Shown here: positions 1-64,000 of the stretch, one piece after another | How the letters are laid out: the number at the start of each line of letters is the position of its first letter | How positions within the stretch are numbered: position 1 is the first letter of the stretch | Assembly (NCBI GenBank): GCA_964019335.1 | Contig: OZ025652.1 | Span: 124,001 to 188,000 of the forward strand | DNA from: Diplonema japonicum | Taxonomy: Eukaryota; Protista; Euglenozoa: Diplonemea | Direction of reading: 5' to 3' | Length of the DNA stretch: 64,000 nt | Translations under genes and position numbers: made by a program | Notes under the pieces: model-generated | The model's input: the letters and a program-made list of their open reading frames with translations, nothing else | What the model was told of the DNA's origin: nothing | Databases searched by the model: none

Positions 1-611
1 AAGGTCGAGACCCTTCTTCAAGGCCCAGTCGACGAACTCGTTGAAGAGCACCTGGCCACCGCCGTTCTTGTCAATCTGCTTGAAGGTGGCTGAGGGGTCT
101 TCGATCTTCACACCCCACTTCTCGATGAGCGGGGTGGCCTGCGTGAACTCCTTCTCGTCCACCCTGCGGTCGTCACCAGTGTCGATCATCTCGAACATCT
201 GCCACAGCTCAAACATCTGGCGAAGCGACACCTGTTGGGGGAGGAGATGGGGATGGGGATCGGGATGGGGGTTTCGTTTTTTGTAAAAAGAACACAACAC
301 ACCATCAGAAGACGGAACTCAGATCTCGTGACATAATCGTCAGAGTGCGGGGTGTGCGAGGGGGCCGTGTCCTTCACAGCGTTGAAGGCACGCAGCATGG
401 CAGGCTTGCAGTCGAACAAGTCGTCCGCCTTCAGCACGTCCCTCACACCCTTGTCAACCTCAGCGAGACTCAGGTACCCGTTGCCGTTCATGTCCATCCC
501 GTTGAAGATCTGGCGACGCTTCTGCTTGTCCTTCGCAGACCTGCTGGATGGCAGCTTCGCACTGAGCTCAGCCCAGTCGATCTTCCTGTCTCCGCCACGA
601 AGAGTAGACAT
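1..611 (-). CDS. Flagellar calcium-binding protein (FCaBP/calflagin-like, EF-hand), copy 1; 3' end lies beyond the window edge; intron 232..302
   Basis: ATG at 611 gives MSTLRGGDRKIDWAELSAKLP...DMNGNGYLSLAEVDKG...SEFRLLM. After a 71-nt GT..AG intron it continues VSLRQMFELWQMFEMIDTGDDRRVDEKEF...IDKNGGGQVLFNEF, matching the trypanosomatid FCaBP pattern. Confidence 0.88.
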
Positions 612-614
612 CTT
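1..614. repeat. Direct repeat, identical by eye to 7938..8551 (FCaBP CDS plus intron)
   Basis: Same sequence at an offset of 7937 nt, intron included; the copies diverge 3 nt upstream of the ATG (catcttAACC vs catcttTCTT). Confidence 0.93.
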
Positions 615-1260
615 AACCCTACTGTTGACTACGTGTGGGAAGCAAGGGAAAGAAAAAAGTAAGAGGGGGGAAGAAATGGGGTGGGAGCACAGAATAAACA
701 CGTCTGGTAAACAACCCCGACAGTGAATGCGAGGAGATGGAGAGAGGAGGGAAAGGGAGGGGAGTAGCACAGGGTTGCCCTTATCCAGCGAGACAGCATG
801 GAGCGTCGCAAAAAAAAAAAAAAAAAAAAAAAGAAGAATGACTTTGGTTGCTTCATAAACCGCCTGGCGTACGAGCAACTTCTTTTCCGCGCTACCCTTC
901 TGTGCTGAAGGATGCATGGCTGCGGGAGGGTGGACAGCGTTCTGGTAGGTTGTTGTGCTCTGTAGTCGGGCACGAAGGGGTCGGACCACTCTTTTCTCTG
1001 TGCAGTCGGTACTGCGCATTGTCTTTCCAGAATTTCGCACGTTCTGCTGGATGCGAATTTCGGCCTTCCGGTGTACCCCTTCAGTCGCTTGGGTGCACCT
1101 ATCGATCGTAATGCCACGGATTCAGTTATTTCCTTGGGCATGAACGGCTTTGGTGCGTGTGCCTCGGCTGCGCCCATCAGTCTTTCAATTATTTTTGCCA
1201 ATCGGTTGGCCCTCTCGGTGATGTCGTTCTGCCTGCCCAAAACGTACACCCCACTCGTCG

Positions 1261-1306
<46 letters not shown>

Positions 1307-2254
1307 AAGAGAACAAAGCTGACTCATGTTGAAGGGCAGTAACTGTACAATTTCTACTTTTTCTGATTTTTTGCTGCTAATTTTACGGGGGGGGGGGGGG
1401 ATGTTTATTATTCACTGTTCTGAATTTACTTCACAGGGGGTCTCACTTTCTGAAATCATATGTTGAGTTAAAGGAGGCTTAGTACCCCCTTGTCCTCATA
1501 TACCATTTCCTACTGCTTCGTGGCACAATGGCCAGTATGCATATGAAACAGAAACTTCTCTCTCTCTGTAAAAAGCCCAGTGAAGAGTGGTGAAGTTATT
1601 TTAGATAGTTGTGCAAAACGACATCTAGGGGGGTGGACTCTGCCAATCTATTCTCTTTTTCTTTTTTTCTTCAACACGATCGGTACATCACACAGCAACC
1701 TGCGGAATCGCTCAAAAAGATGTCAACGGATCTACCAAAAAAAAAAAAAAAAAGAGAAAAAGAAAACTAAAGAAGAAAAAAAAAGAATGGTGAGAACGTA
1801 AGAGGGTGGAGTAAGATCAACATGTATAGATGACTGGTGCCTTGAGGTCACGTCTTAAACTTGGGTTATGTTCGGTCATGTTACGCTGCACAACTCTAAA
1901 ACCCGTCTTTTTTTTTTTTTCCTTTTTTCATTTTTTGTCTGACAGGTTCTAGAGATATGGAGCGTACTGATTCTGCGATTCTTGCATTGCCGTTACTTAT
2001 AACTAAAAATTGATACCAAAGCGGCCAAAGCGAGATCTGTTTATTTGCCAAATTTTAAATTTAAAAAAAGAAAAAAAAGGAGCTGGAAAAAAAAAAAAGA
2101 AGAAGAAAAAGGGAATTGTAACGGGGAAGACTTATTTAACAAAGTCAATTTTTGAAAAAGGGGGGAGTCCCCTCCCACATCGGTTCCCTCCCCACTCTTT
2201 TCTTTTATTTAAATCGCCTTCTGGTACAATTATTTCTTTCTTCTTTTTAATTAA

Positions 2255-4041
2255 CCATCTACCAATGAGCGTCTTTACAGAGACGATTTGAAAAAAAATC
2301 TTTTGCGCAAAGGGCTTTCAATGCAATACGGCCCGGCCACTTCTTGCAGCCGGGGTCCTGCGCGGGAAATATGAAAAATATAAACTAAATGCTGCCCTAA
2401 CTTAACAAGAAAAAGAAAAAAGAAAAAAAAACGCCAAACCAAATTTACCCTTAAAAATCACTTCAAAAAAGGGCACCCAGAAAGAGGCCGGTAGAGGACA
2501 TTATGAGTGATGGTAGCACTGATGGCTCATCCCTATTATGCAATTTTGGTACGGACAGTGATTCTGATACGAATTCAACCGATTCCGAGTCACAGCAGGG
2601 TGATTGGACGGCAAAGCCGGAGCAGTTGGAAGGCATCCGGTCCGTGAAGATCGGAATCCTTGTGGACCCTGTTTTAACATCAGAGGCTCAACGCCATTCC
2701 ATATATTCTCCCAAATGCTCGCCCCAAACGTTATTTGGGTCATAATTTCGAACAATGTGGCAAATGCGGCTAAAAAAGGTGTTTCCCTGGATCTCAATGC
2801 TGCTTCTTTGCGTACCTTCCTAGGTGTCCTTTTGTCGATGGACTAGGATATCAAGCCAGATTATTCTGACTACTGGCGCACAGGATCCACGCCTCTCAAC
2901 CACACCCCTGGGTACGCCACCGTCATGTCAAGAGACCGCTTTTTGACTATTCTGGGAAATCTGTGTTTCCACAGCGAAACAAACAAGCGTGCTGACTTCT
3001 ACCTATCGCAAAGGCCTCCCGGAGATCACGGATGCCCCAAAGAAGCGAGGCTGCAAGCCCAAGGACACGCATCCTGTGGGGACACCCAGTTCCACCAGCA
3101 CGTGAGCATCCTTTGCACCACAACGTGGCATGACATCAAGCCTGTGCGCTTTCTGTCGACGTTGGATGTTCTGGTGAAGTCAAATTTGACGTGTCGGCCA
3201 AAAGAGAATGAAAGCCGGAAAGGACATCCCGCTCCCCACCAAGTGCATATTTACAACACCGCAATGGGCGGAACCGACGCTGGGTGACGCTGTGACAAAA
3301 CGCCATAAACGCACCCTTATGACTTCGAAGTGGCCCCTGAAAGTATTTTCGTACTTGTTAGATAAATCTCTGGCAAATGCTTGGCTTGTTTGGAAAGAAG
3401 CATTGCCCCCTGAGTACGAACGACAGTGGATTCACGCCTTTCAAAGAGGCAGTCATCGAAGGGCTACTAGGGAGGCTGTCTAAACAACAGCTAAAGTCAA
3501 CTACAGAGCAGGCTGCCCCAATACCATGCCCCGAAACACAAAACGAGTGCCCTGAGACCCCAATGCACCGCGACAGTACCTTCTGGGACCATTTCCCCGA
3601 AAAAGTAGCGCAACGTGCGGTGCAAGCATTGCAAGTCGAAAAGACCCCTATTTCAGTGTTCAGCCTGCTTGGTACAACTTTGCGTGACTCCGTGCATCAA
3701 AGACTACCACCTTGCCGGGGATACCCCCCAGAAACCCCTCTCGGGGTCAAAAAAGAAGTCCCCCAGCCCTGGGGCACGTACGAACCGCGTCAAGAAGGCC
3801 TTAAATAGGTTTTTATAGAATTTTACAGTCGATTCTTTTTGACTTGTTTTTTGTACCCCTCTCGGGCACTTCAAGAACGATATTTTTGACATGTTGTGGG
3901 GGTGGGCACCCTCTCTCTAGAATTGGGACATCTGGAGGCATTTCCGGGGGCATATAGCCCCGGCGTTGCGCTAGAATAGTTTTTTTTTGAGGTTTTGAAA
4001 ATTTACCCCCTGGTGGGCAAAAATGGTCCGTTGGTAGATGG
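2255..4041 (+). mobile_element. Non-autonomous piggyBac DNA transposon, 1787 bp, TTAA target sites at 2251-2254 and 4042-4045
   Basis: Left end TTAA|CCATCTACCAA and right end TTGGTAGATGG|TTAA form a perfect 11-bp TIR; transposase remnants lie inside. Confidence 0.93.
2503..3818 (+). pseudogene. Disrupted piggyBac (PGBD-type) transposase
   Basis: Acidic N-terminus, LRTFLGVLLSM, stop at 2844-2846, DYW, MSRDRFLTILGNLCF, WHDIKPVRFLST, YNTAMGGTD, KWPLKVFSYLLD..LANAW and a C-terminal Cys-rich RCKHC..QCSACLVQLCVTPCIKDYH. These are spread over three frames, and the central DDD core appears deleted. Confidence 0.9.
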
Positions 4042-4512
4042 TTAAATTTCTTTCTTTAAAAAGAAGGCGGTTTAAGGGCAAATCCCACTTGAGGACCACC
4101 CTTGGGGGTCTATGTTCCGGTACCGGTCTAGCTCTTCCTGCGAAAGCGGACACTCGTACAGCTGGTGTCGTAGCTATTCTGTGCAGCGATTCCGTGTTCT
4201 GAACTACGGCCGTGCATACATCGCACTCAAGCTGTTGGGACTATCCCCACGGATGGCTCGAGTCACTCTTCGCCTTCTCTTCCTTCCATAGTCTAGGGGT
4301 TGACTCTTGTCTCCTTTCCTTCGTTTCCCGCATTGGGCCTTTGAAAAAAAAAAAAAAAAAAAAAAGAAGGTATTTAGGGCGGCTTATTGTGTTCAAATAA
4401 AAGGAATCGTATCGCTGCCCCAGCTAGCGCATTTTCTTTCTTTGTTGCAACACGCGAAAAAAAAAATTATAAAAAGGGGTGCGTTAAAAGAGGGGGACAA
4501 AAAAAAAAAACC

Positions 4513-7500
4513 TCAGATCCTCCTAATCCAGCCAGGGAGGCCCCTGGGAATGATCTCGGGGATGTCTGTAGCAACGCAAGCCCAGGTGGTGTCTGGGACG
4601 CCTCTGTACACCATGTCGCCGATCAGCTGTGCGTGCTCTGGGATGGCCCAGACGAGGGAGCGGAGAAAGCGGGTCTTCATCATGGGTACGGGAAGCCAGT
4701 GCACAATAAATGGAAGTGAGACACGCAGTATGTGCTGCTTGTCGATGGGCATAGGCTCACTGGGCACTGACGGCGGGAAGTTCAATAGCGCGTCCTTGTC
4801 CCCTGTCGTGAAGGGGTAAGCCCCACCCTTCCCCAGCTTTGTGAGGTCATAGTTGTCCCACTCTGTCTTGCCTACCACGTGCTTGTCCAGCAGCTCCTCC
4901 ATCGACTTCGAGTTGTATGTCTCCCACAACGTTCCGATCAGTTTCTTCTGAATCGCCAGGTTGAAGCCCTTCCTCAGCATCCCATTCAGGTTCTCCTCCT
5001 CCCAGTCCATGTGCTTGTCACTGTACGGCACCGCGTCATTCAACGCTTCACTCACTCTCTTCAAGACGACAACCAGTTCCAGCTTGTCCTCGGTGGTCTT
5101 CAGCGCCCGGCAGTCGTCCTTTATCTGCTGCTCCAGCTTGTGAAGCACTTCGTGCTGTAGGTACGCATCCTTCGTGCTCAACGGGTGGAACGAGTCAACC
5201 ATTCTGAACAGGATGTTGTCCTCCATGTGCGAGTGCCAGTGCAACACCAGCAAGTGCAGCTCTAATTGCCGCGCGAGACCAGCAGCAAGGTTGCGAACCT
5301 CTTCACTGTCGCTTCCCTCAGCCACCTCGACGACCCTCTTTGCCGTATTCATGAGGTGTGCACCTGATTCGCGAAGTGCTTCATGAGTAAGCTTATTGAA
5401 GGACAGAGGTGCCCACTTGTAGTGGGGTCTCAGCCACCTCTTCTTGGTGAGCCAGTAGATCGTCTGGAAAAACAGCACAACGTTCACCCAGCTGGCAAGA
5501 ACGAGCGAAAAGGCTGTCATGTACTCACACACCATGTAGAAGCCATCGCCCTTCTTGTAAACGACAGCAGACTGGTACACAGCACACGACGCTGCGAGAA
5601 TGTCCGCAGAGAAGCCGAGTGCCCAGAATGAGAAATCAAACTTTAGGCGGAACAGCCAACCAGTGAGACCCGCCAGCCAGAACATAACAATGATGAGGGT
5701 CCAGCCAGCGTAGAAAAGTACATGGGTGGTAGCGGGCACCAGGGCAAGCTGGTTATTGGTCGCGCCAGTGAGAGTAGGCGTCAAGAGGTTGAGCTGGTAA
5801 TGCGCGATCATGATGAGCTGGAGAACAGTGCTCCACATCCCGATAGAGGCACGCGACCTCTCGTCAGACCAGTGGTACTTGATGGAGTGCACGAAAGTGC
5901 AGCCAAATAGCAGAACTGATAGCAATGCAGGAAGACCAAACAAGAACCTTGCGACCTCTGCGTGGTTGGGGTCAATCGTGATCATCGCCAGGGATGCAAC
6001 AAGACAGCCGCCAATGGGCATCAAAATAGCAGGCGTGATGGACTCATCGTCACCCCTGTCGGAGATGAGGGATGCCACCTTCCAGATGAGCAGCAGCTTC
6101 AGCATTCCAGCACCCAACCACAACAAGTCGCGCATGAAATAGTCACCTCCGTCGTCGAGGGCGTAGCTGGGGTTCTTGGAATCCGTCTGCATAAGGATGG
6201 CGAAGATACACAGCGTCATAGGGAAGGCAGCGATGAAGTTGGACTTCACAGGGTGGATGATCTCCTTGCCTATCTTGGAGGTGTGTATGAACAGCTTGGC
6301 AACGAGCAAGATAAGCAGGATGCTGAAGACCGCAACAGCGATGTAGGTAATTGCAAGCCACAAATCTCTGCACCCGTAGTAGGACGCAGTAAGGTCACGG
6401 GAGTACCTCCATGCGAGGGCAAGGCCCGCGATACTAAGCGGCATCATCATGTCAGAGATCTGCACGTACTTGACGGGGTTGAAGCCACGGCGCACGTGGT
6501 CGTCGTTCTTGAAGCGCTTCAGCGGAGCGTCGGCTGCCGTTGCGGGTTGTCCGATCTCGCGGTATGACAGCTTCTCGATATTCTTCAGCGTCGACTCGAA
6601 GTCGTCGGCAAACTCGATAGCCTTCTGGACAAGGGGCTTCTGGTCGATGTGCACCTCGTACACATTAGCACGAACGATGCCTACTTGTTGCATCAAACCA
6701 AAGAACCAACATCCCAGGCAGAAATCGAAAAATGCTTCCATCGCAGCGGGCACAGCCAAACACCCCAGAACGGTTGCCCCTGCAATGGACTCACCATTGA
6801 TGAGGAGCATGCCTGCTGTGATCGAGAAGCAGAACCCTACGAAGGTAGCGAATTGCTTCGGAGGGCCGTTGCGAAGGTCTTCTTTGAGGAAGGAGGTGGC
6901 GGCCATGGCAAGGGAACCGCAAGGGGAGAAGAAAGCGCCACCCCAGAAGCGGATGGCGAAGTCAAGGGCCATGCCGAGGGCAAGCCAAGCGGCCCATGTC
7001 TTCTCACGCCAGATGATACAGATGATGCAGGCAACGACCATCTGGAAGGCAATGGCTCTTACAGGGTAAATATTAACAGTATGGGGAAAGAACAAAAAGG
7101 ACGAGCGCATAGGCTCCTTGCGGGAGAGGTCGTCGGACTTCCATGCGGAGGCGGCAACGCTGGGGGGCGCGACACCTAAGCGGGTGTACAGTTCACCAGA
7201 CTTCTCTAGCTTGACGACATCTTCGCAGCCACCGACGTAATCACCACCAATAAAGACAATGGGGACCGTCTTGTGCTCAGTAGCCTCCTCTGCTGCGCTT
7301 CTGATGTCACCTCCTGCACTGATCTTGTCGCACTGGAACACCGCGACATCGGATGTAGCACGTACAAGGATGTCCACCGCCCTGTTGCAGAATCCACATG
7401 TGCTCTTCGCCACCACCACCACCTTGTTGTTCTTCAGCGCCGCTTGATAGCCTTCAACAGAAGGATCGCTCACATCTGGCACAGTCGTGTTACCATACGG

Positions 7501-7518
7501 GCTTTGCATCTTCTCCAT
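4513..7518 (-). CDS. Multidomain membrane protein: glutaredoxin + DUF4395 + TDT/SLAC1 (TehA/Ssu1-like) channel + hemerythrin-like HHE domain (~1001 aa, no intron seen)
   Basis: Grx: TCGFC, HKTVPIVFIGGDYVGGCED. DUF4395: DFAIRF, GPPKQFA, EAFFDFCLGC. TDT: PLSIAGLALAW, EIIHPVKSNFIAAFP, FSFWALGF. Hemerythrin: THEALR, HWHSHMEDNILF, QHEVLH, KHMDWEE. Start placed at MEKMQ, just after an AG preceded by a T-rich tract. Confidence 0.88.
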   Translation of the reverse strand: MEKMQSPYGNTTVPDVSDPSVEGYQAALKNNKVVVVAKSTCGFCNRAVDILVRATSDVAVFQCDKISAGGDIRSAAEEATEHKTVPIVFIGGDYVGGCEDVVKLEKSGELYTRLGVAPPSVAASAWKSDDLSRKEPMRSSFLFFPHTVNIYPVRAIAFQMVVACIICIIWREKTWAAWLALGMALDFAIRFWGGAFFSPCGSLAMAATSFLKEDLRNGPPKQFATFVGFCFSITAGMLLINGESIAGATVLGCLAVPAAMEAFFDFCLGCWFFGLMQQVGIVRANVYEVHIDQKPLVQKAIEFADDFESTLKNIEKLSYREIGQPATAADAPLKRFKNDDHVRRGFNPVKYVQISDMMMPLSIAGLALAWRYSRDLTASYYGCRDLWLAITYIAVAVFSILLILLVAKLFIHTSKIGKEIIHPVKSNFIAAFPMTLCIFAILMQTDSKNPSYALDDGGDYFMRDLLWLGAGMLKLLLIWKVASLISDRGDDESITPAILMPIGGCLVASLAMITIDPNHAEVARFLFGLPALLSVLLFGCTFVHSIKYHWSDERSRASIGMWSTVLQLIMIAHYQLNLLTPTLTGATNNQLALVPATTHVLFYAGWTLIIVMFWLAGLTGWLFRLKFDFSFWALGFSADILAASCAVYQSAVVYKKGDGFYMVCEYMTAFSLVLASWVNVVLFFQTIYWLTKKRWLRPHYKWAPLSFNKLTHEALRESGAHLMNTAKRVVEVAEGSDSEEVRNLAAGLARQLELHLLVLHWHSHMEDNILFRMVDSFHPLSTKDAYLQHEVLHKLEQQIKDDCRALKTTEDKLELVVVLKRVSEALNDAVPYSDKHMDWEEENLNGMLRKGFNLAIQKKLIGTLWETYNSKSMEELLDKHVVGKTEWDNYDLTKLGKGGAYPFTTGDKDALLNFPPSVPSEPMPIDKQHILRVSLPFIVHWLPVPMMKTRFLRSLVWAIPEHAQLIGDMVYRGVPDTTWACVATDIPEIIPRGLPGWIRRI

Positions 7519-7520
7519 TA

Positions 7521-7600
7521 CTTGGATGAAAAAAGTTGGTGGCGAAGTAATAAAATAAAAAAAATAAAAGAAAACTTCAAAGTAAAAAAGAAAATGGAAA
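7521..7600 (-). promoter_or_regulatory. Probable spliced-leader trans-splice acceptor (T-rich tract + AG) for the Grx-TDT gene; similar tracts precede many genes
   Basis: Minus strand ...ttttttattttattacttcgccaccaacttttttcatccaAG immediately upstream of ATG 7518; function inferred from euglenozoan biology. Confidence 0.5.
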
Positions 7601-7919
7601 GTATACATTGCGCACCACATGTTCTGTGAGCCAGTGTAGAAAGAGAAAAAAAAAAGAGAAAAAAAGAGGGAAAAAGAAATTCAGGGTGTGGCCAAGATAA
7701 AAAAGAAACCGAGAGGAGTAACTTTTGTATGTTAATGGTGTGTGTGGCGTGGGAAAAAGAAATAAAGAAGAAATAAAAAAAAGCAGAGAGTATTTTGGGT
7801 TTCGTGGTTTTTTTTTTTTTATTCTTTTTTTTCTTTTCCTGGGGTATTCATTCTTTTTGGGTTCGGAATTTCACAGATGCGGGGCTATTCAGTTTTGTAT
7901 ATAGTGCTTGCTGACAATC

Positions 7920-8548
7920 TTAGTCATCATCGTCCTCAAGGTCGAGACCCTTCTTCAAGGCCCAGTCGACGAACTCGTTGAAGAGCACCTGGCCACCGCC
8001 GTTCTTGTCAATCTGCTTGAAGGTGGCTGAGGGGTCTTCGATCTTCACACCCCACTTCTCGATGAGCGGGGTGGCCTGCGTGAACTCCTTCTCGTCCACC
8101 CTGCGGTCGTCACCAGTGTCGATCATCTCGAACATCTGCCACAGCTCAAACATCTGGCGAAGCGACACCTGTTGGGGGAGGAGATGGGGATGGGGATCGG
8201 GATGGGGGTTTCGTTTTTTGTAAAAAGAACACAACACACCATCAGAAGACGGAACTCAGATCTCGTGACATAATCGTCAGAGTGCGGGGTGTGCGAGGGG
8301 GCCGTGTCCTTCACAGCGTTGAAGGCACGCAGCATGGCAGGCTTGCAGTCGAACAAGTCGTCCGCCTTCAGCACGTCCCTCACACCCTTGTCAACCTCAG
8401 CGAGACTCAGGTACCCGTTGCCGTTCATGTCCATCCCGTTGAAGATCTGGCGACGCTTCTGCTTGTCCTTCGCAGACCTGCTGGATGGCAGCTTCGCACT
8501 GAGCTCAGCCCAGTCGATCTTCCTGTCTCCGCCACGAAGAGTAGACAT
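7920..8548 (-). CDS. Flagellar calcium-binding protein (FCaBP-like), copy 2, complete, 185 aa; intron 8169..8239
   Basis: Same as copy 1, ending WALKKGLDLEDDDD*; spliced length is 558 nt. Confidence 0.9.
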
Positions 8549-8670
8549 CTTTCTTTGAACCTGTGATGCCTCTGTTAGCAACATTGGGTTTTGAAGTATT
8601 AAATATAAACACTGTTTGATTTGAAACCAAAGATAGATAAAGGGTGTCTCTGCCTTATAACTCTCGGTCT

Positions 8671-10366
8671 CTATCTCCTGCCGCCTTTGCCGCCTAGGCC
8701 GCCCATCATGGCAGCAAGGTTCCCCAGGCCTCCCTTTCCTCCCTTTCCTCCTAAGCCTCCCATCATGCCCTGCATCTGCTGGGCGAGCTGTGCCATGTCT
8801 GGCATGCCTCCAGCACCGCCACCAGGACCTCCGCCACCAGTCAGTCCTTTCATCATATTTGCTAGGCCTGCTTGCCCTCCTAACTTCTTCAATACCTGTG
8901 GGTTTACAGCTTTGGCAAGCTGCTGCATCTGCGACTGAGAACCGTGTGTCCCTCTCGACATGGAGGCGGGGTCTTTGGCCATTTGTTTGAAGTTCAGCTT
9001 CCCCATCTTCTTCACCATCTCTTCGAATTTCACATAAGCTTTCAGTAGGTCCTGCACATCCATGGGTGACCTTCCTGCACCTTTGCTTATTCTTGCTATT
9101 CTCTCTGGCGTCATGATCTTCTTCACCTGCGAGTGGTCCAGCTCCTTGTCGCACATGGAGTCCATTAATGTCATGAACACTTTCAGCCGGTTTGACTGCT
9201 CTGCCTCCTGACCCTTTAGCAGGCCTTTGGGCATGCCCGGCAACATGTCCATGAACTGTCCCATGGGGCCCAAGCTGAGGATATTTTGCAGATGTTCGTA
9301 CATGTCTCTCAGTGTGAAAACCCCATCCGCAAGTCTTTGGTAGATCTCTGATTTGTGGTCGATGCCAGCATCCTCTAATTTTTCCATAAGGCCCGCGAAG
9401 TCACCCATTCCCAGCAGCGAAGAGAGGAAGCTCTTAGGCTGGAATGCTTTGAAATCTTCGAAGTGCTCCCCTGTGCCTATGAATATTATGGGGGACTTTG
9501 TCGCTGCCACTGCAGACAGTGCACCACCACCCTTCGCGTGCCCGTCGAGCTTCGTGATGATGACAGACCCAACCTTCACCTTTTCTTTGAAGGCCAAGGC
9601 CTGGTCCTGCGCTGCTTGGCCAATAGCAGAGTCCATCACGAAAATTATATCATCCGGCTCCGTAGCGTCAGATATTTGCTTCATCTCATCGAACAGCGAA
9701 GTCTCTTGCTTGTGACGTCCTGTGGCAATGGGTGTTGTGGTTGAGGGCACACCTGAAGTATCGACAACAATAATTTCGCAGCCGTCTTCCTTGAACTTTG
9801 CGACCCCTTCCCTGGCAATCACAACAGGGTCCGTCTCTGTTAGGGAACCGTAGAATCGTAATTTCGATTTCGCTGCGTTCTGCTTCAACTGGTCGTAAGC
9901 ACCTGCACGGAAGGTATCCGCACACACTAGACCCACCTTCCATCCCTTCCTTTGGTAGTACAGCGCGTACTTTGTACACGTAGTTGTTTTGCCGCTGCCC
10001 TGCAGACCCACTGTCATTACAACGTTGGGGCGGCCCCTCACAGGCACGTACGGCTTCGTGCCAGGGTCGAGCAGGCGGAGCATCTCTGCGAAAACAGCGT
10101 TCTGCACCAGCTTCTTCCTGTTGTAAATTTGGCGAGAGAAAAGAAAACTCCGACGCATACTTTCCTTGGCTGCCATCGTCAAGCGTCACCTTAGTCTTCA
10201 CTGCATTCCGGAACTGCCCCACAAGCTTCACGTTCACATCCGCCATCAACAGCGCCCGCGAGATGTCAGCAAGCATTGCATCGATAGCCGCGTCATCGAT
10301 AGCAGTGTTGCGGGAGAGGTTAGAGAGGGCAGTGCTGATCTGCCCTCCAAGTTCTGCCAAAACCAT
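8671..10366 (-). CDS. SRP54: Signal recognition particle 54 kDa subunit; introns 10118..10160 (43 nt) and 9720..9752 (33 nt, in frame)
   Basis: MVLAELGGQI, GLQGSGKTTT, DTFRAGA, DTSG|RHKQE restored after splicing, TKLDGHAKGGGALS, Met/Gly-rich M domain. Confidence 0.96.
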
Positions 10367-10458
10367 TTTTGGAAGAGTAAGCCTGTGGTGTGTGGTGTGG
10401 TGTGGTATATTGAGTAGCACGCACGCGTGCAGGCTATAATACAATACAAGTGGCGAGG

Positions 10459-11106
10459 TCACTGCCTTGGTAACTTGGGCGGGCCCTCGATGACATGGTC
10501 ACGCCACCCAGGCCAGAGCTCCATCATCTTGTCCTGAGGATGGAGCAGCTGCCGTGGGCTGCTTATAGGTACAGCAACCATGCCACCTGTCGAACCGTCT
10601 GGGTATGGGGAATCAACGTACAGTTTTCTGCCACCACGGGGTATGTACCCCCCAGACCTATGCCAATCTTCAAGCATTTCGCGTCTTAGTGCTTTGTTGC
10701 TGGGCTCTCGGGAGTGACGATGTCTGTGTTCGCACTCCCGCTGATCCCTCAGTCTGGGGGAGCTGCTGTACGTCCTCTGGTGCCACACCCAGTCCTGTGT
10801 CTTTGCTGTCCTTTCAAGTTCTTCCCGTTGCTTCACACTAAGGAAGCCTACACCACGTCCATCCGCATGTCGCAAAGACAGTTGCTGCTTGCCCACGGTG
10901 TACGGGTCTTCTCTCCCGTCTGCACGCTCTATCTCCTCTTCCCACCCCGCGTTATTGGACCCTGCAACAAACCACGTATCAATCACAGCACCGTCGTCAT
11001 GGTCGGCCCAACCGCCTGCCCTCCCACGGTCATTCTTCTGCACCGTTCGATAACGTCTCTCAGACTGCGGTGTTCCCAAAGGGTCCTCGTAGTACCGATT
11101 GCTCAT
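10459..11106 (-). CDS. Hypothetical protein, 215 aa
   Basis: ATG-started ORF on the coding strand filling the gap between genes; no motif recognised. Confidence 0.65.
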   Translation of the reverse strand: MSNRYYEDPLGTPQSERRYRTVQKNDRGRAGGWADHDDGAVIDTWFVAGSNNAGWEEEIERADGREDPYTVGKQQLSLRHADGRGVGFLSVKQREELERTAKTQDWVWHQRTYSSSPRLRDQRECEHRHRHSREPSNKALRREMLEDWHRSGGYIPRGGRKLYVDSPYPDGSTGGMVAVPISSPRQLLHPQDKMMELWPGWRDHVIEGPPKLPRQ

Positions 11107-11263
11107 AGCCCCCCAACTGGAAAGATGTTAAAAGAACGGTGCATGGGGAACATGAAACTAATGGGAGAAATAAACAACAAATTTGGAAAATTGACATATT
11201 CCGCATCATTTTCCCATGTCTGCATTTTGAAAGGCAAGTCACTTGTGTAGCTTCCCGACAACG

Positions 11264-12745
11264 TTAGTTCAGCTGGCATGGTGAAGGGCACCACATGGGA
11301 GAAAACCGTTTCTTGTGAACGGACTTTGAAGAAGGAGTGAAGAGATCTTTAAAGGCCTCAAAGAGTGTGGAGGTAAGGATGTCACGGGCAGCACGATCGC
11401 CCTCGGCGATGGCACCGTGCAGGTTACCGTAGAAGTGGGGCGTAGTGTACTCACCGATAAAATGCATCCTGTGGGAGTTGGTAGACCGTGCAGCCTCCAA
11501 GTTGTCGTCGCCTGAAGCAAGGGGTGGCCAGTAGCTGAAGCCGCACCCGACTAGAGGATCATTTACAAAGTTTGCGGTTTTTACATCAACTGGCATTGGT
11601 ATGTCTTTGCCGTAAATGTCCCGCAGGTGGTCCATCACAGCCTCCACACGCTGGGTGTGGTTGTACTCCAACCCCATAACCACAGCGTGGTCTACGTCCA
11701 CCTCCAGCACCAGCACCTTGCTGCCCGGCTTGAAGTAGTTCATGTTGATGAACTCGATGTGGTTGCCCCCACCGTAGACTGTGCGGTTCGTCCTGCCAAG
11801 CTTCCCAATAAACTGCACGTCGTTGTCCCAGAAGACCTTGTCGAACTTCAATGCCATCTTCAGAGCGGCGCTGCAACCCAGCCTGTGCACCGACCGCCTC
11901 TTCCACGTCGGCAGCTGCGGGATGAACTTAACAGACCCCTTCTGCATGACACCAAGCGGTAGTGCGACAACCATCTGAGTGGCTGAGAACGACTTCCCGT
12001 CTTCGCACACAGCTGTCATCACGGCGCCCGACGTAACCACTTCCACCACTTTGCACCCTACCTTGATGTTGAGGTCCTGGCTCAAGGCTGTTATCAAAGA
12101 GCCCATCCCGTCCTTCAGGATGTAGTCGTGGCCTTGGTAGGCAAACGATGCGTCGAACTCAATGGTGCTGAGGTCGTCGAGGCTGGCGATCTGGTCCTGC
12201 ACGATCTCCCAGAAGAAGTGCCAGGACAATGCCTCTTCTTCATCAGGGGCGACGGTGACGTCGATGGAGTCCCATGCACGCTGGAAGGCGGTCTGCAGTG
12301 GGATGTCCTTGTAGAGACGGTCCCTGTTGGCCATGACTTTGGCGCGGAGGTCTCGATAGATAGCCTTGGCGGCGGAGAGGCTAGCAGGGGAGATGGGTGA
12401 GCCTGAGGGGGAGTAAACCTTCATTTTGCTGTAGTCGGCCTTGATGATGGGGAGGTTGTAGTGAGCGGCAAGGGAGGTGAGGGGGTTGTTCTCCACACCG
12501 TGGATGAAGGTCGCGCCAACGTCGATGGTAACCCCCCAGTCGGTATTTGTCCACACCCTTCCCCCTACATGATCTCTGGCCTCAAGAACCACGACATCGT
12601 ACCCCGAATCGTAAAGCCTGCGAGCGGCAGTAAGCCCTGCCAACCCACCCCCTATTACCACCACTTTCTTCTCACCCATCCCTATCACGACCCTCAAGGA
12701 CACAGCCACAATAGCCGTTAGTATTGCAAGTACCCATTTCCACAT
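11264..12745 (-). CDS. Flavin-dependent amine oxidase (polyamine oxidase/LSD1-like) with N-terminal signal or anchor
   Basis: VIGGGLAGLTAA, LEARDHVGGRV, DVGATFIHG, FIGEYT...GNLHGAIAEGDRAA. Confidence 0.92.
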   Translation of the reverse strand: MWKWVLAILTAIVAVSLRVVIGMGEKKVVVIGGGLAGLTAARRLYDSGYDVVVLEARDHVGGRVWTNTDWGVTIDVGATFIHGVENNPLTSLAAHYNLPIIKADYSKMKVYSPSGSPISPASLSAAKAIYRDLRAKVMANRDRLYKDIPLQTAFQRAWDSIDVTVAPDEEEALSWHFFWEIVQDQIASLDDLSTIEFDASFAYQGHDYILKDGMGSLITALSQDLNIKVGCKVVEVVTSGAVMTAVCEDGKSFSATQMVVALPLGVMQKGSVKFIPQLPTWKRRSVHRLGCSAALKMALKFDKVFWDNDVQFIGKLGRTNRTVYGGGNHIEFINMNYFKPGSKVLVLEVDVDHAVVMGLEYNHTQRVEAVMDHLRDIYGKDIPMPVDVKTANFVNDPLVGCGFSYWPPLASGDDNLEAARSTNSHRMHFIGEYTTPHFYGNLHGAIAEGDRAARDILTSTLFEAFKDLFTPSSKSVHKKRFSPMWCPSPCQLN

Positions 12746-13110
12746 CTTTCTTTTTTATCTTTTGTCGTCACCTTCTATGCAGGTTGAGGCCAAAAGGTCG
12801 AACAGGGGGAAAATAAAAATGGCTTTGATAATATTCAAGGTACCTGTCGTGCGACAGCATCTAAACAAACGGGTTTTTCTCAACCCTCTCGTCGACTTTT
12901 TTCCCTTTTTTTTCTTTTTTTTTTTTCTTCTAAAAGGAAGTGGCAAGGGGGAAGCTGCCCGTGCTACGTGGCGTGTCACTCTTCTTTTTGTTTGTTTGTC
13001 TTTTTTTCTTTCTTTCTTTCTTTTTTTAATGCGTTTCTTTCTTATACACCTTTAAAAAAAAAACACTTGTGTAAATCTATATGGTCAATTTCACCCTCCC
13101 ACTTATTACA

Positions 13111-13800
13111 TTACATTACAGCGCAGTTGCAGGTACGATCAGACTTCCTAATCGGGGGTTCTTCAGCCCAGTGTTTTTCATCCTCGTCCTCTTCGTCGGG
13201 GTTCGTTATTTGCTTTTCGGGGATGTCACTGCGCTCTGCTACATAACTTATATAAATGTAAAAGAAGATATCGTAGGTGCGCATGAAGAGAGCCTGCAAA
13301 GGAATGGAACTGATAAGAGAGAAGCAGATGAGGTTCAAGGGGACCTTTGTGGCCCATGTGACGAGCTGTACTTCAAGAAGGTTGTAACACAGTTTGTCCC
13401 AACCTTTCTTGAAAGACCCTGTTTTGCCCCATTCATTGAAAAGCAAGATGCCGCCGTGGGCTATGGGAGAGAATACAAACTGGTTGATTAGAACTTTTCC
13501 CGCAGCAGTTTTCAAACCTGCCCCGGGGAAAACCAAGCTGATAAACTTGAACCTCCCGAAAGTTGTCGTCCCACCCCAGATCATCCCCACGGTGCCAAAC
13601 CTCATTGTTCTGATAATGTCGCATTTTTTCGGTTCCAGCCCCTTCTCCACATCCCATTTCGCTTCCACCTTTTGTGCCAGCTGATCACTTATTACGTACG
13701 TTACCCCGTTTATCAAGCACGTCCACATCAGTCCTTCCAAAGTGCCCACCTCGAACAGTGCCAGCCGTGCATGGTGGTGGTGGTGGAGGTGAACGTGCAT
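13111..13800 (-). CDS. Mpv17/PMP22 family membrane protein
   Basis: SDQLAQ, DIIRTMRF, KVLINQFVFSP, W.P..LICF. Confidence 0.85.
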   Translation of the reverse strand: MHVHLHHHHHARLALFEVGTLEGLMWTCLINGVTYVISDQLAQKVEAKWDVEKGLEPKKCDIIRTMRFGTVGMIWGGTTTFGRFKFISLVFPGAGLKTAAGKVLINQFVFSPIAHGGILLFNEWGKTGSFKKGWDKLCYNLLEVQLVTWATKVPLNLICFSLISSIPLQALFMRTYDIFFYIYISYVAERSDIPEKQITNPDEEDEDEKHWAEEPPIRKSDRTCNCAVM

Positions 13801-14256
13801 TTCTTCTTCTTCCGTGCCCGCTTGCAGCGGGGGTTGTATTTAAATGTGTAACCTTTTTTTTTGTTTTTGTTTTTTTTGCTGAGGGTTGGAACAATAAAAA
13901 AAAGAATTCTGGCCAACTTTACAAAACAAAACGTAAAAGGGGGGGTATTAAAAAGCATGCTGTAAATAAGAGAAAAAAAGAAATTACAAACGGACACAAA
14001 ATAAATCCCAGGGGAAGGATCTAACCCTGATGGGGGAAACAAAACGCGAAGGGCGCTGGTGGGGGGAGGACTGTCCGTTCGGTGTCATTTTCTTTTTTAT
14101 ATTTTACAGTAAATTAAAAAAAAAAAAACCAGAAAGGGTGGGGTGGAGGGTGGTGGATAGAATAAGGGGGAGTGCGAAGAAGAAGGGAAGGAAAAAAAAA
14201 AGAACACTTGAGTCTTCTTTCTTTTTTTGTTTTATTTTTTCTTTTATATTTTGTTG

Positions 14257-14316
14257 TTACAGTATGGTGCACTTGGATTTCTTCTTCTTTTTTCTAGCAG
14301 GCTGGGTTGGCGGGAG

Positions 14317-14348
<32 letters not shown>

Positions 14349-15020
14349 ACCCCTCATTCCCCGTCATACCTTGCGAAGGCTGGGGAGGGATGCTTCCCAC
14401 CCGGCTCGGCTTTCTCTGCGGCTGGGTCTGAGTTGCGTTCTCCTTCCTCACCTGGGCTTTCTTCACCAATCTGATAAGCTCGTGAAATGCAGTTTCAACA
14501 TTCTCCCGCGTTTTTGCTGAAGTTTCGAAGAAACCGCATTTCCATTCTTTTGAAGCTTCAGCCCCGTCCCGGGTCTCAACTTGCCTGTCGTACGAGCCCA
14601 CAAGATCTATTTTATTCCCTACCACCACTATCGGCACCTTGCATCCATCAGGGCTGTAAGAAAGGTTGAAAAGAAAGCCGCATACCATCCTGCTGGACGC
14701 AGGTCCTCTCGGGAAGCGATCAGCTTCTGATGTATCTCCTCCACTGCCGCGAAACTGTTGCCATCCAACACGTTGTACACCAGTAAAAACCCATCACCTT
14801 TGTCGTAATACATTTTCATGAACGCACCGTACTCTTCCTGCCCCGCAGTGTCCAAAATGGACAATTGGCATGCATTCCCGTCGACCTCTGCAGTCTTTCG
14901 ATACGAGTCCTCCACCGTGCTGTCGTATATCTCCGCAAAGTTCCCTTGTACAAATTGTATAGTGAGGGCACTCTTTCCTGTTTGGCCCGCTCCTAGCACC
15001 ACGAGCCGTATGTCAGCCAT
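14257..15020 (-). CDS. Ras/Rap-family small GTPase, 227 aa; introns 14654..14685 (32 nt) and 14322..14369 (48 nt)
   Basis: GAGQTGKS, YDSTVEDSY, DTAGQEEY, VGNKID, ETSAK. The second intron restores a polybasic CaaX tail PARKKKKKSKCTIL*. Confidence 0.92.
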
Positions 15021-15711
15021 GATGCAGGTGTACCTTCTTTTAAAAAAAAAGAAATAACGAGGGAAACAAATCAAGAAAAAAAAAGGTGTAGGGGTGGGGA
15101 AAGCGAGTTTGGGATACAAGGGCCGATGGGTCTTTTTTTTTTTTTTTTTTTTTTAAACCTCGTTCACACGGCTCCGAGAACGATACCGGTTTCTTCCTCT
15201 CTTTTTTTTCGCCCCTAGTGACTCATGAATGAAGTAAAATTAATTCAGGATAGGGGTACTGGTAGTGAACAGAAAAAAGAGGGGGGGGAAAGCACGAGGC
15301 CTGCAGCATCTCGGGAATCTTTTATTTTGTTTCACTTGATTCACTTTCTCCCAATCAACAAAACCCTTGCTCAAAATTATCAAAAAAGAGTCGGCTGATT
15401 GTTTGTGCAAGCCGTTTTCACCTACAGTAGGGATAAACAGACAAGCTGCCTCTACTCTTTTTTGCAATAACAATTCTTTTCAAAAATTTGTTTACTTGTT
15501 CCAGCAAAAAAAAAAAAAAAATGCCACGTCACAAAATAAAACTGCAAAGAAAATAAAAACCTACCCCCCCTGTTTTAAATCGAAAAAAAATAAAATAAAA
15601 CAGAGTTACACTGCCCCTTGAGCGGCTGGGAAAGAATTTAGAAAAAGAAGAAGAAAAAAGAGAACGCAAACAGGAAAAAGACTGCCACTTGAGGACAGCC
15701 TCTAAGAAAGG

Positions 15712-18700
15712 TCAGTGTGCTACCGGTGCAGCTACATCGTCAAGGAACGCATCGACTTTATCTTTGAAGGCATCGTAACCATCCATAAGGGTGCTCACCT
15801 TTGTGTGTGTGTGTTGTGTGTATTGGTACATACCCCCTTATCAAAGCTTTGTTGGTGTCCCTTAGGCTTTTCCTTATTTTCTGCCCTTGCCTTCCCGATT
15901 TCCACAGGGCTCCTCAGCGCGTAATACCTTGTACTGAGGAGAATGAACGCCATTAAGGTATAGTACCGGGCTTTCTCCCGGTCGGCGTCTGTCCCTTGCA
16001 AGGAGTCTTTGGTCACAGCCTGCTGACTCTCTGCGAACGGCACGTACTGTATCCTGTGCACTTTTTGGTAGTTATGGATGTGCTTGAGATCGATATTCAG
16101 GTACAAGTGTAGGATCATGACGCCTGCAAGCGCGTTTGCGGCACTGCTCTTCAGCAAATCGCTGTCGTTGTACTGCTTTGTGGCCTCAAGGATGTAGCTG
16201 TCAGCAGGGATGATTGTCACGTAGCCCGTCCATGCGAGGTCCAACCCGTGTGCTCGTAAGAAGTCTGCAATGATGTTTATCCTGTTGTACTCATAATGCG
16301 CCTTGAGCACAGCTGTCCTGTTCTGCATCTCGCCCACTTTGTACCACATGCGGCTCTCTGTGCCGTCCTCGTGCTTTGTCACCAGGAGGTCACCTTCTTT
16401 TCTTGTCTCTTTCACGGGAACATCGCTGAATGGCTGCAGCACAGTCACCATGCTGTTCGTTGCCGGCACCTTCACATCGCTGAACAGATGCAGCTTGTTG
16501 TCACTGTCCCGGCCACATTTCAGGCTTTTCGCAAACTGTTCCTCAGACAGCAATCTCTGCCGTTCCGCTCTGCATATCTGCGGGTTAATAGGGTCCTTCA
16601 CGGTCGGCAAGGCACTGCTCGCATTCATCACGTGCTTCATCCTCAGAAACGACGGCTTGCTGTCAGGGAACAGCTCGTTCAAGGGTATCCCTTTGTCATC
16701 ATCCAAGTGGCAGATCATAGGCACCACGTGCTGCATGATGACCTGATCCTCGCCTTGCAGCTTGGAAAGGATTAACCTCAGGTCCTTTAATGTCATTCCA
16801 TCCTCCCTTACGAAGAGCATGAGGAGGTAGTGCAGCTCATCCCATAGTTTGGCAGGGTGGCTCTTATGGGAGAAAGGAAGTGGGAACTCTTCGTTGCCGA
16901 CTTCGTACTTCAACAGAGCCGTCGGTACGTTCTTTTTCATTTTGTTCCGAGTTGTAACGCACAGTGCTGCAATGGTAAAGGAGTCAAATGTCACATCAGA
17001 TGTTGTGGTTGAGCTCGCCGTGCCCTTCCTGTAGTGCTTCACCAATTTATGGGCTGGCTCTTCAAGTACCGTACCTGCCTCCTGGTCGGTGGGGATCTTC
17101 TTTGCTGTTTTCATGTCAACCTTCTTAAACGGGTTCCCTTCAGGAATCACATCCACATGTGAGTAGTTCTCAAGTAGCAAGCACCCACCCTCTACATCCC
17201 AAGCAAGCCTCTCATCACCCCCCTCCCTAAAGGTCTCGAGACTGTTGTTCAGCAGCTTTCTTAAATTAGCATTATAACCATCTGTCGGCTTGTTAGCACG
17301 CAGCTGTTGCCGTGCTATGTGGCTCATTACACTGATCACATTGGAGTACGTTATTGTGTACTTCATATCATTTTCGTGTGCGTCGGTGGGCCGCTCACCG
17401 AACAGCAGCAGCACCTTATCGTGAGAGACTGGAATCAGAAAGCGTGCCCCACTCGTGCCAATCTTCATGGGCAGCATATCACCAGGAATGTTGTTGGCCT
17501 CGTCATCAGCATGGTCATAGGGCACTGCCTCGGAGGGGTCAAGCGTGTATGACAGCCGGGTGCCCTCACCGCTACTGAAAGCGTACGCCATGAACACATC
17601 GTTGCCATCGAACTGCGAGTGTTGACCACCGTTTCTCAGAAACCTCATGTCCGGGTCCTCATCGTTGTTGTAGTAGTACTGCGAGGGCAGCACCTGGTGC
17701 ATATCCCAAGGGAAGTCTTCTGTTTTACTCACCTGACGTAGCCTCCCCAGCTCATAACCCTTCATGTAGTACTGCCCATTTTCTTTCCAGGTGTTCTGCA
17801 CAGGCTGGAGGTATACTTCTATGGTCTGTTTGAGGCTGCGTGAAGGCCTCCCTTCGATGATGTCCAGGAGCTCATCAGCAGACGGTCTCATGCAAGGTTC
17901 CAACTGCAGCGCTCTCTTGATGACCTCATAGAATGTTTCATTAATTTTGTTTTCTTTGTATATCTTCTCCAATTCCGCGAGATAATCATAGGGTGTAAGC
18001 GTTTTCACCTCTGTCCCAATGAACATTTCTAGCATGATGACGCCTGCACCGAAGATATCAGCGTACTTGTCGTACACGGCGCCATAGCATGCTGTGCTGT
18101 TGTAGGTGTCGCCTCGTTCGGGAGCGGCGTACTCTCTAGTGTAGCCTGCAGAGGTGCTCACGCCCTCGTCTACCTTGACGCTAACACCGAAGTCGCAGAG
18201 TTTGAGGAGCTCTGCCTCGGAGAACCAAAGCAGATTCTGGGGCTTCATGTCCTTGTGAACATAGCCTTTGCTGTGGAGGTATGACAGCCCTCTCAGCATG
18301 TGGCAGCTGTATGTGACGATCTTGTCCAAAGGGAGAGGCAGGCTGTCGGCATCGGAAAAGATATCATACAGCGAAGCGTCAGCCAGCTCCGTCACGAGGT
18401 ACGTCAAGGGACCGACATCCTTGTTCCTATCGTGAAGGGATAGGATGTTGTCGTGATCCATCTCCTCGAGGATTTGGATTTCATTCTTAAGATTCTCAGA
18501 ATTGCCTATTACCTTCTTCACGGCGACAGGCTTGCCGTGGTACATTCCCACGAACACAGAACCCTGTGTCCCCACCCCAAGAGGGACCTGCGGGAACAGC
18601 TCACATGTCTTCCCCTTGAGGCACTCAACTAAGGTTTCATATTTCCCAGAAGGATGAAGCTTCTTTACCTTTGTGAGGTTCGTCAGCGTCACGTTCTTAA

Positions 18701-18833
18701 CGCCATCCCCCGTAAAGCTCATGAACACCACGTTGCTGTACTTCACCAGCTTCTTCGCCAAGCCTATCGTCACACTGCCATCTCCGAGAGTGACTTCATA
18801 CACACCACATTCGAATACCCCATCCATATCCAT
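15712..18833 (-). CDS. Ser/Thr protein kinase with long uncharacterised C-terminal region (~1028 aa); intron 15799..15833
   Basis: LGVGTQGSV, VAVKK, HKDMKPQN, DFG, YTREYAAPE, DIFGAG. A 35-nt intron adds the last exon VSTLMDGYDAFKDKVDAFLDDVAAPVAH*. Confidence 0.88.
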
Positions 18834-19044
18834 CTGGACCTTCTTGTGGTTTAACGCAGCAGGCTGCATGAGAAAAAAAAACACAAATGAATGTACAGAA
18901 AAGAGCACGAAACACCCTCGTTTCTATGGACACAACAATTAAGAGAAGTAGTATGTCCTAACAGAGAGAAAAAGGAATGAAGATAAAAAGTAACATCAAA
19001 AGGGAAAATCTCCACAGGAAGGGGGAAAAAAAGGGGGGGGTTGC

Positions 19045-20261
19045 CTACCGCTTGACGGCCTTCTTGCCACCCTTACCCTTTTGCAGCTTTGCGCCCGAGC
19101 TTTTGTTTTTCAGCTTGGCCTCTTCAAGCTTTCTCTTGTTTTTTGCTGCCGTGTTCGCCGGGGTGACCTTGAAGAACATGTCAAGTCTGGTCTGCTCCTT
19201 GGCCTGGCGTGCCTTCTTCAATTTTGCAATCCCGGACAAAATGCGTTCCTTGTTGAACTTCTTCTCTTCAACCATGAATTTCAACAGCCCTTCTTCGTCG
19301 GGGTTGCTGAAAACAACTTGCAAGTCCTTTCCGGGGTGCACCTCAGGATCCTTGAAGAGCTTCCTCGCTTCGGCAAATGGGTAAGGCACAGGGAGAGGAT
19401 GCTTTCTGTACAGCGGGTTGCATTTCTTTAAAAAAAAAAAAAGAAAACATACTCAGCGTCAAGGCTTTCGATGAAAGCCTCGATGGTCTTGAACTTGCGA
19501 ATGCCCTGCAAAGCACGGACAGGCCCGATACCGGGGATCCTTGGACAGTAGTCGCACCCAAGGAGAATGCACATGTCTATGAATTGGTCCTGATCCATTT
19601 CTAGGGATTCAAGCACAGCTTGTATGTGAAACTCAAGGATAGGTTGCTTCTTAGCCTCCGAGTATGAAAGGTGACGGAGGAGCACCTTGGCACCAAACGT
19701 AAGAGCGTCCATATCCTCAGTACCTACAGCCCATGCCTTGTTGAACCGTACAAGTTCTGCGCACTGTGCTTCTGCTTCGGTCAAGGCTTCAATGCAAGGA
19801 ATGCCCATGAGGGTGAGGAGCTTTTTGCACTCTGCTGTTTGCTCCTTGGAGACACGTACAGTGCGCTTTGACATCTTTTCGATCAACTCTGCGTCACCCT
19901 CAGTCACAGCGCGTTTTAGTTCAGCCTGTGCTTCCGCGGCCTTGGCTTTTCTTTCGTCTAACTCTTTCCGTTTCATTTCAGGCGGTGCCCCATCGAACAC
20001 ATACACAGGTTTCATACCCTCGCTGAGCATACGTATGGTCCTGCTCCACATGCCCTGAAGGTGTGATGTCACCATCCCCTCCGCGTTGCTTAGCTCCGAC
20101 ACACCGCTCTCGCTAGCCATCTTCATAGCTATCAAGAACTGGTAAATGCTCATACTGGCGTCAATCGCAATCGTTCGGCCAAAGTAGCTCTTGATCTCCG
20201 TCTCCTTGATGCAGCCCGGTGCCTTGTCGGTCAGCAACTTCGTCAATCCTTGGATACCCAT
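19045..20261 (-). CDS. FEN1: Flap endonuclease 1; intron 19406..19452
   Basis: MGIQGLTKL, IDASMSIYQF, SHLQG, EAEAQCA, EDMDALTFG, LLGCDY, PIP box QTRLDMFF. Confidence 0.97.
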
Positions 20262-20679
20262 TTTTTCTTTTTTTTTTTTCTTTCTTTTTGTTTTTTATTC
20301 CTTTTCTTTTCTTCTTAAGCCTGCCTTCGGTACCTTCAATGGGAAGCCAACGAAAAACATCCTGATTGACACCACAGCACCACAGGGTGTAAGCAAGTGG
20401 TGATGTGCACCAAGCAATGCTAGCAGCCTGCTATGAGGCCAAATGGCCAACAGGGTATGAATGAGGAAAAAAATGTAAAAATCGGTTATAATAAAAAAAA
20501 AGGGAGGGAGAAGAAAAAAAAAAAAGTTGTTTCTTTTTTTTTTTCTTTCCTCTCCAACCAAATAAAAATAAAAAAAAAAAACGTTAATTATAGAGGTGGG
20601 GGGAAAAAAAAAAAGGCAGTGAAATCAATCAGGCAATTCTTTTTTTTTTTTTTTTTTTTTTGTCATATGGGGGTCGCAA

Positions 20680-21039
20680 TCACAATTTCTCGCCAGCGAA
20701 ACCTGTGTCAACCTTCTTGAATGAGTCCTGACGCATTTCCCAAGAGTCGAGGTCTGAGCCCTTCTTCTGGCAGGAGAAGCTAATCTCGAAAGCGTCGCCA
20801 CTGCCAGAAAGGCCGGAAGGAGGGGGAAGGTTCCCCGTGCAGGAGAGCTTCAAGCCATCTTTCCCCCCGAGGGTCACGGTCTCCGCGCTCATGTTCAAAG
20901 TAATCTTCTTGTGGTCACTAACAGCACCAAGACCGGCCTTCGAGGCATCGCGTTTGATGAACAAGCAGATTTGGTTTTCCAGGTGCTTCCTGTCACCGTC
21001 GGTGAGGTTCGAGGAGTTGCAGTAAGCGGGAGCAGACAT
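20680..21039 (-). CDS. Hypothetical small protein, 119 aa
   Basis: Clean GC-rich ORF embedded in homopolymer-rich flanks; no family recognised. Confidence 0.7.
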   Translation of the reverse strand: MSAPAYCNSSNLTDGDRKHLENQICLFIKRDASKAGLGAVSDHKKITLNMSAETVTLGGKDGLKLSCTGNLPPPSGLSGSGDAFEISFSCQKKGSDLDSWEMRQDSFKKVDTGFAGEKL

Positions 21040-22448
21040 GTTTCTTTTTTTCTTTCTTTTGTTGTTGCTGAGTTTATAGATTTATTTTTTTGTTCCCTTG
21101 TTTTCTTTTTCTTTTCTAAAAAAAAGGAATTGAAGGGGGGGGGGTAAAAAGAAAGTGAAAAAAGAATAACGAGACGAAATAACAAAAAAAGAAAAAGAAA
21201 AAAGAAAGTATGTCAACCATATAACAGTTTCCTTTTCTTTTTCTTTTTTACCTTTTTGTTTTCTTTCTTACTCCTCTCCCCCCCCCCCTCCCCCACTTCT
21301 TCCGGAAAGAAAGGAATAAAAAAAAAGAGAAAAAAAAGCACACCTCCAAAAAAAAAATGTGAACATAATAATTTCCCCCTCATGCACGGCCAATCAAAAA
21401 TTTGTCTGTTAAATGAGGGAAGGGGTCACGGGGGGTTGGGCGAGGGCAATATTTCTTCTTTTGTTGTGGTAATCTTTATGTACTACCCTATCTTAATACA
21501 AAAGAGGTTATTTCTTGTTACGTACATACCCGAGAACAAGAAAGAAGAAGGGGAGAAAAAAAAAAGAAAAACTAAACTGCTAGGAAATGGCTGGTAGTGA
21601 CATCTTCCTTCTTGTTTTCTTTTTAGTGTGGGTTTGCCACACTCCCCCCCCTTTTTTTTATCATAATCTTTTGGAATATATATCGTTCACACTTTCAGCT
21701 AGCCGGAGCCGAGTACCCTTTTCCTCACACAAAAAAAAAACATAATCACGACTATAAAGTACAAATGGGTACACCCCCCCCCCCCCCCCCCCCGTTCTTC
21801 TTGTGTTATGTCTCGGATGCACTTTTGGTACTACCGGAGTTGGGGAGGGGGAGACGAGGGATAGAAAAAGAAGGGGAAGAAAGAAGAAAAAAAAAAGAAG
21901 AAGAAGATCGGGGGGGGGGGGGGGGGGGTGCGTCACAGGGTCAAACACCTCCCCGCCCCTCAAGGCGATGAGGCATAGAACAAGAAAGCGGAGACCGAAA
22001 ACTGACAGAAACTCCATGCTCTCTTCCTACCCCAAAAAGCCTCAAGGAGGGGGATGTCGTTTTGATGTAGGGGGGCTATTTCTTTTCTTTTTTTCATTCT
22101 TTTTTTGTTTCTTTTTTTTTTCAAGTACTCTGTATTTCCACCCCCTCACACGCACGGGTTTAAAAAAAAGAGGGGGAGAGTACAGCAAATGAGTTTTCTT
22201 CACCCTCTCCCATTTTTCTTTCCCTTCTTTCTCTTTTGCATCACGCTCGGAGCAGTATTCAATTCAATTCAATTCGGAAAAAAAAAAATATATGAGTTAA
22301 AGGAAGTCTTTGTGAGACGCCCCCTTGTTCTCATCTTCTACCTGCACCTATCCCCAAAAAAAGAAGAAGAAAAAAAACAAGAGAAGATACCCTCTTGAAT
22401 TTACAGCAAAAGGCATTCAAAGAAGCAGGAGAAAAAAAAAAGCCCTCT

Positions 22449-23580
22449 TTAGAGGCGTGCAGAGGCCGAGGGCTTCTGGTTGTGGAACCAGGAATAGCCT
22501 TTCTCGGCGTCCTTCACGAGGATGGGGATGGCTTCGTTGAGGCAGTTCTGTAATTATTTTTTATAAATGCTTCCCCATCCCCAGGACACATACCATCTCT
22601 TGCTGTGAGAGCTTGCCGATGGAGAGGCGCGATTCAATTCCATTAGTGCCCAGCTGCACGGGCCAGGCCATGTACGGTGCCTTTGAGGACCCGTCTGTGT
22701 CCACCATGGCGCACACAGCAGGCTTCCTCTGTCCCAGCAGTGCTTCCACGCACGCTACAACGAAGTAGGCCGTTGCTGCGCCCATGGATAGCGTGGCCGA
22801 CCCCTTCCCTGCCTTCGCCTGCACTACTTCTGTTCCTGCGTTCTGCGTGCGCTCCCTCAGCTTCGCCATGTCCCCCTCCGACAGCTTGCCCCCCACAGTC
22901 GTCAGCGAGAACAACGGCACAATGGTCGTCGCACTATGCCCCCCGATCACAGGCACCTCCTTGATCACCATGTTGGGCTGCACAATTTCGTTCACAAAGG
23001 CACACGCCCTCATGTTGTCCAACAGCGTCACACCGAGGAGCTTGTTCTTGTCATAGCACTTCCAAGCCTTCAGCACCTCAGCCGCGATGGGGATGCACGA
23101 GTTTACGGGGTTGGTCCCGATGCACAGCAAGCAGCCCGGTGCCACCTTCGCCACAGTCTCCGTGAGGTCACGGATGATGCCCGCGTTCACGTTGAACAAG
23201 TCATCACGCGTCATACCAGGCTTCCTGGGGACACCAGCCACTATGACCACCACATCTGCACCGCTCACAGCCTTCTCAAGCTCCTCCGAGGATCCCCTCA
23301 CGCCCTGGTACCACTGCACGTCAACCTGTGTGTCTACGTGCGAGATGTCGGCGGCAACACCATGCACATGCGCTATGTCATAAAGGGACAGGATGGACCC
23401 TGCGGGGAGGTGCACCTTCAAGAACAGGGACAGGGTCTGCCCGATACCACCGGCAGCACCCAGCACAGCAACCTTCTGCCTCCTGTTATCATCTCCCATA
23501 CCCGCCATGCCGACACCCCCCACCAGCCCGGAGGCAGGCCTCCCGATGCTGGAGGAAAACGATGAACCAGCCGTCAGCAT
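22449..23580 (-). CDS. MDH: Malate dehydrogenase, glycosomal/peroxisomal type (PTS1 ARL); intron 22548..22593
   Basis: VAVLGAAGGIGQ, LPAGSILSLYD (like kinetoplastid gMDH), AGVPRKPGMTRDDLFNVNA, TNPVNS, GSATLSM; last exon ends SASARL*. Confidence 0.93.
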
Positions 23581-23649
23581 GTTGCGTCTGTAAGTCCTGT
23601 AATACCATAGAGCTCAGTGGGAACAACAGAAAGAGCTAAAAATGAACGA

Positions 23650-26600
23650 TTAAACAGAAATAAGTTTGTAAAGTAGAGACATCAAGCGATCGTCAGAGGT
23701 GGCCTTACCAGACTCCAGGATAGCATCTACATGGTTCTGGAGGATGTTGCGGAAGGCCACCAGCAATGCTAGAGTGCGGGGCCATCCAGTGAATCGTATC
23801 CAGCCGCCGCATAACATAGACTGGTCTACGTGTGACAGGACAAGCTTCCCTCCTAACAGCACAACAACCATGTAATGTACTGAGGTAGTATCCTTCACGA
23901 AGACGCGAGCCTTTGACGCACGGACCTTCTCGCTGTACACCAGGTATCTGGAGCCCGATGGCTCATAGTTTGCAGAGCTCTTCCCTATAACAACCTCTCC
24001 TTCCCGAGAGTACCACCTGCATGCTCCTTCTTTTGTCACCTTTTCTCCTTTCAGAACACAAGGGTACATCCCTGCACACATAACCGCCCCGATCATGTTC
24101 ACCTTTCCTGCATACTTGTCGTTGTTGCGCGTTGCTGTCAGAAGCCCTTCGTTGCTGAGGTATCTCTTCAGCTCGCTCACCACATCTTTCACTGACCACA
24201 TCGTGTGGTCAGAGATGAAAGCTCTTTGGCAGAATCTTCGCTCCCTGTTCTCAGACCTTGCCTGAGTCCACTGCCTGTACACCCTGTCGTAAGCAAGGTG
24301 GTCGGAGTGTGCATCAGCGAAGTCAAGTTGCTTATCACCATGGTCCAAAAGGAAGGGTGACTTGACAGAGAGAGTGGCGACGATGTTCATAATCACAGAG
24401 CTACACTGCAACAGGGAGCCGTACACGAGCGCCTTGCCCAACCCCACCTCCAGAGGGATGTTGGATAAGTGCCTCCCCAATGATGTAAGGGTGTCATCCT
24501 TCGCGGCACCCATCTCTGTGAGCAGCGCCATGGCTGCCTCTACTTGGTCTGCGTCTGGGGGCGATACCGATCTTTTCAGGAAGTCTTCGACAGTGCCACC
24601 CACCCCCAGAGACAGGATGTCCAAGCACACGTCCTCGAGAGGCGACCTCAGCATCTCTGGCAGCTGGAAGTCACGCATTTCATCAAATGTGTGCCGCGAA
24701 TAAAGGTTGAAGCAGTAGCCTTCCTTCACCCTCCCAGCTCGCCCCCATCGTTGCTTGGCGTTGGCTTTGCTGACAGCTGTGTTCACAAGACACCGCATCT
24801 TGCTCAGTGCCTCGTACCGCACTTCCTTCACCCGTCCGCAGTCAATGACAAACACCACGTCAGGGATCGTGATAGAGGTCTCGGCGATGTTTGTGGCGAG
24901 CACTATCTTGCGGACACCTCTAGGCAGCACGTTGAACACTGTGTTCTGGTCCTTGATATCCACCAGACTGTGCAGGCGGAGGAACATGTATTGGGATGTG
25001 TTGCAGAACCGCTCGTGTGCCATGAGGTGGTTATAAACGCTGTTGATCTCCTGGATGCCTGGCAGGAAAACTAGGATACTGCCTTCATGGCCATGCACTT
25101 CTTCAATGTGCTCAAGGCAGACTGTCAAAAGGTGCACGTTCAGCACCGTTTCGTCAATCATCTCCAGCGTATCCTATGGCAGTTGCTGTTGGCAAAACTA
25201 AAAATACCTGTGCATCTTTGTTCATTCCCATCTGATGCGCAACATCTCTCACAACAACAGTCCTCTTTGTGCACCTGTCGTCTTCTCTTGTTGTATAATG
25301 GCGACTATGGGTGGTGTATTGTGTAGCTAGTTTGCATACAATTCGTTGGCTCTGTAGCCTGTCTTCATAAGGATGTCTTCCAGCCAAAACACCGAAACGG
25401 GATGCCTGTGGGTGTCTTGCTTGTTGTATTCCGACATACGTCCTGCCAGGAGCTGTCATGACAGGGCACCCGTTGAAGTACGAAGCATAGGTGCTGACCT
25501 CGATCTGCGGGGGTGACATAGTAAGGTCAACTTCATACCGTTGCGCTCATAAGAATAACTTTCAAGTCCTTCCTTGAGAAAAGCAACTCGCGCAAGATTT
25601 GCAGCAAGAAATCGGTGTGGAGCTGTGGTGCGTATTCGTGATGCCCCTCCTCCCGCTGAACACATACCGATCGCTCGTGTACTTCGTCAATAATAACATG
25701 GGTGATGTTGGACAGCGTGGGGTCCCCATGCAGGTAGCGCAGCAGAATTCCGGTGGTGCAGAAAGTAAGCCGTGTGGCTGGTGTGACTGTCTTCGCGCCT
25801 CTCGTGTGGTATCCCACGAGTCCGCTGGACTCTTGGGAAAGCTCATCTGCGACACGCCTGGCCACACTGATAGCAGAGATCCTGCGTGGCTGGCAGCATA
25901 CGATGTTGACAGACGAGGCACCTGCTGTGTGCACAGCGTCCTCGAGGATGAATCGTGGAATCTGCGTTGTCTTCCCGCAACCTGTTTCCCCGCTGACGAT
26001 AGCGCAAGATGTCTTTTTGATGGTATTTAGGAAGTGCTGTTTTATGTCATGCACTGGGAGGCACCGCCAGTAGTCGCTACGCTCTTGTGTCACCTTCGCA
26101 TCCCATTCATCGCGAATGGCAGCGTCTTCACTGCTCATCTTTCCGTCGGCTTCCTCCATCCAGTCATCGTAGACCTCCTCCTCCGACTCTGTGCTGCAGT
26201 CCACGACATCGTCCACCACAACGTCTTTCTTTGTTTCCACCTTCGCAGGTTTTGGTGCGATTTTGTGTAGCTTCTTATCTGACTCTAAAATTCTGCTGAT
26301 GAATGTTGTTTTCCTTCTATCGACCTCGTCCTTTACCTCCTTCACGTGTTTCTCCTTCTCCTCTGCCCATCCTAACCAGACAGCTCTGTACTCTGGTGGC
26401 AGTGATTTGTATAACGGTATGTTCTTCTTGTGCAGCAAACTGTACAATGCGATCGTTGCAACCATCTCCCTGGCGCTGGCCTCGGATTTGAAGGTGTCGC
26501 CGGTCGTGTGCTCTGCTCTGCTGGGCGGGGCGTTTTTGACTTCGGTGATGAGAGCAACGAGCATGCGTACGTCGGTTGTCACGTCCCCCTCCCTCCTCCG

Positions 26601-27419
26601 CTGCCGCTCGTACGAGATCTTTATCTTGTGCTTCGTGCAGTACTCTTTGAGGTGCTCTGTCGGGTTCTTTCCGTCCCACTTCATATTCGCTTCTTTAATC
26701 TTCGCTATCTTGTCCTTCCCTTCCTCTGCACCCTTTTTCTCTCCTTCTTCTTCTTTCTTTTTTAAATGCATCTGTTTCAGCGGATTCGGCCCTTTCACCT
26801 TCCCACCCTTCTTTTTCTTCTTCTTTTCGTCTTCCTGAGGTTGTTCCTCTGTGTCCGGCTGCGGTGGTGCGTCTTCTGGAACGGGTGCCTTCTCCTTTTT
26901 CTCTTTTTTCTCTTTTTTTTCCTTCTTTTCTTTTTTCTCCTTCTTCTCCTTTTTTTCTTTTTTCGTGTCGGCCTCGGGTGCTAGCAAGCGGAGCACGCCT
27001 GTCCATGCGTCTGCCTGCTCGGTGAGGATTGCGGAACGCACATCTGTCTCATTCTGGGCGGTGTACTGAAGCTCCTTTTCGAGCTCTTTGGGAGAAGCTG
27101 ATGTAGAGATGCTCCTGAGGAAGTCGGGATGTGCCCAGCCTTGCGGGAGGTAGCGTGGGGGTGCGTACTTGCATATCCAGTCGAGTGCTGCAGGCTGAGT
27201 GGACACAGTGGGGTTCTCAAGACATTCCTCAATTGCTTGCCTCGCAACACCAATCTTGCTCAGCGACGCGTACAGGGCACTGAGCTTTGCTTGCGTACGT
27301 ATCGCAAACGGAACTTCACCCTTCCTCTCCGCCTGCTCCCTTTCCCGCTCACGCTCCGTAACAAACAATGCCAGCTCATTCTCCAACCCAGGATCGAGCT
27401 CCAGGTGCGTGCATGTCAT
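23650..27419 (-). CDS. DEAH-box RNA helicase, DHX57/DHX29-like (~1195 aa); introns 25623..25667, 25505..25538, 25406..25439, 25305..25339, 25174..25207
   Basis: UBA-like AALDWIC..P..LP, dsRBD-like region, GETGCGKTTQ, QPRRISA, DEVHERS|LHTDFLL, MSAT|, GRT|HPV..WLED, ATNIAETSITI, QRWGRAGR. Splicing joins three track ORFs in frame. Confidence 0.92.
26890..26965 (-). repeat. Coding low-complexity (KEK)n repeat in the helicase N-terminal region
   Basis: Translation KKEKKEKKEKKEKKEKKEKKEKKEK. Confidence 0.85.
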
Positions 27420-28338
27420 CTCTTTGGAGGGAATGAAAAATGAAATACAAACAAAACATAAAAAAAAGAACACAAATGCTGTAAATCTCTTAATTGTTTC
27501 CCTGAAAAAAGGTGAGACCCCAGACCCAAAATAGTGGACACAATTCTTTTGGGACGCTTTCTAGAGGCGTATTTTTCCTTCGGCCTTCATTTTGTGATTG
27601 TATTTCCTGAGGGGAAAGAGAGGAAGAAAAAGGAAAAAGAAAAGGAAAAGATCACTACATACTCGAAGTAAAGGCCAACCTGGCCTCTTGGACCGAGTAA
27701 CAAGATCCTCAATTAAGAATCGTGGTGTGAGCGCAAGCAGCAATCAACTCTTTACCCAAAAAAAGGAGACCATTTTTTTTTTCATTCAGGGACTCATTTT
27801 TTCTTACCCGGGCGAAATTAAGAGACTTACAGTGACCTTTATTTTTCTTTTCTTTCCTTCTCCTTTTTCCTTTTATTCTCTCTTAGAAACATTAAAAAAA
27901 AACCAACCGGAAATGGAAGGTGCAAAAAAAAAAAAATATATACTTATAACAATTGTTTGTACGTGCCTTGTAGTCAACGACCCCCATTTGTTTGGACAAG
28001 CCAAAGACTGGTTCTTGCAAAAAAAAAAAAAAGAAGGCAGGAGGGAGACATCAAAGGGACTATCTCTGAGACGTACCAAATGAACTAAACTGCAAGAAAA
28101 AAAGAAAAAAAGAAGAAGAAGAAAAAACTATGCAGGCGCTTATTTGTGCGCGAGTACACCTTGTAACCCTTTAAAATAGGTTACACATGCTGCGCTGCCA
28201 CGTATAGTTTTAGCACTGACAAATCAAATCGTTATCACAGGAGAAAAGAAAAGAAGAAGTAAAGATAGGGTGAACACAGCGGGGTAGATACCTTCACACG
28301 ATACATTAAGCACACGGGGGAAGGGTTTCCAACCTGAT

Positions 28339-28373
<35 letters not shown>

Positions 28374-28520
28374 CAATCATAACATTTAATTGCCCCACTG
28401 CTGGGAGAAACAAAAACATCAAAAAAAAAAAGATTATTGGAATTCTAACACACACGTAGTCGAAACGAAACTTACATCTTAAACACACAAAAAAAAAAAA
28501 AAAAAAAAAAAAAAAACAAA

Positions 28521-29742
28521 TCAGAGTTGATCTTCCGGCACATCATCATTGATACCTCCACCGCCAACTGGGGTGAATTCGTATTCTTCTTCCTCTTCCT
28601 TAGGGTTCTCAGTAGTGGTAGTGGGGGGCGCTGGCTGGCCCAAAACCTGCTCGATGTCCAACCGGGGAACAGATGATGTAGGGGAGTTGCTGTGGATGAT
28701 ATGGATAATTTTCCTCTTTCTGTAGTTTCTCTTCATACTTATCGGTGTCTGATGCGCACGGAACGGCGTCTTTGAATTCGTCATTGTCGATAGAGGAGTT
28801 TGAGGCAGCCCTCCCGTACATCCTTTGGTAGGAACCTATCACTGTGTTCATGGCGTCGTTCAGCTCCAGCAGCTGTGTCAGCACTGTGCTCGTCGTGCTT
28901 GCGTTGGCTGCCTTGTTGACTGCATTCCTGCTCTTCAGCATGTCATCCGCTAACTTGTGCACCTCGTCACCTTCTACTACGTCATTATCGCGCTCTGCAG
29001 CCATCAGCATGTCTCTTAGCGTGTTGACCTTATCCCACAGGGTCTGTATCTCAGGTGGGACCTTTGTCCGCTGTGTGGATTTAAAAAACAAAATTATTTA
29101 CCATACCCTTGGAGAAAGGGTCGCTGGGTCGATCCTCGCTCGTAGTGGTTGGTCGCCTGACGCCCGTCTGTTTGCCTCGCGATGGACGTGTGTCTCGGCG
29201 GGTGCGCGTGGGCTGATTTCCTGGTAACTTTTTGGATCCGCGCGTACGCCTTGCGACCCTGGTCCCGCTACTAATCGCCAGTCTTCTGTTATTACCTGCT
29301 TCCTGTACTCCGCCAGCTCCTCCTCTGTCGCGATCTTTTGTAGGGGTTTCAAATCCTTCCTCCCGTGCGAGAACAGATGAAGCGCCAACACCAGCTTCTT
29401 CCCTTGTTCCCCAGCTTCACCGCTGTTCACAGCGATCTTCCCAATCTGCTTTATCATGTCTTCGTTGTGCGCCACGTGCTGGTGCAGCGTTTTGCCACCG
29501 TTCTTGAATAAGCTCTCGAGAAGCAACATTGCCAAGTACTGGGTTTTCTCGTCTTTCTCCGCCACCCTCTTCTTTAGGTCTTTCAGGATCTCTTTTATGT
29601 TTGTGGCGTTCAAGTTCGACAGGTCGCAGACCTCCATGACCGCCATCCAGTTGGGGTCGCCGTTTTCGTCTGGTGTGGTCGCATTCACCACCACCTCGTG
29701 ATGGTCCCCGTGGACACCGATCACCTTCAGGAACATATCCAT
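28521..29742 (-). CDS. TOM1-like VHS + GAT domain protein, 378 aa; introns 29071..29106 and 28690..28738
   Basis: VHS: NATT..PNWMAVMEVCD, LAMLLLESLFKNGG. GAT: LTQLLELNDAMNTVI..Y. Confidence 0.85.
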
Positions 29743-29801
29743 CTTCCAAGAATCCCGCCTGTGTGATGTCTATTTTGATATATTGTGAAAAGACTTGTAA
29801 G

Positions 29802-31286
29802 TTAGCTTTCGCCTGAAATTTCCCACTCGCCGCTGGATGGTGCAACTTCGTGGGCGTCAATAAAGTCGCGCAAAGGGATGCACTGCTTGAGGTCTTCCTT
29901 TCGCTGCTCTCGCATCTCCTTCTTGTGATGCGCGAGTATCTGGGCGCTGCAATGCTGCACACTGACTGGCTGGGGCTCTTTCACTTCCTGGCTGAGTGTG
30001 TCAAGACCCTTCTTGTCCAGGGTATTCATATGCCGCGTCAGGAGGTTCGCACCGTGTAGGGCTGTGTAAACCACCCCGCCTGCAACGGTTGCGGCATTCT
30101 TCTCGCGTTCTGAAAGGCCGACGTTCTTGAGGATCGTCATTTTCTCCCTCGCCAGGTGCTCGACAGCGTTGCAGAGCACATCGAAGAACAAGTCGCATCG
30201 CTCGCTGTTCTGCGAGGTGACGAAGCAAAGGATGCGCATTGTTGGTCGCAGCACTTCCCAGAACAGATGGTCTGGTTTCAGATCTTCGAGAAAGTCGCCC
30301 GACCTGCCAAGTAAGGAGTTCAGATTATCGCGGATCTTAATAGCCTTTCCTTTGTTCGCAGCGACATCCTCGTCCTTCTTGAAGCCCACACCATCGAAGA
30401 TTGTGTTGTTCTCGTCGATCTCAAGCATGAAAAAAGTGAGGTGCTCGCCAACAGTGAATTTCTCAGTGTTGAGGATCTCTTGAAGGTCAACTGCGTCGAT
30501 GGTGTACTGCCTGCCCTCGTCGGTGAGGATCAAGGTGTCTCTGAGGGACGATTCAAGGGTAAGATGCTTGTTGAACTCCAGTTTGCAAAGTGCCGTGGGG
30601 CACGATTGGATAACGGAGCGATTCTGCACCACTCTGACGTTCCCCAGGCGGGGAAGGAATTCTTCGGCAACGCACAGTGTGCTGAAGTGGATTTCCTCCC
30701 CAATATCGAAGTGCCTGACACCAAGCAACTCAAGAGGATTGAAGTAGCAGCATCTTCGGCTGTTCGAGGTGCATTCCAAACGTAGATACCCTCCCGGCTC
30801 GGAGTGAGTTGCCTTCATGTGGATGTTTTCCCTCTCCAAGCAGCGCGAATTGGGTGCACACGCAGGATCGATACGTGTAACAAGCAGCCAACCAGACTCG
30901 CTGCTGAGCTTGACTCTGTTCATGCACATCCTGTCATATTCCATGATTTCCTTACCCTTCGAAAGCTCGGCGTAGATGGTGCCGGAGCTCATCAACCTGC
31001 ACTCCAACGTCGATCCTTCTATTTCAAAGCCATACCATCCATCTGAGCATTTGACCCTGGCAACCAGGATCACGTTGTACAACACATATTCGCTTGGGAC
31101 CAACCTTGTGAACAACCACCTTCCATTGTTGGGGTCTTTTTCTATGTTGTAGTCACCTTCGGCTACACACAGTTCATCCCCTACACACAACCCACTCAAC
31201 TGTCTCTTTTGGCACCATGCACTGTTCTCGCTCTCACCAGTCATCCTGTAATACGCATCAGTGGTGTACCCGACCTTGAACCGCAT
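29802..31286 (-). CDS. Hypothetical protein (~494 aa), possibly tandem OB-fold-like repeats
   Basis: Long ORF; start placed at MRFKVG because the upstream part is T-rich non-coding-like sequence overlapping the neighbouring gene. Confidence 0.7.
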   Translation of the reverse strand: MRFKVGYTTDAYYRMTGESENSAWCQKRQLSGLCVGDELCVAEGDYNIEKDPNNGRWLFTRLVPSEYVLYNVILVARVKCSDGWYGFEIEGSTLECRLMSSGTIYAELSKGKEIMEYDRMCMNRVKLSSESGWLLVTRIDPACAPNSRCLERENIHMKATHSEPGGYLRLECTSNSRRCCYFNPLELLGVRHFDIGEEIHFSTLCVAEEFLPRLGNVRVVQNRSVIQSCPTALCKLEFNKHLTLESSLRDTLILTDEGRQYTIDAVDLQEILNTEKFTVGEHLTFFMLEIDENNTIFDGVGFKKDEDVAANKGKAIKIRDNLNSLLGRSGDFLEDLKPDHLFWEVLRPTMRILCFVTSQNSERCDLFFDVLCNAVEHLAREKMTILKNVGLSEREKNAATVAGGVVYTALHGANLLTRHMNTLDKKGLDTLSQEVKEPQPVSVQHCSAQILAHHKKEMREQRKEDLKQCIPLRDFIDAHEVAPSSGEWEISGES

Positions 31287-31696
31287 CTTTAATGCTGAGT
31301 GGAGTGAGCGGTTCCTGTTATGGGTCTTCCAGGACAACAATCTTTTGTGTGCAATGAAAACAGTCAGGAGTATATAAAAAAAAGATATGAAGCAGATAAA
31401 AATAAGAGGGAAAAGAAGAAAAAACACAATTAATACGCCACGTTTTTGGGTTTTTCTTTTTTTCTCCCGTCTTTCTTTTGAACAATGCCCGTTGTTATCA
31501 CACGCCCACACCACTGTGGGGAAGATTGCACACAAGTTATCCGTGAGGATGGTTGTTTCCCCTTTTTCACTCTTTCGCGGGGATGAAACATAAAGAGGGG
31601 GAGGGGAGGGGAGGGGAGGGGACACACGCGAGAGATACGGTCCAGCCCTTTTTCTCACGCGAAAAAAAAAAGGGGAAAAAGACGAAGAATAATCGC

Positions 31697-33124
31697 TCAC
31701 TGATGTATCGACGCAAGGGTGATAATAGAGGCTGTTACGGAGCACAGAATGGCAGCTAAGAGGAACTTAACCGAGCTGGGTTTCGAGAGACGGTAAATTG
31801 TAGCTTGCCAGAGGGAGGCGACGGCAGGAGTGAGGGCGATAATAGTGGGATGGACTGCTGCGAGGCTGATCGACGTTGCTGAGAAGAGAACAAGAGCGTG
31901 TCCGAGGCCCCAGATGGAGCCGGAGAAGAGAGACGGGAAAAGCGCGTCAGCTGGGATACCGCCCCTTGGCGATATGTTCCACCCGCCCATAACCGCGATG
32001 AAGACGTGGACGGAAGATCCAAGGAGAATACCGCTAGTCATCGAGAAGACGTAGTCCAACCCATGTGGGCTATATGAAACCACGCTCCCTTTAGACAGGG
32101 AGTCCCAGTTCTCCGCCATGTACAAGACTGGCACGGTGTGCGTTCCATACGCAATTCCCGCCAGCGCCGCCAAAAACCACCCGCAAAAGTACCTCTCACA
32201 CGGCCCCATTCTGTCCACCCACTCCGCTTCATAAGGAGGCGGTACTGCGTTTTGCTGCTGCGGTGCGACACGAAGGCTTTCCTCTTCTTCGTCTTCTTCT
32301 TCCTCTTCCTCCTCTTCTTGATGACAGCTCGGCACCAATTCCCTTGGCTCCGTAGGGTACGGATCTTTCGCAGAGTCGTGTTCAAGCTGCTGCTGCACCA
32401 ACTTCGGATCCACAACCACTACCCTGTAGTAGAAAAAAACGCTCAGCAAGCATAGCGCAAGACCCGCGCCGGTAGGCACCTTCTCAAGCATGTCACCAGC
32501 TTCTTTTAAACCAAAGAGGCCGAAATAACTGACAGTCCATCCGCTCAGAAGTGATGCCGACGACCACACAGCCATGCCTGCCCCGGGGCCAATGAGCTTG
32601 ATGATCAATGGCGACAGGATGTTTGCAAATGAGAAAAGCCCGCCACCTAACACTGCTAAGGGGTGGATGGTGGTACCGGGTCTAGCCAAAGCGAAGGCGA
32701 TGCCTGTCAGCCATGCCCCCGCACACAGCAGGAACTGCGTAGCGACATCTACACTAGCAGGATCCACCCGTCTGTGGAGTGGGACAAACATACACCCGAA
32801 TGTGAGCGCCGCCCCAAGAGCAGCCAAAGTGCCCGATTTCTTGTCTTTGTAATCTGTAGCAGGCAAGCTGCACACACAGTCCGTCGTGCCCTTGCAAGGT
32901 GTGCTTTGTTTGTTCCGGCACGAGAATTGGTGGCAGTCGCTGTTTTCGCTGCATGCAACATCCAAAGGAAGGCCCCTAACACAGTACCCTATACCCTGCT
33001 CAGAAGTAACCATTCTCGAGCAATGGATTGACTTACACGCCTTCTGGGTGGATGTCGGCTCCCCGCAGCCCACGTCGCCTAACGCAGCACCTATCATCAC
33101 CGCAAGCAGCGCCCATCGAACCAT
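31697..33124 (-). CDS. TMEM144-like (DMT superfamily) transporter with signal peptide and Cys-rich N-terminal ectodomain
   Basis: FGCMFVP, QFLLCAG, PLAVLGGGLF..ANI..PLIIKLIG.G, GW..SYFGLFG, LDYVFS, SGSIWG; central poly-Glu loop. Confidence 0.82.
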   Translation of the reverse strand: MVRWALLAVMIGAALGDVGCGEPTSTQKACKSIHCSRMVTSEQGIGYCVRGLPLDVACSENSDCHQFSCRNKQSTPCKGTTDCVCSLPATDYKDKKSGTLAALGAALTFGCMFVPLHRRVDPASVDVATQFLLCAGAWLTGIAFALARPGTTIHPLAVLGGGLFSFANILSPLIIKLIGPGAGMAVWSSASLLSGWTVSYFGLFGLKEAGDMLEKVPTGAGLALCLLSVFFYYRVVVVDPKLVQQQLEHDSAKDPYPTEPRELVPSCHQEEEEEEEEDEEEESLRVAPQQQNAVPPPYEAEWVDRMGPCERYFCGWFLAALAGIAYGTHTVPVLYMAENWDSLSKGSVVSYSPHGLDYVFSMTSGILLGSSVHVFIAVMGGWNISPRGGIPADALFPSLFSGSIWGLGHALVLFSATSISLAAVHPTIIALTPAVASLWQATIYRLSKPSSVKFLLAAILCSVTASIITLASIHQ

Positions 33125-33239
33125 GATGCCCTGCTTCCTGTGGTTTAAGTGGTCCAAGAGGTATGTCAACAAATACTGCTCGAAGGGAAGAAGGGAAGGA
33201 GAGCAAATTTGTTCGAAACAAGAACAAATGAATTGAGAT

Positions 33240-34217
33240 CTAAGCTGAGCAGACCAAAGCACCTCCATCAACCTTTTCTGGGATGATACCCTTCAGGGAG
33301 ATCGAAGGTCCCTGCACGCCTGTCACGACGTCCCACGTGATAACAACGTTGTGCGGCGTGGGTGCCTCTAAGTTCTCGACGTTCTTGAAGGCGAAAGCTG
33401 TGTTCCCGCAAATGGTGGGCGGGAGAGACCAACTGTACATCCAATTGCTGACTATCTTCCGCAGCGGAGTAGCTGTTTTCGTAGAGTTGTTCAATGTGAA
33501 CTCGTAGAACACCCTCTGCATCATGGTGGAGGGGTCCATCATGACTCCCGTGAAGCTCCCCTTTGCTGCTGTGCTGGGGAACATCTCGTAAGGCTGGAAC
33601 CCTGACACACCGTACTCGTAATGAGCTACCTGGCTTCCTGTGGCGAGGTCCAGCATCAAGAGGTACCCGCCTTTCTTGTCGCTCGTCGGGAAGGAGCCCC
33701 ACAGTGTGTTGCTCTTGAAGTCAAATTGGAAGTTATTCGGAAAGCCCGCCCAGTTGAGGTTCCCATTGCCAGTGAAATTGCCAATCGACTTCCCCACACC
33801 CGTGCTGATATCGACCACAGACAGGCCGTACACGTCGCCAGATGGTGTTTGCCATGAAGTGCTTGCATACACAAACCCGGGAGTGGGGTGGCAGGCGTAC
33901 GTGTAGTAGTGAGGCGATGTAGGGAAGCTTTTTGTCTCGCTTGTCTCCGTGTTGACGTAGAAGAAGCCCACGTCAGCGATCGTGATGTAGGTACTCACAT
34001 AGACACCGTTGCACAGCGCAGCTCCCTCCCACACAGACCACTCGGGGTCATACTGCGTATGAATTGTTCTGCTTTCATTGGTTTCCAGGTCCACTGTTAC
34101 CAAGCTCGGATGGTTCCCCTCTGTCGTGTAGTAGGTGTTGTTCCAGAACGTCAGTGACAGCCCTTCTGCATACGCTGCCAGCATCACAACCACCATGCTC
34201 CTCATCACGTCTGCCAT
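33240..34217 (-). CDS. Secreted hypothetical protein, probable beta-propeller, 325 aa
   Basis: Signal peptide; repeated blade-like units LVTVDLETN, YVNTETSE, VVDISTGV, MLDLATGS, WDVVTGV. Confidence 0.75.
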   Translation of the reverse strand: MADVMRSMVVVMLAAYAEGLSLTFWNNTYYTTEGNHPSLVTVDLETNESRTIHTQYDPEWSVWEGAALCNGVYVSTYITIADVGFFYVNTETSETKSFPTSPHYYTYACHPTPGFVYASTSWQTPSGDVYGLSVVDISTGVGKSIGNFTGNGNLNWAGFPNNFQFDFKSNTLWGSFPTSDKKGGYLLMLDLATGSQVAHYEYGVSGFQPYEMFPSTAAKGSFTGVMMDPSTMMQRVFYEFTLNNSTKTATPLRKIVSNWMYSWSLPPTICGNTAFAFKNVENLEAPTPHNVVITWDVVTGVQGPSISLKGIIPEKVDGGALVCSA

Positions 34218-34672
34218 ATTTTAAATCACCCCTCCTATCTATGTCTAAGAATGTCTTAAACGTTGCTCTGTTTGTCAACACTGGTCAGTACCTAGATCCG
34301 AAGGCATCAGGGTCTTATGCGAGCTTCAACAATACTTTACGCATGACGAAGTGGTGCCCAACCTGCATTGTTTGCACCAGGTTCGGTTTTCGAGTTTCGA
34401 CGAAAAATTTAACTTTCCGAAGTATCCTCTACCAAAGGAGGCTCTGAAGCAGGTGGCTAAAGTGGTGGAGAGAGAGGTGATTCATTACAGATGTCCCTTT
34501 AACAGTCTGAAACTGCAGTAAGTGTTCCGAAGTATCAGTGGAGAAGTGCTCTCTACTTGTTCGAAGATTTCACATATCATTGCATTTCGTGTAATTTTCA
34601 GCGTTTGTTTGTTCCTTAATATCTTTGAAAGCGGCAGATACAAAAGTTCGAAAAACTGAATAGAATGAAAAA

Positions 34673-36505
34673 TCAACCTGTCGTCGCGTGCTTTCCAATG
34701 TGCTTGTTGTAAAACGTTGACCTTTGGAACAGCACGAGGTCGTGGGACCGTGCCTCGTGCTGCTGCATCTCGCGCATCGGGAGGATGTCGCTCTGTTTCT
34801 CTTCTTTGTAGGAGCCCCTCTTCTTCGGGGATGTTACCTTAGGCTGCTTCTTTTGGCGTGTTTCAACCGTCTTGGGATTCCTGCCGAAGGTCACTGCTGC
34901 CCTCCAAGGCTTAACCTCCTTCTCATCAACACCGTGGTACCGGCTCCAGTGATCGCAGTGGGCGCACACAGCTACGTCGTGCTTCCTAGAAATCTCATTA
35001 TCCACAACCTTGAACATTTTACACCTGCAACCCTTGAACGTGCATTCTCCAATGTAAAAAGCGATCTGCTGCTGCGATGGTTTCTCTTCTTCAAGATCTT
35101 CTATCCATCGTTTCCGCTCTTTCGAAGCCGCCTTTGGGGCTCCCAACACAGCTAGCTCCCCCCACATGTTTGTTGCAGGTGCACATGTCAAACCTTCCAT
35201 CTTCTTCGCTTTATCTCTTGCAGCAATGGAGCCATGCGCTAACGTGTTCAACTGGAACTCAGACTTGATAAGCTTGTCAGAAGCTTGCTGGAAAGCGATG
35301 TCCTCCGCCTGTTGCAGAGGAGACCCTAGGAGAATCGCTCGCTTGGTTGCTTGATCGAAAGACTTCCGCAGGACATCGGTCCTCCTCTTTCGCTTCTTGA
35401 CAGACACGTCGCCGATCTCACGTTGCCCGGCGAGCATGTGGTGGTTAAACTTCAGAGAGCATACATAAGCTACAGACTTGTTCCCTGCCTTCAAGAGCTC
35501 TGCTAAGATGCAAGGACGCTGCAGTGTGCCGCGTTCGAATCTGTCGGGAATCCTTGCATGAGGGAGGGACACGCCTGTTGAAGCTAGCCTGGCGATGCTG
35601 TTCTCTCTATCTTTTTGGCAGGCAAGCAACATGAAGTCGTCAATAGATTTCTCCGTAAGAACTTCCTCCATCCAGAAGAAAGCCGGCGGGGGCGGCAACG
35701 TGTTTTCGTTGGAGTTATTTGGCACGTGAGGCGGTAGCCCGCAAAGGAACCTCACAGAGTTTTCAACCTGCACCATCTTTTTAGTGATCGCATACTGTTT
35801 CTTCATCCCAACCCTCAGCTCGTGTGTGTCCTCTTTCCAGCTCTGGTATGCCTTTTTCCACTTACGCCTTGCTACCGTATACAAGTCTTGTACTACAGCT
35901 GCCTTTAAGTCTTTCGGTACCCATGACCCAAAGTAGTCAACAGTGACCTCGGTCAGCGGTTGAACCTTTCCGAACCTCCTGCTTGCCTTCTGGGACTGTT
36001 CTTGAGCCTCTTGTGCACACCACACATTTATAAGGTAATATTGTTTTTGCCTTTTTATGAGAAGCCATCTGCGTATGGCTCTCTGACACTTTTTGAGAAC
36101 AGTGAAGAGGCGGCGAAGCCGAATCATAAACCATGCGGAGGAGTGCAGGACCTGTTCCAGGATGTACAGCATGCCGTCTGTGACGGCGTTGATGTGTCGA
36201 GTGTCCATGAGGGAGATAGAGTTGTACAGTTCCTGGCAGGTGCGACGTGGATGGTCGCCGCAGAACGACACGGTTTGCATGTTCTGCTTGATGGCAACCA
36301 GTATCTTGCCAAGGTTTGCCGCGCAGTACTTCCGCTCAACTTCCTTCACTTTGTCGCGCATTTCAGTAACCGTGTCTCTCATGATCTTGAAGTCATCCGG
36401 CAAGTCAGTGACACCTATCACATTCTCTATATTGGACTCTTTTCTCTTCTTCCGTGGTTTTTTCTTCGTCTTAGTGAGTCCATACCACGAGAAGCTTTCG
36501 CTCAT
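34673..36505 (-). CDS. Hypothetical protein (~610 aa) with IQ-like motif and C-terminal Cys/His cluster
   Basis: KKCQRAIRRW; CTFKGCRCKMF...CAHCDHWSRYH; start placed at MSESFSW. Confidence 0.72.
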   Translation of the reverse strand: MSESFSWYGLTKTKKKPRKKRKESNIENVIGVTDLPDDFKIMRDTVTEMRDKVKEVERKYCAANLGKILVAIKQNMQTVSFCGDHPRRTCQELYNSISLMDTRHINAVTDGMLYILEQVLHSSAWFMIRLRRLFTVLKKCQRAIRRWLLIKRQKQYYLINVWCAQEAQEQSQKASRRFGKVQPLTEVTVDYFGSWVPKDLKAAVVQDLYTVARRKWKKAYQSWKEDTHELRVGMKKQYAITKKMVQVENSVRFLCGLPPHVPNNSNENTLPPPPAFFWMEEVLTEKSIDDFMLLACQKDRENSIARLASTGVSLPHARIPDRFERGTLQRPCILAELLKAGNKSVAYVCSLKFNHHMLAGQREIGDVSVKKRKRRTDVLRKSFDQATKRAILLGSPLQQAEDIAFQQASDKLIKSEFQLNTLAHGSIAARDKAKKMEGLTCAPATNMWGELAVLGAPKAASKERKRWIEDLEEEKPSQQQIAFYIGECTFKGCRCKMFKVVDNEISRKHDVAVCAHCDHWSRYHGVDEKEVKPWRAAVTFGRNPKTVETRQKKQPKVTSPKKRGSYKEEKQSDILPMREMQQHEARSHDLVLFQRSTFYNKHIGKHATTG

Positions 36506-36575
36506 GTTTTGTCTGTGATGCAGCTGACCAAGGTAGCATGAGGGGCTAAAGACACTTAAAATGAGAGATGGTCGT

Positions 36576-36869
36576 CTACTGCACTTCACGCAGCATATCG
36601 ATGATGGCCGCAAGCGTCGCCGAATCTTGCGATGCTTCTTCTGCCATAACCTGTAGCGCCTTCTGGTCAACCTCTGTCTGTTTGATCAAAAGTGACAAGG
36701 TGGCGATGAGGCCTCTGGAGGTGTACTGGGGGTCAGCCTCTTGGAGGCTGCACGATAGCTCATGGCTGCGGACATTCTGCAGCGCTGCGTCGAGCATTTT
36801 GTGTATTTGTCGTGTTTGCCTGCCTGGAGGTGACATCGTTGCCACAAGTTGCGGCGGAATAAGATTCAT
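36576..36869 (-). CDS. Small helical/coiled-coil hypothetical protein (start uncertain)
   Basis: Fills the gap between two genes on the coding strand; amphipathic helical composition. Confidence 0.45.
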   Translation of the reverse strand: MNLIPPQLVATMSPPGRQTRQIHKMLDAALQNVRSHELSCSLQEADPQYTSRGLIATLSLLIKQTEVDQKALQVMAEEASQDSATLAAIIDMLREVQ

Positions 36870-36872
36870 TGT

Positions 36873-37445
36873 TCAAACTGCTGCTTCCATCAGCGCCGGC
36901 ATTATCTTCATATTGAAAATCTGGTCGCGATTAGCGTGTGTCACCTCGACTAGATTTACATTAGGCAACTGCTTTGCTTCCTCGACAAGTCCCGACCCTC
37001 TCAGCGCGATGGTGCTGATAAGAAAAACGTTCGGAGGCGGTTCAGAGACCAAGCTTCTCATGACGGCAGTGAATTCCTTTGACAGCAACTCCATCTTCCC
37101 TATTTCGTCTATCATCAGAATTATCGGTTTCCGTTCATCCAAAGCGCTCTTCAGCATCGGCAGGCTTATGGCCTCAAAGTCACTAACGTACACAGACCAC
37201 CGCCCCACCTTAGGGCACCCATCACCTTCGCTTCCAAAATCTGCAAGCTTCGCCGTTTTCCCTTCAGGTATGCACTTGATGTGGAATGCAATCCTCTTGC
37301 CCTCTCTCCTTTCTTCATCAACGTAGAAACCCCGCACTTCGGAAAGCTCTTTGCGTTGTATGTATTCATGTATCTTCTTGAACAGCGTTGTCTTGCCCAC
37401 CGCAGGCACACCTGTTATCAGCAAAGGGCGCATCTTTTGTTTCAC
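36873..37445 (-). CDS. NTPCR: NTPCR/THEP1-family nucleoside triphosphatase
   Basis: LLITGVPAVGKTTL, GFY..E.R..G.R, VGRWSV, IDEIGKMEL. Confidence 0.9.
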   Translation of the reverse strand: MKQKMRPLLITGVPAVGKTTLFKKIHEYIQRKELSEVRGFYVDEERREGKRIAFHIKCIPEGKTAKLADFGSEGDGCPKVGRWSVYVSDFEAISLPMLKSALDERKPIILMIDEIGKMELLSKEFTAVMRSLVSEPPPNVFLISTIALRGSGLVEEAKQLPNVNLVEVTHANRDQIFNMKIMPALMEAAV

Positions 37446-37534
37446 TGCTGTGGAGAGTAACGTGTTCGGACATATGCGGGTAAAGAAGAGTAATACGCTA
37501 TGGGAACTATATATTAAACCCCAAGGCGTGGGCT

Positions 37535-38911
37535 CTAGTTTTCACACGCATCAGGAACCTCGTGGTCAAACTGGCCGGAGCGCTGTCTTACCGCGAAGCT
37601 TGCCATCTCCTGGTCGGTGGTGTTCAAGGGCTTTGGAGATGAAGGTGAGGGGGCGGCGAGGGAAAACAAAACCATCACTATAGTGACAGCGCAAAACATA
37701 ACGAAGTACATAGGGTACATTGGCGACCTGGTGTATAAAGAAGCACCGAGGAAGGATCCAAGCATGCTTCCAAGGCCTGAAGCGGTAGCCATTCCGCCAA
37801 AGGCTCTGGCTTGTGATGCTCTGACCACAAATAACGAGGCGAACACCTTGATTATAGGTTCGAGGCTTGCCACCGCAGCACAACAGGTTATGGTAGCAAT
37901 GATATGAATAACGATCCCTCCAGACGCAGTCACCAGTGGGGCGTTGAAGGCGATTAGGACAGCAAAGCTGATGACCATCGACAACAAGTTCACGGTGTAC
38001 GAGTGGCCGAAAATTTCATCAAGCCTCGGAGCGTACGAGACCGCGACCATCATCACGATGGAGTTCAAGAACAACACATAGGAGTACTCTGTAGCACCCC
38101 ACCCGTATGTATCGCGAAGGAAGAGCGGCCACAGCATCTCGATAATCACAGCAGAGGCACTTCTCGCCGCCACTGCCACGCTAGCTAGCGCAACACCCAT
38201 TTTATTTGTTTCCTCAGTCGTTGTGTCTTCGTGTTCCACAGTGGTATCTTCCTGCCGCACGATGGCCGCGTCCTTAAGCACTTTTCTCGACGCGATCAGG
38301 AGACCCATCCCCACAAAGCAGAAGACGATACATCCTGACATGTGCACCCTGAACCTATTAAGGTCGTTGTGCATCCCCACGCCATCTCGCAAGGCCCAGT
38401 CGAATATCGGAAAGAGTGACCTTCCAAATATGCGGAAAAACCCTAGCTGTGCCATGAACCCGCTGATGTAGGCATGCCTGCGTGCCTCGGAAGTAACCTT
38501 CACTATGTGCGACATGGTTACCATCTCCATGTTCACACCACCGAAGCCAAGCACCAGCATACCTATCAGCACAAATGTGAGACTAGGAGCATAACCCCTG
38601 ATGAAGCACCCCAAGGCGCAGAAGAATACGGATACTAACATGATAACGTAGCTGCCATTCTTGTCAAGATACCACCCTTGAAAGGGAGCTGTCACCAAAG
38701 CCCCCGCCGCAGCCACGAAGCTGTAAGTGCCGATGTCCAACTCGGTCGCTCCGAGCTCCAGGTAAAAAAATGTGGTCACCGGTGAGTGAAAGGCGCCCCC
38801 AAACGACTGCAGCCACATCATCAAAATAGGACCCCTGAACAAATCATCGCCCAAGAACTCTTGTGCTACCCCCAGCTGCTCCTTTACAGTTTTCCTCCAG
38901 CTGTGCAACAT
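37535..38911 (-). CDS. Major facilitator superfamily transporter
   Basis: About 12 hydrophobic helices, GWYLDKNG motif-A-like, LFLRDTYGWG, QARAFG. Confidence 0.88.
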   Translation of the reverse strand: MLHSWRKTVKEQLGVAQEFLGDDLFRGPILMMWLQSFGGAFHSPVTTFFYLELGATELDIGTYSFVAAAGALVTAPFQGWYLDKNGSYVIMLVSVFFCALGCFIRGYAPSLTFVLIGMLVLGFGGVNMEMVTMSHIVKVTSEARRHAYISGFMAQLGFFRIFGRSLFPIFDWALRDGVGMHNDLNRFRVHMSGCIVFCFVGMGLLIASRKVLKDAAIVRQEDTTVEHEDTTTEETNKMGVALASVAVAARSASAVIIEMLWPLFLRDTYGWGATEYSYVLFLNSIVMMVAVSYAPRLDEIFGHSYTVNLLSMVISFAVLIAFNAPLVTASGGIVIHIIATITCCAAVASLEPIIKVFASLFVVRASQARAFGGMATASGLGSMLGSFLGASLYTRSPMYPMYFVMFCAVTIVMVLFSLAAPSPSSPKPLNTTDQEMASFAVRQRSGQFDHEVPDACEN

Positions 38912-39024
38912 ATCATCTTCAATGCCGTCGTTACTCTTGTCCTTCAGAATGTATTAAAGAGTTACAAAGGAAAGAATAAAAAAAGGGGGGGAGAAACATC
39001 TTAACAGCCACAGAAGTGAGCTTT

Positions 39025-41502
39025 TCAAACTGTTGGAAGAAGAAGATACCGTGCAGAGTGGCTACCCCAGCCAGACACTTTAGAGCCTTTAACAGGTGGG
39101 ACCAGCTCGTCCAGCGACCCTTTGTAGTACTCTTCCATGAATTGGATGAGTGTAGTGGACGTGGCCTTCCGTGTACGATCAGCCGATAAGGTGTAGTTCT
39201 TGTTGTTCGGCACGTCACAGAGAAAAGGCTGCGGGTAGGCAGAAGCGTGTGTGAAGTGTGTGTTGGAGAGCAACAGGGTGATCCAAGCGTAGATTTGCGG
39301 GCTTCGCGCTTCAATAGCCCATCGTGCATCACGGTCCCAGTTGTGGTACTCAAAGTAGTAGAACTGCGTATTCCGACGTGAATATGCTGTCGCTGCTTCT
39401 GTGACCACAGCCAGCTGCTTAGCTTTCTGCTCTGTTGTCTGGCCAGTGATGCACACCACGAGTACCATGTTGCACAGCTTGTATGTATAGGTGTCCATGT
39501 CATAGAGGCTCACCAGCCCCCTGTCGATGTCCACCAACCGTAACGAAGCCCGGGCAAGCTGCCGCTGATGTGATGATATCAAGTCACTGCCAAACTTGCT
39601 TCTCCCTCTTTTCTTACCCTCGTGTTTCTCCTGCTCTTCGTACTGTAGTGTCCCCGCCGCACCGCTACGCACTAGCAACGCTAGGTGGCAGTAACTGCCC
39701 ACTGTCGTGGCGCACGACAGCGTTATCAGCTGCTTGATAGAACTAGTAGCGCCGAAGATATCCTCGAGCATCTCATGGGTAAGGCCTTCAGCTTCATCCT
39801 CAGTGCTAGGTATCTTTACAGTGCACTCACCTTCCACTAGGCTCTGCTCGATGGTGTACTTAAACCCAAGTACTGTCTTCCAGGTGTTTGCTTTTTCTTT
39901 CGCAAGCAGTTCTTTATAAGTAGTCTTGCACTGCAAAGCAATGTGCCTCATCGGAAGCACGGTGCAGCCGTTCACTCTTCCTTCCTTCAACGCAAGGTGG
40001 TTGATGTACTCCATCGCGTCATCCACCCAAGAAGACGTCACGACTGCAGGGTGCAACGACGACAAGCACACTGAAACCTCGGTGTGCTTCATGAGCAGCA
40101 GCGGTCCTCGCAGCAAGTTCTCGCCACTGTGCACCTTCGGTATCTTAGATATCGACTTTCTTGGGTGTGCGGCCTTCAGAGAATGTACGAGATCGATACA
40201 CAGCTGCTCAGCCTTGTCGAGAAACACGATGTGATGGATGTCCCACGGTGAGCGCGTGAACTTCCATGGCTCGTGTTGCAAGATCAATTCATACCTGCTT
40301 TTCTCGTTCGTAAGTTGCTCAGTCTGTTTGATCCTCTTGAGCCGCCCAGTCACCACAGGTGGCGGTAATGGTATTCCCCAGTTATCCTTCACCAGCGCGG
40401 TCACCTTCTGGTATGTCATTCCCTTGTGGAGGTACTTCAGCAGCGATGTAGCAGAGATCCCGCGTGTCTTGTCAAAGGCGCCCCCGTACAACCCCTTCAA
40501 GAGAAGCATGGAGAGGAAACCCCTCGAGGACGTGTACTTGCTGTTGCTGTAGTCATACAGCACCTCTGCAGAGACAGTGGACGACACAAGCCCGAAGGTC
40601 GTCCCGTCGACGATGAGGAGCCGTTGCTCAAGGGGGCAGTTGTACTGCCCCATCTGTATGGTGGGGACCCTTCCGATGATTTCCAGCAGGTCGTCTAGCA
40701 GTACAACTGAGTCACTACACTCCTTGACCATGTCGCAGGGAAGCACGTACCGAAGGATATGCCCTTCAGATCTGGACTTGTTTATACTTTTGGCGAAGGT
40801 TCGGCGAAGTCTACCTCGAGGCGTGGTAACCTTACTGTCTTCTTGTCGCTTGGTGGCGACGTAGCCCTGGAGGGGGCCTGATGAAGTGTTGGACACGATG
40901 TAGATGGTTAGGAATTCAGAGCTGTGCGTCCTGTGGTTAAAAGACTCGAGGAAGCGTGTGAGGTTTGCCTTAGTAGGGTGAAGGGAGGGGTCGGGACTGG
41001 CATCCGTCCAGTATTCGACTTTGAATTGAAGCATCTCGAAGCTCTTCCCGATCTCGAGAGCAACAGACTGGTCGCTACGAGAGGTGCTTAGCATGATTAT
41101 GACAGCACGTTTTTCTGCGGGCTTCCTGTACTGAAAGACTGCGCCCCAACGTCGCTTTGCTGGCAGCATTCGCACCCATGTGTGTTGTATGACCTCGGCT
41201 GCTAACCCTTCGCGTACGAGACGGTCCCGCTGGTCTCTTTCGTTCTTCCTGTCGGCCTCTTGCTTCAGCTGCCTATTCAACTGTCGTAGCGCGTGACGAC
41301 ATTTGCTGCGCTCGGGGCCCCCCTCTTCTATTCTTTTCTTCTCACATCGCATGCACAGGCACGCGGGGTCGAGAATACCTTCCAACACGTGGTCCTGTTC
41401 AACGCTGCACACGCTGAACACACGCTTGAACAGCTTGCACACCTCCCCAGTGCTGAACACCTCATATTTGTCCGCAGCGTCGTTTTTCTTCTTGTTCATC
41501 AC
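39025..41502 (-). CDS. Hypothetical protein (825 aa): IQ-like motif, degenerate caspase (C14)-like domain, C-terminal PDI b'-like thioredoxin fold
   Basis: AAEVIQHTW; KRAVII, PTKANL..FL, YVLPCD, RLLIVDG, GFLSMLLLKGLYG; NKNYTL...TLIQFMEEYYKGSL. Confidence 0.7.
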   Translation of the reverse strand: MMNKKKNDAADKYEVFSTGEVCKLFKRVFSVCSVEQDHVLEGILDPACLCMRCEKKRIEEGGPERSKCRHALRQLNRQLKQEADRKNERDQRDRLVREGLAAEVIQHTWVRMLPAKRRWGAVFQYRKPAEKRAVIIMLSTSRSDQSVALEIGKSFEMLQFKVEYWTDASPDPSLHPTKANLTRFLESFNHRTHSSEFLTIYIVSNTSSGPLQGYVATKRQEDSKVTTPRGRLRRTFAKSINKSRSEGHILRYVLPCDMVKECSDSVVLLDDLLEIIGRVPTIQMGQYNCPLEQRLLIVDGTTFGLVSSTVSAEVLYDYSNSKYTSSRGFLSMLLLKGLYGGAFDKTRGISATSLLKYLHKGMTYQKVTALVKDNWGIPLPPPVVTGRLKRIKQTEQLTNEKSRYELILQHEPWKFTRSPWDIHHIVFLDKAEQLCIDLVHSLKAAHPRKSISKIPKVHSGENLLRGPLLLMKHTEVSVCLSSLHPAVVTSSWVDDAMEYINHLALKEGRVNGCTVLPMRHIALQCKTTYKELLAKEKANTWKTVLGFKYTIEQSLVEGECTVKIPSTEDEAEGLTHEMLEDIFGATSSIKQLITLSCATTVGSYCHLALLVRSGAAGTLQYEEQEKHEGKKRGRSKFGSDLISSHQRQLARASLRLVDIDRGLVSLYDMDTYTYKLCNMVLVVCITGQTTEQKAKQLAVVTEAATAYSRRNTQFYYFEYHNWDRDARWAIEARSPQIYAWITLLLSNTHFTHASAYPQPFLCDVPNNKNYTLSADRTRKATSTTLIQFMEEYYKGSLDELVPPVKGSKVSGWGSHSARYLLLPTV

Positions 41503-41603
41503 TGTCCCATTGAAGATGAGGAGGTGGCTCCTTTTCTGTCCTTTTCTTTTTTTATATTAAAGCTCTAAACAGTGGAGGGGAGAAAAAAAAATGAAAGATG
41601 CTC

Positions 41604-42527
41604 TCACGCAAGAGTCGCCCCATTTCTTTGAAGTTCTAATCGTAAGTGTTTTCTATACTGATCGAGCACCTGTGGGCATGGGATGCGATGTTTTCTTTTT
41701 TTTTGGGGGGGGGCATACATCCGCGTAAGTGTCAGGTTTCTGGATACCATTGACAGGCTCCACAATGCACTTGAAGTTCATTTGAGGACTGCCTTTGATG
41801 AGATCACTCCCTCGCGCGCTAAAACACAACTGTGTGAGATCAGGTAGAGAGGCATGGGTCATACTTTTTCCATCAGGTCTTGATCCGCGTCTGTGAAAAG
41901 GTATCTCAACGCCTCCTTTTTGTCCATCCCTACCTCTGCTGCCAGTTCGCTGAGGACCCATGGCGAGGTAATGTTTTTGCCGTCTTCCAAGAAGGCCCGG
42001 AAAATTAATTGGGCAACTTCATCTTGTTTCTTGTGGCCCATTGTTTTGAGTATCTTGTACGAAATCCGGTGCGCGTTGGTGCTGCTCCCAATCAGCTGGT
42101 CGGGCTGCAGGTTAGGCTTTATCCCAAACATATGCGACCGCATCATGTAAAGCCCATCAGGGTCTGTGAAATATTCCCACGTTTCAACACCTTGGTGTTG
42201 GTCCATCCAAGGTTTAAGCGGCGTACCACCTGCTAGGGGCAAGGTAGTATGCAACATTATAGGGTTCCATTTGATCTCTAGTTCGACCTCTGGTACTTGT
42301 TTAGCTGCCTCTTCAAGGCTCCTCCTCGCCATCAGAGTCCACGGACAGTGGAAGTCGCTTGATATCCAAACCGGCACCTTAATCACCTGCCTCTCTTCGT
42401 CTATCTCCAAACCCCGCATTGATGGCGGGAAGGAGTCGTCAATCACACCATGTATCAGCCAAACAGTGCCCAGGGCACCTGCCGCCATCGTCTTCAAAAA
42501 TCGTGGTATCACAACTACGCTCGTCAT
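41604..42527 (-). CDS. DsbA/FrnE-like thioredoxin-fold protein, 279 aa; introns 41830..41864 and 41670..41718
   Basis: SDFHCPWT, IKWNPIML, STNAHR, FRAFLEDGKNI, IKGSP, GIQKPDTY. Confidence 0.85.
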
Positions 42528-42604
42528 ATTTCTCCCCTTTCCCACGGTGACACCCTTCCTTGAATGATTTCTTTTTCCTCCGTCCAACCTATAATAGTAA
42601 AACT

Positions 42605-43804
42605 TCATATCCCTACCACCTTTGACTCGACAAGCTGCCGCACCTGGTCCTCGCTCTTCCCGAGTACTTTCGTAAGAATCTCTGTGGCATGTTGCGAAAA
42701 CGCAGGGGGCGGTGCTGGTGTTGGTACGTGAGATGAACTAGAGTACTCCACTGCGGACTGGTACACACCGGTGAAGGTCCCGTCTGGCTGCCGTGCGACG
42801 AGGGAGGCGGCTTGCGGCATGTCGTAGACATCAGGGATAGTGTTCACGGCCCCAGCAGGGACGGAACGCAACTCGAGGGAGGCTAACAAGTTGCGCAACG
42901 AGTGCTGCTCGATGGAGTCCCGTATGTACGCCTTGCAAGCCTCTCTGTTCTGCACCCTGCTCGGGTTCGTCCTAAATTCCTCGCGCACCTCCAAGCCCAG
43001 CACTTCGCACAACGACGCAAACTGCTTGTCCGAACCCACAGCAAGTGTGATGAGCTTCCCGTCATTCGTCTCGAATATCGACCCATACGGGCATATCGAA
43101 GGGTGGTCCGACCCCATGCGCTGTGGGGACACTCCATGTTTCAGATAACCTGTCCCTTGGTTAGCAAGCGCCGACACTGCACTCTGAATAAGCGAAACAG
43201 AGACCTCAGACCCTGTTCCAGTCCGGTCACGCTGCCACAGGGACAGCAGGATCGCTTGTTTGAGCTGATGTGCCGCCAGGAGATCCATCAAAGCGACAGG
43301 GAGCTTCGTGGGGAGTGAATCTGGCGTCCCGTTGATGTACTGAAACCCTGACTCGGCCTGGATGATCGCGTCGTAGCCTGCCCTGGTGCTCTGTGCGCCG
43401 TACCCCGTGATGCCGGCGTACACTATCTTGTCATTAATGGCCTTCAGCGTGTCGTAGTCCAAGGACAGCTTCTTTGCGTCGCCTGGCTTGTAGCTGCACA
43501 ATACAACATCAGACTTCTCTACAAGCTGGTGAATCAGGTCTCTGCCTTCGTACAGCCTTGCGTCCACTGCAATGGACTTTTTACCCATGTTCGCTGCGTG
43601 AAAATACGCACTGCACCCCTCACGGTCCTCACCATTCAGCAGCCACGTGCGCGTCACGTCACCACCAGTGCTCAAATTCTCTACTTTCAAAACCTCAGCC
43701 CCCAGCTCTCCCAAGTACTGCCCCACACTGGGTCCCGCCAAGACACTTGCGAGCTCCAACACTCGCATGCCGCGAAGCATTTGCGGCGGCATCTTGCACT
43801 GCAA
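42605..43804 (-). CDS. CaiB/BaiF family III CoA-transferase (SUGCT-like)
   Basis: LRGMRVLELASVLAGP, LGAEVLKVE, NMGKKSI, ITGYG, GYDAIIQAESG. Confidence 0.94.
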   Translation of the reverse strand: MQCKMPPQMLRGMRVLELASVLAGPSVGQYLGELGAEVLKVENLSTGGDVTRTWLLNGEDREGCSAYFHAANMGKKSIAVDARLYEGRDLIHQLVEKSDVVLCSYKPGDAKKLSLDYDTLKAINDKIVYAGITGYGAQSTRAGYDAIIQAESGFQYINGTPDSLPTKLPVALMDLLAAHQLKQAILLSLWQRDRTGTGSEVSVSLIQSAVSALANQGTGYLKHGVSPQRMGSDHPSICPYGSIFETNDGKLITLAVGSDKQFASLCEVLGLEVREEFRTNPSRVQNREACKAYIRDSIEQHSLRNLLASLELRSVPAGAVNTIPDVYDMPQAASLVARQPDGTFTGVYQSAVEYSSSSHVPTPAPPPAFSQHATEILTKVLGKSEDQVRQLVESKVVGI

Positions 43805-43901
43805 AGAGATGGATTAGGCACATGGGCGCGGAAGGAAATAATAACTCAAAAGACAAAACTATAGAACACTAAAGTTATGATTCTGATAAAGGTGACACTA
43901 T

Positions 43902-44639
43902 TTATGCTTGGACAAGGCGGTAGGTGACGTACTCACCGGCTGTCTCAGAGGGACGGGTGATTTTCACAACGTTGCCCTTTCGCAGACCGAAATGACGCGC
44001 CAAGGGATCCGCAAGTTGGATACGTGGGAGCTGGCCCTCCTTGATTTTCATCGATTGTAAAAGAGCTCGCTTGCTTTTGGAGCTGAGTGGCTCATGCTTG
44101 GGCACGAGTTCGTGCCTTCTGACGTTGATGAGCAGCTCAGACTCCAAGAAGTGCTCGAACTGTTTCCCGGCAGAGTCGCAGGCAGCGAAGGCCGTCTTGC
44201 AAATGTTGGTGGGGAGTGTGGGGCTGACTATGACGGCACGGGAGCAACCTCTTTCTTTTTTCTCAAGCAGGTTGTAGTATGCGTTGATGTGATGGTTCTT
44301 CAGCTTGGTGTCTGTGACGAAGAAGACCATGATGGACCTGTTCCTGATTCTCTCCTCTTCGTCCTCTGCGCGTTCAGCCTCCGTGAGACTCTCATCAATC
44401 TCCTCCATCTCCTCTTCTTTCTCAGCGTACAGGCTAAGGTTTTCCCTGTGTATCCTGAGCTGCCCACCTTGCACTGTACAGAACTTGCTCTTAAACTCAT
44501 CCATCCCCTCCACCTTCTGCGACTCTGTTACAACGTACCCCCTGTCCTCAAGCATCTCAACGCACGTCTGCCTTACTTTGAAAAACTTCACTGCCTCGTC
44601 ATGCGTGCAAGTCACGAACGCCCCCTCAGAAGCCGCCAT
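43902..44639 (-). CDS. RPB5: DNA-directed RNA polymerase shared subunit RPB5
   Basis: EMLEDRGY, ELLINV..HELVPKH, QLPRIQ..DPLARHFG, KITRPSETAG.YVTYR. Confidence 0.95.
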   Translation of the reverse strand: MAASEGAFVTCTHDEAVKFFKVRQTCVEMLEDRGYVVTESQKVEGMDEFKSKFCTVQGGQLRIHRENLSLYAEKEEEMEEIDESLTEAERAEDEEERIRNRSIMVFFVTDTKLKNHHINAYYNLLEKKERGCSRAVIVSPTLPTNICKTAFAACDSAGKQFEHFLESELLINVRRHELVPKHEPLSSKSKRALLQSMKIKEGQLPRIQLADPLARHFGLRKGNVVKITRPSETAGEYVTYRLVQA

Positions 44640-44731
44640 TATGACCCTGTAGCTTGTGCCTACCTAGAGTATCACTAGGTGTGGAGAATGCAACAAATAT
44701 TAAAAAGGTTAAAAACAATGTGATTTTCAAG

Positions 44732-46510
44732 TTACTGCCTGGTCACCGTGTACAGCCGATTGACAAGGTTGCCAACCGTGGCGGAGTCGAGGCGCGTGGT
44801 CTCCGTCTGGTGGGCGTATCTGTTGAACAGCTGCTTTCGAATGGCCTTTGAGTTTGCGACACCGTTGTAGAAGAGACGCTCGACAGACTGCTGCACGTCA
44901 ACAGGCTTCGAGGGCTTCAGGTACTCACAGTACTCCTTCTTCTCGGGAACAGTAGTGAGGCGGTGCACCATGTCCACCACGTCGGTCCTCACAAGCTTCT
45001 TCGACTCCTTCGTAGGTACATACTTGCACTCCAAGTTCCGCCGGTACTCCTCCTGCAGTTCAATCTGCTGGTGGTACATCCTGTCTGTAAAGTCCTCCAT
45101 TTCGCCCTTAGTTAGCTGCCGCTTGTTCTCCTCAGGATTGAACAAGTACTTGTCCGCCAGATGCTGGTGCACAGACTGCATGTGCTTAGTGCTGGAAAGC
45201 CTAGCAACAATTGAGTCCACACCAGACGGCCCCACCGCAGGGGTGTACCTATAGTGCCACGGTATCTCAGGAGCTACACCGAAATGCCGTGCTGTGGTTG
45301 CCTTGCTTGTGGTGACCGACCATGGAGGGGGGCCGTCGGGTTTTCTTGGCCGTGTCCGCAGGTAGTTCGTCTTTATTGTCGGTGCTGTCTTGGGCCTTAG
45401 AACCTTTCTCTTTCTCTTCTTGCCTACTGTGATCGTATGCGTATCGCTCACCACCTGCCCTTCACCGTCCTCACCTCCAAATAACACGCACACCATGTCC
45501 CCATGGTGCCTCAGCAGCGCCCCACAGTGTCCTCTCCTCCCGTTTGGGACGCCCTGCAGCCCAACCTGACGCCATGTGGACGTCACGATGTTCAAGCAGT
45601 AGCAGTCGCTCGTGATGCGGCCCCCGCTATCCCCACCGTGCAGGATAAGCTGGTCATTCAAGCAGACTGTCACGTGCTTCGTGCATGGCGGTGGCACCTG
45701 CCCTCCCGTATACTGCTTGTTCCACCTCAGAGACACGAAGTTGTAAAAGTACAACTCAATCCCTGTGTACACAAGCATCACGGCATCATTGTCGACTGTG
45801 TGGTAACAGTGCGCCGTGTGGTGTTGGACGACAGGCGGGGTGTCGATGCAGGGATCGCAGTGATGCAGCACCCATCTGTTAGTTGAAATATCGAGGCACT
45901 GCACAAGGCCTTGCGGAGTGGCCCCGCCGAAAACCCACAGTTTGTTGCTGTACAAAAGGGTGGTGTGCGTGTCAACTGGGAGGGGCGCTCCAGTGGTCCT
46001 GAGATGCTGCCACTCGGAGGAGCCTATGAGGTCGAACGCGAAGGTGTCGGAGGAAACGGAGCCGTCGGGGAGGAGCCCACCGTGGATGTAAAGAGTGTTG
46101 TGTGAAGCTGTGAGAGTGTGGCGGGTGCGGTGGATGTGGGACGACTGCACCTGCCGCCATTTGAACAAATCGAACATCCAGAGCTGGCTGGAGATGCCGG
46201 TTGTCGAAGAGCCACCGTGGGTGAAGAGCTTGGAGTCACCGATGACAGCAGAGGCGTGGTGCGCAACGGGCTGCGGGTGCGTCTCGCCCCCCCAGAGGAC
46301 CCCTTCAAGGTGCACGGGTGGCCGCCCATACCTTCGTGACCCATTCATTCCTTTGTACACACGTGTCATCGTCAGACGCCGCCCAGGCGGAGGTGAGCCA
46401 TTGCTGGTCCAATCCTCCTCTTCCAAACTCCCGGCTGTACACAACATCTCCCTCACTTCAGGGGACCACGGCAAAGATCCATTCATCGGGGAGTCGTCAC
46501 CAGCGGGCAT
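44732..46510 (-). CDS. Kelch-repeat protein with repetitive helical C-terminus
   Basis: Repeated HGG/FGG blades ending in W (FTHGG, YIHGG, WVFGG, ILHGG, VLFGG); start placed at MPAGDD. Confidence 0.85.
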   Translation of the reverse strand: MPAGDDSPMNGSLPWSPEVREMLCTAGSLEEEDWTSNGSPPPGRRLTMTRVYKGMNGSRRYGRPPVHLEGVLWGGETHPQPVAHHASAVIGDSKLFTHGGSSTTGISSQLWMFDLFKWRQVQSSHIHRTRHTLTASHNTLYIHGGLLPDGSVSSDTFAFDLIGSSEWQHLRTTGAPLPVDTHTTLLYSNKLWVFGGATPQGLVQCLDISTNRWVLHHCDPCIDTPPVVQHHTAHCYHTVDNDAVMLVYTGIELYFYNFVSLRWNKQYTGGQVPPPCTKHVTVCLNDQLILHGGDSGGRITSDCYCLNIVTSTWRQVGLQGVPNGRRGHCGALLRHHGDMVCVLFGGEDGEGQVVSDTHTITVGKKRKRKVLRPKTAPTIKTNYLRTRPRKPDGPPPWSVTTSKATTARHFGVAPEIPWHYRYTPAVGPSGVDSIVARLSSTKHMQSVHQHLADKYLFNPEENKRQLTKGEMEDFTDRMYHQQIELQEEYRRNLECKYVPTKESKKLVRTDVVDMVHRLTTVPEKKEYCEYLKPSKPVDVQQSVERLFYNGVANSKAIRKQLFNRYAHQTETTRLDSATVGNLVNRLYTVTRQ

Positions 46511-47255
46511 CTTGTTACATAGGTGTGCTGTTAAAACATCAAGGGAAACCGCGAATTTAAAAATGTCAAAAAAAAAAGAAATACAAAAAAAAGGGGGGGG
46601 TGGGAGCAACACTATAAAGGGGAGGGGAAACAGGGGGAGTAAAAATTACTGGTTAAAGGAGTCGTAGATGGCCCGACAGTGGACAGGGAAAAAAAAGAAA
46701 AAAAGAAAAATGGAAAGACATTTATGTATCAAAATGTGCTAACGAGCTTTCTGCGGTATAGAGGTACGAACTACCAGAATCTTGAAAAGGTGATTCATGT
46801 GCCTCTGTCATATGTGCTTAAAAAATCTTAAAGATTAGCGCCATGGAGGGATAGGGTCAGGTGGGGGGTGTAATCAATCGCAAGCACAAGCAATACAATA
46901 AATGTTTCTTGCCATGTTATCAAAGGGGGAGGGGGGGAAGAAAATTGGATACCTATTTTTATTTACTAAGGGATATCAATGGAAAGGTAAAAGGCATGAG
47001 GGTGAAAAAAACTTAATCTTTTTTTTTTTTTTTTTTCGCCGAGGTCCATCTTTTCTTCTACATTTGAAAAGTGATATCCCGAATAGACAAATAAAATATT
47101 TAAAAAAAAAACATCAAAAAAAAAAAGAATCGGACAAGGAAGAGAGTGCTCTTTTTTTTTCTTTTTTCTTCAGGAAAAAAAAAAAACGTGCAACTATTCT
47201 AAGCATCAAAAAAAAAACCCCCCAACAACTTTATATTAAAAAAATTACGTTGGCT

Positions 47256-47288
<33 letters not shown>

Positions 47289-47344
47289 CCTCCTGTTGTT
47301 TTAATTAACTATTTTTTGGGGAAGAGAGGGGGTATTCTAAATTA

Positions 47345-47393
<49 letters not shown>

Positions 47394-47395
47394 TT

Positions 47396-48880
47396 TTAGG
47401 CCTGGCTGCGGTCTTTGATGGCCTTGTCCTTGGTCGCGATGAGCTTTTCACGGTTTTCCCTCTTCTTCTTCTCCACCGCACGACGCTGCGTCCACGTCTC
47501 GAAGCGGAATGCGACTGTGTCCGAACGAGTGGCTTTGGCAAGAGCCTTTCTAAGCTGTTCTTTAGAGTGGACACCTTCTTCGTTGCTGAAAGGGGAGTAC
47601 TCCGTCCTTGTGGAAACATGAGTAACACGCATTCCTCTGCACTCGTCCAGTGCAGCTGATGGTGTGCCATCCTTGATCTCCGTAAGGCACATCGTCTCAG
47701 GGTCGAAGACAAGCCCAAGCGGCTCGCTTGGCTCCTTTGCAATCTGAACCTCTTTTGTTCCCAACGGTGCGAAGGGAGGCTTCTGCATGAACTTTGATTT
47801 GGGTACGGCATGTTCCTTCTTCCTTCTAGCAGGCGCGGATGTGGTGTGCCCGGACTTGGAGGTCATCATCTTCCCCTTACGCATCTGGAGCATCTTTTCT
47901 ATTTTCGCTTTCCTGCTTGTTGTCGACGGCTGTAAGAAGTCAGGGCTGCTCCCGTCACACTGTGAGAACAGTGTTGCGTACTGGCTCACCTGGTTGGTCT
48001 GGTGCTTCCATGCTGCCCTCTCGTAGTTCGGCCTCCTCATCTCAGCCGTGATCAACATACCAGGGTGCGCCTTGCTGACAAGTACCAGGTCGGTAGTGGG
48101 GATCTCGCTCACTTCATCCTCGTTTTCCTCAGGCTTGTCCCATCTGATCTGGCACATGTCTTCTTTTTTCATAATGACCAAACCGTGCTTGCCGCCGTAC
48201 TGTTACGGTGTTGTTGGTGATATACAGCATACCGCTACCCTGTCGCCAGGGCCCTTCTGTGCGGAGGACTTTCTGTGGCAGACGGTTGCCTCGTAGTCTG
48301 TGTTCTTGTTGTCGAGGAGGGACATTGCTTTGAGGTCCGCCTGTTGTGTTGTTAGAATAAAAATACGTGTTTCTTTTTTATTGCGTACCCTTTTTTGGGT
48401 CGGGAGCCTCAGTTTCACCTCTGACGCGGCGCCCTGTTGGATCTGCTCGTTGATCCACTCCAACATCGCGTCTTCTTCCTCGTCGGGGTGTAGTTCCTGT
48501 CCCCTGCCTTCTTTCCTCCATTGCTGTTCGAGCTTCTGCTGCTTGAGGAGGAGTTCTATTCTCTGCAGCTCCTTGTTGATGTCAGTGTTGAACATAGCAT
48601 CTTCCTTCTTCATATCCCCGAGGCGTTTTTGAGGCATCTCGCCGTAGCTGTGTTATGGATGGGTTTATGGATGGTGGTACGTGGCGTATACCTCGGGTGC
48701 CCGATGGACTTGATTATCTCTAAGCTGAATAATGTGTTGTTGAATTTCTCACCGACCTGAGGGGGGGGGGGGGGGGGGTTGAGATTATTTCTTGTAAGAG
48801 TATGTCCATACGCTCTTTCCATCGTCAATGACTTGTGCGTGCTCACCTGCTGTGAGTGTCGTCCCTACTGTGTTAGACAT
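47396..48880 (-). CDS. Hypothetical protein (~434 aa) with C-terminal PDZ-like segment; introns 48757..48811, 48648..48691, 48341..48388, 48200..48232
   Basis: Splicing joins three track ORFs in frame from MSNTVG; EPLGLVF...LTEIKDGTPSA...GMRVTHV resembles PDZ. Confidence 0.72.
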
Positions 48881-50006
48881 TTCTTTTTTCTCCCTTGGGT
48901 AAAAAATGTAGTTTTTCTTCTCTTTCTTGCAACGCGTTTAACAAAAAAAAAGAAAAATGATAAAGAAGCAACAGGAAATATATTATCCTGCTTGCTCCGA
49001 GAGGCGGCTCCACCCGAAGGGAGCCAGTACGTAGGTATGGGGAAATGAGAGGATAAAAAAGAAGGAATGAATAATAAAAAAGAAGTGGGGATATAAAAAA
49101 AAAAAGAAAAAAGAAAACAGGGCGCCAGGGCTAGAGCAGAAACACCTTTCCGCGACAATAGGGCCTTGAGGCACACCTGTTTTTCTTTTCTTTTTATTTT
49201 TTATTTCCCCGCTTCTTTTGTTTTATATTTCCTTCTTTTCGGTTCCTCCGCCCCGTACAGTGGAGAAAAGAAAAAAGAAAAAAGAAAAAGAAAAGGGAAA
49301 AGGAAGAAGGTAAAAGCCTCTCTAGAGATACTTCATGTTTTAAGGTACAAGAGAGGGAGAAAAAAATAGGAAAAAAAAAAGGCAAAAGAAAAAAAAAGGG
49401 GAAAAAAAAAAAAAAAGAGGAAGAAGAGAGGGAGAAACAAAAAAAAAAGAGAGCAAAAAGAGGAATAAAAAAAATTGGGATGACAAATGTTGATTTCTTT
49501 TACTTTTTTAGGTGGGAACGACATGTCTGTGGGGCAATAGGAAAAAATAGGGGGGGTAAGGGGGATATTGCGCCTTAGAGGTGAAATGCCAAATCTTAGT
49601 TTATTTCTGGTGGAGAAAAGAAAAGAATTACTGTGGTTCTAAGAGGCATGGGCGCACATTTGCTTTCTTGGTGAAAAAAAAGGGGGGGGGAAGAGGGTAA
49701 GGGCAGCTACGCGCCGTACGAACGGTGAGGGGAGCAAGGTGGTGTTGTTGCTCCCCCTTCGTTGGGGGGGGGGGGGGGGGGGGGGCTTAAGTAAAATATT
49801 ATATTTGGTGCATCTACGATGCAAAAAAAAAAAGATTTTCTTTTTTTAAACAGCGTCATTTTTTCCTTCCCCCCCCCCCCACATTGTTGTTCTCTTTTAA
49901 TCTTCCCATCCTAACAAGTCAAAAAAAAAAATCATCATTGAAAAATCATCCAGGTACGTAGTAGTGTAAGTACAAAAAAGGAAAAAAAAAGGGGGTACAA
50001 CATCCT

Positions 50007-50163
50007 TTAACTCTTAGAGCTACCGGACCCAGAGGACGTATCAAACCCTATAGGGGGCTCAGACGGGCACTCATCAAGAATCTGAAGGCGAAGCTCGCTG
50101 TTTAGCTGTTCAAGCCGAAGGGTGCCGTGATGCTTCATATATTTCAAACACTCCAGAATAACC

Positions 50164-50195
<32 letters not shown>

Positions 50196-51853
50196 CTTTC
50201 TTTTTTTTTATTTTAAAATATTCCCCACAAAATACCGAAGGTGGCCGTCGTGTTACCATAGGGTGTGCCAACACCAACTGTCGCACGAGGTCGTTCAAAA
50301 CCGTAGCCTCGATGTACCCCTTCACGAAAATCCTTGCTAACCGGCAGGGTGCGTCATAAAGGTGGTACTGCCCTGTTGCATGAATCGCCTGCAAAACCTG
50401 TGCAAATAAAGGTAAATAAGAATTTTCTCAACAAATTACAACATACCTCAACGAGCAACTTGCCAGCTTCAGCAGTCTGCTGGGCATCGTCTGTGATCCA
50501 CCAGCTCAGCAACGTAATAGCAGGTTCGATAACCTCAGGCCCTTCCTTGCCGACAGCCTTCTTGAAGGCAGGCAAGAACCGGCCTATGACATCGTGTGTG
50601 CAGCCCGCCGACTCAAGACATCTGAACAATTGTATCACCGTCTTGAAGGCGCTCACGCTCGGGTCTGTAAGGGAAACAGCAAACTGAGATACTATTTCGT
50701 TCGAGATGGCCGAGTCGTCCTTCGTGGCATGCGACTGTGCTCGCACTGCGACGGTGTGTATTACAGCAAGCTCTTCTTGTGTCATTGCTGTGCGGTCCCG
50801 TAGCAGGATCTGTTCCCAGTGTGCTTTGTTGAGCGCTCTGTTCGACAGCCGGCTGTTCTCCAGCAACATGGCGCACACGCGTACTGCACTTCCCCGCACT
50901 CTGGTGTTGTCTGGCAACGTGCTCCACAACCTCACAAAGCACTCGATGTCGATGTCCGACGCTACAGGCACCACGCACTGCAGGCACCCTAACACCGACA
51001 GTTGCATGTCAACAGCGTATGTGGTGTTGACCTCATCCAACCTTGTTGAGGTTGAAGCGAGCAAGACCAATGTGTTGAAGTGCATCCCGGCATCGGTGCA
51101 CCGCTCCAGGCGGGTCGGCAACACTTTCTTCAGCTTGTAAAGGATACGTGTCATGAGCGCTAGTTTAAAGACGGACTTCGTGCCCTTGACAAGCGACAAG
51201 ACGGCTTCGATGACGTTCGAGTCGATGGCCACGACAAGCGCCGCCTCGTAGTCTATCAGCCGCGAGACCATCATCAGAGCAGGGACTATGGCTCGGAGGC
51301 GTAAGATTTCCTCGTTGCCCAGGATACTCACCACGGCAGAGAGGGCAGGCGAGAAGCTGGAAACAGAGATACTATCAAGATTTGGTAGGGCAAGAGCAAG
51401 GAGGATGTTCAAAGCGTAGTCGAGGGTCATCTCGTTGCATCGAGGAAAGTTGGACAACATGCGGGAAACCATGACAAGGAAGGAGTCGGGGAGATAGACG
51501 CAGAACGACAGGTCGTGCACAATGAAGTGGAACAGGAAGTGATATGCATGCACGCTGCCCTGCACAATGTCGTCATCTTTGATGGACTTTGCTTGGTGCA
51601 CCTTGCTGTAGAGCGAAGGCCCCCACCCCCACGTGCACCCTAAGTTGTCACGTAGCTGTTCCCGTATTTCCGCCGATTCTTCTCCCGTGTTGCATATTTT
51701 GTATGCCATGTCATGGAAGGTTCTCACGTCCCAGAACCTTGGAACATTCTTCACATTGATGATATTCGGCCCCAAAGTCCAACACGAGTCTATTCGCTCG
51801 TCCTTTTCTATCACCACTTCCCCACGACACGCACCGACCTTGACGCTCATCAC
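50007..51853 (-). CDS. Hypothetical ARM/HEAT-like helical protein (~575 aa); introns 50398..50446 and 50166..50235
   Basis: Leu-rich helical repeats; two GT..AG introns extend the ORF to ...SSGSGSSKS*. Confidence 0.72.
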
Positions 51854-51932
51854 ATGTACGTCATCATTATTCTAATTTTATAATTCTGTGAAGATGATTT
51901 GTCTGAACAAAGAACACTATGCAGCATGACAT

Positions 51933-52721
51933 CTAATCCGAAAAGGCAGAAGGAGACCGCGAAGGGGGGTCGGTGGGTGCACTGCGTACATGCTGCATCT
52001 CTTTTCTAAGCATATCTAGCTCGCCTCGAAGTGCTTCGTTTTCAAGTTTTAGATTATGATGTTCCTCCAGGGAAACCTCAACCTCAGGGTAGCGAGCGTA
52101 GAGAGGGCTTCGGGAATTGGGCTGCTCAAGTCGCACTGACTGCGAGTGTGTGGAATGGGGAACAGAAGGAACGGAAGGTGGTTCAGGGACTCCAGGAACA
52201 GGAGGGGAAGCAGTAGCCACAGAAAGAACAGTTTCTACTGCCGCTATACTGGCTACAGACGGCCGTCTGCTTGGTGGTGCAGAGGGTTCTTCGGACGGAG
52301 GGGGCAACAACCCCTCCAGGGCATATTGAGGCTGCTGCTCAGGCCGCCGCAATGAAAACCACAACCACCACCTGAAGTAAGTCTTTCCGGCAAGAAAGTG
52401 GAACGCTCTTGCTTTGATACCCTCGATGTTGTGCCGATTCTTAGGCACCGGTGCTGCATTGGGCAACACTGTCCAACAGGAAGGACACTTCACGTCACCT
52501 CCCCCCACCATTTGCACCTCCACAGGGAGCACATTAATGGCTGTGGGGTAGCTCCTGAACTCTACTAACAGCCGCGACCTGTCGCCGTCGTCGCTTGGGC
52601 CTTGCACGATACCCAGTGCGCCCTTTTTCACTGCGATTCGGTTCTTGATTGTGACATCTTTCACAGCAAACACCTCAGCCCCGAATTTAAACCCGTGCAC
52701 CTTTAAGCCTTGTGTGGCCAT
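51933..52721 (-). CDS. Hypothetical protein: SH3-like N-terminal barrel, CxxC, Pro-rich linker, coiled coil
   Basis: FKFGAEVFA...KKGALGIVQG...RLLVEF; LKLENEALRGELDML. Confidence 0.7.
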   Translation of the reverse strand: MATQGLKVHGFKFGAEVFAVKDVTIKNRIAVKKGALGIVQGPSDDGDRSRLLVEFRSYPTAINVLPVEVQMVGGGDVKCPSCWTVLPNAAPVPKNRHNIEGIKARAFHFLAGKTYFRWWLWFSLRRPEQQPQYALEGLLPPPSEEPSAPPSRRPSVASIAAVETVLSVATASPPVPGVPEPPSVPSVPHSTHSQSVRLEQPNSRSPLYARYPEVEVSLEEHHNLKLENEALRGELDMLRKEMQHVRSAPTDPPSRSPSAFSD

Positions 52722-52819
52722 TAAGACATGAACGCTCTGTGGGATTTCCGTAAATTATGAAGCAACGTAACAACAACAACACTACTCAGCTGCACGGCTA
52801 ATGATGGCCATTGACGTGA

Positions 52820-54497
52820 TTAGATCTCGTCCTTGGAAACAGGGTTAAGCTTCAGGACGAGTTTGTCGTGTAGCTCAGCGTGGTACGTATCCTGTTTGTG
52901 CATTAAAGCTGTGGTTCTTGTTACATACCTCAGAATCGCTGGCAGCCTCCTTAAGGGTCTTGAGAACGAAGGAAAATGAGAGAGACTGGAGCTTGAGCTG
53001 TGTGGTGAGGTGCTGCAGGAACCGCTTATCGTAGGTTGCAAGGCGGGCCACGATGGTGCTTACCTGCTGCATGATCAAATAGCCGTTCTCAAGACGTTCC
53101 AGTTCATGTTGTTCTTCAGAGAGCTTGAAGGGCTCACTGATCCTGCTCTCGCGTGCAGAGTGGGCCTCATCGTATGTTTGCAGCTGCACCACCGACTTCC
53201 CCAGCAACTCCACAGCTCGGTCTAGCTTCTCATACTCATTCTCCGAAAACTTTGCCGCTGCCCTCATCAGGTCATCCCCCTCCAAGTTTCTCAGCAGATC
53301 CAGCACAGCACTCACAGCATGGCCCTCTACCTCGTTCTGCTCCTCGCTCGTCCCATTCTTCAGAACCATCATCATAAACGAAAAGATAATACCCAGCCCG
53401 CCATCCTTCACGAAGTCGCAGCACCCTTCTTTGTTGTTCTGAACAGCATGCACCAGACACTTCAGGGAAGAGTGCTTCAGCACATGCTGCAGCCCTCGTG
53501 CAAATTTTCCAGGCGTCTTCTTCTTTTTCTTCTGGATCAACAAGAACAACAGTTTGAACCCTTGCGCCTCACGGAAGGCGGTCTTCCCCTTGCCAGACAG
53601 CAGGGTGGCAGCAAGGCAGTCATAAATATCCTTCACGTACTCAACCTCCTCCTCCTCAGAGGCGTCCCTCTTCTTGATGTATCTAGCAAGGCACTCCAAG
53701 AGGGCATGCACGCCGTTAATCCTGTCCTCCGGCTGCAGCGCCACAGGCAGGCCTGTCTTGTCGACCATCACGTTTGGGAAACACTCTCCCAGCTCAGGGG
53801 ATGTCTGGAGCATGGAGGACAGGAGCTCCGCAGAGTAGCTCTTTACTTCGTCAAGTTCCTTGTTCTTCAGGAGGTTTCTCAGTAGGAAGCCGGCCAGCTG
53901 CTCGCAGGACTTCTTGTCGTGCTCGAAGCTGAAAATCTCGGGTACAGTCTCCATCAGGTTCTCAAGCACACTGAACACGTGCAACACGCCTTCTTTCTCA
54001 TCTTCGGACACACCGGACAACCTCTCTAGCACAGACATGAGCCGTCCCAGAATTGCTTTCTTCTTCAGTTCCTCGTGGAGGCACATGGCCGTCTCGTCCT
54101 CGGAGACGATGCTCCCTTCCGTGAGCTCGCTCAGCAGCGTCATCGTCGAGCAGAGGATGTCATTGTTCTCGTGCATCGTGAGCTGCATCAGCGTCTCGAC
54201 AAGACCCATCTTGATGGCCAGCTCGTATTCTGCGGGGTTCACTGCAATCAAGGTCGCCTTCTCGATCTCCTCATCTAGTGCGAGCTCGCTTTCCATGAAC
54301 TTGTCAGGCTGGTCGCCGTGCTGATCCCTCTTCTTGATGTTTTCTTTCATTTTCGCTTTCACCCCTGCAACCAGCTTCTTCACCAGTGTCACAGGATCCA
54401 GGTTTGCATCGTCGTCTTCGGCCACCCCGCCATCAATCTTCCTGCGACGGGCATCGGAAACGTCGGTCTCACCGGCAGGCCGTTTTATGCCTGACAT
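52820..54497 (-). CDS. CTNNBL1: Beta-catenin-like protein 1 (Prp19 complex); intron 52892..52928
   Basis: PDKFMESELALDEEI, HENNDI, YSAELLSSMLQ, KFSENEYEKLDR, LERLENG. Confidence 0.9.
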
Positions 54498-54583
54498 GTC
54501 CTGTGGTAGTGGTGAGCTATTAGTGTGGGATAAAATGAATACATAATAAAGGGGAAGGAGATCCTTACCCTCACAGACGTGAG

Positions 54584-54880
54584 CTAGATCAAACGGTTCG
54601 GGTGGTCGAGGTGTGAGTTCTGTGTGTTTGCGGCCAGATCTTGTATCCCGTATTGGGGCAAAATGTCTGTTGGCGTGGGCGACCTGATAGAGTCCCTCCC
54701 TATAGGTGTGGATGCACGGGGTGACGGCACTGTGCCTTCGGGTATGGCGATGTACTTTCCCGTTCCTAGCTTCTGTTTCTTCCTCCTGCTTTTACTCTTC
54801 ATAATAACAACAATCATGAGCACTAATAACAACAACAGGCCGCTTGCTATAATGGCGAGTGGCCATGTGGCTACCATCAC
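54584..54880 (-). CDS. Small single-pass membrane protein, 98 aa
   Basis: N-terminal TM helix followed by basic KSKSRRKK. Confidence 0.65.
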   Translation of the reverse strand: MMVATWPLAIIASGLLLLLVLMIVVIMKSKSRRKKQKLGTGKYIAIPEGTVPSPRASTPIGRDSIRSPTPTDILPQYGIQDLAANTQNSHLDHPNRLI

Positions 54881-55344
54881 CCCCTCCTGCCAAGTGCTTC
54901 ATGTGAAATATCTTTCAGAACCACAAATTCGAGAACAAGAAAGGGAAAAAAAGACAAATAAATTCAAAAAAAAAACATGCTTTTACCTTATTTTTTTTTC
55001 TTTCTCGCTTTTCTCCTCGTACCTTTTAGTGTTTTTGTAGAAGCTTTTTTTCTTCTCTTCTAGAAAAGCTTTTCTTTGTTGTTTCTTTCATTCTATTTCT
55101 TGTTTCCTTAGGGCTAGGGTTAAGAAGTGTTTTAAAATTAAACAGGACGTGTATAAAGGAAAGTGAATAAAAAATGGGTTCTTTCCATCTTTTTTTTAAA
55201 AAGGAAGACAAACTGGGGGAAATTGACCCTCCAAGAGAGTTTTTTAAAAAAAAAAAAAGAAGCAATATTGCAAAGAATTCGCGAAGGATGAGGAGGGTCG
55301 TGTTTGCTTGAGGTGCATCAGATCCTCAACCCCATAGGGCTCTG

Positions 55345-56892
55345 TCACTGACGGTCTTCGGCTTCTGCCTCCTCCTCCTCCTTCTCTTTTGCCTTTGCGG
55401 CCACTTCGATAAAGTCCCCGTCCTTGATCCGGTAGGTGTGGATGTGTCGTTCGTGTGTAGTGAGGGACTGGCGCTCATGTGGCGTCCCAGCTACCTCAGG
55501 ATCCACATGAGTCAGGACCACTGAAGTAGGGTCAAGACTGAAGGGCTTGCACAGCACGCTGTACAGCACAGCCACCGTCTGCCGCACGTTCACCACAGCC
55601 GGCGTTTCCTGCTTCAGAAACAAGTACCGCACTGTCACACACGCTGTCAGCTTCGGGGACATGTCTATGTCCACCAACGGCTGCAGCTTCCCGTGGACCT
55701 TGGAGAGTTCGTCCCACACCTTCGGCGGGTCTTCTGCATCGTGGTAGTACCTCACGAGGAACCTCTCTGAGTCGATGCGCTCGTTCTTCGTCACGACGCC
55801 CCTGTTAAACACCTCCAGGGTGGGCACCCTCGCCACCATGAGGCACCTCCTCTCATGTTCTGTCTGCTTGTTGGTCAGTGGTGTGTCCGACATGGCCAGC
55901 TCCCTCACTCCCATTGCTGCCAGTGCGTCCACCGACTCCCAGTCTGCGATAGCCGTCTTCCTCAAGTATAAGCATTTCAGCTTGGGCGGCACCGGCACAC
56001 CACTTGTAACGGACTGCAGAGGGTTTCCTGACAGGTGCAGGGACGTCAGCTCTCCCAACCCGCTCAGCCCTTCGCAGACATCGTTCCAGCTTTGAACTTC
56101 GTTGTTGTCTAACCGCAAGGTCTTCAAGGCAGGGAGGTCCTTCAGCCATATGTTCTTGTACTTGTTGTTGCTGCAGTTTAGCTCCGTCAAGGTAGGGAAT
56201 AAGGTGGCAAGGCTGACCACTTCGTTCCACGTGAGGTTGGTGTCTGTGAGGGTCAGCGAGGTGAGGGGTGGTGAATCCTGAGCTGCGAGGACCTTCCCGC
56301 AGTCTTCGGTGAGGGGCTCGAAGTGGTTTCCAGCAAGGCTCAGCACAGTGAGGCGAGGGAGAGAACCAAGGACATTGGCGACTTCGGCCCAAGAAGACCA
56401 CAGCGTGTAGGAGAGGGAGAGGTCGGTGAGGCTGGGGAAGTTCGAGAAGAGGGCACCGCAGGTGCTGACGCGCATCCCGCTGGCGCTGACGTTGACGAGC
56501 TTTGAGAAGACGCCGTTGCTGTCCCTTTGGACGGCCTTCGGGAGGTGCACGTTCATAACACGCGTCTTCACCTCGTACATCTTGTTGTACTCATCAGACC
56601 TGTCCAGCAAGCTCTTTGCGTGCAGCTCTGCTGTTTCGTACTTTGCGACAAGCGCTGAACTGAGGTCCCCACCTGTGCGGAGCTTCCCCTCCTTGATGAA
56701 AGACGAGCTTTTGGGTGGCGCTGTGAAGTAGCGTTTCCCGAATATCTCTCCATCGTACTTACCACCCTCGCACTTGTCCCATTCGACGCCTGCGTACACT
56801 CCATTGTCTGGGCTGTTTTCGACTGTGCCGTGGAAGCGGACCGTGCCACGGACGGAGGTGGCGGTGTGCTCGACACGGGTGTTGGGCAGCAT
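55345..56892 (-). CDS. TBCE: Tubulin-specific chaperone E (CAP-Gly + LRR + ubiquitin-like)
   Basis: GTVRFHG..YAGVEWD...GKYDG...KRYF, LRRs, ERIDSERF, C-terminal Y.IKDGD. Confidence 0.9.
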   Translation of the reverse strand: MLPNTRVEHTATSVRGTVRFHGTVENSPDNGVYAGVEWDKCEGGKYDGEIFGKRYFTAPPKSSSFIKEGKLRTGGDLSSALVAKYETAELHAKSLLDRSDEYNKMYEVKTRVMNVHLPKAVQRDSNGVFSKLVNVSASGMRVSTCGALFSNFPSLTDLSLSYTLWSSWAEVANVLGSLPRLTVLSLAGNHFEPLTEDCGKVLAAQDSPPLTSLTLTDTNLTWNEVVSLATLFPTLTELNCSNNKYKNIWLKDLPALKTLRLDNNEVQSWNDVCEGLSGLGELTSLHLSGNPLQSVTSGVPVPPKLKCLYLRKTAIADWESVDALAAMGVRELAMSDTPLTNKQTEHERRCLMVARVPTLEVFNRGVVTKNERIDSERFLVRYYHDAEDPPKVWDELSKVHGKLQPLVDIDMSPKLTACVTVRYLFLKQETPAVVNVRQTVAVLYSVLCKPFSLDPTSVVLTHVDPEVAGTPHERQSLTTHERHIHTYRIKDGDFIEVAAKAKEKEEEEAEAEDRQ

Positions 56893-56995
56893 TCTTGTTT
56901 TGGAGTCTTTGTTGAAGATGATTCAAAAAGAGATATAAGAAGGAAAAAAAAAAAAAAACTGTACAGAAAAAATTAAAAAAAAAAAAAAACAACGA

Positions 56996-57478
56996 TCACT
57001 TCACCACTGTGGTGAGCATCATGGCCTGAAACTCGGCGAACGACACGATCCCATCCTTATCGCTGTCGGCCACCTCGATCATCTCCTTTAAAAGCTCGTC
57101 GTTCGGGTTCTCGCCGAGGGACTTCGCCACTTCTTTGAGGTCGTGGATAGTGATGTGGCCTTTGTTTTTGTCGAAAAGATGGAAGGCTTTCAGTATCTCC
57201 TCCGGTGAGTCCTTTTGAGCCATTTTCGCTTTCATCATTTTGTGGAATTCAGGATAATCTATGCAACCGTTGCCATCAGTATCTATCTCCCTAAGAAGTT
57301 TCTCGATATCAGCACGGGAGCTGTCACTGAAGCCTAAGCCTTTCATTGCCAACTGCATTTCTTCAGCATCAATTTCTCCGCTGTGAGACTGATATTTCTT
57401 TCTTTACACGTCATACCTTCCGTCTGCATCGAACAGGTTAAACGCCTCCTTTATTTGGTCATCTGTTAGACCTGCCAT
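56996..57478 (-). CDS. Centrin, 148 aa; intron 57381..57416
   Basis: IKEAFNLFDADG|SGEIDAEEMQLAMKGLGF, DTDGNGCIDYPEF, EEILKAF, VAKSLGEN, DSDKDGIVSFAEF. Confidence 0.92.
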
Positions 57479-58544
57479 ATTTTCTTTTTTCCGATTTTCC
57501 CCCCTCTCTTCCCCTTCCTGTTGTGAAATTGAGGAATTGGGCAATTGGTTACATAAAGAGAACCGAAGAAAACGAAGGAGAAAGAAAAAAAAAATCACCC
57601 AATACTCCTTCCCACTTCTTTCTGTGTTGTTTGTTGTGAGGGGGAAGTTGTCTACCCGATTACTGCTATCCGTGTGAGGGGGTACAAGAATGTGACGAAT
57701 CCCCCCCCCCTTCTTTTTTGGTAAAAGGCGGTGGATTCTTTGTGGGATTTCTTGGTCATTCCCCGCCAACAATTTGGATTCTTTTTTTTTTTTTTTTTTT
57801 TTTTATAATGTTCTACTTCAAATTTTAACTTCCTGTCCCGTAAGAAAAGGGGTCCTCAACAAAAAAAATGTAGTTTTTTTTTTTTTTTCATTACTATTTT
57901 CATTTTTGCTATTTAGTTTTCTTCTCGAGGACCGCACCCCTTTTTTTTTATTCTTCGGGGGAAGCAAAACAAACGGGTGAACTGCTAAGACCAGACAGGC
58001 CTAACAGAACATCTACTCTTTTTTTTTTTTCATTTCTTTTTTTTTTAAAATCCCTTCTGAAGAAGGTAACTGTATGGAGGGATAAAGAAACAGACTGCTG
58101 AAGAAAAAAAAAAAGGAAATTCTTTTCCCCCTCTTCATCGTCCCTCGAAAGATTATAATAAGATGTACCCAAATATTATAAAAACGTTCAAATCCCTGAG
58201 AAGCGGGGAACACCCGAAGTACTTCCAACCCAACCTCCGAAGGGAGATGAAACACGCTTGGATACAGGTCCCCCTCCCCCCCCCCCCCCCCCCCCCGCAA
58301 ACTAGAAAAGAAAGAAAAAAAACGCAAAATCTTCAAAAAAAAAAAATACTACAAAGTGCGAGAGTAAGTGGAAATGTAAAAAAGAAAAAAAGAAAAAAAA
58401 GAAAACGCCAGATGGGAGAGGAAAAAAAAAAAAAAAAAAAAAAAAAAGAAAGAAAGATGGACCTTCTCAAGATCGAGAGATATGTATCTATTTCAACTCG
58501 GTTTCTCTTTTTTTTTTTTTTTTTTTTTTTTCTTTCCTTTAAAA

Positions 58545-59223
58545 CTACGCCATCCCATAGGAATCAGCTTCACGACCTGCAGGGCTGCCATCATTCTGGT
58601 TGTTGAACGTTTCTAGGAAAGGAACGTTAGGATGCTCAGTTTGTCCAGCGTCCGGGTTGCTCTTATGGTTCCCCTTGTTCACAAAGAACGACATCCCGGT
58701 TGCTTCTGCTGCACGCTTGATGTCGGCAGCCTTCTTTTTCCGCAACCCGCTCTTAAGAGTCAGGATTTCCATGTAGCAGTCTCGACGAATAAAGTAGGTA
58801 GCCACCCAGTCTGTCCATGACAATTGCCCTTGATCTTCCTTATCGATAAGTGGAGGCAGGCCTTCAATAACAACTTTTGCGGCTCTTGATTTTGTGTTCA
58901 ATTTGAACGTTTCCTTTAGATGCTCTCTGTAATCATCTACTGTGATGTAGGCCTGACCCGCTTCATCGATCTTAATTAGTTTCATGAACTCATTCCTCAT
59001 TCCGTAAAATGATTCGTTGTCGATTCTGCCGTACACCTGGAAAGCTTGGTCGTACGATAGGTCGTTGGTCTCGTCAAGTTCCAAGGGGCACGTCGGGTCC
59101 TCGTCGATGAGGCCGATTCTCTCCATTCTTCGCTTGTCCTCAATCAAGGCAGCACGCTCTTTCCTTTCAGAAAGGAAGTCGATTACCTCATCACGCGACA
59201 GTGTTGTGGTCTTCGTACTGTGG

Positions 59224-59260
<37 letters not shown>

Positions 59261-59332
59261 CATACAGCACTTCAATCCAATCCCCCACGCTGATCAAACC
59301 GGTCCCTGTAACATCAATCAACGCAAAGAGCT

Positions 59333-59365
<33 letters not shown>

Positions 59366-62300
59366 TTAATGCCAATAATACCAGATCCAACTGCTCCTGG
59401 CTTAGTGTGACCCCAATCGTCGATTTGAACAACATTGAAAACTCCAGCTTGTCGAGACGGCCTGAGGGGGATAAAAATTCAATGGGGGAAGGAAAGGAAA
59501 AAGGGAAAACCTGTGCCTGACTTGTCGAACTTCTTAAACTCCGCCTCCAGATTCCTCCTGAACTGCGCCTTGTCTCCGTGGTGCAGCCTCGCAATGGAAA
59601 GAAGCCCTTCGATGGGCCCGTCACGAAGCAGCTCTGATTTGTGCTGTTCGAGCTGAGTGGACTTCCTTAAAATATAAACGAGAAGGATAGAGAGGATTAT
59701 CTATTAGGCGTTGTATGTCAATAGTTGGTAGCATACCCCACAGAGAAGCAAGTACACAAGGAACAGTAGGCACGATGAAACGATGGGCAACCACTTGTGC
59801 AAGAAAGTGATGACCTCTACCTTGCACGTCTGCGAGTAGAGCGCATTGGTGAGCTCACAGTCGCTCGGGCAGTTCTTAGGAGAGAAGACTCTGTCACAGG
59901 CTACGTTCCACCCACTGCACTTGAACTGCTTCTGTGCCGTGCATACAAGCCCCGGGTCGCTGCTCACCGCATCAGTCCACTGGTCCTCCAGATATGATTG
60001 CACTGAGCTGCCATTGTCGTCAGAGTTGTATCCCACATAATACAGCAGCACCACCACCACCATGATGGCCAAGATGATCAACAGTAATAAGCAGCTGCTG
60101 AAGATCAACGGTACGACCCTGTTCGGATTGGTTGTGTTGTGCGGTACATACTTCTTCGAGTAAGCGGAGGTCCACCCCACCGATCCTATCAGGAACAAGC
60201 CACCCGCCATTGCCATTCCCGCAATCAGCCCCAGCTTGGCCACCGCACCAACCTTTTGGTACAGCACGGCAAGGAACACGCACAACCCGATAGCACCCAG
60301 CACGAAGACAATGTTGGAGCTGACCAAAATACGTCCGATGTACCTGTGGTTGTGGTGGTGTGCATGGTCTGCATACTTGATAGGTTTGCTCATGGTGTCC
60401 TCCATGCATTTCTTGGGCTCGTCACTCATAATGATTAAAATAAAGTACAGGAAAATGAAGATGCACAACCCGGCCCCTACTAAGGCACCCCCAAGACCGA
60501 AGATCCAGTTCTCGATTGCCTTGACCGTCTCGTCCAGGTCGGTGGGGTTCTCGTAAGCTTTCGTTGTGTAGTTGAAGTTGCAGTTGCCGTCGGGGCTGGT
60601 GCATCTTGCGTAGTATCTGTACTGGGTAGGGGTCAGGGTCGCTCTGAACGGTCCGCTAGAAGGGCACGTGAACCGGGCGCTGTCCCCAAGTTCCGTGGTG
60701 ATATCGTTTAAGCTGTTGACAACTTCTATCTGCCAGACAGAGGTGGCGTTGTCCATGATCACCGGTCTGTGCTGCGGGAGGATGAAAGACGTCTTGTCGA
60801 CGACGCTGATGGACAGCGTGTGCCGCCCGACGCTCAGGCTGTTTTGAATGGCACTCAGGATGACATATGAGCCAGAGGCGACAGGGATCACCTGGTCATC
60901 CAGCATCCACGTCAGGTCGTACTCCCTCTCATCCCTGTTTGACAACACATGGAATAGCTTATCGTTGACAAAGAATGTGGCATTTTCACTTCCCACCTCT
61001 AACGACAGGAATGTAACCGTCTTCTCTGCGTGCGGACACGTAGGCCTCGTAAGGTTCAGACCGTTGCTGTACAGCTGCAGTGCCGACGCCTCTCGGCAAA
61101 CAGGACAGAGCGTCTTCCCTTCCACCTTTTCCATGATACACGGGGTCCCGTCAAGCTTACCTGGTTTGAAGAAGTTGCTAAAGTAGCAACCCTGCCCAGG
61201 TGTGGCAGGTACCTCCCCCTTGTCTATCCACCCCTGCCACCCGAGGTCCTTGGTCGACGCTGCACAGTTCTTTTCGCACAACGGAAGCGACGTGTCGTAC
61301 TTGTTGTTGAAAGGAGGGGCACAGTTCCTCCCTGACTCCGTGGCGGCCACGGTGTACTCATCGGATAGGTCGGTCATGGCATGCCCCAGCTCGTGGAATA
61401 ACAGAGACCTGCCCACCGGATCCGTTGCTTTCAGTGGCTTGGAGTACAGTGTTGCCATGCGGAGGGTGGTCGAGTAGAGGCCCGAGCCGCCGTAGTCGTT
61501 GTCATTCACCAGTACAATGACAACGGTGTTCACGAGGCCTGCTGATGCTGGCCCTGTGTCGGCCAGCGAGATGGTGCGAGGCCTGCTGCACTGCAGGATA
61601 CGTGCCGGCTCTGTAGACGAGCCTGTTCCATACGTGCAGCCAAGGTTGTTGTTGACAGTGACCCCGTTGGCAGGCTTGGAGGCACCTTTGTCGACTGAAG
61701 GCTCGAAGATGGAGAACGTGTTCATGGCCGGGAAGTACCGAGCAAGAGGGAATTGAGCAGCGTCGAACTGCAAGTAGTTAATAGCAGCCTCGACATCTGC
61801 ATTGAAGGTAGCATCCTCACCAGCAAGGTAGCCGGCGGAGAGGAAAACAAGGTTTTGGGTGTCTTTGGGGTCACCAATGCTCTGGATGGTGGTGAAAATA
61901 CCACCTTCGACTCCAGGGATGACTTCAGTGGGGGAAGCCTTGCGGGTGGGGAGGTGTAGGGGGGTGATGACAGTGCCGTTCAATGCCGTGAGGAGGAGGC
62001 CTGTTGCTTCGGTGTGGATGTGTAGTGTGTAGAGAGGCGTGTGCTTGATGAAGTGGCCTTTGGGAGTCATGCGGGCGGACTCCTTGCTGAGAAAAGAGGG
62101 GAGGTACCAGGGATTGGTGTCTTCGACCCATTCACTCCTGCTTCCAGGGTGCTTCTCGTCATCTCCGAACAAGCCCACTACGCACGTTTCCCCGTTAACT
62201 GTGTACTGCATGTTGTAGTGGTGCTGGCTTCCCACATCGATCCCCTTTCGGGCACCCCACACGTTCCCACACCAAGCTACATCTGTCTCGTGCTTACTCC

Positions 62301-62415
62301 GCTGCGAATGTGTTATCTTTATCTTCTCGACATCTCCCTCCAGGATTAAAAGTACCGACTCCTGCTCTGCGTGCACCACTGCCGCTAGCAGCAACGCTGC
62401 TAACACCCATTTCAT
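58545..62415 (-). CDS. Signal peptide + M64 (IgA peptidase-type) metallopeptidase + TM + tetraspanin-like 4TM + EF-hands (~1206 aa); introns 60344..60376, 60119..60151, 59701..59736, 59462..59510, 59331..59381, 59218..59265
   Basis: M64: NLVFLSAGY, VLVND..YGGSG, HELGH...LSDEY, CIM...LCPVCRE. Tetraspanin: TM1 Asn, QKQFKCSG, EC2 cysteines. EF loops DKSGTGRLDKLEF and DVTGTGLISVGDW. Spliced length is 3621 nt. Confidence 0.85.
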
Positions 62416-62958
62416 TGTGCCAGGGTGCCCTGCGGGATGGTTCTATGGTTTTTTGCAAAAAAGCACGCGAAGAAATAATACGGAAAGAAACGTGACAGAG
62501 TAGGAGAAAAAAAAAGGAGGAAAGAAGAAAAGAAGGGGGAAAAAAAAAAGGAAAAAAAGAGCAGGCCATTGAGAATGGGGCAGCAGTGTGTCACTTGCCG
62601 ATGGCGGAGACAGGTGGATGCAGAAAAACAAAAACAAAGAAAATATAAAAGACAAAAATAATAAAAAAAAAAACACTTGAAGCCTTTTCCTTTTTTCCAT
62701 TCTGTTTCTCTTTTTGAAAACGCGAAGAAAAAAGAAAAAAGGAATGGGGGGGGGGCTCGTTTATATCTATCCTTCTACTGTGTTCCTTTTCATTCTCTTT
62801 TATTCCTTCCTCACGCTCATCAGGGACTTGCCGTCCAAATCTATTTTTCAAAAAAAAATGTATAACCTGACGCAGAAAGAACGGGCTCAGCGTGGGCGTT
62901 TGTAATGCAAGAAAAATACTTCTATTCATTTCACATCATGTGCCACACCAAGCATCGC

Positions 62959-62993
<35 letters not shown>

Positions 62994-63011
62994 CTCTTCA
63001 AGGCCTTTCTT

Positions 63012-64000
63012 TTAAATATTTTGCACCACATCCTGGGGCTGCTCATGTTCGTCCTCGCTTTCAATCTCCGAGTAGACATCCATCTCCCCTTCGGGTTCGA
63101 AGCCATCGTGGTCCATGCAGTTGAACGCACCATCTCCATCCTCGTGTAGGCGCTTTCCTGGTGGCGGCAGGATATTCTGAACGCTTGTCACGGGCTGTCT
63201 TTCCTCCTCTTGAACGGCTTCCTGAAAATGTTTTCTTCCTTTTCGTTTTCTTTTTTTTGCATCAATACCTTGACATAACTCACGTAAACAACCAATGTCC
63301 CCTCCCTACCCGTCTTCAGCAAGGTTGAGTATGCTATCGAAGGCCATCTTCCGGGTTTGCATTCAGACGATTTGTATAAAACCTCTCCTTGCAGGTTGGT
63401 GATCCGGAACCAACACGGAATGGTACGGTGCTGCCGTTGAGATATTTGGAGTGTGACGTTGGTACGCTTTTCAGGGTGCACGTTGAACTTGATGCAGCAC
63501 ATGTCTTCCTGTGTAATGCGGGAGAAGCCCTTGCTGTAGTAAGGACCGATTCTGACGTTTTTGAAGTTCGGGATGGTCCAGACGTATTCCCCAAGGTTCC
63601 CTGTGTTGCTGATGGTATCGTTGTCGAACTGGAACCACACCACGCACGTGTCGTCGCCTGCCTTTTGGACGGCTGACGTGACGAGACTTTTTTGGCACAC
63701 GTTGTAGTGCCCGCACCTCTTGCACTCAGCAGGGATTGAGTGTGCGGTGTGCTGCCTCACCACCCTTCCCGTTGTCGTTCCTATAGCGTAAGTGTACTTC
63801 GGGATAGGCTTTGCTTTGTAATGTATGTAAAAGCCGACGATGTCTGCACCGTCCTTCTCCTCGAGCACCATGTGGAAGTGGAACTCCGCGCCCTTCTCCG
63901 TTGTCATCAGCTCGGAGTCCATGATCTTGAAACCCCGCTTCCTCTCCCACTCGTTAATCTCCCAACGCCACTGCCTCCCTGGAATCGTCTCCGCTATCGT
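63012..64000 (-). CDS. MATH/TRAF-like domain protein, 5' end beyond the window; intron 63222..63268
   Basis: WRWEINEW...FHFHMVL...VGFYIHY and YVWTIPNF...YYSKGF; the last exon gives an acidic tail ending DVVQNI*. Confidence 0.7.

Follow-up and report, generated by a model that had tools for sequence, protein, structure and literature searches.

Most knowledge of TDT/SLAC1-family channels comes from bacterial TehA and from plant guard cells, in which kinases control them. In plant SLAC1, control is by phosphorylation of disordered termini. The locus described here lies in a window of 64,000 nucleotides of Diplonema japonicum DNA (contig OZ025652.1, positions 124,001 to 188,000) and encodes a protein of which residues 355-690 match Pfam PF03595 and the solved structures of the family (TC 2.A.16; the Haemophilus TehA homologue, SLAC1, SLAH1 and SLAH3). 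In contrast to plant SLAC1, the termini of this protein are folded domains, with a glutaredoxin, a DUF4395 membrane domain and a linker on the N-terminal side and a hemerythrin-like bundle and a tail on the C-terminal side. The protein is a member of a widespread, uncharacterized variant of the known TDT/SLAC1 channel family.

Hemerythrin domains that sense iron are known from FBXL5 and BRUTUS. As in FBXL5, BRUTUS/BTSL and DcrH-Hr, a bundle with the H/HxxxE/H/HxxxE pattern is attached here to an effector, the metal ligands being candidates in this protein, but the effector is a channel domain and the bundle is fused straight to its last transmembrane (TM) helix. An additional helical tail and, in the diplonemid-like clade, an insertion of 64 residues also set it apart from the known hemerythrin sensors. 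In most known fusions, such as plant APS reductase, peroxiredoxin-glutaredoxin hybrids and thioredoxin-glutathione reductase, glutaredoxin is the reductant of a catalytic partner and not a regulator. The present protein is like these in that a glutaredoxin with CxxC, TVP and GG motifs stands beside a cysteine-bearing partner, whereas the partner is the integral-membrane DUF4395 and not a soluble enzyme. With VKOR-Trx and DsbB there is a likeness of design only, consisting of a four-helix membrane bundle, a CxxC at a helix N terminus and fusion to a thioredoxin fold; by helix parity, the cysteines here would be cytosolic and not in an oxidizing compartment.

The coordinates of the features are given in Table 1. 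The ORF listing contains an uninterrupted frame on the minus strand that ends in a TGA stop at 4513-4515. Its longest reading, 4513..7620, gives 1035 amino acids from the first ATG, and the ATG at 7518 gives 1001. It was found that in RNA-like contigs from four runs the match to the genome stops at 7521 in each, followed by 15-24 further letters that are absent from the genome. The acceptor region reads ...ttttttcatccaag up to this point and taATG beyond it. A spliced-leader acceptor at 7521..7522 is therefore probable, the leader letters themselves being unseen in the contigs, and because the contigs end at an AG 2 nt before the ATG at 7518, the start codon is fixed there. The 1035-residue reading was rejected, since its ATG is upstream of the acceptor; this ATG appears to sit within the 3′ UTR of the neighboring gene. 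At the other end of the transcript, contig X6 record 12 starts at 4378 and carries 33 extra non-genomic letters there. One contig spans 4378-7521 without a gap, a second runs likewise uninterrupted over 4519-7521, and within the ORF neither an internal joint nor a shared contig end was reported. The runs are not recorded as RNA; we infer that these contigs are RNA from the roughly 1000-fold differences in depth between neighboring genes, the skipping by one contig of a 71-nt intron in the neighboring gene, the poly(A)/poly(T) loose ends, and the common non-genomic 5′ extension. The locus encodes one polypeptide, which is probably made from one trans-spliced, intron-free mRNA. The single ORF of about 1001 residues proposed by the sequence-only reading is borne out by the ORF listing, the collinear homologues and the contig over 4378-7521, and a continuous mRNA, suggested there as a check, was found, with the whole ORF in one contig and no split into separate mRNAs. 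The positions assigned in that reading to the CGFC and CLGC motifs, the TDT domain and the hemerythrin ligands were likewise correct (Table 1).

Table 1. Features of the locus, in positions of the 64,000-nucleotide window.
Feature	Positions	Strand	Basis
Probable spliced-leader trans-splice acceptor AG	7521..7522	-	after pyrimidine tract, 2 nt upstream of ATG
Coding sequence, 1001 aa + stop	4513..7518	-	ORF; full-length collinear homologues; gapless contig; without cis-intron
Class-I dithiol glutaredoxin, residues 26-115	7174..7443	-	Pfam, PDB match, motifs
Glutaredoxin motifs CGFC; TVP; GGC	7387-7398; 7261-7269; 7225-7233	-	conserved across the family
DUF4395 membrane domain, residues 144-280, four TM helices	6679..7089	-	Pfam PF14340, AF2 model
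CLGC ending EAFFDFCLGC, cysteine pair C267/C270	6709-6720		
Conserved structured linker, residues 281-354, helix + beta-hairpin, into channel TM1	6457..6678	-	model, conservation
TDT/SLAC1-family domain, residues 355-690, about 10 TM helices	5449..6456	-	Pfam, TIGR00816, profile, hydropathy
Hemerythrin-like four-helix bundle, residues 705-851	4966..5406	-	relatives' Pfam matches, AF2 model, structural search
Candidate di-iron ligands H712, H762, E766, H789, H793, H836, E840	within 4999-5385	-	
Insertion, residues ~866-929 (64 residues), diplonemid-like clade only	4732..4923	-	family profile alignment
Conserved C-terminal helical sub-domain, residues 930-1001, ending ...PEIIPRGLPGWIRRI	4516..4731	-	profile, model
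3′ UTR, about 135 nt	4378..4512	-	contig X6 record 12 starts at 4378

The channel domain is matched by PF03595 over residues 355-675 (E 1e-22, 81.1 bits vs. a cut-off of 27.9), in agreement with the earlier call of a TDT unit. TIGR00816 ('tdt') gave E 2.6e-16 and 59.9 bits relative to a strict NCBIfam subfamily cut-off of 237, and the domain is therefore a divergent TDT member. A search of the PDB with the single sequence of this domain returned nothing relevant, and a small profile was required for matches: TehA 3m72 at E 1e-21, SLAH1/SLAH3 at about 2e-11, and SLAC1 at 2e-10 to 6e-9. Hydropathy showed eight clear segments and two weaker ones that were read by eye (about 357-377 and 558-578). 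On the ninth helix, W632 and F636 are conserved in at least 90% of members; the profile alignment with TehA extends to TehA residue 248, short of TM9. This protein is the sole TDT match and the sole DUF4395 match found in the 62.5-Mb genome.

The glutaredoxin call was upheld by Pfam PF00462 (residues 33-95, E 4e-10, 40.1 bits vs. a cut-off of 22.9), by the best PDB sequence match, 2myg, named 'Dithiol glutaredoxin 1' (E 2e-17), and by the motif residues C41-G-F-C44, T84-V-P86 and G96-G97. In 42 full-length distant members, C41, T84, P86, G96 and G97 are conserved in at least 90%, and the first active-site cysteine is retained even in members that have Ser or Thr in place of the second, a pattern in keeping with a monothiol mechanism of glutaredoxin.

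The DUF4395-like unit with EAFFDFCLGC was recovered by PF14340 over residues 149-277 (E 5e-20, 72.7 bits vs. a cut-off of 24.5, 128 of the 130 profile positions), and its AF2 model had a pLDDT of 94.6. In this model, the Cx[GA]C pair stands at the N terminus of a short helix after TM4, with R190, K221, D186 and E261 adjoining it; the conserved residues of the domain are D186, R190, K221-Q222-F223-A224 and E261. The motifs LE....Cx[GA]C and PK[QR]FA are common to three bacterial members and distant eukaryotic members, and at the level of sequence, the Cx[GA]C pair is a signature of the DUF4395 family, bacteria included. Further relatives were sought in several ways: a word-indexed protein search with DUF4395 alone as the query gave no match, a first pattern scan of genome contigs gave 358 pattern matches, none of which was a relative, and an alignment of six sequences held no stretch conserved enough for scanning. 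Fold searches returned only generic four-helix bundles (best Z 8.5), with nothing below E 0.3 in Foldseek. Homology to VKOR/DsbB was considered and is unsupported, a VKOR-like entry appearing only at a Foldseek probability of 0.02. In a comparison made for a possible duplicated YgaP-like hairpin, one half of the domain aligned with the other no better than its reversed control. In the literature, we found two passing mentions of DUF4395, a family of bacteria and eukaryotes.

The hemerythrin-like bundle was less readily recognized. On this sequence alone, PF01814 matched residues 731-846 with 14.9 bits, below the cut-off of 25.3, but it was found at E of 1 or less in 13 of 15 close homologues (best E 3.5e-9) and passed the cut-off in 7 of the 10 distant members examined. 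H712, H762xxxE766, H789 and H836xxxE840 are invariant in the 15 close homologues, and H712, H762, E766, H789, H836 and E840, with H793 as the exception, are conserved in at least 90% of the 42 distant members. The AF2 model of the region (pLDDT 87, pTM 0.87) has helices at model residues 16-44, 49-88, 94-119 and 123-162. Foldseek alone gave a weak result; a VIA structural search of 48,161 chains placed three hemerythrin-like structures at the top, 3cax (Z 15.6), 2p0n (Z 15.2) and the FBXL5 hemerythrin domain (Z 14.4), relative to about Z 12 for generic bundles. The best structural matches, at Z 10.9-15.6, are the hemerythrin-like proteins 3cax (PF0695), 2p0n (NMB1532), 6q09 (Rv2633c homologue) and FBXL5. 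Of the four domains named in the sequence-only reading, three are above the Pfam cut-off in this protein and the hemerythrin domain is above it only in relatives; the latter call is supported by these relatives, the ligand pattern, and the model and its structural matches.

Two further regions, the linker (residues 281-354) and the C-terminal tail (930-1001), were absent from the earlier account. The linker was modeled with a pLDDT of 92-97 over most of its length and about 76-85 over roughly the last 20 residues. I291, D305, Q324, P325, T327, A329, D330 and K337 are invariant in the 15 close homologues, and K334 and K337 are conserved in at least 90% of the 42 distant members. The tail has a pLDDT above 90 over most of its length. 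Almost every distant full-length member matches it as a second stretch, at profile positions 920-990, and no Pfam family matched it. Between the bundle and the tail, the insertion occupies profile positions ~857-920 and is matched by diplonemid-like proteins only (P0001-P0016 and P0045, the rows that reach profile position 991 in one stretch), all other family members skipping these positions.

We found 14 full-length homologues at 40-70% identity and 188 representative proteins that match the family profile at E of 1e-30 or less; therefore, the feature is far beyond chance. At least 40 representative clusters have the full architecture. They come from diplonemids and a prokinetoplastid, from green, red and brown algae, and from ichthyosporeans, in a sample that is biased to glutaredoxin-bearing proteins because the search profile included that domain. 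Glutaredoxin-DUF4395 and linker-TDT-hemerythrin-tail also occur as separate proteins, some of which may be fragments. In the tree, a clade that contains a prokinetoplastid is the sister group of the diplonemid-like clade (SH-aLRT 100), and as judged from this relationship, the architecture is inherited vertically across Euglenozoa and is also present in algae and unicellular relatives of animals. The uniqueness implied for the four-domain arrangement was therefore wrong, as it is widespread in algae and protists. It had also been considered that the arrangement might be both widespread and already characterized; the first part holds, and for the second, no description of the fusion was found in the literature located on SLAC1, TehA, hemerythrin, glutaredoxin, DUF4395 and algae, or by look-ups in a paper on hemerythrin evolution, a review of dinoflagellate genomics and a 2026 glutaredoxin review. 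Public databases name members of the family 'Glutaredoxin-C1/C6', 'SLAH3' or 'TehA-like permease/glutaredoxin'.

Across the 42 full-length members from distant eukaryotes, just four cysteines reach a conservation of at least 90%: C41, the first of the active site, and C98, in the GGC motif, of the glutaredoxin, and C267 and C270 of DUF4395. A thiol relay from the glutaredoxin to DUF4395 would be consistent with this pattern. In the sequence-only reading, the relay and an iron sensor would gate or feed the channel, with O2 sensing and with export of sulfite, nitrite or a metalloid. Both ends of TDT proteins are in the cytosol and the number of DUF4395 helices is even; therefore, helix parity and TDT topology would put the glutaredoxin, the linker, the hemerythrin domain and the cluster of polar residues and cysteines of DUF4395 on the cytosolic side of the membrane. 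The DUF4395 cysteine pair would then act as a thiol switch at the membrane interface, which the fused glutaredoxin would oxidize or re-reduce using glutathione (or trypanothione), while the di-iron hemerythrin domain, which follows directly on the last pore helix, would signal the state of O2, NO or iron, and both would act on the channel by way of the conserved linker and tail. The likeliest reading, to which we give an even chance, is that the protein is a regulated anion channel or transporter of this kind, with a cytosolic, glutaredoxin-reset DUF4395 switch and a di-iron hemerythrin sensor. A broader proposal, that DUF4395 is an unrecognized membrane-embedded thiol redox module with a dedicated glutaredoxin, and that the family represents a pan-eukaryotic channel gated without kinases by in-chain thiol and di-iron sensors, is put forward tentatively, as something doubtful but possible.

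The same domains could instead form a coupled enzyme and transporter, in which the glutaredoxin and DUF4395 would together be a membrane-bound reductase or sulfur-transfer unit that depends on glutathione. Where the TDT pore opens to the cytosol, this unit would act on an oxyanion such as selenite, tellurite, arsenate, or a thiosulfate/sulfite species, with the pore importing the substrate or exporting the product and the hemerythrin domain serving as a modulator or second redox center. We consider this unlikely, but several observations speak for it. Glutaredoxin usually recycles the catalytic cysteine of its partner, which favors an enzyme over a regulator, and thioredoxin-glutathione reductase was among the PDB sequence matches of the glutaredoxin. 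The characterized TDT members TehA and Ssu1 are known for tellurite and sulfite, respectively; R190, K221, D186 and E261 beside the cysteine pair could bind an anion; and glutaredoxin-DUF4395 seems to exist without the channel. DUF4395 also weakly resembles the transmembrane hairpin (PF11127) of YgaP, a membrane-bound rhodanese, with Pfam E values of 0.005 and 0.016 for two bacterial members. However, this link is not significant, as hhalign gave E 0.005 at a probability of 7% and E 0.026 at 2%, relative to E 0.1 for the reversed control. The neighborhoods of bacterial DUF4395 genes (80 actinobacterial and three plasmid loci) contained no conserved sulfur, selenium or arsenic neighbors, which speaks against this reading; no conserved partner gene of any kind emerged from them. 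The plasmid loci differ in context, the first having MarR and flavodoxin, the second cytochrome b, a class-V aminotransferase and metal efflux genes, and the third a sterol desaturase family protein and phytanoyl-CoA dioxygenase; the actinobacterial neighbors vary by clade (RNase_T exonuclease, MFS transporter, RecQ, MarR, flotillin, Ppx/GppA, ADP-ribosylglycohydrolase, flavodoxin and fatty-acid desaturase). Furthermore, no catalytic precedent for DUF4395 was found in the literature.

A device for iron homeostasis, in which the hemerythrin domain senses iron, the CGFC glutaredoxin binds [2Fe-2S], and the two control the flux of a dicarboxylate such as malate or of some other anion tied to iron handling, appears very unlikely. 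The TDT family does include the malate permease Mae1, and the FBXL5 hemerythrin domain was among the three best structural matches. Class-I glutaredoxins that lack the active-site Pro bind [2Fe-2S], the CPFC form being generally not cluster-binding, and the diplonemid members resemble the former in having Gly for Pro. One report has the hemerythrin-like domains of BRUTUS binding di-iron centers that have iron-sensing and redox properties (PMC12022348), which would fit such a device. However, most non-diplonemid members have CPFC (23 among the active sites that could be read), and cluster binding is therefore not a family-wide mechanism. It is more improbable still, to an extreme degree, that the protein is an artefact of separate genes fused by misassembly or of an ORF cut into several mRNAs by internal trans-splicing. 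In Euglenozoa, mRNAs are cut out of polycistronic transcripts by trans-splicing, and the first ATG of the ORF is indeed unused, but the two gapless contigs contain no internal joint, their ends at 7521 argue against a split, transcriptomes of related species contain complete ORFs of the same length, and the order of the modules is common to more than 40 independent full-length proteins.

The locus falls in a conserved branch of eukaryotic channels that have folded redox and metal domains on either side of the channel domain, and identification of the family puts right database names that mislead, such as 'Glutaredoxin-C1/C6' and 'SLAH3'. If the regulated-channel reading is true, DUF4395 would gain its first functional context, and an ion channel would join the short list of effectors of hemerythrin-like sensors. 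Direct gating by the built-in sensors, as in the broader proposal, would be a kinase-free way for protists and algae to link anion flux to their redox and oxygen state. On the regulated-channel reading, the protein would also offer a tractable single-chain system for the study of such control in abundant marine protists.

The transcription of the fusion gene was evaluated by aligning contigs from four public runs to positions 3600-8600. These runs, which their records do not label as RNA, were judged to be RNA from the behavior of their contigs: neighboring genes differed about 1000-fold in depth, one contig skipped the 71-nt intron of the neighboring gene, the loose ends of contigs were poly(A) or poly(T), and contig ends coincided with gene boundaries. 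It was found that the fusion ORF was covered without a break by one contig at 4378-7521 and by another at 4519-7521, which gives the single continuous mRNA on which the earlier, sequence-only reading of this locus depended. Trans-splicing that would divide the ORF into separate mRNAs is therefore unsupported.

In all four runs, the contig match ended at exactly 7521 and was followed by 15-24 extra non-genomic letters. The genomic order at this junction is a pyrimidine tract, AG, TA, and ATG. Because of this shared stop, the non-genomic letters, and the pyrimidine tract with its AG, we place a putative spliced-leader acceptor at this point, 2 nt upstream of the ATG at 7518. The mRNA of the upstream neighbor seems to end about 43 nt before this acceptor, given a poly(T) loose end at 7565, which reads as poly(A) in the minus-strand sense. 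Therefore, the alternative start at ATG 7620 would fall inside the 3′ UTR of the neighbor, beyond the putative acceptor, and was rejected in favor of a fusion protein of 1001 aa.

Coordinates of the fusion gene, the domains of its product, and other features of the window
Feature	Position	Strand	Description
Fusion-gene ORF	4513..7620	-	no interruption; 1035 aa if the first ATG is used
Glutaredoxin (Grx)	residues 33-95		Pfam on 1001-aa protein, E 4e-10, well over curated cut-off
DUF4395	residues 149-277		Pfam on 1001-aa protein, E 5e-20, well over curated cut-off
SLAC1/TDT	residues 355-675		Pfam on 1001-aa protein, E 1e-22, well over curated cut-off
Hemerythrin	residues 731-846		Pfam on 1001-aa protein, 14.9 bits versus cut-off of 25.3
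Upstream neighbor, EF-hand protein	7565-8560	-	flagellar calcium-binding type (Pfam FCaBP_EF-hand, E 1e-22); intron at 8165-8235 skipped by contigs
SRP54 gene	8671-10182	-	GTPase and signal-peptide-binding domains; long Gly/Met-rich C-terminal tail
Three ORFs overlapping in different frames	2925-3808	+	first ORF: piggyBac-type transposase DDE_Tnp_1_7, 22.4 bits (exactly the cut-off), E 9e-5
Depth anomaly	3600-4100		very deep contigs with variant letters

The SRP54, EF-hand, and fusion genes lie on the same strand, consistent with a polycistronic unit, and it is the EF-hand gene that has about 1000 times the contig depth of the fusion gene. The ORFs on the opposite strand look like a decayed multi-copy transposon.

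The four-module fusion described in the sequence-only reading was borne out and sharpened by fixing the start codon, by the finding of a single mRNA, and by the addition of a fifth module. The coordinates of the TDT unit, of the Grx CGFC motif (7387-7398), and of the CLGC of EAFFDFCLGC in DUF4395 (6709-6720) were correct, as was the H, HxxxE, H, HxxxE ligand pattern, which corresponds to H712, H762/E766, H789, and H836/E840. NCBIfam models also assigned the Grx to the eukaryotic type and the channel unit to the "tdt" transporter subfamily, with each score below the strict NCBIfam cut-off. The fifth module, which had gone unnoticed, is a helical C-terminal sub-domain predicted by AlphaFold at residues 930-1001 (...PEIIPRGLPGWIRRI), for which a Pfam search found no family.

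A small TDT-centered profile searched against the PDB matched TehA structures (E 1e-21) and those of plant SLAH1, SLAH3, and SLAC1 (2e-11 to 6e-9), whereas a PDB search with the single sequence matched none of them. Because these relatives are found by profile and missed by the single sequence, the channel domain is, by sequence criteria, a divergent TDT member.

The very confident model of DUF4395 and the linker (pLDDT 94.6) has four transmembrane helices followed by a short helix that starts at the CLGC pair, and the linker is structured, with a helix and a β-hairpin running into the channel. Fold searches with this model returned generic bundles throughout, up to Z 8.5, and no solved structure that is specifically related. 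A Cx[GA]C pair, a PK[QR]FA motif, and an LE motif are common to the fusion DUF4395 and bacterial DUF4395 proteins. The bacterial DUF4395 proteins at L009:6004-6498 and L011:5920-6357 gave weak, two-stretch matches to Pfam YgaP-like_TM (PF11127), and in an hhalign comparison with weak statistics the Cys conserved in "GFCPLY" of the YgaP-like family was aligned to the first of the two Cx[GA]C cysteines. The resemblance of DUF4395 to the YgaP-like TM hairpin is weak and does not convincingly exceed a reversed-sequence control.

The bacterial DUF4395 neighborhoods are heterogeneous. At the plasmid loci L010 and L011, some DUF4395 genes directly adjoin redox or metal genes; in Spirosoma the neighbors are genes for a phytanoyl-CoA dioxygenase and a sterol desaturase family protein, and in Methylobacterium they are cytochrome b and efflux genes for copper and heavy metals. 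Such adjacency did not generalize to 80 actinobacterial loci.

The identity of the hemerythrin-like domain is upheld despite its sub-threshold HMM score, in that homolog matches, ligand conservation, and the predicted structure agree. PF01814 matched 13 of 15 close homologs at E ≤ 1 (best E 3.5e-9), and 7 of 10 distant members tested passed the Pfam hemerythrin cut-off. All six candidate ligand residues are invariant in the 15 close sequences and at least 90% conserved in 42 distant full-length members. The AlphaFold model of residues 690-1001 is confident (pLDDT 87, pTM 0.87) and has four long helices, and in a structural search against 48,161 representative chains hemerythrin-like structures took the top three places, namely 3cax at Z 15.6, 2p0n at Z 15.2, and the hemerythrin domain of FBXL5 at Z 14.4. 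Further matches were 6q09, an HHE protein with bound iron (Z 12.1), and DcrH-Hr (2avk, Z 10.9), with generic bundles near Z 12 in the same search. Foldseek by itself gave weak matches for the C-terminal model, and in a language-model atlas residues 700-1001 were nearest to eukaryotic "hemerythrin-like domain-containing" clusters.

A family profile was searched with HMMER over 1.84 billion representatives, and it gave 6809 matches at E ≤ 1e-3, of which 188 reached E ≤ 1e-30, a sample biased to Grx-bearing relatives because the profile included the Grx domain. When the best 150 of the 6809 matches were re-mapped onto the profile, about 40 full-length representatives had the identical module order including the C-terminal tail, and the sole part specific to the diplonemid-like clade was a 64-residue insertion (about residues 866-929). 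The singular architecture implied by the sequence-only reading was therefore wrong. Counting E ≤ 0.01, all four Pfam domains were found in nine of ten distant members tested, the hemerythrin score being under the curated cut-off in two of the nine and the glutaredoxin score in one. Members come from, among others, Diplonema papillatum (database name "Glutaredoxin-C1"), the prokinetoplastid Papus ankaliazontas, Porphyridium purpureum ("SLAH3"), Tetrabaena socialis ("Glutaredoxin-C6"), Myrmecia, a pedinophyte, Ostreobium, Ectocarpus, Raphidocelis, two ichthyosporeans (Pirum and Creolimax), and, under the label "Clim", what we take to be Corallochytrium. Variant architectures (P0043 from Raphidocelis subcapitata, P0046, P0050, and P0090) comprise two tandem Grx domains with no hemerythrin, as in Raphidocelis, and DUF4395-TDT-hemerythrin with no Grx; truncated gene models could account for some of these.

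A quick maximum-likelihood tree was built from 40 full-length members, with the near-duplicate rows P0162 and P0163 left out. In it, the 15 diplonemid-like proteins formed a single clade (SH-aLRT 100) that was sister to a clade containing Papus (SH-aLRT 100), as would be expected of vertical descent within Euglenozoa. The D. japonicum genome (62.5 Mb, 132 contigs) had one TDT match and one DUF4395 match, both at the fusion locus, and the best match of the fusion protein was a transcriptome ORF with 70% identity. A literature search found no description of the fusion and just two mentions of DUF4395, both in passing.

Both termini of TDT proteins are cytosolic, as in the TehA and SLAC1 structures. 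Because of this, and because of the parity of the four DUF4395 helices, the Grx, the DUF4395 cysteine pair, the linker, the hemerythrin domain, and the loops bearing D186, R190, K221, Q222, and E261 would all be on the cytosolic face. Lys and Arg counts, 9 on the proposed inner side versus 2 on the outer, mildly favor this topology. The sole cysteines at least 90% conserved across the 42 distant members are C41 and C98 of Grx and C267 and C270 of DUF4395, and the first Grx Cys is retained even in members with Ser or Thr as the second; this conservation is consistent with a glutaredoxin that acts on the DUF4395 pair. In the family search, Grx-DUF4395 and linker-TDT-hemerythrin-tail also occurred as separate proteins, some of them maybe fragments, and this suggests two functional units that were joined.

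On the basis of the topology, the conserved cysteines, and the separable units, we favor, with about an even chance of its being correct, a regulated anion channel. A thiol switch at the membrane interface would be reset by Grx, a di-iron sensor would sit on the last pore helix, and the conserved linker and tail would transmit the action of both to the channel. A transport-coupled unit for the glutathione-dependent processing of oxyanions is unlikely. We give still less credence to an iron-homeostasis device with an Fe-S role for Grx, a role that suits the CGFC site of diplonemids but not the CPFC found in most other members. The thiol relay and iron sensor proposed in the sequence-only reading would be a plausible mechanism. 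The fusion locus belongs to a variant of the TDT channel family that is widespread and present in databases yet uncharacterized.

What the first reader, a model, noticed from the sequence alone, without database searches (positions are those of the whole stretch)
58545..62415. Hidden single gene: M64 metallopeptidase fused to a tetraspanin and cytosolic EF-hands
Seen: the 903-aa and 359-aa track ORFs become one frame when a 36-nt intron (59701..59736) and a 49-nt intron (59462..59510) are removed. The first completes TM4 (LLCG|IILSILLVYIL) and the second completes an EF loop (FDKSGTG|RLDKLEF). The topology is self-consistent: signal peptide, extracellular HELGH...DEY protease (61353-61395), a TM helix, a four-helix tetraspanin-like unit with Cys-rich loop (CSG in place of CCG), then about 4 EF-hand-like loops in the cytosol. 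Established: M64 is mainly a bacterial family, and animal TspanC8 tetraspanins partner the ADAM10 sheddase non-covalently. Inference: a covalent, Ca2+-regulated protease-tetraspanin sheddase built from a bacterial-type peptidase.
Basis: partly seen in the sequence, partly recalled or inferred. Interest (0 to 1): 0.82.

Follow-up and report, generated by a model that had tools for sequence, protein, structure and literature searches.

The report
Protease-tetraspanin-EF-hand fusion gene
This marine protist gene, split by four tiny introns, encodes one membrane protein that joins a bacterial-type zinc protease, a tetraspanin and calcium-binding EF-hands; I found no paper describing this layout, although about 95 relatives sit unnamed in public databases.

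Summary

**Fusion.** The 903-aa open frame alone scores above Pfam's cut-offs for both Peptidase_M64 (73.5 bits) and Tetraspanin (53.7 bits). The protease-tetraspanin fusion therefore needs no splicing argument.

**Gene model.** The EF-hand tail is joined by four GT-AG introns, not two: 36, 49, 51 and 48 nt. The result is 5 exons and 1228 aa. It is collinear with Diplonema papillatum DIPPA_28173 (1225 aa, annotated "hypothetical protein").

**Paralogues.** Three paralogues in the same genome carry M64, tetraspanin and above-cut-off EF-hands in one uninterrupted frame.

**Integrity.** The zinc motif is intact, and the six loop cysteines, with CSG in place of CCG, are invariant in a 12-sequence alignment. 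The predicted folds match solved M64 peptidases and tetraspanins.

**Family.** At least 95 clusters at 50% identity share the layout. Every named member is a diplonemid or a prokinetoplastid. About 19 have lost the catalytic glutamate.

**Function.** Sheddase activity and Ca2+ regulation remain inference.

**Limits.** No RNA junction evidence could be reached. The joined spliced protein was never searched or folded; exons were handled apart. First-stage notes of this scan flag two similar fusions elsewhere in this genome, probably two of these paralogues.

The parts
59737..62415 (-). Exon 1 (893 codons): signal peptide, ectodomain, TM0, and the tetraspanin up to most of TM4
   Evidence: ORF; exon phases; Pfam M64 and Tetraspanin
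62368..62415 (-). Predicted signal peptide (aa 1-16, MKWVLAALLLAAVVHA)
   Evidence: Hydrophobic N-terminus; read from the sequence; no signal-peptide predictor was run
61906..62358 (-). N-terminal beta-rich domain (aa about 20-170), modelled with low confidence
   Evidence: AF2 strands. The Foldseek alignment to whole BF3526 chains spans about 480 columns, which suggests the N-domain is included
61036..61893 (-). M64 (igalysin) catalytic domain, aa about 175-460
   Evidence: Pfam 73.5 bits; phmmer to 4df9, E 5.7e-10, aa 181-443; Foldseek to 9qdi/4df9, E about 1e-17
61354..61395 (-). Zinc motif H341-E342-x-x-H345-x6-D352-E353-Y354
   Evidence: Invariant in 12 of 12 aligned family members. Aligns with HEFGHSFGGLADEY of BF3526. 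Motif definition taken from PMC12237041
61096..61140 (-). C426-x-M428 (candidate Met-turn) and C437-x-x-C440 (candidate structural zinc site)
   Evidence: C426, M428 and C440 are invariant; C437 is at least 90% conserved. Aligned to 'CRM...CPVC' of BF3526
60541..61023 (-). Beta-sandwich plus Cys-containing stalk (aa about 465-625; invariant W503, G530, D540, C605, C612)
60427..60507 (-). Extra transmembrane helix TM0 (aa about 637-663), which returns the chain to the cytosol ahead of the tetraspanin
   Evidence: Hydropathy; helix 628-674; a hydrophobic segment is present in all 12 aligned members
59668..60342 (-). Tetraspanin module TM1-TM4 (aa about 692-893 plus the first 11 codons of exon 2; intron 1 lies inside TM4)
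   Evidence: Pfam 53.7 bits; AF2 pLDDT 91; the nine best Foldseek matches are all tetraspanins; CD53 and PRPH2 are the near-full-length VIA matches
59815..60027 (-). Large extracellular loop with six invariant Cys (C825, C833, C840, C849, C853, C864); CSG lies at 59911-59919
   Evidence: CSG found in 87 of 95 family representatives, CCG in 1
59701..59736 (-). Intron 1, 36 nt, G|GTATGC...TAG, in frame, holds two stop codons
   Evidence: a 12-aa gap in tblastn with P0001, P0003 and P0021
59511..59700 (-). Exon 2 (190 nt): end of TM4, the juxtamembrane segment and the first half of EF loop 1. It has no Met codon
59462..59510 (-). Intron 2, 49 nt, G|GTTTTC...CAG, phase 1, splits EF loop 1
59382..59461 (-). 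Exon 3 (80 nt): second half of EF loop 1 (the full loop DKSGTGRLDKLE spans 59442-59526)
59331..59381 (-).
   Evidence: a 17-aa gap in P0001, P0003 and P0021
59266..59330 (-). Exon 4 (65 nt): EF loop 2, DVTGTGLISVGD, at 59280-59315
59218..59265 (-).
   Evidence: a 16-aa gap in P0001
58545..59217 (-). Exon 5 (673 nt including the stop): helical linker, a degenerate EF loop, EF-like loop DKEDQGQLSWTD (58809-58844) and the C-terminal tail
   Evidence: the tblastn segment with P0001 that spans exons 3-5 has 49% identity, E 3e-74; no Pfam hit for the exon on its own

Best explanation
Window 58545-62415 (minus strand) is one five-exon gene of a diplonemid. The organism is probably Diplonema japonicum. 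The gene encodes a protein of about 1228 aa with five membrane passes.

Shown by sequence and models:
- A signal peptide leads an ectodomain to the outside of the cell or the lumen of a compartment.
- The ectodomain has an N-terminal beta domain, an M64/igalysin zinc-endopeptidase domain with an intact HExxH-x6-DEY site, a candidate Met-turn and a CxxC zinc site, a beta-sandwich, and a disulfide stalk.
- An extra helix, TM0, brings the chain back into the cytosol. The following four helices can then adopt the normal tetraspanin topology, with the six-cysteine large loop outside, next to the protease stalk.
- The C-terminal tail of about 330 aa is cytosolic and carries two EF-hand pairs. Only the first loop is canonical.

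Inferred:
- The protein is an active, membrane-tethered ecto-metalloprotease.
- Its built-in tetraspanin does in cis what TspanC8 tetraspanins do in trans for ADAM10, namely trafficking, placement in membrane microdomains and positioning of the active site above the membrane.
- Its tail couples this to cytosolic Ca2+ or to adaptor proteins.
- Substrates are unknown. They could be the cell's own surface proteins (shedding) or external or prey proteins.

The 0.8 below is for the gene structure and architecture. I rate the cis-tetraspanin, Ca2+-coupled mechanism at about 0.35.
For: One frame holds both domains above Pfam cut-offs.

Introns:
- All four have GT-AG ends and consistent phases.
- Their sizes (36-51 nt), the (G)/GTATG 5' site and the A-rich tract before the 3' site match what PMC12621601 reports for D. 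japonicum: median 41 nt, with A unusually the commonest base in the tract.

Collinear relatives:
- D. papillatum P0001 (1225 aa) is collinear across every junction, with gaps exactly at the in-frame introns.
- Transcript-derived P0003 (one 3708-nt transcript) and P0021 show the gaps at introns 1 and 3.

Paralogues in the same genome:
- Six of seven M64 loci carry the tetraspanin in the same frame.
- Three of them (C19, C18, C72) also carry EF-hands above cut-off in one uninterrupted ORF.
- An identical copy of the C18 product is in the public collection (P0080).

Conserved residues: the catalytic residues and the loop cysteines are invariant in the 12-sequence alignment.

Folds:
- M64 structures 9qdi, 4df9 and 3p1v at E about 1e-17.
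- phmmer to 4df9 at E 5.7e-10.
- The tetraspanin model has pLDDT 91, and its best Foldseek matches are CD53, CD9, CD81, Tspan15, PRPH2 and uroplakin.

Other:
- Exon 2 has no Met, and upstream of exon 1 there is a long polypyrimidine tract followed by AG.
- GC3 is 0.56-0.74 in all exons.
Against: - No RNA from this organism covers the junctions. No protein at least 90% identical to this gene is in the collections at 497-1580 aa or at 197-628 aa for the tail.
- Introns 3 and 4 are in frame and stop-free, so retained-intron isoforms cannot be excluded.
- EF loops 2-4 deviate from the canonical pattern, and exon 5 alone has no Pfam hit.
- The Gly of the igalysin motif HExxHxxxGxxD is Asp here.
- The tetraspanin's Foldseek E-values are weak (0.009-0.4), and the VIA Z of about 10 lies inside the range the tool reports for unrelated helical proteins.
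- About 19 of 95 family representatives lack the catalytic Glu, so catalysis is not essential to every member.
- Protease activity, localisation, Ca2+ binding and contact between the loop and the stalk were not tested.
Confidence: 0.8

Rival explanations
1. The architecture is the same but the job is different. It is a nutritional or digestive surface or food-vacuole protease. The tetraspanin is only a stable membrane anchor or sorting signal, and the EF-hand tail serves Ca2+-triggered exocytosis or trafficking rather than control of catalysis. No shedding of the cell's own proteins is involved.
For: - The family is expanded: seven loci here and at least 95 clusters overall.
- One paralogue lineage dropped the membrane part and gained CUB domains, which looks like a secreted enzyme.
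- Bacterial M64 enzymes are secreted or surface proteases (PMC12237041).
- D. papillatum is described as having an expanded repertoire for degrading external substrates (title and keywords of PMC10161547).
Against: - A plain anchor would not need an invariant six-Cys extracellular loop plus W813.
- Cytosolic tails vary between signalling-type modules, namely EF-hands, PDZ and a WW-like motif.
- Pseudo-protease members keep the tetraspanin and the tail.
Confidence: 0.3
2. There are two separate genes. An M64-tetraspanin protein ends at the TAA inside 59701-59736, and an independent EF-hand protein is made from a spliced-leader acceptor near 59665.
For: - The 36-nt segment holds stop codons.
- The stretch 59700-59655 is pyrimidine-rich and followed by AG.
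- No RNA data are available for this locus.
Against: - The pyrimidine-rich stretch encodes the conserved end of TM4 (IILSILLVYILRKS), which aligns without a gap to P0001, P0003 and P0021.
- Exon 2 has no Met, and the 359-aa frame starts at GTG.
- A start at the first internal Met would cut EF loop 1.
- Relatives and paralogues encode all modules in one transcript or ORF.
- Intron 1 has the species-typical G|GTATG 5' site.
Confidence: 0.04
3. It is a non-catalytic surface receptor or adhesin. The M64 fold binds a ligand, and the tetraspanin and EF-hand part signals inward.
For: - About 19 of 95 family representatives have replaced the catalytic Glu or a His (HMxxH, HQxxH, HYxxR, RExxK) yet keep the whole layout.
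- Some solved M64 proteins have a flap that blocks the cleft (PMC12237041).
Against: - This copy, its D. papillatum orthologue and all five tetraspanin-bearing paralogues here keep H, E, H, D, E and Y, the candidate Met-turn and the CxxC site.
Confidence: 0.08
4. It is a decaying gene. The interruptions are damage rather than introns, and only a truncated product, or none, is made.
For: No public protein is identical to this locus, whereas paralogue C18 has one.
Against: - All four interruptions have GT-AG ends and species-typical size and composition.
- There are no frameshifts or stops within exons.
- The tail keeps 49% identity to the orthologue, E 3e-74.
- GC3 in the exons stays at 0.56-0.74.
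Confidence: 0.04

Closest known systems
Diplonema papillatum DIPPA_28173 (P0001, 1225 aa, 'hypothetical protein')
   Same: Probable orthologue: 46% identity over 97% of exon 1, collinear through the tail, with the same Pfam set of M64, Tetraspanin and EF-hand.
   Different: It is uncharacterised and unnamed. The window copy has a His-rich insert in the TM0-TM1 loop and an 11-aa insert in the TM2-TM3 loop.
M64 / igalysin metallopeptidases (Bacteroides BF3526, PDB 4df9 and 9qdi; BACOVA_00663, PDB 3p1v; Thomasclavelia ramosa IgA peptidase)
   Same: The catalytic fold, the HExxH-x6-DEY zinc site and the 'C-x-M ... CPVC' segment (PMC12237041).
   Different: The bacterial enzymes are lipoproteins or sortase-anchored or secreted proteins, without a tetraspanin or EF-hands. 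Sequence identity is only 17-18% to the Bacteroides structures and 10-11% to IgAse in the structural alignments. The motif's Gly is Asp here. Substrates are unknown, and there is no reason to expect IgA.
ADAM10-TspanC8 'molecular scissor' (human ADAM10-Tspan15, PDB 8esv)
   Same: A metzincin-clan ectoprotease paired with a tetraspanin in the same membrane. Both chains of 8esv appear among the structural matches: 8esv_A to the ectodomain at E 3e-3 and 8esv_B to the tetraspanin at E 0.15.
   Different: That complex is two non-covalent polypeptides, with an ADAM (M12) protease rather than M64. Here there is one chain with an extra linking helix and a Ca2+-sensor-like tail. This is an analogy, not homology of the assembly, and the functional likeness is untested.
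Canonical tetraspanins (CD53, CD9, CD81, PRPH2, uroplakins)
   Same: Four TM helices, small and large extracellular loops, and a Cys-rich large loop. Pfam score is above the cut-off, and these are the best structural matches.
   Different: CSG replaces the hallmark CCG. The protein has N-terminal protease and C-terminal EF-hand extensions, whereas tetraspanins normally have short cytosolic ends.
Leishmanolysin / GP63 (M8) of kinetoplastids
   Same: A surface zinc metalloprotease of Euglenozoa (from my own knowledge, not tested here).
   Different: A different family (M8), with a GPI or single-TM anchor and no tetraspanin or EF-hands.

Membership tests
Peptidase M64 (igalysin, metzincin clan) | Match to the Pfam PF09471 profile above the gathering score | tested here: met
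   73.5 bits against a cut-off of 26, aa 177-361. The same holds in all six paralogues.
Peptidase M64 (igalysin, metzincin clan) | Zinc motif HExxHxxxGxxD followed by E and Y (PMC12237041) | tested here: met
   H341, E342, H345, D352, E353 and Y354 have the right spacing and are invariant in 12 sequences. The Gly position is Asp in the window copy and G, N or D in relatives, so this one position deviates.
Peptidase M64 (igalysin, metzincin clan) | Met-turn and a Cys-based structural zinc site below it | tested here: inconclusive
   C426-x-M428 and C437-x-x-C440 are conserved and align to 'CRM...CPVC' of BF3526. The geometry in the model was not inspected because no coordinates were available.
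Peptidase M64 (igalysin, metzincin clan) | Catalytic-domain fold like the solved M64 structures | tested here: met
   Foldseek to 9qdi, 4df9 and 3p1v at E 1e-17 to 6e-16, and to IgAse 9i4z at E 6e-11. The model's pLDDT is 75-90 in this domain.
Peptidase M64 (igalysin, metzincin clan) | Metal-dependent endopeptidase activity | not testable with these tools
   Needs expression and an assay.
Tetraspanin | Match to the Pfam PF00335 profile above the gathering score | tested here: met
   53.7 bits against a cut-off of 32.1, aa 696-900. Five paralogues score 37-57 bits.
Tetraspanin | Four TM helices, with a short first and a long second extracellular loop and both ends cytosolic | tested here: met
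   Hydropathy. AF2 helices at 686-719, 724-756, 764-797 and 864-892, with loop helices between. The orientation follows from the signal peptide plus TM0 and is inferred, not measured.
Tetraspanin | CCG motif in the large extracellular loop | tested here: not met
   It is CSG (C833-S834-G835), invariant in the 12-sequence alignment. 87 of 95 representatives have CSG and 1 has CCG.
Tetraspanin | At least four conserved Cys in the large loop | tested here: met
   Six Cys are invariant in the 12-sequence alignment (C825, C833, C840, C849, C853, C864). In the 55-sequence alignment five stay invariant and C853 is at least 90% conserved.
Tetraspanin | Fold like the solved tetraspanins | tested here: met
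   The domain model has pLDDT 91. The nine best Foldseek hits are all tetraspanins: CD53 at TM 0.57 and E 9e-3, then CD9, CD81, Tspan15, PRPH2 and uroplakin. In VIA, PRPH2 (Z 10.7, 193 aa) and CD53 (Z 10.1, 178 aa) are the highest-ranked near-full-length matches; uroplakin (181 aa, Z 9.1) is a third. The statistics are modest.
EF-hand | Helix-loop-helix pair with a 12-residue Ca2+ loop; Pfam EF-hand_7 above the cut-off | tested here: inconclusive
The window's raw frame scores 22.2 bits against a cut-off of 30, because introns split the pair. The collinear orthologue P0001 scores 49.3 bits at the same place. Loop 1, DKSGTGRLDKLE, is canonical. Loops 2-4 deviate.
ADAM10-TspanC8-type protease-tetraspanin partnership | The tetraspanin's large loop contacts the protease's membrane-proximal domain and controls its trafficking or substrate choice | not testable with these tools
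   No coordinates or predicted aligned error (PAE) map of the full model were returned. This needs a structure or mutagenesis.

The most novel reading that the evidence does not exclude
Diplonemids and prokinetoplastids evolved a single-chain 'molecular scissor'. A metzincin protease acquired from bacteria is permanently welded, through an adaptor helix, to its own tetraspanin and to a cytosolic Ca2+ sensor. Intracellular Ca2+ would then gate surface proteolysis, or the reverse could happen: substrate binding outside is signalled inward. The pseudo-protease members would be the receptor-only end of that spectrum. This would be an independent, covalent counterpart of the animal ADAM10-TspanC8 system in one of the ocean's most species-rich groups of eukaryotes.
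Probability: 0.3. Interest if true: 0.8.

Novelty: new variant of a known kind. Interest (0 to 1): 0.6.

Why it matters
Tetraspanins are known as non-covalent partners that steer membrane proteases such as ADAM10. A natural protein in which the protease, the tetraspanin and a Ca2+-sensor-like tail are one chain would be a simple system for asking what a tetraspanin does for a protease.

The family is large, with at least 95 clusters at 50% identity. All named members come from diplonemids and prokinetoplastids, and diplonemids are abundant marine protists whose cell-surface biology is almost unknown. A subset has lost the catalytic glutamate, so enzyme and receptor roles can be compared within one family.

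D. papillatum has an orthologue (DIPPA_28173), so experiments could start there.

There is also a practical lesson. In this genome, tiny A-rich in-frame introns are translated as lysine runs and hide true gene models.

Tried and rejected
1. RNA proof of the junctions. A search with the exon-5 part of the tail for transcript-derived fragments of 197-628 aa found nothing. Junction evidence therefore rests on comparison only.
2. The protein-atlas search could not take the query or a homologue.
3. A profile search with alignment A1 in the word-indexed database added only two named bacterial M64 proteins and no new taxa with the fused layout.
4. Literature. No paper in the held library links M64 with tetraspanin in a relevant sense. 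Neither word occurs in the main text of the D. papillatum genome paper or the euglenozoan comparative paper.
5. NCBIfam gave nothing useful for exon 1.
6. Foldseek with the whole 893-aa model did not list tetraspanins, because the ectodomain fills the list. The tetraspanin was therefore folded alone.
7. An alternative 5' site for intron 4 (GT at 59261) was rejected because it breaks the frame and the alignment. The site at 59265 gives ...EVL|TKTTT..., which matches the orthologue without a gap.
8. Exons were translated and analysed apart, and natural continuous orthologues served as proxies.


Full report
**What is there.** On the minus strand, ORF 59704-62415 (903 aa, starting at ATG) is followed by ORF 58545-59624 (359 aa, starting at GTG). 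The 903-aa frame alone matches Pfam Peptidase_M64 (73.5 bits, cut-off 26, aa 177-361) and Tetraspanin (53.7 bits, cut-off 32.1, aa 696-900). The protease-tetraspanin fusion is therefore encoded in one uninterrupted frame and does not depend on any splicing model.

**Gene model.** Reading the sequence and checking phases gives five exons and four GT-AG introns.

| Feature | Coordinates (minus strand) | Length |
|---|---|---|
| Exon 1 | 62415-59737 | 2679 nt |
| Intron 1 | 59736-59701 | 36 nt |
| Exon 2 | 59700-59511 | 190 nt |
| Intron 2 | 59510-59462 | 49 nt |
| Exon 3 | 59461-59382 | 80 nt |
| Intron 3 | 59381-59331 | 51 nt |
| Exon 4 | 59330-59266 | 65 nt |
| Intron 4 | 59265-59218 | 48 nt |
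| Exon 5 | 59217-58545 | 673 nt, including the stop |

- The coding sequence is 3687 nt, or 1228 codons.
Introns 3 and 4 are in frame, stop-free and A-rich, so the naive frame reads them as lysine runs.
- tblastn with the D. papillatum protein P0001 opens gaps of 12, 17 and 16 residues exactly at introns 1, 3 and 4. It changes frame at intron 2.
- Transcript-derived relatives P0003 (Sulcionema-type, from a single 3708-nt transcript) and P0021 (Artemidia motanka) show the gaps at introns 1 and 3.
- The introns fit the published description of Diplonema japonicum introns: median 41 nt, a (G)/GTATG 5' site, and, unusually, A as the commonest base before the 3' site (PMC12621601).
- Earlier notes of this scan name the organism D. 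japonicum. I did not prove this. However, one window ORF is an exact EukProt entry, and the intron style agrees.
- Exons were handled apart, and natural continuous orthologues served as proxies.

**One gene or two?**
- Exon 2 contains no Met codon. The pyrimidine-rich stretch that could pass for a trans-splice acceptor encodes the conserved end of TM4.
- A long polypyrimidine tract followed by AG lies upstream of the exon-1 ATG.
- Within the same genome there are seven M64 loci. Six carry a tetraspanin about 1.5 kb downstream in the same frame.
- Three of these paralogues (contigs C19, C18, C72) also carry EF-hands above Pfam cut-offs after TM4, all in one uninterrupted ORF. The C83 copy carries a weaker EF-hand match plus a PDZ domain.
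- The C18 product (1272 aa) is present, letter for letter, in the public collection as P0080. P0029 is 98% identical to the C83 product.

**Anatomy.** In alignment A1 (12 sequences) the following are invariant:
- H341, E342, H345, D352, E353 and Y354. This is the igalysin/M64 zinc motif defined in PMC12237041, except that its Gly is Asp here.
- C426-x-M428 and C440.
- Two stalk cysteines, C605 and C612.
- In the tetraspanin loop: W813, C825, C833-S-G835, C840, C849-P850, C853 and C864.

phmmer against the PDB aligns the motif and the 'C-x-M ... CPVC' segment with BF3526 (4df9, E 5.7e-10). Hydropathy and AlphaFold2 give a signal peptide, an extra helix TM0 (about aa 637-663) and four further helices.

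Because a tetraspanin's N-terminus is cytosolic, TM0 is the topological adaptor that lets an extracellular domain precede it. A hydrophobic segment at this position is present in all 12 aligned members.

The tail has four EF-like loops. Loop 1, DKSGTGRLDKLE, is split by intron 2 and is canonical. The others deviate at ligand positions.

**Structure.**
- The exon-1 model (pLDDT 69 overall, 75-90 in the catalytic domain) matches solved M64 peptidases: 9qdi, 4df9 and 3p1v at E about 1e-17, and IgAse 9i4z at E 6e-11. ADAM10 and ADAM17 follow only at E about 3e-3.
- The tetraspanin folded alone (55-row alignment, pLDDT 91) has tetraspanins as its nine best Foldseek matches. CD53 leads with TM 0.57 and E 9e-3, followed by CD9, CD81, Tspan15 from the ADAM10 complex, PRPH2 and uroplakin.
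- In the Foldseek-independent search, PRPH2 (Z 10.7, 193 residues) and CD53 (Z 10.1, 178 residues) are the highest-ranked near-full-length matches, with uroplakin (181 residues, Z 9.1) as a third. These statistics are modest for an all-helical domain. Together with the Pfam score I take them as support.

**The family.**
- phmmer against 1.84 billion representatives gave 999 hits, 63 of them below 1e-30.
- Of the proteins retrieved, 95 non-redundant representatives have M64 followed by a tetraspanin, always in that order. Of these, 87 have CSG and 1 has CCG. 56 have at least one canonical EF loop after the tetraspanin.
- Named members are all diplonemids or prokinetoplastids. The diplonemids are D. 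papillatum, Artemidia, Rhynchopus and Lacrimia, plus entries tagged 'Sspe' and 'Hpha'. The prokinetoplastids are Papus ankaliazontas and PhF-6. One D. papillatum member is annotated 'Caltractin'.
- In a FastTree of the M64 domains, 52 short non-fused proteins form one clade with 99% support. This clade includes the bacterial sequences from the first search, one of them named (Xanthomonadaceae); the Spirillospora and Pyrinomonadaceae M64 proteins were found later and are not in the tree. All fused proteins lie on the other side, together with nested fragments and a secreted M64-CUB lineage. This is compatible with one origin of the fusion. It does not prove that, and the tree is unrooted.
- About 19 representatives have lost the catalytic Glu or a His yet keep the layout. 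The window copy is intact.

**How it probably works.**
- Shown: the domain order, the intact active-site residues and a self-consistent topology.
- Inferred: a membrane-tethered ecto-metalloprotease whose own tetraspanin positions or sorts it. Its cytosolic tail links it to Ca2+ or to adaptors; paralogues swap in PDZ and WW-like modules.
- The conserved six-Cys loop and the varied signalling-type tails argue for more than a passive anchor.
- The secreted CUB variant and the family's expansion keep a nutritional role open.

**Novelty.** Searches of the held literature found no description of an M64-tetraspanin protein. The D. papillatum genome paper does not mention either domain in its main text. 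The sequences themselves are public but unnamed. I rate this a new variant of known kinds, of moderate to high interest.

First-stage notes of this scan flag M64-tetraspanin-EF-hand fusions on two other pieces of this genome (s1-867669 and s1-866421). They are consistent with the C19 and C18 paralogues I analysed.

Noticed in passing
G000 contigs C83, C19, C20, C18, C72 and C4 (loci L008-L013): Six paralogues of the window gene have different tails. C83 has an EF-hand plus PDZ, C19 an EF-hand pair plus a WW-like motif, C18 about five EF-hand pairs, and C72 one EF-hand pair. The C20 tail is interrupted by an A-run, probably another intron. C4 has no membrane part but carries CUB domains and is probably secreted.
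   Followed up: partly
Family representatives P0047, P0059, P0089, P0097, P0100, P0102, P0105, P0107, P0108, P0110, P0111, P0129, P0136 and others: About 19 of 95 fused family members have replaced the catalytic Glu or a zinc His (HMxxH, HQxxH, HYxxR, RExxK) while keeping the tetraspanin and tail. They look like pseudo-proteases, perhaps receptors.
   Followed up: partly
window 59331-59381 and 59218-59265; also L010 near the end of its ORF: Tiny in-frame introns made of A or T runs translate as poly-Lys or poly-Phe and merge into ORFs. This is a general trap for gene calling in this genome.
   Followed up: partly
window 57404-57480 (minus strand): The next gene downstream starts with MAGLTDDQIKEAFNLFDADG, a centrin- or calmodulin-like first exon that stops at a probable intron. 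Pfam gave no hit on the raw frame.
   Followed up: no
window 55345-56892 and 52875-54497 (minus strand): The neighbours are a CAP-Gly plus leucine-rich-repeat protein and a CTNNBL1 homologue (297 bits). Thirty-two of the 38 window ORFs of at least 200 aa, and all the long non-overlapped ones, lie on the minus strand, as expected for a one-directional gene array.
   Followed up: no
window 60343-60375 (aa 681-691) and aa 755-765: The window copy has a His-rich insert (HAHHHNH) in the cytosolic TM0-TM1 loop and an 11-aa insert in the TM2-TM3 loop. Both are absent from all aligned relatives.
   Followed up: no
window 63188-63922 (minus strand): The upstream 244-aa ORF has no Pfam match and no exact public copy.
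   Followed up: no
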